A stretch of DNA of 64,000 bases from Dimorphilus gyrociliatus. Its lineage: Eukaryota > Animalia > Annelida. The stretch is from positions 1,295,713 through 1,359,712 of the forward strand of contig CAJFCJ010000004.1 of NCBI GenBank assembly GCA_904063045.1. Direction: 5' to 3'. Shown in pieces: positions 1-64,000 of this stretch. The notes beneath the pieces were generated by a model, which saw only the letters and a list, made by a program, of their open reading frames with translations, did no database searches and had not been told where the DNA came from. Numbering within the stretch: the stretch's first letter is position 1; every line of letters starts with the position of its first letter. The translations under genes were made by a program, and so were the position numbers.

Positions 1-110
1 ATCGATATTTATACCTTCCAATCTTATATAATAAAATTTATTGAATTCTCGCCCTCTCATTTCTCATCTACAGTCTTCTTAATATAAATTATCTTACGCT
101 ATACAGAGAC

Positions 111-1671
111 CTGCACCGGTGTAGCAGCTGCGCAAACAGAATTCTGATGAACAGTCCTAAGCGCGTGTATAAAATAATCAGGCCCTATAACCCATCCTAC
201 TCTCCACCCGGTTATCATCCATGTTTTCCCAGCACTTCCCATTGTTAAAGTTCTTTTCCACATATCAGGTAGAGAGGCTGATAAATGATTTCGTTTAAAA
301 CGTTTACCAACTATCTCAGAGAATATCTTTTAGTCAATAGATATTTCTCAATTTTTGTTTTTAATACAAATTCATATTTGTTGCTTTTTTTATTTACAAA
401 AAATATAGCTTACCTATCTTTATGTGTTTTTTATCATCGTATATAAGCCATTCATAAACTTCATCGCTAAAAACGATAGTGTTATATTTTTTGCATAAAT
501 CAGCTATCATTTCACATTCTTCCATGGAATAAACCTACAATGTTTATCAAAAGAAAAACTAATTAAAAGATAATAAAGTTTTTTTAAACTAGTTATATTA
601 TATCTGTATAAATTCCCGATAGAAAGAACGTACTTTGCCCAAAGGATTGTTTGGATTATTAAAGAATATGGCTTTAGTTTTATGCGAGAATTTCGAAGAC
701 AATTCCTCGTAGTCTAGACAGAACTCCGAACTTTGAAAAGATGCCCTCTCAGCATCTTCTGGTTTTTCAATCTGTATTTTTTGTTGTTAGATAAAGGTTC
801 TCTATTGAAATTAGAGTCTTTAGTAAATATTATAGTACAAACCCTTCTTAGAGGGACAAAAACTGGTACACCGCCAGCAACTCGAACCATAGGCTCGTAG
901 CAATCAAAAAAAGGTTCAATAATAATTACTTCATCTCCAGGATTAATAAGTCCTTGAACAGCACAGAATAAACCTCCATAGGCACCAACTGATATGAGAA
1001 TTTCATTCATGGGGTCAATAGGGTGATTCATAAGTGGAGAGTACAAATCGGCTAAAGCTTTGACCAATCTTGGATGTCCGTATCCTTTGAAAGTATTACA
1101 GGCTAGTATAATTCCTTACATTGAAATTTTTGTCAAATTATAATCACCTCTAGTATATTGGTTTAAAAAAGGATTATCACTCATTACAGCTTCTGCAAGA
1201 GCTTTTTTAACATATTCAGGCGCATGAAAATCTGGGAATCCCTAGATTTTATAAAAGAAAAATAATCAATATACTGTATTTTATTGAGTAGAAAAATATT
1301 CTCTTTATTTGCTTACTTGTCCTAAATTCAAAGCTTTTTCCTTAACAACTAAATTTCCGAATTCAACCCTATATTAATTTTAAATTTCATAACATATTAA
1401 CAATTTTGAACAGATTTAACAAATATAAACAATAAAAAAAGTTTATATTAAAGTCTTTTTAACAAAAACTAGCTAAAGAGACGCTTATATTAACTATTTA
1501 CTTGTCCTAAATTCAAAGCTTTGTACTGGGTACACAACTTTCCAAATTCAGCCCTTTAATAATTTTATTGAATATATTGGTTTTTGTTTTGCTTCGTAAA
1601 ATTGAAATTCTTACTCACCAAACATTTTGATCTGTCCCTTGTAATCTATCAGCCAATCCGTGGTGTGCCAT
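111..1671 (-). CDS. Kynurenine aminotransferase / glutamine transaminase K-like (class I PLP aminotransferase), paralog 1; 3' part runs off the left edge
   Basis: Exons read by hand: 1671-1619 (MAHHGLADRLQGTDQNVW), 1553-1502 or 1368-1317 (..EFG..ALNLGQ), 1241-1148 (GFPDF..NQYTRG), 1084-843 (GAYGGLF..GDEVIIIEPFFDCY), 771-634 (NNPNNPLGK), 534-414 (SDEVYEW), 277-111 (GSAGKTWMITGWRVGW, PLP lysine). All introns GT-AG and phase-compatible. Confidence 0.95.
1317..1368 (-). CDS. KYAT paralog 1 alternative exon 2b (W-VEFGNLVVKEKALNLGQ), 52 nt
   Basis: aatatag|GGTTGAATTC...TTAGGACAA|gtaagc; same length and phases as exon 2a, identical 3' 21 nt. Confidence 0.85.
1502..1553 (-). CDS. KYAT paralog 1 alternative exon 2a (W-AEFGKLCTQYKALNLGQ), 52 nt
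   Basis: attaaag|GGCTGAATTT...TTAGGACAA|gtaaat; phase 2 in, phase 0 out. Confidence 0.85.
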
Positions 1672-3123
1672 TTTCTTTTCCTTTAAATAAAAAAGTAAAG
1701 GAAATAAAACTTTAATCAGTTTGATATTATCTTTTATAAGTTAATCTAGAGACGATTTACTACAACGTTAAGTGCATATTAAGTACCAATTGCAAAATAC
1801 GAAGTAAAAAAGGAAAATAGAGGCGTTCTAGTTTAGAAGAGCAAGGTAAGACAACTTATTGTAATACAAAGTAATTCAGTTTTTAAAGGGCGCAAGGGCA
1901 ATTTCATTTGGGAACAAAATCAAGTAAGCTTTATTGTCTTGCATCAATAGTAAATCTGATCTAATAATTGACCATCCAAAAAGGTTTTGTTACTTTTCAC
2001 TTTGATATTACGTTTCTTTGACAGTGGAAAACTACTGGGACAAAGTAATTGAATGTAACAAATAACATAAAGGAAACAAACTTATTAGCTTAGAACCAAA
2101 GTGTTTAATCCACTGGAAGAAACTATTGACTAGCTTTCGGAATAAAAGTTTATTCAATTATAAAATAGTACGTTCCCCAGAATTATAGCCATTCATAACC
2201 CAAAAAAAAATAGAAAAGCCAGATAGAAAATAAATAAATAAATAAATAAACGAGAGAGAGAGAGAGAAAGAGAGAAAGAATAAAATTCTCAGTTAGATTT
2301 TTCTCTTCTGTATAAATCGTATACAGAAAAATAAAAAATCTTTCATTCACAGGGGAAAATTCGAAACACGTTAAGTTAAAAAGTCAGTACAGGAAATAGG
2401 CTTTCTTTTAAATAAGGCTCTAAAATTTGATAGATAGTATAGATTCTTTACAAATTTACTTCAATTTAATTGGAAATAATTTCGGTCAATATTAAAAACA
2501 AAAAGAAAAAACAAGAACTACTATTTTGCGTGCAAATTTTTACGGTGGGTTAACAATAAAGGAAACCTTAAATAAATTAATAGTGAATGAGTAAAATCAA
2601 TAAATAGGTTCAAATATATAATATATATCTAAATATATATATATATATGTATACTGTATATTGTTTACAACTAACTTTTCCTCATTCACTAGCGGTTTTC
2701 TATTAAATTTTACCAACCATGAATAAACTTGATACAGATTTTCTTAAAAATCCCAATTGTTTTGATTTTATTGCCGAACGAAGCATAATCTAATCTTTTT
2801 ATCATAATAATATATCTTTTAATTACAATTTTAGTTATATATGCATTTATTAGCGTATTAACGTCTGTCATCTGACATTTATTAATTTCCTCGTTTATCG
2901 CTCAGAAATTCTTCAAATAAAGTCTAGCTCATACATGGAGATATATATTTGTCATAGTTTAGATTAATTAAAATTGTATAATAAATATTATAAAATAACT
3001 ACTTTTTTAGATTATTTGATATTTATCGGCAATCTTGAGAAGAAACAATGTTCTATCTTGTTCAATAAAACCAGTTCTATAGTGAAAATACGCAGCGAGA
3101 TTATATTTTGGCAGTGACTTTAA

Positions 3124-3133
3124 TTGGCGCCAA
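3124..3133. promoter_or_regulatory. E2F-like site (TTGGCGCCAA) upstream of the GRDP-like start codon
   Basis: Palindromic TTGGCGCCAA followed by AA gives TTTTGGCGC on the minus strand, matching the E2F consensus; about 120 bp before ATG 3252. Confidence 0.3.
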
Positions 3134-3251
3134 AATTTTAAATATACTAATTTTCAGAGAGATAAAGCACACTTACAGAGAATTTATTACACCACTTTTA
3201 TAAACCTAAATAAATACTTCTTTTGAGCGCATACTTTGATAGAAATTCAAT

Positions 3252-6200
3252 ATGTCTGAATTTTTACCAACGATTCCATCAGTAAGATCATTTCTTAAGA
3301 TAATTAGAGAAGAGTTTCTATATAAGAAAAAAGAGGACAGACTAGATATAAGGAAGAGCGTATTAAGATATGAAAAATATTGGATACCATTGCTTAAAAA
3401 GGTTGAAATAGATTTAGAACCACCTGATGATGTTCGATTAATATGGTTTTGCCGTTTGCTCGATTCCTGGGGACAAGAACAGACAGATGAAACAAAGTAA
3501 TGTTTTTCTTTCAAAATACATCAATAGTTTTACTGTTAGTTTTTATTATAAAAGAGAAAATAGATCAATAATAGGGGAGAAATTTAATGCAAAAAATATT
3601 TAAATATTATATATTATTAAACGATTTATAGGGAAAATCCAGGTTATAAATTTAAGGATAATGAATATGACACATGGTTTGCTCAGAGACGCACAAAGTT
3701 TCTTTGGGAGAAAGAGTATCCAGAAGAAATTTATGACAGTAGAAAATCGACTGAAAAGAAGTCAAATGGAGCTTTGAATAGGGAGGAATGCAAGATTAGG
3801 AAAATATTCGATCTTTTGGAATTTTTAGCTTATCAGACAGAATTGCAGCATTACGGTGATATTCGATTTATATCTGATTCCTTCAAAAGATATCATGATT
3901 ATATGGAAGGGTTGATTAGCAATTCGGATGACTGCATAACTTTGAATACTGCACCAACTTTTGATGTTTTTCTTATCTGGCTTGTACATGCCATTAATCC
4001 ATGGTTTTATAAAATGTTTTTAATGGAAATTTCATCCAAAACTAAATATTTTTCTCCATTAAAGTGATAAGAAATAATATTTTATTCTAACTAAAATTCT
4101 TCATTATGAATGCTTTAACAGCTTCCTAAGAATTAATTAATCAGCATGTGTCTATAAATTAAATTTACGAATTTTATACATTCAACAGATGGTTACAAGT
4201 AAAAGCAAGTAAAATAACTATAAAAAAAGATAGTAAAGATATATAGATACTAGTGCCATCTCTAATTTATAACTCTGTTTTTTTGTTCTACAAAAGGTCA
4301 TTTCAAAAGTTCTTTATTTTGCGAAAATGATTCTAATTAGATTTAATACTAATTAGATTTTACTGTATTATATCTATATATATAGTTTAGAAATATGGAA
4401 TTGATTTCCTCGAACTATTTGAAAACTGCAAATTGAACAGTTTCTAATTTACCACCATAGTGGAACAATAATTATACTGTTGGATTGAAGTAATAATTTC
4501 TTATCACTACTTAGCCATCTTGTGCATGCCGTTAAACATTGTCTATCATCTTCTTGGTCCTTGTTTAACGATCCTATACCAGGTACGTCATTCAGGGGTT
4601 ATAAGTATAACTTTGAATTAGAAAGTTATGAAAAGTTACCAACAGTTGGAGATACAGCTAAAATTTATTATGTTCAATTCAAAAGTTTACTATTAGAGAA
4701 GTGCTGGACAAGAACCAAAAAATATGGCATAGATATCAAACTATTTGGTACAAGTATTCTAGAGCAAAGAAAGTTCAACAGAATTAAAGTTAAACTTGGA
4801 AAAGTAGAGTTATTATATGGTTTTAAAGTTATCTTTCATTCAAAATACCATAGGGGTTTTGAAGTTGAAGTGAAAACTTGGAAAAGATCTGGTTTAATTA
4901 AAAAGTCCATAAGCGTTGCAAACATGTTTTTTAATCCATTAACCTCAACAGGATGTAAACTAGATCTAGGAAAATCCTCTCACGAAATACGCTTACCAAA
5001 AATGTCTAGTTGTGATCCGGATGTGACACTAATCTATGATTTGGAGAATCATGAGGATGCAGGTTCCCAATTTCTATTGTTTCGCGAACCATATTTTATA
5101 TGTTCAGAGAGAAATTTACCATGGCAAATAATATATATATTGAGAAAGTTACCAAGTTGGAAACTATTTGAAAATATGAATATTGGAGCTTCGAAACAAT
5201 TCTACCTCGCTAAACACAGTTAAGTTTTCATTTAAAAACATCTTAGATAAACAGTCTAGTAAACTTAGAAAAAACATATCATTAAAGTATTTCTTCGCTT
5301 ATCACAAGAAAAATATGGGCAATTACTTAAAAAAAACATAAAGAATAATTATAAATTGATATATGTAGAGAAAAAAACAATACTATGCACATAGGCTTAA
5401 ATCCTATTAATCTTAAAAATAGTACTAATTGACATAGTTATAACTAAAAAAAGAGTTCTTTTTTTCCTCTTTAGAAACGTTTTCATTATTAATAAAAAGA
5501 AAATTTTTTTTTTAAAAAAAAGTTGTTATAATTAAATTAAAAGGAAAAGAAAAAACTTATACTTTAAATAGAAAATGTATGGATATATTGAAAGTAATAT
5601 ATATATTAGAATATCAATATTAGTTCGATTAGTAATCAGTAACAAATTTAAATCACTGATAGTTTATATAGAATGATCAAATATACTAAATTTTACTAAA
5701 TGCAATCTACTTAATGTCAAATATTTGACTGTAAAATTTAAAAAACAGAATATTTAAGATTAAATAACCAAATTTCTTAATGTAAAGCTAAGATATACCC
5801 GACAATTTAAGCCTTGAAGGCAAGCAGTTTTCGCATTAGTACTTTGCATACTTTTACAACACCCTGAAGGTATGATTTGAGCCATCATTTGCTCTACAAC
5901 AGCAGCATCTATAATTTCTTTTGCTATTCCTATTTAGAGTACTTTCTTATTAATTTTATTAGTAAAAATATATGATATATCTTACCCTTATGTCTAAGAT
6001 AACCATTTCTAATTTCTTGTGCATCCTTTCTCTTGTCTCTGTTATTTTTTACCATTACTAACTTTTTATAGATATCTTCCTTCAGATGTTTTTTATTCAA
6101 TTCTTAATTTTGTACTAACATATAATAGATCTCTATTTATTGTATCTTTTAAATATTCAAATTGTACAAATTAAGTTATTATAATTAGCTATTTAAAAAT

Positions 6201-8468
6201 AGAAAATAAACACAAACAACTTATTCAAAAGTCATTTAATTATCGAAATAGTAAACAATGATACTAATTCATTTACCTTAAACAATAAGATAATCGGATT
6301 TTAAGTTCAAAGACTCGAAAATGATAAACAAAATCAGTAGATTTTATCTTTTTTCTATGACAATAGGCTGAAAAGGCCCTGATTTACATACCAAGGACTT
6401 ATTATATTATCTTCATTACGGTTAGATGACATGTGTATTGAAAATGTGTAGGTGGCTAATAACAGATCATACTTTCTCCTTAAACTAGTCACCGTCCTTC
6501 TTAACTCAGTTGTCCTGTCACTAGCCGAGAATTCGTATTATTACTTTTCAATTATGTAAAAACGAAAGTAAAAGATAAACAAGAGAGGTTTATAAGCTTG
6601 TTTTTTACGAAAAACAAAATATATCATTGATATTTGCAAAAATTCCGAAAAGGATTCATTATCTTATGAGGATGACATGTCACAAGGTAAACACCTGCAT
6701 CAATTGCTCACTGAAGAAACTATGCACCACTAAAGTAATAACTAGAGTATTGCATATCCAACAAACTGATTAAATGTAAACAAACAGTGGTATTTTTAGA
6801 AAGTCCTTAATAATCAAAATGGCAATAAATGAAATTATTGAGATAATAGTTCAATACCTAATAGGTTTCCTTTCTAAAGTATCAATTTCTCGTACTATTT
6901 TCTTATGAGCTTTCTTACTTTCTCTTAAACAGATTAATGCTTAGAAAGGATAGCGAAAGCTCCTCATCGAACGCAATAATAGAATGTTTCATCTTTCATG
7001 CCCTCACCTTCTCGCATTCAGCTCTTCTCATTACAGTTGATGACAAAGCTATTTGCGTTGGCTATAATATAAATTCCGAAGAATTACCTCTTAAATACCA
7101 GGTTAACGAAGGTAAGTGTATTTAGGATACTATATTTTTCTTATATCAATATATGGGTGAATAATTGCATCCAAACGTCTATGTAAATTTTTATTTTGTT
7201 CGAATCTCCTATTTCATTTAATTACTAATTATAGAAAGGAAGGACACTAACTGTCAAGTATTAAAACTTAAAAATGATGATTGTTTATGCAAAAAATAAA
7301 GGGTTAGCAACACGTATATAATTTAACATTGAAGATTACGGAAAACAATCTGATAGAGAGTCAAAGATAAAGAAGGGTTTTATATTTTTGGCATAAAATT
7401 AGATCAAAATAAAAGATATATTTTTAGTTTGTTTCATTGTTTATTGAAACGATCATAATAATAAAAGTGGAAGGTAACTAATTTACTTGTCCTTTAGCAC
7501 ATGCAGTATACATTAACATTATAATTATATTCGTCTCTTTCTTATACATATTCTCAATCAATTACAACTAATTATTATAATAATAATTGCGCTAGGTACG
7601 TTATTTCATAGTGAACATAAAAGATCTATGGTCCTATCGAACTGTACTGGAACTACATCCATCCTGTCAGCATCTTGCCAAAAGAACGAAAGGGAACTTT
7701 CTATTGTTCTTAATAATCCAAGACAATCTAAAACTTTATCAACAAACCTTCGCCTCGACAATCAACTACTTCAGGTAGAGGATGTGAAGATTGATTTAAT
7801 ACGTGGAAGAATATTTGTTGATTCAGGAGTTGATGATGTTCTGGAACAAACTTTACTGGGTTTATGTACCTGTGTACTGTGGGTGCAAAGTTCTATTAAT
7901 TGCGAAACAAAATCTTTAAAATCTAGTAGAAATTAATTAAAATTAAATCCGAAGAGTCTTTTTTTTATAAAAAAAAATAATAACTCTTATTTACAAAACA
8001 AAAATGTTGTTTCCTTTTTAACATATAGAATTTAAAGAAACTGACATATAATATCTCAACACGATCAATATTTAAATATCAAACTCGTAATAGTCTAATG
8101 TCAAAACTGTTCAAATTGCCATAGCTCTTTGAGAAACTTTTTCTCATTTTTACTTTATCATACTTCTCTGGAAAGAAGAGCCTAAGAAATATTTTATGAT
8201 AAGAATTTATCCATTATATTCCCTTAAAATATAATAATTTCTACTAGAAGAAATACTCTCTTTACCCAGACGAAAAAGGAATAGATTCTCATCGGTAATG
8301 ATGCAAGCATGCGGATATGAATTATCGGGAAAACAGTACGACGATACAGCGAGGAGAACCCAAAGTTGGAGTTATTTAGATATATATAATGATGATAGCA
8401 ATCTATTTGACGAGGAAGAAACAAACGATGACGATATTTTTGCAACTTGTATTGACACTAAATTATAG
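3252..8468 (+). CDS. Glycine-rich domain-containing protein (GRDP1/2, DUF1399)-like; exon structure between about 5220 and 6930 unresolved
   Basis: RYEKYWIPLL..LEPPDDVRLIWFC (3252-3496), RRTKFLWEKEYPEE and APTFDVFLIWLVHAINPWFY (about 3632-4064), W..F..PGTSFRG (about 4515-5218), FIFHALTFSHSALLI..EELPLKYQV (6933-7111), VKIDLIRGRIFV..EQTLLGLC (about 7596-7925) resemble, from memory, GRDP-like motifs. A probable acidic last exon 8248-8468 is joined through a weak donor. Confidence 0.65.
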
Positions 8469-10647
8469 ATAGCTGTGTATTTACAAAACTACGTTTGCGT
8501 AGATTGCCGTGTTTCAACAACTTTACCATTAATTGCAAACTTTTATGATTTATATTTTGATTTTTAGACATTACTCTGCTATATTAACCGAAATATTCGT
8601 TATATTATCTACTTGTATTATTATTATTAATATTCATATTTTTCCTTTACGCTTATAGTTTTCACAGTTCTATTATTTATTATATTTTGTGATTTTCTAG
8701 TTATATGAAGGAATATTATACATAGCGTCTCTATTCCATTTCATTCTTACATCATTAAATAAATATAAGAAGATTAATTTGAATAAAAATGAATATCCAA
8801 TGTAATAATAGTAAATTTATCAAATTAATAGAAATGTAATTGATTATATACAAAAAATTTCCATATATAAACCTCTAATTGTAACTAACTAAATAGAGAG
8901 TTCTATATACATTCCTTTCATAAACAAAATAATGCCATATCTATTATAAATCAAACAGATACTCGACTAAAATTCAACGACTTCTATGAAAATTCTATTC
9001 CGAATTACTCAGATATTTGTACATGAAAATGGAATTTATACTAACTTCTTCTTTTAGCTCTGAGGAGGAATTTTTTCATAAAAAGAGTTTAATTATTTTT
9101 GCAAATCATTACTAGAACAGCTATTTTAAGAGCAAGAAATCGCTATAGTACTATACTTCGTTTGTTTTTCATTATTTTTGTCTCAATAGCATTCTTAGAT
9201 AGTTTCGTGTTACGCTAATCATAGTTTATCCTTGAAGTATAGTAGATAGTTGTTTTTCAATATCGAGGCGCTCTGTCATTATAACAGATTGTTATAACTC
9301 GTTAAAAAAATAACAGAGAAATATTCCAATTTTTTCATCGTAGAACGTATTTTTTCCCTGTTAACAGCAACATCAGCAAAGCAGTTATATTAAATATAAT
9401 AATCCATATTGAACACTCCTATACAATTTTTATAAATGCAGTATATAATAGAGTTTCTACGAATTTCTATTAATTGCAAAATAATTCTTTGTTTTATACA
9501 ATTTATATCAATTAAGTGTAAATTAAAATAATAAGGATGTATTAACAATTAAAATATTAAAAAAAGAAAACTTTTCACAATAGCATTATTGAAATATTGC
9601 GTCTCATTGTTCAGCTATAGATTAACATAATTGCACTCAGCAAAAACAATCTCGTGGAAACCTTTCACAAATACTCTTTGTCCAATATAATATACATATA
9701 TACAATAGTTAATCATACCATAGGTTGTTTATTTGTCTTTGAAATAATAATCTATTCTTATAATTCATCAAAAATTATTCAGTACTTGATTTAAGGAAAA
9801 AATTACTCGAATGGCAATGATTAACATATTTTTATCAATCTGGGAAGCAATATCATCCTATAATGATTCTGAAACAGAAGGAAGAATAGAATTCCCATAA
9901 TTAAAAAATGTCCCTATTATAAACCAAAGCAACCAGTAGAAAAACATTTCGACTCCTACTTGAAAAAATTTTACATTTACTAGATAAACTCTCCTTTTTT
10001 TCTACTCTAATAGTTTTCATTCGATCGTTCATTCATTCATTCAACACTATTCAATATTAACTAGTTAAATGTTTCTAAAAGCTGGATGATATGTCGAAAA
10101 CAACAAGAAAATAACTGTAACATAAAAAAAATCTATTTATCTATTAATGACAAAGTAAAATTAAAAGATGCTCGCGGTCAAGTTTCAATTGAAGAACAAA
10201 ACACACATAAGTAGAAGAGTGACATATACTCAGGCTAAATGATATTTACATCATTTATTTCCAAGAAATAAATTTTACGCTGCCACAGTAATAGAAATAC
10301 TCAAAATGTTCTCTTCTGTTACTACAGAAGAATATACTATTGATGTATTTTATTTTTAACAGAAGAGAGTTTAAACTCATCAATGTCACTAATAAAAGAC
10401 GAGAAATGCTATTGCTAAAGACAAATTATAGGTGAAAAAATCATTAATTTTTGTATTTATAGTCGCTTGAAATAAATGGAATATAATATTTTTGAGGCAA
10501 TCGATATAGTCATAAAGAATTTCTTTATAAATACTTAGTAAGAAATCCAAAGTCTTACCTATTACCTATTATTTGACAAATTTGTTAGTTTCACCTATTG
10601 TTTATCGTAATGCTAATTATTTCTTGCTTAGTTTCTGTCTCTCTCAT

Positions 10648-10703
10648 TCTCTCTCTCTCTCTCTCTCTCTCACTCTATCTACCTATCTATCTATCTATCT
10701 CTC
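10648..10703. repeat. (CT)n / (CTAT)n compound microsatellite
   Basis: ctctctctctctctctctctctc..ctatctatctatctatc read directly. Confidence 0.85.
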
Positions 10704-11868
10704 CATACACTTACACTTACATGTTTCAGTTTCTAATTAATCCGTTTGATTAAATAAAACTTATCTAAAATAAATGTAAAGCAAAAACTAAAGCTAAATT
10801 ACCATAAGAATACAGCTGAAAACTTAGAAAAAGCACAACGTACAGAACTAATAAACTAACTCTGGTTAAATTCCTAGAAGTAAGAGTATGTGGTTTTAAT
10901 AATCTTGTTGAAGATTTATTGTGTGGTTTTTAAATTTTTCATTTGCTTAAAGCTCTTACTACTTTAAAATTGGAAATATTGATACAAGCCAAGAAAGGTA
11001 TGAAAGAAGACAAATAGAATATAAGATACAAAATACAAATGAGAAGGTTTTTAAAGAGAAAAAAGCCATATGTTGCATTTAATTATTTCAATTCATTTGC
11101 TTATTAAAGAAATTGTATTTTTATTATATTCCAAAGAGGAGGCTTTATCGCATTAGATATTGAAGTTATTTATATCTTTATGCATAAATTATGCAAATTC
11201 AAGGAGAAAAAAAATATCCAAAAATTAATCAATTAGCAAAATTAAATGATGAAAAGAAGACAGAAAGGTGTATTGTTGAAATTAAACAGTAAGAGCTTTA
11301 ACTATTAATTACTATATCACGAGAAATCAATATCCTATTTTTATTTGAAGATGTCTTATTTCTCACTCACAATTCTTTACAATTTCTGTACGTTTTATAG
11401 ATAAAGATATAATAGTTTTTATTAAGAGATATCTCCATTTAGACTATAGGGTAGCAATTTGGATTATGATAAGTTAAAATTTCATTACAGATACTAATTA
11501 ATTGTTTTTGAAGCCTCCAAAATAGCTTAATATTAAAACAGCTCTATGTTTTTGCTTGACTTTGATTTTATTTTTAATAAATTTTTTACATAAATTATAT
11601 TCATATTAATATTTTTACTTGATTTTCCAGTTCAAAAGTTACAAAACACTTTACATCAAATATAAAATAACAATTATTGAACGCACAACGAAACGTTGTT
11701 TTTTATAGTCTCAACATTTATAAATAGAGTTTTTTTCTTCTTCTTTACTTAACATTTAAGCTATAAAGGAAGATAAAAGTACGCTAAAAAACGTATTGAG
11801 TAAACTTGAATGGGATTTTGTGAAAATGAATTAGGTATTTTTGCCAATGACTCGTCAATGTTTATGAT

Positions 11869-13748
11869 TCATAAAATGTTATTATTATTTACAATTTTAT
11901 TATGGGATTTTAACGATATATTTGGAAATTTCATGTCTGCACTATCAAAGGGTGGTATCCATCTTCCTCTGTGTTTCTTTTTCATTCTGTACAGACAAAT
12001 GTTACTTTCTTGAATCTTTTCGTTCAAATTATTCTTCACTTTTCTGAATAATCTTTGCAGGGTCTTACGGAAGCGTTTAGTAAAAGCAATATAAAGAAAA
12101 AAGTTTATAGCAAAGTTAATGACTCTTAAAAAGTGAAAAATTTCTTTCAATATTCCAGTTTTTGACATGGAATTAAAGTGAATCCTGTGATACAGCCTAC
12201 AAAAAAATATATATTCGTTATACTATTGAATTTTAAGCATTGCACACGACTCAACTTACGTCAAAGTATGGTCAGGCATATTAAGTACAATAAAGACCAT
12301 TGAAATGAGCCATAACATCCTTGTTGTTTTCGTATGGGTTTGAAGTTTTCTTTTCCTTGAACAACTTTGAATCGACTTCAAGTTGGAGTCAATTGTTATT
12401 GCCGGCTTAAATTTCCAAATACAAAAACCAATGCTTATGTTAAATAATACAATGAGAATTCCAGGCAATATTAAACTCAAGGCCAGATCAAAGTATACCA
12501 ACAGCTGTCCAAGCATATTTGAAAACGAGCACAATAGGAGGTCATCACCATCTACTGGAGATTTAGTCAGCTTTACGTGGTATGTATTGAAACAGAGAGA
12601 AAAGAGGCAAACCGATAGTACAGTTATTGTCAGAACAATAATTCTGTGTTAGAAAAAGAAAAGATAAGAAAAAATTGTTAATATTCATTCGAAAACATCG
12701 ATTACTACAATAGACAAGATTTTTCAATGTTGAGCTAACGCTTAGTTCTTCTAAGAACAAGATAACTTAAGTAATAGATTTCTATTATTCATAGTAAGTG
12801 CTTAATACTGTATACTATTAAAAATCTTAACTTTACTGCTAAACCTATCTGGTCTATTAATGATTATTTTATAGTATCACATATCGTTCAATGTTTTGAG
12901 ATATGCCACTCGATATATATGACTCCTTATAAACAATATATAAGATATTGATATATTTTATAAGTTTATAATGAAATTTGAAGGATCATTTGAAAAATAA
13001 TCAAAAACATTGCCATCAGCCGACCATAAGGTTAAGCAAATTCCCTAAGGTTCAACTACCTCTTATATAGTGTGGCTTGGTTTGTTTACAATTTATTAAT
13101 ATTTGAAAAGGAAAATACATTGACAAAATATATACATATGTACTTATTTATATGTATATATGTATAAGAGACAAACTATATTAGGCATTTCAAACAAGAA
13201 TGAATGATTTTTTATATTATGTACATATATAATAGAAATCCTATGAGTTGGAAGTAGTTTTAAATTGAAAATTACAAAAACTTTTTGAAATAAAAAGACT
13301 TGATTACAAACCTTGATCTTTTTAATGTGCACCAAGCATTCTTTTTGAATGGATATTTAACGACAATATAACGCTCAATTGTGAAAGACACTACAATCCA
13401 AACTGATAAACAAGGTCCAACATATGTCAACCAATGCAAAAATTTGCAACTTATATTTGATTGTTTAAAAATTGGAACTGTTATATCATCCCACCAAGTC
13501 AGCATATGTGGAAGAAGTGAACAAGAATCAGCAATGGCCAGAGCTGCTAAGTAAACACTCGATGATTGAGAGTTCAAAAGCGTTCCAGTGAATATAGCCG
13601 CTGCTAGAGTATTGCAGCTTATTCCTATGAATATAACAACTGGCATGAAATAGCATTTAATTAAATTCGTAACAAACAAATTAAGAGGATCAGCCGAAGC
13701 ATTGTAGGCATAAAGAAAATAACTTCGTGTTTCGTTCGCTGCAGACAT
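11869..13748 (-). CDS. Class A peptide GPCR, FMRFamide/CNMamide/sex-peptide-receptor-like group
   Basis: Three phase-compatible exons 13748-13312, 12643-12260, 12196-11869 give 7 hydrophobic segments with YLAALAIAD (TM2), C-K-F (ECL1/TM3), FTIERY (TM3), TTRML..FIVLNMP (TM6) and NFAINFFLY..F (TM7/H8). Confidence 0.92.
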
Positions 13749-14740
13749 GTTGGTAAATGAGTGACACCCACCAAATGACGTCGCGTAATGTAAAAGTAGG
13801 TGGCGCTATTCATTTTCATTTATACCTGGGTTGTTATCCTTAGCTTACTGAATTGCAATTTAGCCTTAAGTTTCACTTTATTTTTTGTAGGATTTCGTTA
13901 ATTACATATTCTCCACCTTGACAAAAAAGAGACTTTCATTTATAAAGTAACGTAGAACTAACAACAAAGTTTACAGTATTAGTTTTTTAAGACTTATTTT
14001 TGTATTACTTTTATAATGTAACCCATCTACATCTACCTTCATTACAGTGTATTTTAGTTCATATAGCGTTTATTTGTTTATATATAAATCTCTTGCATAT
14101 TCATAAATGCATATGCTACATAGCTCGTTTAATCGTAAATACATTTGCCTATACTTTTTATTCATTGCATATCTTTCAACATAAATCTTGTTGTAATCAT
14201 TAATATATCAATCAATTTATTATCGACCTTTTGGAATAAAACTATTAACTTTTCCTAAATCTTTACTTAAACTTTCATTTGAATAAATTTCTTTAATAAT
14301 TATTTTATTATTAAAAATATTAAATAGAGTATATTCCTATTTTATCGATCACGTAACTATAATTCAAAGATTATAAATAAATCTCCTGAACGAAGATCTA
14401 TTAAAAAATCTAAGAAACAAAGGTCAAATAAATGAGGATAAAAAAGAATGTATTGTAATTCAAGACAAACGAGAAAAATACTTGTTATACTCAATTAAAT
14501 TTCCCTTTTTTTATATATAATTGTAATATTTACTTGTTTTAATAGATATTCAACATTCAACTATAGTTTATTAAAATCATAGAGTAAGTGTATACGAAAT
14601 AATAATGGATTCGAAACTTTGCTGTTTTTTTTGTTGATATAAAAAAAATCTATTAATTTACGAAGACCTTGTGAATTTTTCTTATAAAGCTTCTAATATA
14701 TACATAGAAATGTATATAAGGTTTATCTACAATGTCGTGT

Positions 14741-14744
<4 letters not shown>

Positions 14745-14775
<31 letters not shown>
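14745..14775. repeat. (TA)n microsatellite
   Basis: Uninterrupted AT dinucleotide run. Confidence 0.9.
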
Positions 14776-14777
<2 letters not shown>

Positions 14778-15107
14778 TTTTTTATATATACTTATTATTA
14801 TATCTGCACACTGTTTATCTGAATAGTATCAACTAGCTCGACAATACTGATATCGGTTTTTATTCTCTCTGAGCAACGAATACTGTACTCTAGTCTATTA
14901 TTGACATTTCTAGGGTAAAATTTATTGAAATATATTATAATAATTGATTAATTAATTACCAAATAAAGCTTAATTAATCAATTAAAGTATCTATTAAAAA
15001 CTTGAATTTCCATAGCCTAATAACACTGGGGTTTTTTTTATTTAGTATTATTTTATATATTTATTGGCATACATTAAAATGTTGTATATATTAGAGTCTA
15101 AATCAGT

Positions 15108-15117
15108 GGGAAAATCC
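15108..15117 (+). promoter_or_regulatory. kappaB-like site GGGAAAATCC upstream of KYAT paralog 2
   Basis: Exact match to the Rel/Dorsal-type consensus GGGRNWYYCC, about 80 bp before ATG 15200; function is inference. Confidence 0.35.
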
Positions 15118-15199
15118 AGGCAAAACTTTTGTTAAAATTCTGTAGTCTAGTAATATTTATTACAGATAGCAAGCAGGCCAGAAGCACTTTTGTTAAGAA

Positions 15200-17109
15200 A
15201 TGTCTGACATTAAAATAGCAGATAGAATAAAAGGAACTGAAAAAAATGTCTGGTTTGTAATCAAGAAAAGTAAATCTACTAGATTTTTAATAGAAATTAT
15301 TTAAATTAAGGGTTGAATTCACGGAATTGGTTTCCCAAGAAAATCCAGTAGATTTGGGACGGGTATGTATTACTTTGATGATGGACTGAAATGACATGAA
15401 TAATTGTAATATTTTCACTCTTTTACAGGGTTTTCCTGATTTTAATCCTCCAGTTCACGTGAAGAATGCTTTAATAACAGCAGCCACAGATGATTCACCA
15501 TTTATTCATCAATACGCTAGAGGTAAATTAGATTATTATTGCAAAAAAATCGAATTTAGTTATTCCCATGAAAGAGTTAGCTCTTTTGATGAATTTTATT
15601 TCTATCATCTACAGTTAAGGGACATAAAAGATTAGTTACAGCCTTAGCTGAATTATATTCGCCAATTATCAATCACAACATTGATTGGGCAACTGAAATT
15701 CTTATCACAAACGGTGCCTACGGAGCGCTTCATACGACTATTCAAGGATTAATAAATCCAGGCGATGAAGTGATTATTATTGAACCATTCTTTGATTGTT
15801 ATTCGCCGATGGTTAAAGTTGCGGGGGGAACACCTATCTTTATTCCATTAAGAAAGGTCTTAAATAGTGTAAAATTATTCTTTCACTTCTATTTCTTATT
15901 TTATTCAATTTTTAGACAGAAAATACTGGAGATGTTTTTAAAAGTAGTGATTTTACTTTGGATTATAATGAATTTTCTTCAAAAATTACAAAAAAAACGA
16001 AAGCCCTGATATTTAACAACCCAAATAATCCAATTGGAAAGGTGATATAGAGGCATAATTAAGCATATACTATATCTATATATACAGTACATACTAAACT
16101 ATTAATTAACATATTCAAATATTCATTTCTTACTAAAAAGGTATATTCATTAGAAGAATGTCAACAAATTGCGAAATTATGCAAAGAGAATAATATTATT
16201 GTGATTTGCGATGAAGTATATGAATGGATAACGTACGATGATAAAAAACATATTAAAATGGGTAAATTCCTATTATAAAAATTGAATAAATTTAGATATT
16301 TTCTATACTCGCAAAATTCCATTTTTTAACTTTTAATAGCTTCTCTTCCGGATATGTTTAATAGGACATTGACACTAGGTAGTGCAGGAAAGTCATTTTC
16401 TGTAACAGGATGGAAAATTGGTTGGATCATAGGACCTGTTCATCTAATGAAACCTTGTGTAGTTGTTCATCAAAATGTTACAAACTCTTGCTCAACACCA
16501 ATGCAAGTTTGTTTTCTCTTCCTAGATTTATTGTTTTAGGATATCATTACATTTCTTATAATTCATTTAAAAATTTAGGAAGCGATCGCTATAGCTATGG
16601 AAACAGACTTGGGAAAACTAAGGAGAGACGATAGCGACTGCTATTTCAAATCTTTAGCCAAAGAGATGCAACCTAAGAGAGATTTGGCGGAAGAGTTTTT
16701 AAAAGAAACTGGATTTCATCCAGTCCGACCTGACGGTGGATATTTCATTCTCGTTAATTACACTGATGTAATGAAAAAATCATGTGTTACTCTCGATAAC
16801 TCCAATGAGGCTAATGACTATAAATTTATTAAATGGATGATACGAAATAAAGTATATGTCTCTAAAATAAAGTTATTAATATTAATAATTCATTGTTTAT
16901 TCCATAGAAAATATCGGCTATACCCGTTACTGTATTTTATAGCGAAGGGCATAAGCACCTCGGACAGAATTACATTCGCTTCTGCTTTATGAAGGTAAAA
17001 GAAAGTTTTCTATATAAAAAAAGAAGATAAAACTATAAAAAACACTTTACTTTTCCCATAGTCAAATGAAACACTTTCAAAGGCAAAAGATCTATTTAAA
17101 AAATGGTAA
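15200..17109 (+). CDS. Kynurenine aminotransferase / glutamine transaminase K-like, paralog 2 (complete)
   Basis: MSDIKIADRIKGTEKNVW|VEFTELVSQENPVDLGR|GFPDF..HQYARG|..GAYGAL..EPFFDCY|..NNPNNPIGK|..CDEVYEW|..GSAGKSFSVTGWKIGW|..PDGGYF..|..RFCFMK|SNETLSKAKDLFKKW*. Intron positions match paralog 1 over the region visible in both. Confidence 0.95.
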
Positions 17110-17482
17110 AAAAAAACATACATTCATTAAACTGTTCAATATTTCTTATTAATAACTTGAATAAATATTTAAAACAAAATATGACTTTAAACATTTCAAA
17201 GAGAAGTTTTTTTTCCTTTTATTTTATCTATTTCTATAGACTTTGTTTATTAAAACATATATAGGAAACGAAAATATAAAACTATACTTTTTAATTTACT
17301 TTGAAGGAATTTCTTTTAAAAACTTGTCATATGAAGAGAACGAAAAGAGAAATAACAGTATTTTTCTTTTTGTCTATTGTTATGTATATACACAGTACAA
17401 CCAGATATATTTTCATAATGTTTTTTCTGGCCGTAATTTCCATATTTGTCTAATTTCATTCTTTCGTGATGATTATTTTTTT

Positions 17483-18977
17483 CTATTCTGTGATAGACAA
17501 TTCGTTCATTTCTTCATCTATAGCTTCCTGTTAACATTTAAATTAAATAATTGCTTTATACTATTTCTCTTATTAAAACAAACCATATCGCTATCTCCAT
17601 CGCTGTCAGTAGAAATTTCTTCGATAACGGCTTTGGCCTGTTCTAGTATTTTTACAATATCTATGCATCCTCTGCCCAAAGCTGATTGCAGTGGTGTATA
17701 TCCCGAAAATGTTCGACAATTTAAATCTATTGAGTGGTTTAACAATGTCTTTAATAATTCGGCTTTGCCTTCTTCAGCGGCAATATGCAATAAACTCTTT
17801 CCGCTTTTCATATCGTGTAGATTAACTGATTTTTCGAATGATGATATAGTTAATAATAACGAAACAATTTCCAAATGATTGACAGCTTCATGTAGACAAG
17901 TTTGGCCTGTTTTTATGAATAGGAAAGTATGAATATTTTAAAGAAATATCCATCTATATATATATATAGTAGATTCTAAAAAAAACTACCGTTAAAATTA
18001 TAAATATTAGGTGATTGTGGAATTTTTTGAAGTGGCTTTTCCTCGAATATCATACATTTCTCTTCATCAAGAACTAAAGGTTTAATCAATGCAGCACAGC
18101 ATTCTAAGTATCCTAATTTACAAGCCAAATGTAAAGGTGTATTTCCGTATGAGTCTCGAGCTGTAACTGAACTTCCATTTATCACCAAAAATCTAACTAG
18201 TCTCGGCAAATTTTGTAAAGTGGCTAAGTGGAGTACAGTTTGCATCTTGTTGTTGGATATACAAAAATCTTTAGGTTCAGAAGCGTAACTTATCATCGCC
18301 ACTGACAAGTGAACATTTTTATGTATAATCGATAAGTGAAGTTTTCTAGAATGAAAATAAGAAATTTGAAATCATTAGCTAATATGAAAAAATTCAAGTA
18401 CTATGCTATAAACTTACGTATCTCCATCTTCATCAGGACTATATAGGAACCGATTTATGGCCTCTCTGTTACCATTTAATTGCTTAATAATATTCCTAAA
18501 TTGCTCCAATTCCGAGTTTTTTCTCATATCATCCACTGCATTTGTTTTCCACATTTTCATGCAAGATCTTTCAAATTTTCTGTAACAAACTAGAACTTGT
18601 CTCCAATCATCTTTAAATTCAGCTTGACTTTTTATAGTTTGTGGTTGACCTACTATATCCATATTTTTACTTTCTCCAGGAAATCCGGATTTAAAATATG
18701 AACTGTTGAAGTGACTTGCCTTTGGGGAAAGGCAACTCCATGGTTTATCAATATTTTTAACAGACGACTGCGTTTCACAAAAATAGCTGCTGTCAGATGA
18801 TAAGCCTATTCCAGAGTCTGATGAGATTTCATAATCATTCCCAATACTGTGTGAAATTTTGGCAGATGCAACATTATGTTTATCCATTTCCAATCTATCC
18901 ACTATTTCACCGTTTAGAGCTGTTATAACATATGACACGGACGTTAACTTTATAAGATAATTTTTCGAATCCAACAT
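17483..18977 (-). CDS. cact: NF-kappaB inhibitor, IkB-alpha/cactus homolog
   Basis: N-terminal DSGIGLS phosphodegron, ankyrin repeats (DEDGDTKLHLSII, NNKMQTVLHLA, DSYGNTPLHLAC, NFNGQTCLHEA, SGKSLLHIAA, FSGYTPLQSA) and an acidic PEST tail (TDSDGDSDM-EAIDEEMNELSITE*); 4 exons. The exact start codon is uncertain. Confidence 0.9.
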
Positions 18978-19044
18978 AGGACTATTAATTTCTTTTTAAA
19001 TTATCAAATATTGCTTCAAATTCAAAAAAATAGACACCACGACG

Positions 19045-19055
19045 TGGAAAATCCA
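19045..19055. promoter_or_regulatory. kappaB-like site (TGGAAAATCCA) in the cactus/chitinase divergent promoter
   Basis: gtggaaaatccac lies about 70 bp upstream of the cactus ORF; IkB genes are classically NF-kB feedback targets. One mismatch to the GGG consensus. Confidence 0.35.
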
Positions 19056-19612
19056 CTGTACTAGTTGGATAATATACTACAGAGGGAGCCTCAAAGGGCT
19101 TATTGATTTTTTTCAATACTGTTCCTCTTTTCATTTACTTTACCTCTATACTTTCGATTTAGAATACATTTGATTTCCATATTCTATGAATGGTTTTTTT
19201 AAATGAAATAAATTTCTAGAAGAAGAAAATTACTATTTAAATACATTAAAAACATTGCCGGTCTTATTTCTAAAGGCAAAACACAGTAAATCATAAGCTC
19301 TATTAAGGGCTGCTTGTTACTATGCATCTTAGGTTTTAAACTGTTATTACCTTGAATTTTTCCTATAATAGCTACATAGAGTGAGGAACATATTTTCTAT
19401 AGATATCATTAAAGAGTTAGCTAATTTCAGCAAAATAATTCAGCCATCGAGTTTTCTATCATTCCCTCTCATTCTCTTCAAAGACGGTACAAATGCTTCA
19501 ATCCACTAACGACATCTCTGGTGTAAAGTTTGAACTCTTTAGAATACAAGTCATGTGATTTGAAATGATCATGTGATGTCAATCATTGAAAAGAAAATAA
19601 AGACTTTGAATA

Positions 19613-21020
19613 ATGCTCCTAGTAACACTTCTATTAGGTAATGTGCATAAATTTAATACAATCTATAAATACATTAAAAACTCGATAAAAATAGCAACGT
19701 GCTTCTCTATTCTGTACGGAAGTAAGTCGGTTTTCGTTTGCTATTACCCTGGAGGTGCCGATAGAGCAACAGAGAACCGCCTCCCTATCTCAGAAATACC
19801 ACCAAATTTATGCTCCCATTTAATATTTGCGTTCTCTCATCTTGAAGACTTGCAATTAAAACCCCAAGTTAAAGAAGATGTACAGTTATACTCAAAATTT
19901 ACTGCTTTAAGATTAAGGAATCCAAATTTGGAGACATTGCTTTCAGTTGGAGGTGGCGGTTATGGTTCAGCTGAATTCCTAAAAATAGTTGCTTCTCCGA
20001 AAAACACTTCCATCTTTATTAATGTAATAATTGCGCATTTTTCAATTATCAATATCAAATTACCTTTTCATAAACAATCATAAACAGAATGCTGTTAGAT
20101 GCCTGCGTAAGTACAATTTTACCGGCCTAGATATTGATTGGGAATTTCCAATGGAACATAAAGAAGAATATAGTATCTTATTAGAGGTAAAACTCTATTA
20201 TTCTACTAGGCTACTAGTGTTTTAATGAAGAAGCTATGCCTTTTATATAAATGTATTTCCTTCGATTCTTCTTTTTATGCCACAGAGGATTAGAGAGCGT
20301 TTCGATAAGGAAAAACTATTATTAACAGCTGCTTTAGGTATTACTCCTGGTATCGTGCAAACAGGTTATGACGTAAGAAGAATTTCTAAGAGTCTTCATT
20401 TAATGAACTTAATGTCATATGATCTAAATCCTACCAATATGACTTGGGGTCAGAGTCCTCTGCATAGAGTGCAACACGGTGACGCTTTTTATCAGAAAAA
20501 TTTAAACTTTGTTAGTTTACTATAAATATTAATAAAATATAAAATTTTAGTATTATTAAATGCTCTATCAATCATAAGTCTTTTTCAATTTAAGGATTGG
20601 CTGTACGATTACTGGGTGAAACAAGGAGCTATACCATCTAAACTTGTAGTTGGCCTACCTGTCTATGGTAAAGAGTATGTTTTGAAAGATAGAAATTTAG
20701 ATTTACCAGGCTCGCCTGTTCAAGGCCCGCCAAAATCGGTGAATTATTACAGTATATGCCGCACTTTAAAAAATAATTGGAACTACTGGAGGTGGGAAAA
20801 TCAACAATTTTACCCTTTCGTTGTTAGAGGCAACAAATGGATAAGTTATGATGATAAAAGTAGCATAAGAGCCAAGACATTTTGGGCCGTTAAAAAACGT
20901 TACGCTGGGGTAATGATATGGCAAATGCAGGGTGATGACGTCACCGGTAATTGTTTCAGTGGGTTAAAGTTTCCTATTTTGAGAGCTATTAAGGATATTT
21001 TATTAAATGAAATCTATTAA
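19613..21020 (+). CDS. GH18 chitinase, secreted, catalytic domain only
   Basis: Signal-like MLLVTLLL|ATCFSILYG, FVCYY, NLCSHLIFAF, LLSVGGG, FTGLDIDWEFP (catalytic Glu present), MSYDL, KLVVGLPVYG, WISYDD, YAGVMIW; 5 exons; no C-terminal chitin-binding domain. Confidence 0.92.
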
Positions 21021-21222
21021 CTCAGTTATCGACTATCTTCACTTGATTGATTAACAACAAATATATATAGAAAATGAATTTTTTATGAACTCTATAATGA
21101 ATCCGAAATGTTTTCCTTTTTAGGTAGAATTAATGAATTTATTTGACGCCTTGTCAGTTTCCTACAATTCTTCAAAAACCATTGTATAATTTATCTAAAT
21201 AAAATATAAAAGTAAAAAAATT

Positions 21223-21345
21223 TGTCAGAAGTGGGATTTGAACCCACGCCCGCATTCGCGGACCAGAACGCCCCTGCTATGCTAACACTTTGCATAGTAA
21301 GTTAGTACTTGAGTCTGGCGCCTTAGACCACTCGGCCATCCTGAC
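21223..21345 (-). tRNA. trnL-CAA: tRNA-Leu(CAA) with a 39-nt intron (21269-21307)
   Basis: GTCAGGATGGCCGAGTGGTCTAAGGCGCCAGACTCAAG-[intron]-TTCTGGTCCGCGAATGCGGGCGTGGGTTCAAATCCCACTTCTGACA; long variable arm, A and B boxes, downstream T7 Pol III terminator. Confidence 0.97.
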
Positions 21346-22992
21346 ATCTATACAAAGTCGTGTATCTAGGAAATATATATCGAAAAGTCAATTCTTTTGA
21401 AAAATAATTTTCTTAAATTGGCAGCATTTTCGTTTAGATGTAAATAGGCAGGGATTTTGTCACTCAATACTGATAATCATAATGACACCAAATTATATTT
21501 TTCTGACTCTAATAGCAAATAATGATGCTGGATATATATCAGTAACAATGTTACAAAAAAAGAACAAAGGACCGACAAGGAGGTTTTAAATTCATAGGAG
21601 TAAAAGATACATATATACACTGATGTATACAAGATAAGTGCGTGTCTATATGTATTGATACTTTATATATATGCTGTTATTTACTAAATATCTCAAATAT
21701 TGTAACTCCATCCTTCTAATTAGCTGTACAAGATTAGTTAAATAACTATAATTTAATAATAATTAAATAAAATATATAAACAAAGTCTCTCTTTTGATGG
21801 AGAGAGAAAGAGAGAAGGTTTAAACCTTAGATATATACATATATATATCCCAGAATATATTGTCTAGAAATAATGAAAATAAGGGATTAGTCACGTGGGT
21901 AACGTGCATTGAAAATATTTTTACATTATATGTGTGAAAAAGAACAGAATAGACTTAATTGCGGTCAATAAATGCTTTTTGCAGACTATTATGGTAACCT
22001 TGCTATGTATTTTATAGAAAATCTCATATTCTAGTTCTAATTGACTGCTTCTGGATCGTTAATAAATAAATTTATGCATACAAATGTCATGGGGTATACT
22101 ACTTGATAGAATGATCCTTGAAAACAAAGATAGACTGAATTATGGATAACAAAGATATTTATGCTTAAGAATATATTTTAAGATATGTATGACAGGATCA
22201 TAAACTCCAACTCTCTCTCTTTCTTTTTCTCATTGTTTCGTCCTCAGGTATTTTCCTAGGAATTTATTAATAGTTGAAGGGAAATTACCAATATATTACC
22301 TTTTTCAAACAGTATTTAGGATTAACCTTTACTTGATCTTTTTAGCGAAAATGTGATAAAATTTGTATTGATTAGACGATATGAGGGAGAGGAAATTTCA
22401 TTTTGCTTTAAATTCTTTATTACCTAAATAACCAACATGGCAGTGTAAACTACAAAAGAATATAAAAAACGTAGTTTATTAGTAATACGTATATCGGGAG
22501 TGTTTGTTAGGAAAATAAACAGTTCTTGGACTCAAATATATATAATAAATAAATAGCCAACATAGTATGATTTAATAGTAATCAATTTAGAGGCAAAAGG
22601 TCATTTTATGGACAATAATTAGATATTTCGATTTTGTAAAATGAAAGGAAATAGAAACGTGTTCTAACTAGTAAATATGAAAAGATTTCTAACTGTATAA
22701 AAAAATCGACGTATTTGTCACGAAAGTCTTCCATCGTTCACATCAATTAGGATACATTCTTCTTCAAGGATCTTTGCTTTTAGAAGGGTTCTAATACGGA
22801 GAGTCCTTAACATTGATATTTTCCCTTAAGAATCTTATTCAGCTGAAAAAAACTAGAGACATTTAGCAGACGCTAAAAACTATTAAAATTGTTGTTTATA
22901 AAAAATTCAAATTGTTCAAAGTGTTAAAATTTAATCAATATATTTCTTTAAAGGTAAAAATAGCATTGATGCTCTGAATATTTATATTTTTC

Positions 22993-23038
22993 ATATATAC
23001 TGTATATATTAGTATATACTAATATATACAGTATATAT
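22993..23038. repeat. Perfect 46-bp palindrome
   Basis: atatatactgtatatattagtat|atactaatatatacagtatatat is its own reverse complement (checked base by base). Confidence 0.95.
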
Positions 23039-24503
23039 AATTCGTACTGTTTATTAATAAAGCATCTCTATTTTGTTTGTCATCTTCTTATAGTATAGAA
23101 TTTTCTTTTTGAATATATTTGATACCACTGTGATTAGATGCTACTCTGTTATCATAATTAATTGCCATATTTATTTTCCTTTGATATATGTAGTACAGCT
23201 ACTAATGTATCAGAATCAATATCCATAATCACGCAATAAATAAAATTATAATGGTATTTTTCATGAAGAAGCCAATTCCCCTACTATCTATTTACTTTTA
23301 TCTCCATCTAGTGGACGTATTCAACCTGTTAAGTATACAAGATCCTGGTGGGGATTAGTGTCTGTTTCTGGAAAGAATCAATTTCTAGTCATGTTCTAAC
23401 TAAATACTCATAGCTTTTCTTGTTGACTAATTATTATGTAAAATATATCAATTTTTATCATTAATTCGATAAATGAATAATTTATTAAAGTATTAGAAAT
23501 ATAAATATATTGGCGAAGCTTACGAATTGATCATGGAATAATCTACGTAATAAACTGATTTTTTTTATAGTACCCGTATTTTTGACTAATTAGCAAAAAC
23601 ACCGTATAACATCAAACATTCCGTGCACTAATTAAAAAGCAATGGCTAATGAATTAAATTATTTTCTTATTTGATAAGGTTTTTTGAAGTAAAAGATTAA
23701 TTTTTCGTAAAGTCTAAATGAACCATATAAAAATATGCACTTATCTTCATTAACACAGTTAAGCCTGCTCCTAATATTTTACCTTTATTTCATCAATACC
23801 ATAACATTTATACACGTATATATTTAGGTGAATATACATATTATTTCCCTTTTTTTTTCATTTTCGCATATAATATGCATCAATTAGTCTGCTTAATTTA
23901 TACAAATATTACAAAAAATATTATTTTCATAATAAAACCTTATACAGATGTAAACGTATCATTTCATCAATAATACAGTAATCAGCATTTCATCTTGCCT
24001 CTTATAATGCACGTTATGGACTAACAAAATGTAAGAAATTTACAAACAAATACATATAATATTTTTATTTTATTATTAAAAGTATTAATATACTTTCTTT
24101 TAAAGAAGGCGAACTTTTCTTATTTCACTTTATGAGATGCCATAAAAAAGTGTATGTGTTATTTACCATATTCAGTTAATATTATTTTATAGGTATTGTT
24201 CTCAGAAGTTTGTTAAGATTGTAAAGAATATTTTGAATATTACGTATTACAAGTACATCACACGTATAATGATATGCACATGTTCTTATATACTGTATAT
24301 ATTCAGTTCATTTTAATATGAAAAGTTCTCGTTAGCAACAGTTAAACACTTCATTTGATACGTTTTAATAGGGCGTTTCCAAGTACTATCATGTAGAATT
24401 TTCTTTGAAGTTTTAGTGGATTTATCATGTTAAATGTAAAAGTTATTTAAAATATGCTAGGGTCAATTTTTTTGTTTAAAAATAACATGTACACAGGTGT
24501 GCT

Positions 24504-25306
24504 TTATAAGTGAAACAAAAGTGAACATATCAATCTATCGTTGCCTCTCTTTTTGTAATTATGTAAGTATGCATAAAAAGACTCCTCTGTCTCTGTTTTT
24601 CTTTCTATCTTACTCTCAGTAAAATAGCTTGAAAATATAAATGATAATTTTTTGTACAATAACCTTTGGTTGTCTTCTTCTGATTCTTTTTTCAAATTCA
24701 TAGGCCTGTGAGGCAAATCTCGTTTAAACTATAATAGAAATCGCTGAGAGTCAATATTGACAAACTTTTCAAACTTCCTGTTTACCACGGCTGTTTGCAA
24801 TAAAGGCCCATTTTTCTCCTGAAAAGATTGTTTTCATTTTCCGATCACGTAGGCTTAAATCATCATAAATAAAATATTTTATTTTAAAAAAGGTTCGACG
24901 ATCCTGTCATCCGTCCTTAAAGGACTGGCTATTTTAAGATATTTTGTTATGATTAACTGTAAATAAAGTGATAATAGACAAAGAATAAACTGTTGAATGC
25001 TTATTATAATTTGAGATTTGTATTCGTCAAATCTTCCGTAGAATAAAAAAGAAAACTATAAATCAATAATATATCGACTGTTATACCTTAGTTTTTCTTT
25101 TTTAACCAATTAAAAAAAGACCAGGATGGTAAAAAGTAAAATAAAAAAGTTTTATCTTTTTACAATACCATTACCAAGAAACACTCTGAAGGTAGCAACC
25201 AACTTGTTAATTCATTGTTGTGCCTCTCAGTCATCTCAGTTGCATTGAGAATGTTAGAAGGTGTAAAAAATCGATTAGAAATTGGAGATGAATTGTTACA
25301 ACAATG
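24504..25306 (-). CDS. Candidate small uncharacterised gene (about 105 aa from ATG 25234), not recognised
   Basis: Three phase-0 GT-AG exons 25306-25175, 24818-24786, 24728-24504 with a 57-nt intron; no recognisable domain. Confidence 0.25.
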
Positions 25307-25989
25307 CTATTCAAATTCTATAAACGTTACATTTATTCAGGTATTACAAATATAATTTCCCTTCGATTTTTTCCTATCGGAAAAAGGTACTCAGTTTTCG
25401 TATTATTCCACTTTTGATAGTTCAATAAACTTAATACAATGACTTGTGCCTGTAATAATACTTATTAATTTATATTTCTTTTTTAATCTTTCGATTGTCT
25501 TCTTTTTAAATGCGCCATCTTTCTATTATCTTCTTCATACTTTCTTCTTTATATTACCGTCCCTCTTTCTCCCTCTCTCTCTCTCTCTGTCTGTCTGTCT
25601 CTCTTCTCTATTCATCATCATCTACTCTTTTTAATATATTTGCCTTAAAGATTTTTCATTGTACATGAATATTTGTGGTTTATTCCTATACTATTTATAA
25701 CGGTGTATTTCCATAAATACGCTGTTTTCTTTCTATGCTCTGCTTGGTATACAATATAGATGAAATATGAATAAATTTGCTAATGTTAAATATAAATATA
25801 TAGGCTAATTATTTACGTATTTGTATACAAATATACGCCTAAATTTTCCTTGCTGTAATTCTTTGCTTGAATACCGTTGTTGAATAATTAAGAATATTTC
25901 TTTTAAAGTATAATAATGACTCATTCTGTCTAGTTTGCAATAAGGTTGTATAAAAATTTTTTATATATGCTATTAATGTTTATCACCAG

Positions 25990-26260
25990 CGTAACGGCGA
26001 GGGGAAGAGAAAGCAAACCGGAAAAGTCAACCGCGCTACGGAAGTCGTCTTACTACCGTAAAACGTCCGTCTTCGGACGTTTTAACGCATTTCCTTAATC
26101 GCGGGTGTTTCTTTCGACTAGGCCTAGCAGAACAAACGCTTTTGGATCGATCGTAGTCATAACAATTGGAGCCTGCGTTTGTCGATGTAGACTGTCGACC
26201 GGAAGTTAGGTGAAAAAAAGCGTCACCAATAAATATTGACAATTTCGACCCTTTCTTCAC
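25990..26260. other. GC/CpG-rich island with hairpins and ETS-like motifs (promoter or structured ncRNA)
   Basis: Markedly CpG-rich against the AT-rich background; CGGAAGT at 26039 and CCGGAAGT at 26199; perfect 10-bp hairpin 26060-26083. Confidence 0.5.
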
Positions 26261-26712
26261 AATTGTTATTGTTATGTTTATCCAAAACGAGCTGAAGTAG
26301 GCTTGCTCCCTTCTATTCTTCATACTTCCTCTCGGTTGATTGTTTACTTGAATAATGCTGTATACATGAAGTTGTCATTTGAAGATGAATGGAAATCTAT
26401 TCACAACTCTTGAACAAGAACAAATAAGTTATTATAATGTAAACTAACAACAAACAAAATATCATTAATCATGTGGTTAAACAAATGAAATTATACCTGT
26501 TTTAGAATCAACCAATTATTTATTGGTTAAACATAAGTAATCAAAACAAATTTATACTTATAAAAGTCATAGCTATATAACCCCAACTTTATAATTGTTA
26601 TCAAATAGATAGTATACATATATATATATATATATATATATATTGATGCCTTTTATTAACAATAGAATATATATCTAATTATATAAATACAAAAATTGTA
26701 TATGTGCTTATA

Positions 26713-26714
<2 letters not shown>

Positions 26715-26751
<37 letters not shown>
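26715..26751. repeat. (TA)n microsatellite (others at about 26618-26643, 27227-27254, 42161-42184)
   Basis: Uninterrupted TA runs read directly. Confidence 0.9.
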
Positions 26752-26758
<7 letters not shown>

Positions 26759-27223
26759 GATAAACATATATGAATAAATTGATACTTATTTATATAAACT
26801 GTAGTTTTGTGTATATTTGTAATTTCTATATAGACGAGAGAAAAGTAGGTTGGCAAATATATTCAATTATTTTATATTTTGATAAGTTGCCATACAGTTG
26901 CATGCTCGACATTGTTCATTGATAAAACGCTATAAAAAAATATAGTGTCAGTTTACACTTTACATGAATATGATGCGTGATAAACAAAACAGTGCGATAC
27001 TCTTTGCACATACTTTGTATTATTATAAGAATTATATATTATCTAAATATATACAGTATATATATATAGTTTAAATTAAAGGATCTTTTGATGTCTTATT
27101 TCTTAGATATATAAACAGTAGCTCTCTTCTTTGTAGCCACAATTTTAACATTTATACTACTTGATTCATTTACATCTTCCTAGTTTTATCATATGCTTCC
27201 TCTTTCCTTAAACAATAAAAACG

Positions 27224-27257
<34 letters not shown>

Positions 27258-28720
27258 TAATTTAAGGCAAATAATCTAATCTGAAAGAAAAAAAGTAATT
27301 AAACAAAATTTGTTTATATAATAATTTAAAGAAGTGATTAACAATCAATTGAATATAAATTTTTGAATGAATTCAATAAGCTTTCAAGACTCGTAAGCTT
27401 TTTTTTGTCTTAATATAAATATAATTAAGTACACTTTTTATTTTTATGAATAAAAAGTGATATTTTTCTAGTTAAGATGTAAATGTCATAGTACATATAA
27501 TATATTAATATCAATTTTCATGGGTCTTTTTATTTAACATTCGCTTTGTATTAAAGTATCAAATTAGTTTTTGATACAATCTCTCCGCCAAGAACAAGAA
27601 AGTTCATTATATAGAGTTTAATGTATGTAGACTGTATGTCTTAAGTAATCCCTTTTATTGCCTTTCGTGTTTATAGATTGTAATGTTCTAAAATCATAAT
27701 ACTCTCTAATTTTATCCAATTTCTAATTAGAAAAGAAAGTTTCTTTATTTATATTTAAAAAAAAGCTTTTTCTCTCATCAAAACAAAGTAATATAGTTTA
27801 TTTTTAAGTATATCTTCTATGTTATTTCAATTCCTATAATTAATAATTTTTTTTCTTCTTCCCTTACCACTTTTCTCTCTCTCTTCTACTCTCTCTATGT
27901 CTTTCCTCTCTGACGCTGATTTTCTCGTTCATTTTCCACAAATAGATATACATATATAGAGCATATTTCATGTATTTTATCTTATATTCAAAGCGACTGA
28001 ATTCATCGCACTCATGCTTTCATTTAGATATATATATACATATATATATACTGTATACACTTATTCATCCGTTCCCCTCCTCCATTATACCAATTTCAAT
28101 ATGGATTTAATTATTGAATAGCAAGACAGAAAAAAGAATTACTTTGGCAATTACTCGTTAATTGTTTAGATATTAAGGAAATAATTTACATATAGCTTTG
28201 TGTTTTATGTATGTACGTGAGTTTATCAATTCATTCAGTAAAATCAAAACAAAACACCAATCAACCTATTTTATAGGTTATAATTCAGTAATTTGCTTTA
28301 ATTGATAAAGATGATGAAAATAGAAAATAAATAAAAGAAACAAATTCCATAATTATTGATATAATAAAGTTTTTCAAACTTTGTATATTTTTTCAATGTT
28401 TCAGAGAAACGGGTAACAAGATAAGAAGAAAAAAATAAGAGAAAATATTTATATAGGCTTAAATTTTTTTTGATTTTTTATCTTTTTGACTTATATTATG
28501 TTTTTTATTGCTTTTTTTGTTTTTATTAACGAACAGTGTTTCTGCAAAAAGAAAAAAAAGAGAGGCGAATCAAGTTTCGAATAATTTTTTTGTTCTCTGA
28601 AAAAAAGGCGCGTAGCGTGTACAAGTTCATTTTTTGCATGTTTTATATACAAATAGGCCTATCACAGTTCGAATGCAGTTTGATTATCTTTTAGTATTTT
28701 TTTCTTTGCGGTATATTTTT

Positions 28721-31700
28721 TCATAGAGTATCCAAATCTCGATCTTTAAATGGAACTTCATCTTCTTCTTTACTAGGCGGAGTAAGTCGTCGTAATTCAT
28801 GAGTTTCATCTGACACCTTGTTGCTTTTTTTTCTCTTCTTTTTTGCAGAACCTTTAGAACTAGAACTTTCTGCCCCTGAACCGTTAGAGCCCGGTCTTGA
28901 AGGAGGGGTAACTGTTCGTCCTTGCGGAGAAGAAGGTGTTTGTGGTATTTGTGGAGGTGGTGGATGATGAGGAATAACTCCCGGCCTATGCCGTGGCGAA
29001 CTTTGCAGACTACCTTTTGGAGAGGTTGCAGATCCAGATGAGTCTGTTCCGGATTGCAAGCTTCTTGAACAAGAAGTTGAAAAAGGTGTTGAATTTGGCG
29101 TAAACATTTTTAAAATATCGCCTATTTGTTCATCAATTTTTGTCATTTTCGTATTGAGACTTTCAATTTCTTCCTTTATTTCAAGCTTTATGTCGTATAA
29201 AGATGCTATCAATTGCTGTTCCGCAGGGGAGAGCGTTTGAGTAGACTGTGGAGGAGGAGGTTGTTGATGAGCAACTCCGGAATCCAAAGATTCCGTTTTC
29301 TTTAACATGGTTGACCGTTTAATGGCTGAAAGTGGAACGGAGCCAGCAAGCATTCCTAGAGCACTATTCTCGTTCTCCTCTTGAATAACTGGTTCCTGCT
29401 GGCCAAGAATTTTGCCCCATCTAGACATTGGCTTCTTTAAAGGAGGGGTTTCTGTTTTCTTGGTAATTTGCGCAGCCAAGTTCTTTGATGCATTATTATT
29501 GCCTTCTTCGAGCGCTTTAACCCATTTTGACTGCGGCTTTGTCTGCTCCGGTGTTTTTGCTTCTTCCAAATGGTTGACCTCACCCTTTTCAACATCAGTT
29601 GATACAGTGAGTTTGTTATCACTGATCTTTCGGAACCTAGATATTAGTTTTCTAACTGGATGATCTGTTGAGAGATCCAGAGGAGGATCATTTTTCCTTT
29701 TCTCAGCTAATTCTTTCTCTCTTTTAACATCAGCGAGTTTTCTAAATATCAATCTATGCCTGAGATTGTATGTCAGAGTTAAGTTTCTCGCGAAGGAGTT
29801 TGCAAAAGCGTGATAAAATTCAAGTACATCAAGCAACCGCTCACGTTTTATTACGTGCAAATCGCAATAAGTCAACGCTCTAACGTTAGCTGTTGATTGT
29901 CCTATAGTCATTTCCTTCCAAAATAAATCTCCGAAAACGTCACCTTTGCCTAAAATGGCAACTACCTCGTCGTCCTGAATGACTTCTAAGGAGCCGGCTA
30001 CTATAAAGCATAAAAGGTCCAGAGATTCGCCCTGATGGAAGAGAAGATCCCCTGGAGCGCTGTGGCTCATACTGATATGGACGGCCAGGGCTCTCAAACA
30101 TCCATCACTAGCTAGCCGGAAGGCGGGATGTTCATTGAAAACATGCCTGTTTAGATGCACGCAAATGTCGGCTTTCATGTCTTTTGGACAGTAATTGAGC
30201 ACCTGTTTTGAAAAGAGGTGGTATTTACTAAAAAACTACGTTGTTTGTATTCATTATATTGTGTAGACTTTTTTTATGCATAAAGAATCAAATAAAATCT
30301 TATGAATCTTTAATAAGTAGAGTTAGAATAAAAACTACTGTAAAAAATATATTGAACAAATTATTTGAATGAAAGAGAGATCATTTTTCCTTGGAAATCT
30401 GTTATATTTAGCAAAGCTTTGCATACTCTCAGGTAAATTGTAGTTAGATTAAGTGTTAAGAAAACTTTCATCCTTGTGGTCCGCTTCAGATTTAATCAGT
30501 TTTCGACAGTTTAAATAGTCTAATATTTCCTGACGAGCCTCGAAAAAAATCGAATAAAATCTAGATCAATATGGAGTCTATTTCCTACCTTAATTAAAAC
30601 TCCTCTATTCAGTCAGGTGCGTCAACGTTTATACTTATAACGTCGACTTTGTCTATATGTCTATGTTGTCATGACAACAGTGTGTTGTCTCTTTAAAATA
30701 TCATCAAGTGTGAAAAAGTGAGACGAACCTTAGTAGTATCGATTCCCTTAGTGATAGCCCATGTAGATACGACATAATCCATGACCCTTTCGTTAAGTGC
30801 CTTAGGAACGTCATGCAACTTCATAAATTCCCTAACGGAATTGAGTATTTCATGATAACGTCCTGTGTTCGAATACATTTGTTGGAAAATAGTTGTCACA
30901 TTACCGAAGATGGAGGCGTAAAGTAAAGCTGTAAAAATTAGATATAATTGATTAAAATTACTGTAAACTAGAAGTAATATCTATAAAAAATACAGTGTTC
31001 TTCATCAGATATTCATACTAAAGTAGGAAAGAGAAGAAAGGAGGCAAATATAAATTCAAAGATAAAATATTTACCAGTATAATTTTACATATAAGAGATA
31101 GAAGAGATAGTTTTTTTATAGATATCTATATATACTTATATATATTTATATATATACTAATATATGCAGTATATACATATTTTCTTTTCTGTACCTCCCT
31201 TTTTTTGTGGTCATTAAGTAACTAAACTGCGTATACCTTATGTTGTAATAAGAGTTCTATATATGATATAAAATATTAACATGATGAGACGTTGTCAATT
31301 TCCACTTTTAGTTTAATGAAGAAGTTTAATTATTCTATATTTCTCTTAAATATATCTCTTTGGGCGGAAAAAAAAGAAAATATTGATAACTATTGAATTT
31401 ACCGATTGGATGAATAATGATTTTGTTTGTTACGTAGGCAATATGCTTATTAAGCGTTCTAATAAGTCACCTCATAGACTATTTATCACTATATCTTGTA
31501 AAAAATATTTATTATATCTGTTTACATGCTATTTACTTTAGTCATGTCTCTGTTAAATATAAAATTTTCCAACAAACCACGCATAATGACAAACTAATTA
31601 AGAACATGTAGGTCATAATACTGCAAAAAATAGATAGATGGCCGAATTTTTTTTTAAACATCAGTTTTCATTTTCAAAAGATTCGTCTCTCTCTCAGATA

Positions 31701-34700
31701 AAAGTATAGGTATTTTTTTTAAACGTTTTTTCCCTCCCCTTTTCCTCATTCTACACTAAGTAAACTAACACACACACACGCATATATATATACATAGACA
31801 TAGACATAGACACAAGCCTTTTTAGCTTTTAGAAAGAATAATAATCAATTGATTTTTTCTTTTTAATCGATTAAATTAAATTTTCATCTTTTATCATTTT
31901 CTCTTTTTCTTTTCTATTTCAAACATATAGAAACTACTTTGAAAATATATATATTTTTTTTGTTCAAAGTTTATTACGAGATTACCAATCAAAAAAAAAA
32001 GAAAGACCATTAAATGTTAATCATTTATACTTAATATAGAATAAAAGTCATGCAAGAATCCTCTTAATCTTAATCGGATTTGAAATTAGTGTTATATATT
32101 TAAAAAACAGATAGATAAGTTGTCGAAAAAAGGCTACACGCATACCGTGTTTATATATTGGAATATTACAATGTTTATCATAATCTTAGAACTTGTATGG
32201 ATATATACTTATAAAAGATTATTTGTATATCCTTGAAAATATTTTGATGTTCATTTAAATAAATTTTGCTCTAATATATCTTTGATCTAATTTTGATTTC
32301 TTTCATGATTTTAATTAAAACTAAGTTCTTTTTCTATAAATCTTTGGCTAATTGCGCCAAAGAAAAATCAACAAAGCTAAGGAAATGAATAAATACCTTC
32401 TTTAAGTTATATTTTATTCAATTTTTTATTCTAAAATCTATATAATAAAATTAAAAACATATGGATTTTTTTTTGTTTCGAAGAATGTTCTTTTCATCTT
32501 TTATAGTTTATCCCTCCTGCTGCCCCCCCCCCCTCTCTCTCTCTTTCTTTCCTCATTTAATAGAAAACGAAACATAGAACAAAAAAGGGTAGAGTATAAA
32601 AGGAATGCAATAATTTTTTTTCCTGCTTTTACATCTATAATGTAAAGGATAAATTAATAGACTTTCAATCAGGGAAAACGGTTCCATTTCTCAGTAGATC
32701 ATGATCAGGTGGGGGAGTTCTTAGAAATTTGACAAAAATAGCACCTGTCATGATACTGTCTTTGATGAAAATCCTAATTAAGAGTGATTTCTCTGAGATT
32801 TTTTTTTGTCAGTTCAGCACTTGATATCGTAACTAACATAAATGATTTCAAGTCGTGACATTACAAAACAATCAAGAAACTTTATAGTTTGAGTGAAAGC
32901 TAGGAGATAATTTCATAAAAAAATGTTTTGGTTTTCGTAAACTCCTAAAAGTAAAAGCTTTTTTAATGTACTATCTAATAAACTGCATTAGTTTACAAGT
33001 TATGAACTTGATATTGACTAATATAAAAGAGTAAATGAATGATACTTACATCCCAAAATCATCATACAGATGGTGAAAATTTTTTCCATTTCTGTGTTAG
33101 AGCTAACATTTCCAAAGCCAACTGATGTCATACAGCTTAACGTATAGTAAAGGCTAGTTGCGTACGCTTGACCGTCAGTTGGCCCTCCTAAAAGAATATT
33201 TGTACCATTTTCTACTTGATAGTATTCTCTTGTTTCGTTTGCCAAGCGGGTTAACCATCCAAATTTAACTCCGTCTTTTACTTCCGCATGACCAATACTA
33301 TACCAAATGCAAGCCAACCAATGAGCTACTAATACGAACATGAATATGAGCAAGACCAATACGGCTGCACCGTATTCCAAATAATGATCAAGTTTTCTTG
33401 CCACTCGTCCAAGTCGTAACAGCCTTACAACTTTTAAAGCGCTAAAAAGCGAGCTAATACCGTCGTTGACGTGTTGGAAGGCATTGAAAACGTCGTAAGG
33501 AAGGCAGGACAATAAGTCTATGACAAACCAGGTCTTCAAATAATTCATTCTTATAATCCGTGGATCGCTGACTACTTCACCGGCAGCTCCAACAAAAGTT
33601 GTATGAAAATTGAGGATAATATCAACAAAAAAGACTACGTCCACTATTGAATCAACAACAAGTAGTGGGACGTCATCCATTGTTTTATTTTTAAAAGCTA
33701 CGTTGTAAGGAACCATTACAGCTGTATAGAAGGTTAAAACTAGGATAATCCAATCCCAAGTTGCTTTAAAGAAAGAATAATGAAGTATAATGTGCGGAGG
33801 AGTCTTTGGTGCTTCTTGACGATATTGAGGGAGTATATCCGAATTTAAGTTCATCATCTGGTATTAAGAGAAGACATAAATAATCTAATTTAAGAAGTAT
33901 TTGAGCGAAGGGAAGATTTGTTAAATGATTATAGTTCTTTTTCTATTTTTCAATGACACGACGGTACTGAAATTCTTTCAGAGGACATGTTTAATATTTA
34001 ATACTTGGGAATGAAAAGGCAACTATATCTTTTTTCGGGAAGAATTTTACAGTTTCTCACTAATTGGAAACTACAAATATGTCTAATCTGAACAAAGAAC
34101 TCATCTAGTTCTCAAAATTATATGGATAAACGGCTAAACTCTTTGGTAATTCGCCATTTAGCAGCAGGTTAAGGGAACCGGAAAGCAGCATGAAAAAGCC
34201 TTTTTTCTCTCTTTCATAATTTTTTGATGCCCAATTGAGATACTTGAACAAAAGATGTATATTTTCAAAAATAATAACTTTAGCCTATAATTGAACTAAT
34301 ATAATGCCAATACAATTCTCTTTTTTACATATTTTTAACTTATATCAATAAATTATCTATTGTAAATGTATAACAATAGAAAGATAGTGGAATTTTTCAC
34401 TTGAAATTATGGAACGTTTTCTTAAATTGAACCAATACTAAATATTTTTTTCACGTCGCTAAGCAACAAGCAAACACTTTCTAACATAATACTGATAAAC
34501 CCCCACCATCTTTTTTTTTCCTAGTAATAAATCTTTATCAGGAGAGAGTATAAAGTCATTTAGGCTAAAAATAAAAGTCTAAAACGGAAACTTCTAAAAA
34601 ACCTCTTTTAACCAATTACACTATTGAGTTTTGAAAATGACGTTTCTTCAATTAATAAATGTTGTTTTCATTAAAGAATCACTTCGATAATAATTCTAAA

Positions 34701-37700
34701 CTAGCATTTATACCTAGCTACGTAGTTTACAATTGTATATACTTTAATTGATGGAGAACTAAGAAAGTTTTTCCAAATATATCCATTGAAAAAAACTACT
34801 CAGTATTTATATCGCATAGGAATAGCTGTTTCAGAGTAATAATGAATTTTTTATTAGTATTTCGTCATCTAAGTGAAAAAATGACTACTTAACTTGTTTT
34901 GATAGATATCTGCAAAAGCAGCAAATAAGTAAAAAACATATCCTAATATGGATCTTTAACTACTTAACAATAGTTATTACGTAATTATTCATCTTGAACT
35001 TAATTATATTTAAAATATTTAATAAATATAAATTATAGAAAATGAAACAAGAAGTATAAAATAGAAACAAGTTAGGCTGATCAATTGAGAGTTATTAAGG
35101 TACTCCTACATTTTAATGGATGGAAAATGGGAATGGTAAAATTTTTACATGTATCTTTTATAAAAATATTATATAGTATTCAGTTCTCGCTGACTTTTAT
35201 TGTATATGGGTTAATAAATAATGAGTATATGACCTGATGTTTTTACATACGCTTTCAATAACTATTGAGCAATATAAATTTTTAAGAGATTTTAGCAAAC
35301 AAAAAGGTTGCTAAACCTTAGCCATAGGCCTATCTTACACGTCTAACGCACGTATAAAAAAAAGAAATAGTTTTTTAATGTAGCTGATATGTATGTATAT
35401 ATGTGTAGATGGATGGGTTATTATTGTACGTATCATCTTATTCTTTACAACGCCCATTTTTTACTTAAGAACACCTTATTTGACTGCAAAAGGGCAGATA
35501 TCTTTGTTTTAAAAATAGATTTTTAAGATATGGTTTAATTAAATATAGTTAACAATATTACAAATATAATTTAAGTGAACAAGTTAATATATGCTAATGT
35601 TTATATACAATATAATATTACTCTATATTCTATGTATTTTTTATCAAAACATGTCTTTCAAATTGGAAAATGCATTACGATATGGTCTGTATATTTCACA
35701 GGTGGATTAATTTATTATAAAGGTACTATATCTAGATTGCTTTTATACGATATTTACGGCTTTCGATGATGATTGCTGTATTGTTCGTATGTAAGTTACA
35801 ACTTGTCTACAGCTGCAAAAAAAAAATTTATAATGCGTAAAGCATTGATCAGGTCAATGAGCACACCTTTGTTTTCTTTAAATGTTGCCTTTTCAATCGT
35901 ATCTATTTTTCTAGTTTTGCAGATTTTTCAAACTTTTTGCTTAGTAATTATTCATTTCTTTTGGTGAGTATGTTAATTAGACGATGACTAGTTTATGCCA
36001 TATCTTTTGTTTTACTTTTCTTATACACGAATTTAACTCATTTGCTTTTTCAAATAAACTAGAAACATGTCCTACTTATGGGTCATGAATTTTACACATA
36101 TATCTTTGATAATATCGAAAGAAATCAAACGTTGGTTATAGAAATTCTACACCTTCTTAATTCCTTTAGATCAAAGAACTTACATTAGCTATTTGTGACG
36201 GTTTGGAAGATTCGATTTTCGCAGGAGGAATGCTACTCATCTGTGACAAAGCTGGACGATTCCGAGCAACGCTTCGCGCGAGGCGAGCGAATTTGGAAAG
36301 GCCAACTTTGTTTGAAACCGCTGCATTATTTTCATCCTCAATTGGCTGCTTTAAAGCCGTAATATCTTTAAAAGTGCATAGAAAGAGAACAACGATATCT
36401 TTCTCATTTTTTACTGGTGCTATATGCATTAGTAACCATAACGGCGTCTCTGTAAGGGAAAGTGTTAAAATGTATATTAGTATCGTAAAAATTAATAAAG
36501 GTCGCTGGCTATGGCAAACAATCGTAAATAATCTAATACTACTGACGTCACATTTCCTGATTGTTATCTGGATGAAAAACTATAAATATCCTATACCCAC
36601 AAAAGGGTTTGCTAATGGGTGTAAAAATAAATTTTAAAATATTTAAGTAACTGATTCTTTCTATATTTTGAGATAACTCTTTTATTACAAGAACATGAGT
36701 ATACAAAAAGTTACTAATGCAGTGTAATTGTCCGAAAAATGTAATGTCTGTTCCAAAAAATACTTTTATTATTGAGTAACAAAAGCAAACAACTTAGGTG
36801 AAAAGTTTGTCATCAGCCTTAAATCAACAATAAACTATCCATAGAAAAAACTATTGACGTTCTTTCTTTCCCTTTTTTTAATATCTAACAGGTGTTCTTT
36901 CTAAAAAAAAAATTAAACTTGTATGGCCCTAATTACCTAATTAGTGCCAATTAGTTATTATAGAATACAAGAATAAATAAGCAAAAAAAAACTGAGAATT
37001 TAAAGAGGACTTTGCTCTTTTTTTCCTTTCCTCTTTTAAACATATTGTAGTCCACCTAAGGATCGTACTAAGTGACTTTTGGATAAACGATAGATGTATT
37101 ATATCACTATTCAATGGCAGAGTGTATTAACCTTCTCTTTGTTTATCAGTAATTATTATGCAGTATTTTTACTTACTGTTCTTTTTATATAACAAAATTT
37201 CCACTTGAATCTGCTCTTGATTCTCATAAGACTCTTCAATCTTTTTAATTGTATCAGGATGAGTTCTTTCGCCATACATAAAATGACAATTAGATGACTT
37301 TTGCATTACTTCGGCCCTACTAAAACCGCTTAATTTACTAAATCCCTCATTGCAATAGACGATTGGATAATCCACAATTCTTGCGTTGGATAGGATGAAT
37401 GAGCCATCTGTTTTAATTGAAAATAAAAAAATCAGTCATTATCGATCTCTAACGAAATGGCGGGTACATTATTGATTAACGGTCGAGACTTAATGCGATT
37501 GGATTTTTTCCACATTTTTTTTCACAGAGACGCCTTTGATCCGAACGATAGCGAACGTGACAGCGCATTTATGATTAGAAGGCAATTTCTTTTTTTTAAT
37601 TACTGATCTTTAATTCCGTACGTTCATAAATTTATTCCGTTCTTACTTTTTTTTATGAACTAGTTCTTTTTTCCTATCGTATTCCTATTCCCCCTCCCTT

Positions 37701-40700
37701 TTAACTATTACGTACTCTTGTTCGTCCATTCATTCCTTCTTTCTCTCTCTATTTCTCTCTCTCACTCGTCTTATACAAGCTCTCAAACATTTACACAAGA
37801 ACGAATACAAGACGCTATACGTTTACAATTGTAAATATAGTATATACATTTTTACTTATTTTTCCTATTCTCTTCCTCCATCTTTAAATAAAACCATCTG
37901 AACCATTGAACCACGTCATTTTCATTTTGTTTTAGTATAAAGAACAAAACAGAGCAAACCGAATTATATTTACAAAATAAATTATTAATAAAAAGTTAAT
38001 AATTCAACTGCTTAAAAAGTAAGGAGAAGTAAATGAATCGTAGAATCTAGTGTTTTCTATTTCTATCACCTTTTTCATTTCTCTAATGTTGCTTCTCTTT
38101 TTTATAAAATAAATATAACATTAACCATTAGTTTTTCTGTTGTAAAATGAATTACAATTGATCTCCAGGTGAATTTAAACAACCTTTTAACTTTGTGTTT
38201 TAAGCAAAATGTAAAGAAATATGAATTATAAGAGATTGTTAAATAAACTGATAGCACTTCTACTGATTTTTTGATTTTGAGGACAAAAGAACATCATAAT
38301 ACACGTTTGAAGGTGACACAACAAATTTAATAATAAAGAGAAAGTTGAGTGTTATATACTAGTTTTTTTTCTCTTCCCTATCTCCTTCTCTCTATCTTCT
38401 CTATTCTATTTAATAAGTAAGATACAACGATAAAAAATTTAATCTAACATAAAACGATTTAAAAAATAATCCGTGTTTTAGTCAATAAAATTAGTATTCT
38501 CTTGATCATAGACAAAAATTAGGTAAGTGATTTTCATTAATTGCTATACGGTAATTAATTAATTTCGTTTAGAAATTACTCGTTAAAACAACGAAAACAT
38601 TCAATAATAAAAGAATGATAACTAATTTTGTATCTATATTTTATAAATCTTATAAGGCGTAACAAGATATACAGTGTCAAAAAAGTAGGATTGTTTCAGA
38701 TAATTATAATTAATTGTACTAATTTTAAAGAGAAAAATAATTAATCCTATCCAGATCTACAAAAACAAACATTCCTCTATTTGCCTAAAAATATGTTAGG
38801 GTATGTAACCATATTGATAAATTTCCATAGATATATCTATCTAGGATTGTCAATATTTGCTCCATGGACTCTCAACGCCCTTTATGCTAAGCTTATTAAC
38901 CATATATCTTTCATAGTTGTTTGTAAGAAACTACTCATCCCCTTGTATAATTATTACAAAGGTAGTCTATTTTATTAAAGATGGCCTAGTTTGATTATCT
39001 ACTAAATACATTGGTCTCAATAAATAGGCTCATATTGAAAGAGATTTATACTATTTTTGATAGGATATATCATTCATTGTTTTAAAAAAAAAGCATTTAA
39101 TAGGATAAAAATAAAACGAAAGAAATAGCTTGCATGTTTTTTTATTATTGTTAACATAGAAAATAGTTATTTTTGTTTGGTGTAAAGAGCTGATGTTTCG
39201 TTTTACCATGTGTAAACTACTCAAGTAGCTGTATATTTTGATGGAATACTCTATACAAAAATACTGCAGTATATTGCAGTAAAATGTTAGAATACATATC
39301 TAAATGTATAAACCATTGCAGTTGTTGTAAGTGCAAAGTCTTTTATTTACTTTTCACATCTTCTATAAGGTTGAATTTTACAATACGTAATTGTAGTTTT
39401 TTATTACATCTTACTAATTAAGTGAATGAAAAATTTATTACACTATTAATACTATAGAAAAGAAAACAATAAATTATAAACCTTTCCTCTCCTTCCCTCT
39501 CTCTTGTTTTCTCTATAGCTCTACCTCTTTTTATTTCTGCTAAGTGTATACAATCAATAAAGATATGTTCTATTAGAACTTGAAGAATAAAGATATTCAA
39601 TAATTACAATAGAAGGTCTTTTTTTTAACTCAGCTGGTGTAAATGCGAGAATTGGCTGTTTAATAATAAAGTAGCTTTTCCTATGTTTTTTTTATTGTTA
39701 AATAAATAGATTTTTTATTTGATTTTCTATAAAATATTTAAAACTGAAAGTATTAAACACTCAAAAAACTCTGAAAATATAAAGTAAACCATAAATATAT
39801 GTTTGAAGCATTGAGTTATACAATATGTGAATACTAAATAAGGTTAGCGTTAAATTTGATGACATTTAAGGCTTTATTTATATCTTCATTAACAAAAGCC
39901 TTTGTTCTTTATTTAGATATCCCATAATAATTATTATTATTTAAATTAATTGTTAAATCTTTATATGCTTGGATATATATATATATATGTTTATACTGTA
40001 TACATCACTAAAAAATGAATGAATATTTAAAGAAATGTAAAAAGAATATTAAAAAATGTCATCAACAACATTCTCATATTTCTACAATGTTATATTGGTA
40101 ACTTTAATCAAAGAAATCCATGCTATACTATCTTTATTAATTTTAGGAAATGTATCTAAATGCGTCTGTATGATAGGTTACAGCTAACTTATTAACCATA
40201 GCATTCGTTGTCTCAGAAGCATTGTTTAATACATTAATACAATTAAAGATTTACAGTTAAAAATACTCATAACTGTTGTATTGGTGTAATATGAACATGG
40301 AGAGGTACTTGGAGAAAACCGGATATAAATAAGCTTCAACTTAGCTTTTTAAAAAATATATACAAAATTGTATGGCTGTCTTTTAAGGTCCAAAGTTAAA
40401 ATTTTAATCTGGATGTTACGATATTAATTATTTAAATATACCACAAAGAGTAGATATATTCCCGAGAGCTGAAGTTAATCCCTTTCATGAAAAAAAGAAC
40501 TATAGCAAAACTTAATTATCATCCAAAAAATATAAAAAGCAATTTAGTAAATAAGGTCTTTAACTGTTGCAAATGATTTTTCATCCTACCTTTCTCTCTC
40601 TCCCTCTCTCTCTCTTCTTTTTTTACTGCAATACAACTGGTGTATTCCAACTTGAAAGGATATTATAATAAGCGTATTCATTTGATAATTCATTAATCAC

Positions 40701-42452
40701 TATAGCCGTTTAATTATTAGTCATCTATCAAAAGTTTTTTCAACTGGACAATTAGATATTTAAAAGAGAAGTGTCTTACGTGTAAATGTTACAAGAAAGC
40801 TGTAAAATACATCTACCTCTTTTTCTTCTGCTTCCCTTTATACCTTTCGCGATATTAGCAGATACACTAACAAACACAAAATAAGATACAAATATTCTAT
40901 CTCTTTTTCTCTTTCCCCTTCCATCTCTATCAAGTCCCTAGATACTCTTATAAAAAAATAACGTAAATGTTATAAACTTTTGTGTAATAATTTAGTTCAA
41001 GCTATTTTCTCTTTGATATAAAACGCAAAAAGTATTTCCAAATATACTATAAAGACAGTTGGAAAATTAAATGGATGCTAAAAAATATGTAAAAGAAATT
41101 CAAGGTTAAAATAAAGTTAAAAGACAAAAAAAACTGTACTTAAGACACAAAAGAGGATAAGTTATAAAAGAAACTTAAAAAGAAAGAAGATAGTGATCTG
41201 TGAATTAGGGAAATGAAGAAAACTTGTCTATTGTACAATTTTTATTTTTCAGTTAATGATAATAAAAAAATTCATAAAATTATCAAATTAAACCTGCAAG
41301 AAAATATTTAGCTAAAAGAGAAGACATGGATGATTTGTACAAAGCGGACTGAGTAATGGACAATAAAATTGACACTATATAAACTGTATAAAAAAGTAAA
41401 TATGTTACCTAGGCCTGTCCTTAGTCTCTAGAGTGATGGAAAATTTAGCAAATAGAACTAATCCGCTTCATATATGAGTGCAATACATAATGTAAAAGAC
41501 CCTACAGAAGCGTTGTTGTTTTATTTCAATACACTAATCTATCGTAGTCTCTTGAGAGACACTAAACGAGGTTGGTGTTTGATTATTTATAGTGAACATT
41601 TGAATATCACGGTAACCGTGTATTAAATTTCCCAATCTCCAATACATGTTTATTTCAGTTCGCTTTTAACTCAATTAGTCTTTTATTTTTTTTCTCTAAT
41701 CTATAACTAAACAATTCAATATATTAAAGCTATAGCTTACTTAAGAGAAATACACCTGGTAGTAGTTTATCAGAGAATTATAATCAACTTAGTTACGCTT
41801 AACCTATAAAGTGATTACGTATATGTTTTTTAAAACCATTATTTAAAAATTTCCACCTAGAAGATGAAACGTAATTGGCCTGGTTTATAACTAAATTTGT
41901 CAAGTATGTCACTAATAATAAATTTGTCAAATTCACTATTTATTATATTCTATTACATTTTGAAAGGTAAAGAGTATGAACAACTGCAAAACAGAAATGC
42001 TTTTCTATATTACCTACTGTTATTGGTTTTCGCTTTTATTCTTTTTCTCTCTCTCTTTCGCTGTCTGACGAATATTTAAAAATACTTGTTCACAAAACGT
42101 AGCTATTCATGTAAATATCCATACATTCATCCATACGTTACTGCATACTTGCATATGTACATATATATATATATATATATATATCTAAAATATCGCGGAG
42201 AAAAATCACCCAGTATATAAATAATAAATTTGTACTCTTGTACTAGAATTCTGTTTTTTATCTATTTCATTCCTGTAAACCTTTTTTCATATAATTATTC
42301 TCCCTTTAAACATGTTATTCTGGTTCATAGAGCTTTTGTCATAAGTATCAGACAAGATATTCCATTTACTTACGAGTTCCATTGGACCTCCGTATAATAT
42401 TTTCCAAGAAAGTATTTTGAGGTGCAACCAAGCCCCTCTTGGATCCAGGCAT
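28721..42452 (-). CDS. eag: Ether-a-go-go voltage-gated K+ channel (KCNH1/5 family)
   Basis: Six exons 42452-42374 ([23 protein letters not shown]), 37407-37177 (PAS), 36449-36184, 33857-33050 (S1-S6, [11 protein letters not shown]4, TSVGFGN filter), 30928-30729 (C-linker), 30202-28721 (CNBHD with LTYNL intrinsic ligand, [11 protein letters not shown] CaM site, coiled coil). Phases compatible. Confidence 0.98.
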
Positions 42453-42557
42453 CTTGTTAAATAAATTCTCTTTTCTTTCGCTTTTCCTTTACGTCATAGC
42501 GTATCCGAACGAACAGGCGTGGCGCGACTGAGCGTTAATAGACGTCCGTTTAAACCA

Positions 42558-42600
42558 TGCGCGCATGCGTAGTTTGTCTATCGCACCTGATCATGGCGTC
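42558..42600. promoter_or_regulatory. CpG-rich promoter element upstream of eag with NRF-1-like GCGCATGCG
   Basis: tgcgcgcatgcgt at 42558-42570 inside a CpG-rich patch about 110 bp above the eag ATG. Confidence 0.45.
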
Positions 42601-45600
42601 CGTTGCTGTATGAAATATTCATTGTTGTTATATCGTTACCATAGTGACTTCATACTGATAGGGTTTAAAAATATGATTTAACCAAAAAGTTTGTGAATAG
42701 TAAAAGGTCCAATGTGATTAGAAATATATCAAAACATATGTAAATGAGGAGAATAGTTGGAACAATAAGTAAATAGGAAGTAGGGAGGGACTGTTCAAAT
42801 ATGTTTGTTCCTATGTTTATTTTGGATCGTCACTGAGGACATTTTCTGAAGGTCGATATCTCTGTTGAATGAATTATCTTTTTTTGTTTAAGATTTCATC
42901 TCATGCATTAATTTAAATTAAAAAAAGTTTACAGCTCTCAAATGAATTGTTGTTCTTATTTCATTAAGATTCGGAGAAACTCTGCTACTTAGCAAGAAAG
43001 AATAAGAAATTGAATAGATAAAAGTCTTGAAAGCTGTTAAAAAGGAATATCTATTGACAGAAAAGAAAAAAAACAATAATTTAACTATAGGTTTACGCTA
43101 CATCCTTATTGATCATTCTCTACAAACATCATATACCTCTTTAACTTAACGCAGCATTAACGCCAAACAAACAATCTTTTTAGGGGACGTGCTACAAAAA
43201 ATATTAATATTAATATAATCCAGAGTTATTTAACTTTTGTTGTTTTCATCATTTTTCTCAAAAGACCATCGGTCGCTTTGTTTTCGACAATAAAAACGGA
43301 TATACAGCGAGGCAATTTACCATAACGACTTAGCACTTAATGACGACTCGTTAAGCCTATATAGTAATATTTTTTATCAATTTTACTTTTACAAGTCTTT
43401 TGTTTGGGATTGGATTTGGAGTGCAACTTTATTGATAGTAAATAATAAACAAAAATTTTAAGGAAGGAGCTTTTCATTTAAAAAAAGGAGAGGAAAAGAA
43501 AGAATAAAACATGAGAAAAAATTGGACGCAGAAGGAAAAGTAAGGCAGGTAGATGGTTGGAAGGGATTAAGAGCGATAGAGAGAGAGAGAAAGACATAGA
43601 CAGATAAAGAGATAGATAAAAGAACTTTAAAAACGAGCCCACAAGACTGGAAATGAAAAATTATCTTTAAAATTTATATTCTTAAGAATTCTCCTATTCC
43701 TTTTAGAATTTATTAACTCAATATAATTTCATTTTATTAACAAACTGGACAAAGAACAGATAGCAAATTATTCAAAAGCTCTAATTTTATTTTATACCGT
43801 TTGGCACTCAAACTCCCTTTGGAATTGGTAGTGCAGATGCTCTTTTTATTTCTTTAGCCACACTTTTCCAAACAAACAATTATTATACTTTTTCCAGATA
43901 CTTTTCCATTATTTTACAAACAATAATCTGAAAACCTTTGCATGACTTTTAGTATAAACACTTTAAAGGCTTTTACTGTTGTACCTACACTAACGCCATC
44001 TAAAGTTCGGACATATTATATTTTTATAATAGAGCTTATATTTAATTTTTATTAATAAATTATATCTGTTCATTTATATTGTTTAGCTTCATAAATTAGC
44101 CGAAATATTATTAATTATACATTAAACCAGCGCATTTTCAAGTTTAAATAAGTTAAAAATATTATTATAATAGAGAACAATATAACTTTACTAATACATC
44201 CATAAACATATGCAGTATATGTATTACAATACAATGTATATGTAACAAAAAAAATAGAATATTTTCTAAAGAAAGAGTTGCTCTTATTGATTCTTTTTCT
44301 CTTTTTCTCTTTTTTAAGAAGGAAAAGGTAGGAATAAAATGATCAAGTACTCTTTTCTATACGATATTACGAATTATATGACAAAATAATTTCGAAAATC
44401 GATCGATTTTTCAATAGAAAGTTGAATAACGATCGACTTTAAGACAATGATTTAGTCGATAAAAAAAGACTCAGTACAAATGTGAATTCGTGAATTATTA
44501 CGTATTCAAGTCCTTCTGATCAATTATTAAAAATAAATCATTTCTCTTTTTAAACATTCAATTCTAATGTAGAAGGTTTTGTATAAAGATTTCATTAAAC
44601 TGTCCTTAAATGCACTATTTATATACATTGTATATAGATACTTAAATACTCAAATATATCAATTATCGCGCTAATTAAAACAAAAAATATTAATGAATTT
44701 ATTAAAAATAAAGGAAATTTCTAATTTTCTTTAATTTTCTATCGCTGCACTGCTTTCTTTTCTATCATCGCTACTTCCTCCCCTTACGCTCTCTCTCTCT
44801 TTTTTTTTACTTTCCTTATTTATCCTCTTTCCTTACTTCTAAACTTTAATTTTATTAATTAAAATATATTAAAATATATTTTAAAAGGCAATTCGTTTAA
44901 ACTTCAATTCGTAATCCATTACTCCCATCGGATTCCTAACAAGATGCATCTCCTCTTTTAAAGTAGATTTATCTAAGCTACACTGCATAAGACGCTAATC
45001 AATTAATCATGGTCACGAAAATGTTTCTTTAGGAATTGTTTTCAAACACGACCGATCAATTTTAATAGATAAACTAACCTGTATTTCTTGGAAATTTCCT
45101 CTCTCACCACAAAATCATCATATTAAAAAAAAATTAAAGAAAAATTATATATTTCCTTTTAATTATCAAGAAAGAATAGAAAGAGAAACAAGAATAAAAC
45201 AATTAGCAAAATACTAGTTGTTTTTCATTTATCGAAAGGTTATTATTGCAAATGTAAATTATGTTTATTCACAAAATTCTTTAAATGTTAATCAGACTGT
45301 GAGTCATTGAAAACTGTCATATTTAATATATAAGCTTACGTTTTACAGAATACAACTAGAATTATAAACATGTGTACAATACTCATTAAGTACACCTAAA
45401 GTTTATGCTGATTTTTACATTCTATCAGCAAAAACAAATTGTTTTTTTTCTCATATATCACGTGATTGTTTATTTAGGAAGAATACGAGAACAATCACAT
45501 AAGAAATAGATAAAAAAAATATCCCTAAAGAATTTTGATAAAAGTAAAATGCATTGTTCTCTTATTAAATATAGAAAAAAGGAGAAATATGGTATATTTT

Positions 45601-45910
45601 TATATTAATTATATGAAAAAAGCATATAAAAATGAAAAGTACAAATATATATTTTAGATTGAGTAGGTATAATGTGTTTTCTTGTATGAAACAAGTTCAC
45701 AATGATTGTCTGAGAGTTGTATTTCATTGAAAATTGTATCGAATTGAACTTTTATGATAGAAAATCTACTGAAAATTAATATTATTTATATAAAATCCTT
45801 CAATAAATCAGAGTAAAACTATAAAAAATTAATTAATCGAGTTTTTCTGCTTTTTAGAGAAAATATGTTAATCAAGGTATGCATATACTATTTGTTTTAT
45901 ATACTATACT

Positions 45911-48122
45911 CTACGTAAACTTCATCTTTGCCGGACCTTTCAGTGGAGATGTTTGCTTCAAGTTTCTTTCATGACAATTATAAGTTCCAGCGCCGTGCTT
46001 ATTTTTTATTAATGTCATACTATCGATAACTTTACCATTCTGCATAAAAAAAATGAGAAAAATTGCCATAGAATTAATTGGTTTTAATATATTAATAGGG
46101 AAAAAAATATTGTGCTTTACCTGATCGTCCGATACTTGTTCGATGTGTAAATGACTTGAATTCAGAACAGTCATTCTTGCATATCCATAATCATCGCTAT
46201 GAAAAGCACTCCAGGTATTAGGTAATGGTAAAAATGGATCAACTCCTTCCTGACAACCCTAATTAAATGTGAATATAGATAAAGTTTAAAAATTTGAATA
46301 AAAGTGTATTTGTAAAAAGGTAGTAGTCTCCTTTAACTTACGGCCGAACCAGTAACAATATGAACAGGGGCTGAAGGATTTAAATAAGGATTATTTGCCG
46401 AGCCATTGCAAACTGTTAAATTGTAAACTGGCCACATTCTTTCGTAGGCATGTTCATGAGCTTGAAAGGCAACATCTACCCCGTATTTATAAAGTAATTT
46501 TTCAATACCATAATCTTCTCCAAAAGGAAAACCAATTCTAATCTATTTATTAATGTTAAATATTCAATATGAATAATTTAATGTTCGACTTACAATATTT
46601 TCAGCATTGGTACAATGTTCTGGATCATCTGCATTTGAACAGTATAAAGGTCTATGAAACATAGCAATAATCCAGGGTGTTTTCTTTCTTCTTTCGGGTA
46701 AATTTGCTTTCTGAAATGATTTAAATTCCATTTAATTGGCAGATATATTAAAAATGTATTAATGAGAGTTGTTAATTTAAAAGATTTACCTTTAAATCAG
46801 ACTCTAGCCATCGATATTGATTAGCAATCTGATTCCATCCATATTTTGTAAAATAGTAATATTCCGACGAAAAACTAATAAAATGAACTGGGCCGATATC
46901 AAAACTGTTTCAATTAAAAGAATTATAAAATTACGTCCAGGGAAAGCAATTTCAGAAGAAAGAAAATTTTTTAATTAAGTATTAACCTAAAAAACATATT
47001 ATGGCCATCGCCTTGAGCTTTAGGCATAGAAAAACGGCTCATATAATTCGAGAAGTTGCTGTTCACAACGAGTTGAGAAATCAATTAAGTATAATGAAAT
47101 TTTAAAGAAACGAACTAGTTTTGTTCATGATTTCCTGCGCATGTCATATAAGGAACGTAGGCAGCGATTGATTGAATCTGATTCATGAAGGCGTCACCAA
47201 CTTTGGCATCGTCCTGTAAATTTAATGGCTTCGCTATGAATATTTAAAAAACGAAAACTTCCTCTAAGAGCCTACAGTATCCAAATTATAAGCAAAGTCC
47301 CCAACATGGAGGATTGCGTCGAAGTGACCTCGCTGCACTTCTTCTTGCAACCGGGAAAGGGATTGGGCATTAACATTTCCCATATCACCATAAATTGCAA
47401 ATCTAGTAATTAACATTAGATAATGCAGTGAGTTACACAGTATTGGGGATTAAATTAATATTTGAAATATGTATTTTCTCTACCTAGGAGACCAGTGTGA
47501 TCCATCTTTAATCGCCCTAAAAAAATATACGCTACTCCAGCCGCCGTCTGGTGAACCACAATGGTAAACTGAAAATAAATTAGGGATAATATAATTTCAA
47601 CTGTTTGACATGTAAAAGATATAAGATTTAGAAATAATTAGGCTTTTCAAGATAAAGATCTGTCTAAAGACCATTTCACTTTTTAAATGATAAAAGTTAA
47701 CGCCTAGAGACGAGAACAATACATAAAATTTTAACTAACTGTACATAGTGCCCGGTTTTAAATCTCTTAGAACAACACGATGATTAAAGAATTCTCTTCT
47801 TTCCGGTCCTCCATCAGTAAATTTTATCGAACTTCCCTTTTCAAATTTATCAAATTCTTTTTCACCATATTCCACTATTGTTGAATTTGTATTTTGTTGA
47901 GTAATCCATGTTACCACCATTTCATTAGGGGATTCTAAAATAATAATAACCTACAGTATGGCTGAATTTAAATGTTATATAATATTTTTAATCCATAAAT
48001 AGTTTAATAATAATAATATATATACCTCCAAGACTAAGGTGAATTTGTTCAGGGGATTTATAAACTTCATTTCTAGCTAAATCTACTAGAATTACCAAAA
48101 TGAGCGTTAATAATTTAAGCAT
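45911..48122 (-). CDS. ACP7: Purple acid phosphatase, ACP7/PAPL type, secreted
   Basis: 11 exons; signal peptide [27 protein letters not shown]3 domain, and all metal motifs: [31 protein letters not shown]. Confidence 0.95.
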
Positions 48123-48209
48123 TTTAGTAGAATATATGGCTAAAATATTATCGCCTTGTTTATAAACACATTGCCAAGGTCATATGCATTGACGATGAAA
48201 AAATATAAA

Positions 48210-48219
48210 GCGCCATCTT
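48210..48219 (-). promoter_or_regulatory. YY1-like motif (AAGATGGCGC on minus strand) in the ACP7 / coiled-coil divergent promoter
   Basis: gcgccatctt lies between two head-to-head ATGs about 215 bp apart. Confidence 0.4.
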
Positions 48220-48337
48220 ACGGTTATACTTGATTTCTATTTTAAGGTGCTTATACAGTTCCAATAGATTTCTGGAGATTTTTTTTTTGTTAATTAATTT
48301 TTATCAATTGATTCAAGAGGTTTGCCAAAAGAACAGC

Positions 48338-50344
48338 ATGAGTGCAGAAATATGTTTAAAATGTGCCAAATATAAACAATTCTGTATGGAAGAAATGAGG
48401 AGAATGGAGAAAGAATTATTCGATTTTCAAGAGATTTGCAACAAACAGGTAAAAATTAGACTTGATCATTTATAATAAAAAAACTGTACTAAAACTATAA
48501 AAAAAATGCCATAGAAATAGGATGAATAAAGAGACTATCAAATTTAATACATACACTTTTAAAGGTTATACTAAGTTATTCTTTAGTAATTTATCAGTGT
48601 TTTCTTTCTGCTTTTTTGTCAAAATATACCATAAAGCCTAGGGATATTATAGAACATTACTTGTGTACTAGTACACAATTTCATCGTTCTACCTTCTATT
48701 TTCTGTTCTTCCTTTTATCATTTCTTTTGCCTATATCTTTTTTTATATTATGAAAGCTATTCCTCCTTTTCCCCCTCACACCTCCTCGTCCTCCTCTTCC
48801 TTCTATTCTCAGTTTATCCTAAACTGTATGTGCTTGGAAAATTTTCACTATTCATTATTAGTTTTTTAACGTTGAACTCCATTCATTCGATCTTGTTAGA
48901 TAAAATACTAGTTCAATTAGAAAAATAGCTTTGTTATTTGAATATCCATTAAATTTCTGTAATTGATTGGGTGTTTCAACATTTCTTTATTTTATATTCG
49001 TCTGGCAACTTCCATTAAAAAATATGTATATTCTTATTCTTTTCTTCTCGCCCCTTTCTAATAACATGAATCATATTTAAGATAAAAGAAGCAATGGAAA
49101 AAGGAAAAACTGTCAAGGAAGGACTGCAAATTGAGATTGAAGCTCTCAAAAAAGAAAAGAAAAGATTAAAGAAAAAGAAAGATTTAAGTGAAAATGCCGA
49201 CATTGCATCTAGGACCAGCACGTTTTACAGGTTGCCAATTAATTGTATTAGCTTAATTATATTGTTACATTTTGCGTGACAAATTCATTTTTTCACTCTT
49301 TTATGCTTCTCTTCAAATATTCATTCAGAAATAAACAAAAATTGAGCGAAGCTGAAAGTGAAATAGTTGAAAAAGAAGAGGATTTAGTTGAAAGGCATGA
49401 AAGAATTTTAGAACTTGAACGAGAGGTGAATAACAATGCATTTAATTTGTTGCATGTTAACAAAAAGTTGTGAAGTTTCACCTTTTTTTCCACTATTTTC
49501 CCTTTCTTTATTGAAGTAAGAGGGATAAAAATGTTAGAAAAACTGGAATTATTAGTTCATGCACTAACCGAACTAAATTAGGCACCGTATCAACCTATGT
49601 GCTATAATTATCCCTTTTCTATATGATTATTGCATAACTATAAATCAAAAGCACTACGTGAGAGTTGAAGGTTGCTACTATTCTTTCTATATACGTCTGA
49701 CAGATTGAGGAGAAGGAGGAATTTCTAAAGAAACGCTCTATAATTGTAAAAAAGAAAGAGCAAGATTTATATGACTATGATGAACATTTAGTTAAATTAT
49801 CATCCGAATTGGATTTAAAGAAAAAGGAACTAGAAAAAGAATGTCAAGATACTCATGGAGTTAAAAGAAGAGAGACAGCTAAATTAAATTGGGATTTTTT
49901 AAGAAAAGCTTTTAAATCTAAAGTTACATATTCCAGTGGTAATTCAAGTGAACTTGAAATAGAATTAAAAGAAACACAGAGAAACTTATCAGAAAAAGAA
50001 GAAATTATTCAACGATTAACAGACAAGGTTCAATATTATTTTGTCTATCTTTTCTTACCATTATATTAACATATTTTATTAAAAATTCACACAAATAGGT
50101 AACAAAATTGGAATATTCTCGTCTTCAAATAAATAAGAGATTAGAGCAATACGAATCGAAGCCATCAATTATAATAACGAGTGATGATAAACCTTACACA
50201 GCCGAAGAGGTTAAGTTTCCACCCCCTTTAAATAGGAGTAGATCAGTTGGCGGTAGCCTAAGACGAGAAAGTAATAATAGTGCATTTCAGTATACATATG
50301 AAAATGAGGCTCCTTTGGTGTCAACGACTTGCTCTCTAATGTAA
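48338..50344 (+). CDS. Uncharacterised coiled-coil protein with C-terminal CaaX (CSLM)
   Basis: Five phase-compatible exons 48338-48448, 49082-49230, 49329-49425, 49704-50027, 50099-50344; E/K-rich heptad-like sequence; ends ..VSTTCSLM*. Confidence 0.8.
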
Positions 50345-51199
50345 CTATTTGGGATTTAAGCAAAAGGTCCTCGTTTTACCCATAAACACGATAGGAAAAT
50401 ATATATAAAACAATTAGAAAAAGAAGAAACAAAGTTTGATTATTTTATTTATTTAATTGGAAAAAAAAATCTCCTAAAATAGCAACAAAAAATTGACTTA
50501 GAAAACTAATTAAAATCTATTTCAATTTGTTATCTTGAATTGATGTTCACGATGTTTGTTTTTTTTCTTTATTTTGAACGATCAATAATACCATGATTGA
50601 TTCTAATCCTTTTTTTCTTTTTTTTTTCTAACATTCAGCACTTTTTATCCCGATTTTCCCCATTTGATAAAGAAACGCACAATCCAAACGGGAGGGAACG
50701 AACTTTCAACTATATTTTCAGCATCTTCGAACAACTAACCGCACAATCGTTTTAACTTTTACACAGAAGATGGCCTTAGTGCTGAAAATAATAAATTGAC
50801 TAAAAGACGCGTTTAGCACGTTGAGAAGGGATAATTACATATTATTATTTACTATTTATTGTTCATTGAATCTATACAACGAAAATAGTAATTAATCTTT
50901 TAACAAATCTAATATTTATTATTGATCTACCATCTTATTGGGTGAGAAATGTTGAGGGAAAAACAACAAATGGGCGTTTATTTACCTCTATCAGATTATA
51001 TATTAATATTTTATGATAAATTACGAAACCTTTCCCGTTTTGTTGATTTTACTCTATAAAGTTTTTAGATATTTGCAATAGCTTATATCTGGGACAGTAT
51101 ATCTTACTTAAACATCCTCTTAAAGAGGGAAAAAATATTACTTCCATCAGTAATCTATTTTCAAAGGGCTTCAGATAATCTTGTATGCATTTGAAACAA

Positions 51200-54100
51200 A
51201 ATGTTACAGCACTTGCCAACTGAAAAATGAATGGAAGATGATAAATGAAAAAGAAATAAACAATGCATTTATTAATTTTGAAAATAGTATTAAAAAGAGA
51301 AAAAGAAAAAACAAGCAATATTTTCAAATCAATCAAATGATAGAAAGAGAAAGTCAAAGATATAAAACAGTTACAAATCCAATTTTAGAAATATTGGAGG
51401 AAACTAGAAATAAATAATAAAAGAAACAGAATTGTTAAATTTTATCGTTAGTCATTCGAGAAGATTTCAAGTAGAATTTTGAAGAGGGTTGCAAGTTGAA
51501 ACGTTTCTTGTGAAAAAATATACTATAAAGGAATCCAAAGTACTTCTTTAGATGAGCAGAAATCCAATCCAAAACTTCCTTGAAAAGATCGAAAAATCTT
51601 TCTTTTATCTTTTGCCCCATAGTCTTGTCCTTGGGAAGGGTTTAAATAGCATAGTATCAGCATAGTTGTTTTAACATTATACGTAACTCACTTCTTCCTT
51701 CAGATAACAGTCAATAAAATTTTCAACAATTACGGCTATAACCCCAATGAAAGTTGCAATTAAAATGATAAAGAATATTGGATCCAGTATTTCTTCTTTA
51801 GTTTTTGGTGCCTCTTGATAGATTGATAGTGCTGTTATGTAATATAAAAAAGGCTGTTTTAGTAAATCATTAGCAATGATTAATTAAGCGAAGAAAACTC
51901 CCTATCCGTAAAAAAGAAATAAAGGAAATTTTAGATGGATAAATACGTTTAAGAATATTATTATTTAAAGTATCAGTATTATTATGTTTGTTAGATCAAC
52001 ATTATCGCCCTGCTGGCCTCATCAGTTCTATAGACGTATCTTAGATCTGTAATTTCTCACTTCATAGCATTCTGCTCAAGACCAAGAAGAAAAACATCAG
52101 ACGGCTCCTATCTTTTATTCCTTTATATAGAATCTATTATTCAAATTTGAAACATATATATAAAAGAGCTTTTTCGCAATTGGATAGGTTAGTTATATGG
52201 AAAATATTCCATCCTTTTAGTTCTTGATACCTCTTTCATAATATAAATGATATTGTCACGCCTTCAACTATTAATAATTCACGATATACGTTATAAATGT
52301 TAAGAGGAATAATTCTCATCATTTTAATAAAAAGAACAGTATCTTCTATATAAAAGGGGCTTTTTTTTGTCTTATTACGAAGAAAACTTTTGATAAATGA
52401 CAAATAGCCTTTATGCAATATGCATGGAAATTTATAACTATTATCAATTTATTATACTTTGGTGTCATACAATATATCAATTGCGGCTCTTTAGAGGTTT
52501 AATTAGGATGTTTGAAGTTTGTATAAGGATCTATAGAGATCTAACAAATATAGTAATTGCTGGAATAAGGAGAAAGATCACCAGAATTTCACAATCCTCA
52601 GGTGTTTTTTTTAACAAATACTTAGTGTGAAAAGAGTAAGGATACAGTGATTCCATTACAAACGTCACTCGTTATAAATTTATGAAGCTCTTAAGAAGTT
52701 TGAAGCATAGCATTTGGAACTATGGCCATAGTACTTTGGTCTACTTAAAAGCCCTAGATAAAAATCTATAACAAACAAACTTCTCTTGCAGGCTGGTACT
52801 AAAGCTCTCCTTTTGAACAATTTATCAATGACCCACTCTTCCTCCAACTTTCTCGCCTAATGCCAGCGAAGAATTGGGCATGATAATGAAAGATAATCCA
52901 AGTTTAATCTAACTGAACTTACGTGAAATTTGAATTGTTCTAAAAAGTTGAAACCCTTCCGAAAAATTAAACCGTAATCATATCTTCCAATCTCGTCAAC
53001 TGAAGTTACGCTGTCACACGATTTTCCAGTTAAAGATATTGCAATTGGAGATTCTTCCAGGTAGACGAAATTTAATGAGTTTTTACCAGTTTTAATGAAA
53101 TCTCTTAATTGAAAATAAGATATCCAAGATTTCTTGCCAAGTTTTTCGAAAAAATCTCTCATGGGCTGATTGAGAATGGCTGTAGGGTGTTCCTTAGTTA
53201 TTAATAGATCTTGCATAGTACTTAATTCTGTAATAAGTATATAATTTTGTAATTAAAAATAACGATACAAAAAGAATCAAATCTTTATTAAAATCATAAT
53301 TAGATAAAATAAGAGAGTATTCGATAGACTATAAGATGCCTTAAAGTGAGAGATTCTCATTGACTATAACTTGTTATAGCTTTTTCAAATCCTATATCTC
53401 TACTCTTTTTTATCTAATGTTTTATTGCGCATCCTTTAGAAATTAATCTATTTACCCAGATTGCTGTAATGGACCATTGTATATACATATGTATGGGCTA
53501 AGAAGAATATACTATGTAATAAACACACAAATAACCAATAAACCTGTATTAGCCTGGCAGTTAAACCTTGAGGCCCCCAATTAACGTACTATTTGCAGTT
53601 GTATATAAAAAAGGTAAACATTCTACTTAGCATATTAATTACTTACATGAAAGAAGATAGAATATATACTTGTCCAAATAAAATCTGACATATTTAAACT
53701 CGTTTCATCACACTCTCTTGTTTCTACAGCTTCAACTTTTGAAGACATTATCGTATGAGCAAAATATGATGACACTCCAACAATAATTGACAAGGGTATA
53801 ATCACGATCCATACTCGTATTGATAGAGGTAAAAAAAATCTAAGATGAAATTTGGTGTCTAGTCAAATTCGTCATATTTATAGTGAATGTAAATGACTAA
53901 TTTCACCTAGGAAGTGTATTTATATGTTCTTTTGCTGGAATTACTGCTTTATATCCAATATTTCTTTGATAGACTGCAAAGTCTACAAATTTCTCTCTCG
54001 CTTCACTTTTTACAAAGCATCCCAAAAGCATATCAGATTTCTATAGAGGAAAGAAAAAAGTTAATAAGCATTTGATTAGTTTTCTAGGTTAACTATATAC

Positions 54101-56088
54101 ATTCTCTGATAAAACTTTAAAATATTTTTCCATAGTATTACCAGTTAAAACAGACGAGAAGTTTAAACTCTCTACCTCAGATGTTAATTTTATCTTAAGC
54201 ATTGAAATTTTATAAATTTTAATCAAATATTGAATAAAATATAAAACCTCGAACCAAAATCTCTCTCGAAAAGTAGCTAAAACATCAATGGCTAATCCTT
54301 GATAGTTTTCCAAGTCTTTATAATAATATCCTCTATTTAGAGCATCTTCATCCTTCAATTTTTCTATACAACCTTTGTATGAATATAAAAGTTGGCTTAT
54401 TGCAAAAACTAATTCTACATATAACTAGAGAAGAAGGTGGAAAGAACATATCAAACCAGGCTGAAATAATACAGGTTCTGCTCGAATGGGTATCTGTATG
54501 TTGCTCAAAAATCCATTCGGAGAGCTAAAAGTTTGTCCAGGGTATCGAATTGTTGCTTTTCTCCATGTAAAACCGGAAGTAGGATTAAATTGACCCACTA
54601 AATTCCATTTATTAATTCTTGAATTATAGAATGTAATAATAGTATTAGATATCTCTTGGTTGCGAAGTTTATTAAGAAATTTATCAGTGCAATTAGTCAA
54701 GTTTGGCTTTGAGTCGAGACACTTAGAATAGGAGTTGTTGATTTTGCAGTTCAAGTCTTTGTAATTAACAAGAATTCTCTTAATTGCATTATCGTAGAAT
54801 GAGCGAACAGCCTTTGTAAGAATAGATGGATGTTTGTGTAGAATTTTATAAATTTTTCAAGACGTATTTCAAAGTGAAAATATAAGTGTTTTAGTTAATT
54901 TATTTCTTTTTGTAAATATAGTAAACCTCATCTAGAATATGCCTTCCTTCCGTTGTTTTCGTTACTGGATTCATACTAGGTACAACATATATTATACCAT
55001 CATCTACATTTCTTAAATCAGATGGTACGGAGATATTCATCATACATTCTTGATCGATGTTTACATTCTGCAATGTAAATACTCTCTAAAAAAGAACTAT
55101 GAATATTTAAGCAATCTCAATAATACAAACGTTTAGAACTACTGTCCACATCCAGTCATATTCCATCATTTCCTTTTGGCTTGCTCTTTCGAGTATTGGC
55201 TTGTAGCAGTTGTCATTAATGAATAAAAGTATTAATCTTGTTCCTGAAAATAATTAACAAGTTAGTGTATAATTCAGATATTCCCTAATATGCACTACAG
55301 TTCATATGTATAGAGGTTTGATTTACCATCTTTTTTAACAGCATTTAATGCATCGTCAATATCGTTTACTGAATTACGCGTTATTCTTTGTATAGATAGT
55401 ATATCGAAGTATTGTAAAACTTTAAAAGATGGATAGGTATCTATTTTTAATTAAATTAAATGAAAGTACACCTAGATTAGTTGTAAATAGTTATTGGAAT
55501 TAATACCTGAATCGTGTATAATTGACAATCTGGTCCATTTAAAATGATGTAAGTATTCAACGAGAGCCAAGTCAATTAGATTTAATATTGAGTGTTTTGT
55601 CTAGATAGAAAGAGAGAGATTTTTAATGAAAAGTTAATGCGAAAAAAAGAAATCTCTTCTGCTTGTCTTTTTTACGTTCTATTAGTTACTTTTATTACGT
55701 AACGATATGAATCTTTAATTCGATCTGAATGAGCAGGCTGGAAGTGAATTATTCTCAAATGATTTAAAATAGGATTAATAACATTAAAAAAGGACAATTC
55801 AGTTGGACCAATGATAACATCGATATTTCGCTTGACCAATTCACATGCTATGGAAATTCATTTATAAATATTCATAAGGAATTATGACAGTATGATTTAT
55901 TACTAACTGTATTTTTGACAATCCAGCGGATTGTCTCTTTCGGCCGACTTTATAATAAAAGTAACATTTACTTTATAACTTTTTTTTCCAAGTAATTCTG
56001 ATCTAGAAAGAATAGGAGTAATGATATTTCTTGTGTTTTTATTACATAAAATCCCTATAAATATAGAAAGAATAAAGAATTGTATCAT
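51200..56088 (-). CDS. Highly divergent ionotropic glutamate receptor / IR-like protein with an amino-terminal domain; 3' end uncertain
   Basis: Signal MIQFFILSIFIGILC; ATD (CELVKRNIDVIIGP, FKWTRLSIIHD); S1 (YQGLAIDVL, DMLLG..EAREKFVDF); M1 (FFLPLSIRVWI); pore (FIWTSIYSIFFH|YVNWGPQGLTAR); M3; S2 (YLEESP, SCD..DYGLIFRKG); M4 (DPIFFIILIATFIGVIAVIVE). Confidence 0.85.
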
Positions 56089-56644
56089 AGATTTTATTAA
56101 TAATTTGTTGTTATTTATCAATAATTCAATATTTGTCACTTTAAAAGTATATTACCAATTTTCAATGATTGACATTCATTGGACAGTAGAATTGTTAGTA
56201 AAGCTGTTAACATAGCTCTTTCTTTCAAGATTTTTGTCATGTTAAAAAGTTATATAAATATGTTTTTTTTTTAAATAAGCTAATTTTAATTTGACGTAAC
56301 GTTTCTCTTTATACTTTTTCTACATTATTTGTAAAACTAAATACCGTCCTGTCTAACTTTAATAATCTATCGCCAGATGTCGCAGCGTTCTTTTCACTGG
56401 AGAGAGGAAAAAAAATATATAAAGAATAAAAAATATTCCGTCGTCTGCTTATTTCCTGTTCCGTTTTGACAAAATTTCCACTCTTTGGATATTTATTAAT
56501 TTTTATGATTTTAAACCGAACTTTTGAATAAATAAAGCATATGCAAATAGCAATAGAAAATAAACTAATATAAAAAAATTGAGAATGAACTTTTGAAAAT
56601 TGGTTATTCAACTAGAAAATGTCATTCATATTTCGTAATTGAAA

Positions 56645-59600
56645 ATGAACGAATCTGATGATGTTAGTATTCTATTTTACATTCTATGACCTTTTCAAAT
56701 CAACGATTGAAAGTAATAATATATTTATAAAAAATAAAAGTGAACGAATATTGAAAACTAGCAATATCCGTACACATCTAAAAATTTCTTTGTTTTTAAA
56801 AAAAAAGAGGCAAGCTTTTATTTTTTTTTAAATTTCGTGGAATAGCATAAATACAGAATTTAACAGCTTTTATCTACTTACCCTGAGCCCTTTTTAAATA
56901 ATAATCTTCAATACCGCAATTTTACAGTTGGGAAAAGTAGATTTTTTTCCTTTTTTTTTTGGAAGGAAAGAATAACACGAGTATTTTAATCTGAATATCT
57001 TACGTGCTTAAGTTGAAGAAACTAATGATTGAAAAAATTTATAATAAAAAAGCTAAATTAAATTGTAAATAACAGTTAAAATGAAAATATAAAACTTAAG
57101 GGCAGAGGTGAAGAAATCAGAATTTTAAATATATAAATCTATAAGTACTTGTATATTATAATTAACGAAAGAAATCATTTAGTACAAAGAGATCTATTTC
57201 AACTATGCAAACTAAGTAATTTTCTATAGTTATCGTGAGGAAATGGAATTCTCCTCTATTAAATACTAGAATTTGGTACCTAATTTCAGTTGTATAAATA
57301 CTGAGTTATATAGCTGTTTATTTATCTCATAGGCGAAAATCGATTATTTGGCAAAAAACATTACTTATGGATAGACTAAAAATCTTATTTTCTTCAGTTT
57401 TTAGCGCTTTTTCTATATATATACATATCAAAAGAACAAAGCAATAAAATATTCAATAATCTTATGTAATAGCATCATTTATGTCAATAAACGTTATTTC
57501 GAAGATAGGCCTTTTGAATAATTAATATATTCAATGCACTGTCACAAATTATTAATGTATAATATACAAAATATATGATATGTTCTTTTTTTTTCCCCTT
57601 ATAATTTCTCTATTACCATTCAAATAATACACGCGTTTCCTCTTTCTTTTTTAAATAAGTAACTTATTATTCAATAGTTTCTGAATAGAAACTTATAGTA
57701 TTATTTGTAGATATCATTTTATAATCAACCTCATATAGAATATCGAATGCATTGTCAATTTTTTTAACTTATCTTTTACCTCTCTAAAACGCTTTTGTAC
57801 ATTCAATCATTATATTATAATTGTTTTTATTGATAAAAAACTCGTTCAAAACACCTCTTTCTTTCGATTTCGATTTATTTTATAATCCGAAGAGAAAATG
57901 TTTTACTGGTAACGTTTTTTTTCAATTTATCATTTCTGTTCTATAGATATCGGACATCCAATCTTTCCACATTGATTCAACTATATGGAAGATAGTATCG
58001 AAAATAGGAAATGGTTCTTGTAGTAATGTATACGAAGTTATTAATGATAACAGTGAAAGAGTTTGTTTTATTTCTTTAAGAATATTGAACTTTTATAAAA
58101 TATTATTATTATTATTGCTATTATAATATAGGCTGCTTTAAAAGTATTCAAGGAAGGCGTTCGTTATAAAAATGTTTGCCTTAAGGAATTTTCAATATTA
58201 TCGACTTTGATTGGATCTAATTTCGAAAAGATTGATAACTTTTGTAAATATATAGGTAAAAACTACCATCAAATAGTATTACGTTACGTTATATTTAGTA
58301 TTTAAATATATAGTTGAACTAAAAAGCAGTATTTTTGAGATCGATAGGAAATACTGTTTCTTAGAGGAGCTTTTAGGGTCAAACTTATACGAATTAATGC
58401 TACTAAATGATGGATTAGGATTTTCTCTGTCAACAATAAAGAAAATATCATTAGATATTTTAAGGTAAGCTCTATTATATATTTTATTAAAATATAATTT
58501 TAGCGTTGGCTTGCTAATGTTTCTTTCGTTTCTTTTCTGGATTCCAATAATTTGTTTTGTAACAAATTTCGTTAAAGAACGAGTGACTTTGATGGTTTCA
58601 TTATTTTAATTAATCATAAGTCTAAGAAGACCATCTATGTTTTAACAAAATTAAATTCTAAATGTAGTTTTACTTTAACTTTTAATAGGAGAAAAGTGCA
58701 CAATTTACATTTCAGAAAGAGAAGAATAAGTCAATGGCAATTAAAATTTTATTAGTATCTTAACGGTTAAAAGTTTTACACTCTTCTATGTTAATAATAA
58801 ATTTTAATTGCTCCAGAGGACTAAATGTTATAAATTAATTAATCAATAAATATTTCTTGTTAATAAACAATATTATCAGATACTTAACAGTCTTCTTAAC
58901 AATTTCCTTTCATATATTTTTACTCCAGTGATAATTTGTTTTTGTTGTATTAAAACAGTATAAACAAGACTTTCTATACCATAATTTCAACGTAACGTTG
59001 TAATATTAATAATAAAACTTTCGTATAAAAAAAAGGCTAGCTACAAAAAAAAACAAATCATAACTTTTTATTCTAAAACAAAGAAATAAGGTTTTTAAGA
59101 AAAATATCGCAATTATATTGTAATTTAAAGTTGTATTATACTTGGAGAAAGATACAAGTACGGTATTTCTTATTGAAGCCAATCAAATACCTTGTTCTAT
59201 TTATATTCAAATGTAATCTTAGAAATAGAAACAAAACTCCTCTTCAATATATTATATAATATATTGTTTCTTTTATGATAAAAAATAACAGAGGTCTACA
59301 ACATATGCATGGTGAAGAGTTTATTCACGGCGACCTAAAAATGAAAAATTTAACCTGGTCTGGAAATAGTGAAAGTATAAAATTGATTGACTTTACACAC
59401 TCCTATAAAAAAAATGATAAAGTTGTAAACATTTTCGTAAGAAGTGATAAACGAACACGTTTCTATTTACCAGGACGTTTACAAGCTACAAACGACTGCT
59501 TATAGAGCTCCAGAAAGTTTTTTATGGAACGAAAATTTCCAGGGTCCTCCAAAGAAATCCATTGACATTTGGAGTTTAGGATGTATTTTAGTTGAGTGTT

Positions 59601-62600
59601 TTACAGGAGAAATTCTCTTTCCAAGCGGATGTAAGGTAAAAATTAAATGTTTTCGTTTTTAATTTAATATCTTTTACATAACAAGTAGTATTTTAATAAC
59701 ATATATCTACGTTACTGTGTGATTATAGTAATATAAACATGGTATAAAGATTTCTTTCTAAAAGAAATGCGTCCTAATTAACTCAATGTAATTTCCAATA
59801 ACAAGAATTTCATGTTCGTTTAAAAAGACGAATTCCACTGATATAATGTTATAGATGTACTTGAAAGAATTCCTATGTTGGAATGGAAGGCTTTCTCGTA
59901 ATTTTCTTAATTATATATTTTAATATTGAAATTAAAACAGTCCAAGAAAATTAAAGAGTTTAGTATAATCATAACATTTCGATTTGCTACATTCTAAATA
60001 TTAAAATACCTCTTAAATTAAACGTCTGTAAGAAAGTATAAGTTTTCATTTTAATATTTTTAAATGTAAATACTCATTTATAAAATTGAAATATTACTTT
60101 TTTAAGAACGTAAATGAAATGGATATAAGGAAAAGATTAGAAATCCTCATTAATCCTAGAGATGAGGATATCAAACTAGAAAATTGCAACGAAATAGTCT
60201 CCAGTTTTCGTGATTTACTCAACAGGTAAAGGAAAAATATTTTCTCTTTCTTTTTTTTTTTTAAAAGAAAATACAGTGATTTTAAAAATGACACGTATTC
60301 CCTACTCTACAAAACTCTTACTAATGGTATCACGTTCTATGTATTATCGTCACCCGAATTCTAAAGGACAAAGCAAACTGAGACCTTTCTTATTTCACCA
60401 TAAATATTTCCTCAATGACCGTTGAAAACTAAAAACTAGAAATATTATTTCCTTTATTATTTTCCTGTTTTTTTTCTTTAGAAAGTAATAATATCAAATT
60501 ATTAACATTCGCTCTCTAGGTGTAAAAATGTAATTTATGCTGTATTTTATAGTATATATATTCATATTCTTAAATATTAACTTGATATTCATATTTAAGT
60601 GATAATTTGATATCTTAGAAATTGACATATATTTCCTTTTTTGTTTAAGCTAATAATAGAATTTGCCTTTTCGTTAAAGAGAATATGCTTGAGCTGTAGA
60701 AAAGTACGAAGAGAATATTATATGAAATTATAAATATCCAATCTATTGATTGTGGCACTTCAATAAGTATAGTATATAACCAAAAATTTATTAGACGACT
60801 TTTCCACGTAAAAAGTTTCTATAGAATTGTATAGTTCTTTTATAATAATTTCGATTTGAAGGGTAAAAATATCTATAAAATATAGAATTAGATAACCAAG
60901 ATATAGTGCTTTAACTGAAATGAATATTTTTTAATAGACATATATATCTTTCACGCAATAAAAGGAAAGGGTTGATAAATAGGAAAGTAGATTTTTTGTT
61001 TTATAACTGCAACTTATTTTCTGATTTTTGTTCACGATATTTATGAAAAAGAGAGTTTTGCTTTTGGTTAGGAATTTTTTAAATTTTCATTTCCATGTAT
61101 TAGCTATTAAATTATTTAGTTTGTTTATAATATGGAAAATTATTTGATTGTATGATTACAGGATGTTAATAGTAGATGAACACGCTCGTATTAACTTGGA
61201 AGAAGCGATTTATCATTCTTTCCATGCTTCCAGCATTGGTAAATATAATAAATATATTTCTTCTCCACTCTCACTCTGTTCTCCCCTTCTGTCTTCTCTT
61301 TCCTTCCTACAACTTATCTTTATTTACACTTTTAAATGATATAGTTCAAACTAATGAGGATTTTTTGTTTTTTCTTTATTGTCAGGTTCTGTTTCCTTTA
61401 AGGAATCTTGTATATTTTCTACACGCGTGATAAAAATCCACTATGCCGCGGACGACAAAGATTTGATTAATGACGATAATTACAACGGTGAGCGATGCCT
61501 TATTAAGCTTATCGTTCAGCTGATTTGCTAGGCCTAGGAAATATTAGACCTATAATTCAGTTAAAGGAGAAATACACAGTAGGTTGGTCCCAGAAAATTT
61601 AATGTAGAGAAAAGAGATATTGTGTGAAAGATTTAACGTCCTTTGGGAATCCATATACTGAATTATACAGATAGGAAAAAATTGAGTGTATATGTAGTAT
61701 GTTAAACGTGTTTACACCTCGAGTATTGGTTGTTTGCACGAATTGTAAATTTATTAATAGACTTTAAGACAACTTCATGACTCTCTGCGAGATGTCATTT
61801 ATTCTGAAGAGGTGTCTAATCCTTCGAATTAGTATACTGTATATGATATCTATAAAATGTATTCTGGGTTAATAATGTAAATTTTTAACAAATTTCAAAA
61901 CATGAATTTACAGAAATTAATTAACTAGACTTTTAGACTCATTCTGATGATATAGAGGAGGCAAGCATTAAAAACATATAAGCTTCTATGGCATATGTTA
62001 GAAAACAGTTTATAATGAATGTCAGCATCTTTTTGGGTAATTAGCCCAATTTTTATAATTTGAGAATGAAAGTTAAATTTTCCTATCTTTTGGAAATTGT
62101 GGCACGAACCAATGAATAAAGGCTAGCAAGTGGAAGCCTGAAACATTGTTATGTACTTGTTTTCTCTTTGTGCTGCAAACAGCTCTCAGCTATAGGCTTT
62201 CTCCAACGAATTGTTTGCCTTCCTCTATTTACGACCAAATGCTTCTTTTAAAGAAACTAAACAATTTTCTAAATGACTATCAAGCTATTACAGTACGTTT
62301 TGGGAGATCCACAAAATATGAAGGAATACTATGTTCAATATATTCTATAATATAATAATCCAAGCACTTAAAAATTGTTAAGAATATTCTTTCAAAAATA
62401 AAGATGATTATTTTCTCAAGAATTTATTTAGTTAATTGAAGAATCTGACAACAATTACATACTGAGTTTCATTGATCTAAAACGTAATTATTACGAGCTG
62501 TTTGTGAAACAGCTAAATGTACACTTACATGTAAATCCTATATATATACATTTATAATATAGAATATAACTAGTAAATAGTTGCAACTGTTCCCATAAAC

Positions 62601-63929
62601 CTGGTTTATATTTGGACCAGATCCATCAACTAGTGGAAGAGGTCTGATAATATAATCATAACTATATTATGATTTAGGTTTCTCCAATTTTAAGCTTAGT
62701 TTCTTTCATCTGATTTCTTATCGCAGTTTGAAAATGATAAATAAAATTGATGATTAATTTCTTTTTTTAATGTTATACCTTTCTTAAATCAACCGCTTTT
62801 CTTTATATATTCTACATTGAAATCTTTCTCTCATTGAAGAAATCAAATTTTTTTCTTGTATCATAATAAAATAACTATAATCAAATAGTTTGTGTTTTTC
62901 TACATTTCCTTCTCTTCAATTTGTGCAAGGAGTGTCTTTTTAAAAAGATAAATTACTGACTACTAAGATAAAGCTCGGATTATTATTGATTTTCTAATGA
63001 AAAATATAATAATAGTCTTTAAAATTGTATATAATCTTCTACTATTATAATTAATGCACCACATTCATTTTACTGATTTTGCTCCTTACTTTCTAGTAAA
63101 ATTATACCAGTAAAAGCTGTTACAACATTTTCTTTTACAGAGGTTTGGATACTTTTAGAAAGCTCTCTGCTTTTCACTGAATAAAAGGTCCTTGACCTTA
63201 CTTAGAGTCGTAAAGCTATAGTAGATGTTAATAATGAGCAGTAATTTATTTTGCAAGAGAAAATCTTAGAACAACTTTTACGTAACCTTCTCTTTGTTAT
63301 TATATATTATTCAAATATACTACTACTAATTTTACTAGTATATCTTTGGAAAAAGATAATCCTAAACACTTTAATTCCAGTGAACTCAATCTATTTTACT
63401 TTGCAAATTAAAAAATGTAAAAATTTTATTGATTGAAAAGGTCAAGTGTTTAGATATTGTATGCAGTAAATTATACTCTAACTGATGCATATATAGACTG
63501 TATTCAGCAAATAGACGTTATACAACTAATGAATCAGATGTATAACTTAACGTAAATATATTTACTAATATATATAAGCATTTACAGCTTGAATGGATAA
63601 GTGCATAAATATATCTTGATTTGTTTTCAGTAACTCATTATCTATATTTATAAACTATAATAAATGATAGTCATAAATAAAAGAGAATGTTTATTTGTAA
63701 TTTTTATAAACATTCCTGGTTTGAATGAAGAAAAGTGTTTTTTTTTTGTTTCTTCTCGCTTAACTAGTTTTAGTCAGGGATTTGAATAGTAATTTTTCAT
63801 ATAGACAATCTAAATTTCTATTTTTTTCCATCTATTATAGATCTAATCAAGAATCTGAAAGAGAAATGTGAAGAATTTGGTAAAGTCGGAAAATGTATTG
63901 TACCGAGAAGCGGAGACGGAAAAGCAAAT
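56645..63929 (+). CDS. UHMK1: UHMK1/KIS-like Ser/Thr kinase with C-terminal UHM (RRM); continues beyond the window
   Basis: GNGSCSNVY, AALK, FLEELLG, HGDLKMKNLTWSGNSESIKLIDF, LQTTAYRAPE, IDIWSLGCIL, FRDLLNRML; UHM exons 61386-61487 and 63840-63929 (DLIKNLKEKCEEFGKV..VPRSGDGK). The first exon (MNESDD, 56645-56662) is less certain. Confidence 0.88.
61988..62355 (+). CDS. Candidate two-exon secreted RFamide-like precursor nested in a UHMK1 intron (73 aa)
   Basis: ATG 61988-62036|gtaatt ... tttctctttgtgctgcaaacag|62183-62355, phase 1/1; MAYVRKQFIMNVSIFLALSYRLSPTNCLPSSIYDQMLLLKKLNNFLNDYQAITVRFGRS..; prediction only. Confidence 0.25.
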
Positions 63930-64000
63930 GTGACTATGCATCAGCACGTTTCGAATTAATTTTTTTTTTTCATTCACAGGCTTATGTTCTTTTTACTGAC

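What the first reader, a model, noticed from the sequence alone, without database searches (positions are those of the whole stretch)
1317..1553. Tandem duplicated, apparently mutually exclusive exon 2 in a kynurenine aminotransferase
Seen: two 52-nt exons (1553-1502 and 1368-1317), each with AG/GT ends and the same phases, encode W-AEFGKLCTQYKALNLGQ or W-VEFGNLVVKEKALNLGQ and share an identical 3' 21 nt. Including both (104 nt) or neither frameshifts the ORF. The paralog at 15200 has only one copy. Known: in KAT I/III the W-x-E-F segment and the following helix form the mobile N-terminal arm that closes over the substrate, just before LGQGFPD. Inference: one gene makes two enzymes that differ only in this specificity arm, a splice switch I do not recall being described for KYAT genes.
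Basis: partly seen in the sequence, partly recalled or inferred. Interest (0 to 1): 0.82.

Follow-up and report, generated by a model that had tools for sequence, protein, structure and literature searches.

The report
Duplicated exon 2 in worm aminotransferase
A kynurenine aminotransferase gene of the tiny marine worm Dimorphilus gyrociliatus really does carry two tandem copies of the 52-base exon that encodes the enzyme's substrate-gating arm, but only the second copy has been seen in messenger RNA, so the proposed two-enzyme splice switch is plausible and still unproven.

Summary
Exons 2a (1553-1502) and 2b (1368-1317) are each 52 nt, have AG/GT ends and the same phase, and match at 40/52 nt, including the last 21 nt. 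Using one keeps the reading frame. Using both or neither gives a stop at codon 37.

The gene is D. gyrociliatus DgyrCDS2916/2917, a KAT I/III-type enzyme. Exon 2 encodes residues 18-35, the sliding N-terminal arm that carries the invariant Trp18.

The duplication is not an assembly artefact. An independent contig from a related species has both copies in tandem. It is lineage-specific: four other annelids and a limpet have one copy.

Evidence that both exons are used is mixed:
- Both annotated isoforms and a relative's transcript use 2b. No 2a transcript was seen, but my reads evidence over this region was blind.
- In the distant relative, 2a has stops in all three frames.
- Differences between the two 2a orthologues cluster at synonymous sites.
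- D. gyrociliatus 2a has had 0-1 amino-acid changes and keeps canonical residues (Lys23, Tyr28) that 2b lost.

My estimate is about 55% that 2a is a real minor or conditional alternative exon and about 33% that it is an unused relic.

This scan had already noted the same gene: a second duplicated exon (7a/7b, catalytic lysine) lies just beyond the window start.

The parts
2718..2786 (-). Alternative upstream first exon. It encodes MLRSAIKSKQLGFLRKSVSSLFM, which looks like a mitochondrial presequence. GT donor.
   Evidence: Present in annotated isoform DgyrCDS2917 (P0378). Coordinates.
1619..1680 (-). Exon 1. The ATG of the short form is at 1671 and the acceptor for the upstream exon is at 1680. 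It ends with TG, the first two bases of the Trp18 codon.
   Evidence: P0282/P0378.
1502..1553 (-). Exon 2a, 52 nt, AG/GT ends. Encodes (W)AEFGKLCTQYKALNLGQ. No transcript containing it has been observed.
   Evidence: Its orthologue in L003:22-73 has an in-frame TGA. Substitution pattern.
1369..1501 (-). Intron between 2a and 2b, 133 nt. That is long enough to be spliced out, so nothing steric prevents double inclusion.
   Evidence: The median D. gyrociliatus intron is 66 bp (PMC7854359).
1317..1368 (-). Exon 2b, 52 nt, AG/GT ends. Encodes (W)VEFGNLVVKEKALNLGQ. This is the exon used in both annotated isoforms.
   Evidence: 92% nt identity to L003:270-321. A relative's transcript joins exon 3 to it.
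1148..1241 (-). Exon 3 (GFPDF...QYTRG), the common acceptor for either exon 2 copy.
843..1084 (-). Exon 4, the conserved core. I used it for the family assignment.
634..771 (-). Exon 5.
   Evidence: junctions.
414..534 (-). Exon 6.
   Evidence: junctions.
111..277 (-). Exon 7a, 167 nt, with the SAGK catalytic-lysine motif. It is the first copy of a second duplicated exon. Copy 7b lies outside the window at L001:1136-1302.
   Evidence: An X7 contig shows exon 6 spliced to 7a.
15311..15362 (+). The single exon 2 of the neighbouring paralogue (WVEFTELVSQENPVDLGR).

Best explanation
Exon 2 of one of the two D. gyrociliatus KAT I/III genes was duplicated in tandem within the dinophilid lineage, together with its splice sites (a 70-nt unit).

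Each copy is 52 nt, which is not a multiple of three. Only mRNAs with exactly one copy are therefore translatable. Double inclusion or double skipping puts a stop at codon 37, and such mRNAs would presumably be removed by nonsense-mediated decay. This decay step is inferred, not shown.

Exon 2b is the default exon. Exon 2a is an intact alternative that has been kept as coding sequence and is probably used at a low level or under particular conditions.

The two products would differ at six positions of the sliding N-terminal helix: 19 A/V, 23 K/N, 25 C/V, 26 T/V, 27 Q/K and 28 Y/E. Trp18, Glu20, Phe21, Leu24 and KALNLGQ stay constant. The switch would therefore retune the lid over the substrate pocket and leave the catalytic core unchanged.

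The 25 identical nt at the 3' end of both copies are best read as a recent gene-conversion tract.
For: - Anatomy and frame logic.
- Family and residue mapping: the D. gyrociliatus numbering equals human KAT I numbering for residues 6-52, so exon 2 covers residues 18-35. That arm slides over the active site with invariant Trp18 (PMC6400995).
- The duplication is real and old: both copies are present in tandem in an independent contig of a relative. In the neighbouring exons 3-6 that relative differs at a proportion of 0.67 of synonymous sites (pS) and 0.05 of nonsynonymous sites (pN).
- 2a evolved as coding sequence. Of the 17 differences between the two 2a orthologues, 10 fall at third codon positions (p=0.027). 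pS is 0.93 against pN 0.17 (Fisher p=4e-5).
- Polarising with 2b as outgroup puts 10 changes on the relative's branch, including the stop. Only 2 changes, both synonymous, fall on the D. gyrociliatus branch, and 5 are ambiguous.
- D. gyrociliatus 2a keeps Lys23, Gln27 and Tyr28 as in Mytilus, Owenia, Helobdella and Aedes orthologues, while 2b has Asn23, Lys27 and Glu28.
- The same gene does use a second duplicated exon: exon 6 is spliced to 7a in an X7 contig.
Against: - No transcript with 2a was seen. Both annotated isoforms (CAD5113751.1, CAD5113750.1) use 2b, and their 90% cluster has no other member.
- An N-terminal search of the 15-billion-protein collection found no 2a form.
- The relative's abundant transcript contig lies on 2b.
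- In the L003 species 2a has stops in all three frames and LGQ has become SGK, so it is dispensable there.
- The branch-specific test is weak if only the two unambiguous synonymous changes are counted: P(at most 1 nonsynonymous change) is 0.11, falling to 0.01-0.03 with 3-4 synonymous changes.
- Gene conversion from 2b could have refreshed the 3' 21 nt whether or not 2a functions.
Confidence: 0.55

Rival explanations
1. Exon 2a is an unused relic of the duplication, a pseudo-exon that has died or is dying. Only 2b is ever spliced into productive mRNA, and the gene makes one arm variant.
For: Only 2b appears in both public gene models and in the relative's transcript. The orthologous 2a in the L003 species has an in-frame TGA and has lost the conserved LGQ. 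Overall 2a identity between the species (67%) is no higher than the aligned introns (50-71%). A 17-codon open frame and AG/GT ends can persist by chance for a while, and a recent conversion tract (25 identical nt) could have repaired its 3' half.
Against: Differences in 2a are concentrated at synonymous sites. The D. gyrociliatus branch has 0-1 amino-acid changes. 2a-specific residues (Ala19, Lys23, Gln27) are shared by both species' 2a copies and so did not come from 2b. Tyr28 and Lys23 match distant orthologues. The assembler behind Logan contigs may merge two equal-length 52-nt alternatives into the more abundant one. Annotation pipelines also rarely report minor isoforms. Not seeing 2a therefore carries little weight.
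Confidence: 0.33
2. Exon 2a acts as a regulatory 'poison' exon. Its inclusion next to 2b shifts the frame and sends the mRNA to decay, which tunes enzyme level and does not make a second enzyme.
For: Double inclusion gives a stop at codon 37. The 133-nt intron between the copies can be spliced. In the L003 species the AG, the GTAAAT donor and about 15 nt after it are kept although the coding sense is lost.
Against: No 2a-2b junction was seen. A poison exon needs no open frame or canonical residues, yet D. gyrociliatus 2a keeps both.
Confidence: 0.08
3. The duplication is an assembly artefact or a collapsed allele.
For: None found.
Against: The copies differ at 12 of 52 nt and sit in unlike introns. 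An independent contig from another species shows the same tandem arrangement.
Confidence: 0.01

Closest known systems
Mutually exclusive exon pairs made by tandem exon duplication (e.g. insect myosin heavy chain, PMC2257972; also 14-3-3 zeta and Dscam, recalled from memory)
   Same: Adjacent homologous exons of identical length and phase, each with its own AG/GT. Joint inclusion breaks the frame. The variable segment maps to a functional surface of the protein.
   Different: Only two copies. Use of one copy (2a) is not shown. No supported docking/selector RNA structure: the fold z-score is 0.36 and the AU-rich inverted repeats are at chance level. The pair is restricted to dinophilid worms, and one copy has decayed in a relative.
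Kynurenine aminotransferase I/III (KYAT1/KYAT3; solved structures 1W7L, 3FVS, 2ZJG, 1YIY)
   Same: 72-77% identity over the core exon. The N-terminal arm has identical numbering, with Trp18, LGQGFPDF and the SAGK lysine. There is an alternative first exon with a presequence-like peptide, as reported for KAT genes.
   Different: The known isoform diversity of KAT genes comes from alternative first exons or targeting peptides (e.g. Pteromalus, PMC13651363). I found no report of alternative arm exons.
Exon 7a/7b pair of the same gene
   Same: Same gene and same principle: a 167-nt exon, not a multiple of three, duplicated in tandem. Both pairs contribute to the ligand pocket.
   Different: 7a and 7b are far more diverged (93/167 nt, 25/55 aa) and 7a is seen spliced to exon 6. 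The 2a/2b pair is short, 77% identical, partly homogenised, and lacks RNA support for 2a.

Membership tests
KAT I/III-type class I aminotransferase (Pfam PF00155) | Sequence similarity to solved KAT I/III structures across the core | tested here: met
   Exon 4 against 2ZJG, 5VEH, 1YIY and 1W7L gives E 1e-31 to 4e-26. The N-terminal 110 aa give E 1e-34 to 2e-25. PF00155 is recorded for P0282.
KAT I/III-type class I aminotransferase (Pfam PF00155) | Invariant Trp of the N-terminal arm followed by LGQGFPD | tested here: met
   Trp18 is a split codon (TG from exon 1, G from exon 2a or 2b). NLGQ|GFPDF is present with either exon.
KAT I/III-type class I aminotransferase (Pfam PF00155) | PLP-binding lysine in the SAGK motif | tested here: met
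   Both 7a (GSAGKTW) and 7b (SSAGKAF) have it.
KAT I/III-type class I aminotransferase (Pfam PF00155) | Transaminase activity on kynurenine, glutamine or Cys-conjugates | not testable with these tools
   Needs recombinant enzyme assays.
Mutually exclusive exon cluster | Neighbouring homologous exons of the same length and phase, each with canonical splice sites | tested here: met
   52 nt each, 40/52 identical, AG/GT ends, phase 2 in and phase 0 out.
Mutually exclusive exon cluster | Joint inclusion or joint skipping is incompatible with the reading frame | tested here: met
   The first stop falls at codon 37 in both cases.
Mutually exclusive exon cluster | Transcripts exist with each exon alone | tested here: inconclusive
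   2b is supported by two annotated isoforms and a relative's transcript. 2a was never seen.
Mutually exclusive exon cluster | Both copies kept under purifying selection in related species | tested here: inconclusive
   2b: 92% nt identity, pN 0.02. 2a: dead in the L003 species (stops in all frames), but its substitutions are biased to synonymous sites and the D. gyrociliatus copy is intact.
Mutually exclusive exon cluster | A mechanism that enforces exclusivity beyond the frame (steric block or competing RNA pairings) | tested here: not met
   The intron between the copies is 133 nt, twice the species median. The fold of 1242-1618 is no more stable than shuffles (z 0.36). The inverted repeats are AU-rich and weak.

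The most novel reading that the evidence does not exclude
One compact-genome annelid gene carries two separate alternative-exon modules, the substrate-gating arm (2a/2b) and the catalytic-lysine/pocket exon (7a/7b). These may be chosen in a coordinated way (for example 2a with 7a and 2b with 7b). A single locus would then make two enzymes with differently built substrate pockets, or mixed dimers. That would stand in for the KAT paralogues other animals keep as separate genes.
Probability: 0.2. Interest if true: 0.65.

Novelty: new member of a known kind. Interest (0 to 1): 0.42.

Why it matters
If 2a is used, this would be the first case I can find of a kynurenine aminotransferase changing its substrate-gating arm by splicing, where other animals use separate paralogues. 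It would be a natural experiment on which arm residues set specificity: only six positions differ, around the invariant Trp18. It would also show how a miniaturised genome with just two KAT I/III genes can regain enzyme diversity.

If 2a is unused, the locus is still a neat snapshot of the birth and death of an alternative exon. The copy is intact in one species and has stops in a relative.

Either way the practical effect is small: the public gene models lack 2a and 7a, and they stop early at the 3' end.

Tried and rejected
1. Reads. The look-up of sequencing runs gave only one same-species run (X7). Read laying showed no X7 contig over exons 1-6 or the exon 2 region, although the run holds 46% of the stretch's words. 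The tool warns that contigs resembling human DNA are dropped silently.

2. Proteins. The exon 4 word search gave only fragments. The representative search gave distant full-length proteins. A profile of P0122 plus exon rows given by reference (A2) found the D. gyrociliatus models. An N-terminal search with P0282 found no closer relative than 66% identity and no 2a form.

I made no search with a joined 2a-containing protein model or with exon-junction words. Joined translations were computed only inside a script, to check frames.

4. Exact exon-only patterns for 2a and 2b in JGI metagenome contigs gave 0 hits each. The 2b control was also blank, so this says nothing.

5. Competing RNA structure. 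The fold of 1242-1618 has z 0.36. Inverted repeats I1 and I3 could pair intron 1 with the introns after 2a or 2b, but they are AU-rich and unremarkable. I rejected this as evidence.

6. I first read 2a's 67% identity as 'intron-like, hence dead'. I revised this after the codon-position and pN/pS analysis.

7. A second look-up on L003's other open reading frame returned only the same contig.

8. Assembly artefact was rejected (L003).

Full report
WHAT IS THERE

On the minus strand of the window lies a multi-exon gene.
- The short-form ATG is at 1671, and exon 1 ends at 1619 with TG|GTGAGT.
- Two 52-nt segments follow, at 1553-1502 (2a) and 1368-1317 (2b). Each is preceded by AG and followed by GT.
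- The remaining exons are at 1241-1148, 1084-843, 771-634, 534-414 and 277-111.
- 2a and 2b match at 40 of 52 nt. The last 21 nt are identical, or 25 if the donor's GTAA is counted.
- The repeat unit found by the repeat tool is 70 nt at 80% identity and spans both splice sites. The introns around the copies are otherwise unlike.
- With either copy the frame is open through exon 7. With both or neither, the first stop is at codon 37.

WHOSE GENE AND WHICH FAMILY

I checked this three ways.
- G000 has 349 contigs and 77.9 Mb.
- The genome paper reports about 350 scaffolds, a 73.8-Mb genome and a median intron of 66 bp (PMC7854359).
- Two NCBI proteins match the window's exons residue for residue: DgyrCDS2916 (P0282, CAD5113751.1) and DgyrCDS2917 (P0378, CAD5113750.1).

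Exon 4 matches solved KAT III, Aedes KAT and human KAT I at E 1e-31 to 4e-26.

The N-terminal 110 residues align to human KAT I without offset (query 6 = chain 6). Exon 2 therefore encodes residues 18-35, and Trp18 is the split codon TG|G.

[quoted passage not shown] It also says the invariant Trp18 (Trp54 in mouse KAT III) entraps the ligand (PMC6400995).

The two versions differ at positions 19 (A/V), 23 (K/N), 25 (C/V), 26 (T/V), 27 (Q/K) and 28 (Y/E).

IS THE DUPLICATION REAL, AND HOW OLD IS IT?

A word search with exon 4 returned a fragment (P0008, 92% identical over the part it covers) from a Logan contig of run SRR23372231. The 1328-nt contig (L003) is unspliced DNA-like sequence of a related species. 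It covers 2a through exon 6 and has both copies in tandem: 2a at L003:22-73 and 2b at L003:270-321. This rules out an assembly artefact and places the duplication before the split of the two species. That split is deep: in exons 3-6 the proportion of synonymous sites that differ (pS) is 0.67 and of nonsynonymous sites (pN) is 0.05.

The duplication is not a general spiralian feature. In the genomic loci of Owenia, Capitella, Helobdella, Paralvinella and Lottia, a sensitive tblastn finds one arm exon and one lysine exon. The same scan finds both copies of both exons in D. gyrociliatus.

The neighbouring paralogue has a single exon 2 at 15311-15362. The genome has no third KAT I/III gene.

IS 2a USED?

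Evidence against:
- Both annotated isoforms use 2b (and 7b). They differ only by an upstream first exon.
- Their 90% cluster has no other member.
- An N-terminal search of the protein collection found nothing closer than 66% identity.
- In reads, a 1442-nt spliced contig of a closer relative (X1, 88-96% exon identity) joins exon 3 to 2b and exon 6 to 7b.
- The same-species run X7 showed no contigs at all over exons 1-6, so the decisive comparison could not be made.
- In L003, 2a reads WAEFSKL*NQPKALNSGK. It has stops in all three frames, although its length, AG and GTAAAT donor are kept.

Evidence for:
- Of the 17 differences between the two 2a orthologues, 10 are at third codon positions (p=0.027).
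- pS is 0.93 against pN 0.17 (Fisher p=4e-5). 2a therefore evolved as coding sequence for most of the time since the split.
- Polarising with 2b as outgroup puts 10 changes on the relative's branch, including Gly to Ser, Cys to stop, Leu to Ser and Gln to Lys. Only 2 changes, both synonymous, fall on the D. gyrociliatus branch. Five are ambiguous.
- A simple neutral simulation gives P(at most 1 nonsynonymous change) of 0.11, 0.03 or 0.01 if 2, 3 or 4 synonymous changes are assigned to that branch. This support is suggestive and not strong.
- Ala19, Lys23 and Gln27 are shared by both species' 2a copies, so they did not come from 2b by conversion.
- D. gyrociliatus 2a keeps Lys23 and Tyr28 as in Mytilus (WVEFGKLAVDYKALNLGQ), Owenia, Helobdella and Aedes. 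The expressed 2b has Asn23 and Glu28.
- A dead exon would not be expected to be the more canonical of the two after such a long time.

OTHER POINTS

- Exon 2b is unusually conserved even at synonymous sites: pS 0.28 against 0.67 in its neighbours. This hints at a nucleotide-level constraint or at conversion.
- The 25 identical nt shared by 2a and 2b in D. gyrociliatus differ at 6 of 21 positions between the relative's copies. A recent conversion tract is the simplest reading.
- I found no evidence for competing RNA pairings. The 133-nt intron between the copies is long enough to be spliced. The only enforcement of exclusivity I can show is the reading frame. Removal of the wrong products by nonsense-mediated decay is inferred.

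VERDICT

The duplication is real, lineage-specific and correctly described. The reading 'two enzymes from one gene differing in the specificity arm' is plausible. It has evolutionary support but no RNA support. I put it at about 0.55, an unused relic at about 0.33, and a poison-exon role at about 0.08.

In kind, this is another mutually exclusive exon pair made by tandem exon duplication. It is new for this gene family as far as the paper library shows.

The scan had already flagged this gene on overlapping DNA (s1-080251, s1-081643, s1-081101).

That step is left out and is named under Tried and rejected.

Noticed in passing
window 111-277 and L001:1136-1302 (364 to 198 nt before the window start): A second duplicated exon in the same gene. 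7a and 7b are each 167 nt with AG/GT ends. Both carry the SAGK catalytic lysine, but they share only 93/167 nt and 25/55 aa, and a 308-nt intron separates them. In the same-species run X7, the abundant contig (depth 1023) runs from 7b into the downstream exons. A contig at depth 38 has exon 6 spliced to 7a and then runs unspliced through the 7a-7b intron into 7b.
   Followed up: partly
window 2718-2786 (minus strand): An upstream alternative first exon encodes MLRSAIKSKQLGFLRKSVSSLFM, which looks like a mitochondrial presequence. It is spliced to an acceptor at 1680 and is present in annotated isoform DgyrCDS2917 but not DgyrCDS2916.
   Followed up: partly
L001:457-1070: Both public protein models end in ...WMIANKVFLIR, which reads into the intron after the exon at L001:796-1070. 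Transcript contigs of X7 and X1 splice on through two more exons (junctions 796/723 and 637/569). The annotated CDS therefore appears to lack its true C-terminus.
   Followed up: partly
window 1317-1368: Exon 2b is far more conserved at synonymous sites (pS 0.28) than exons 3-6 (pS 0.67) between D. gyrociliatus and the L003 species. This hints at a nucleotide-level constraint, such as splicing signals, or at conversion.
   Followed up: no
L001:1524-1754: Runs labelled as other organisms (X1, X3) hold short low-depth contigs about 99% identical to exon 7a plus its downstream intron. They carry a 10-nt deletion or a break near L001:1556. X1's own abundant transcript is only 88-96% identical. A coral metatranscriptome (X6) holds 99% identical spliced pieces. 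This looks like a D. gyrociliatus-like worm present as a contaminant or aquarium guest in other samples.
   Followed up: no
window 1258-1273, 1418-1437, 1563-1588: An AU-rich segment of intron 1 is complementary both to a segment in the 2a-2b intron (20 nt, 85%) and to one in the 2b-exon 3 intron (16 nt, 81%). The layout resembles a docking/selector arrangement, but the fold is no better than shuffles (z 0.36).
   Followed up: partly
window 13320-13760 (minus strand) and 17540-17900 (minus strand): Between and beside the two divergently oriented KAT paralogues lie a receptor-like open reading frame with hydrophobic segments (MSAANETRSYF...) and an ankyrin-repeat-like coding stretch. I did not examine them.
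   Followed up: no
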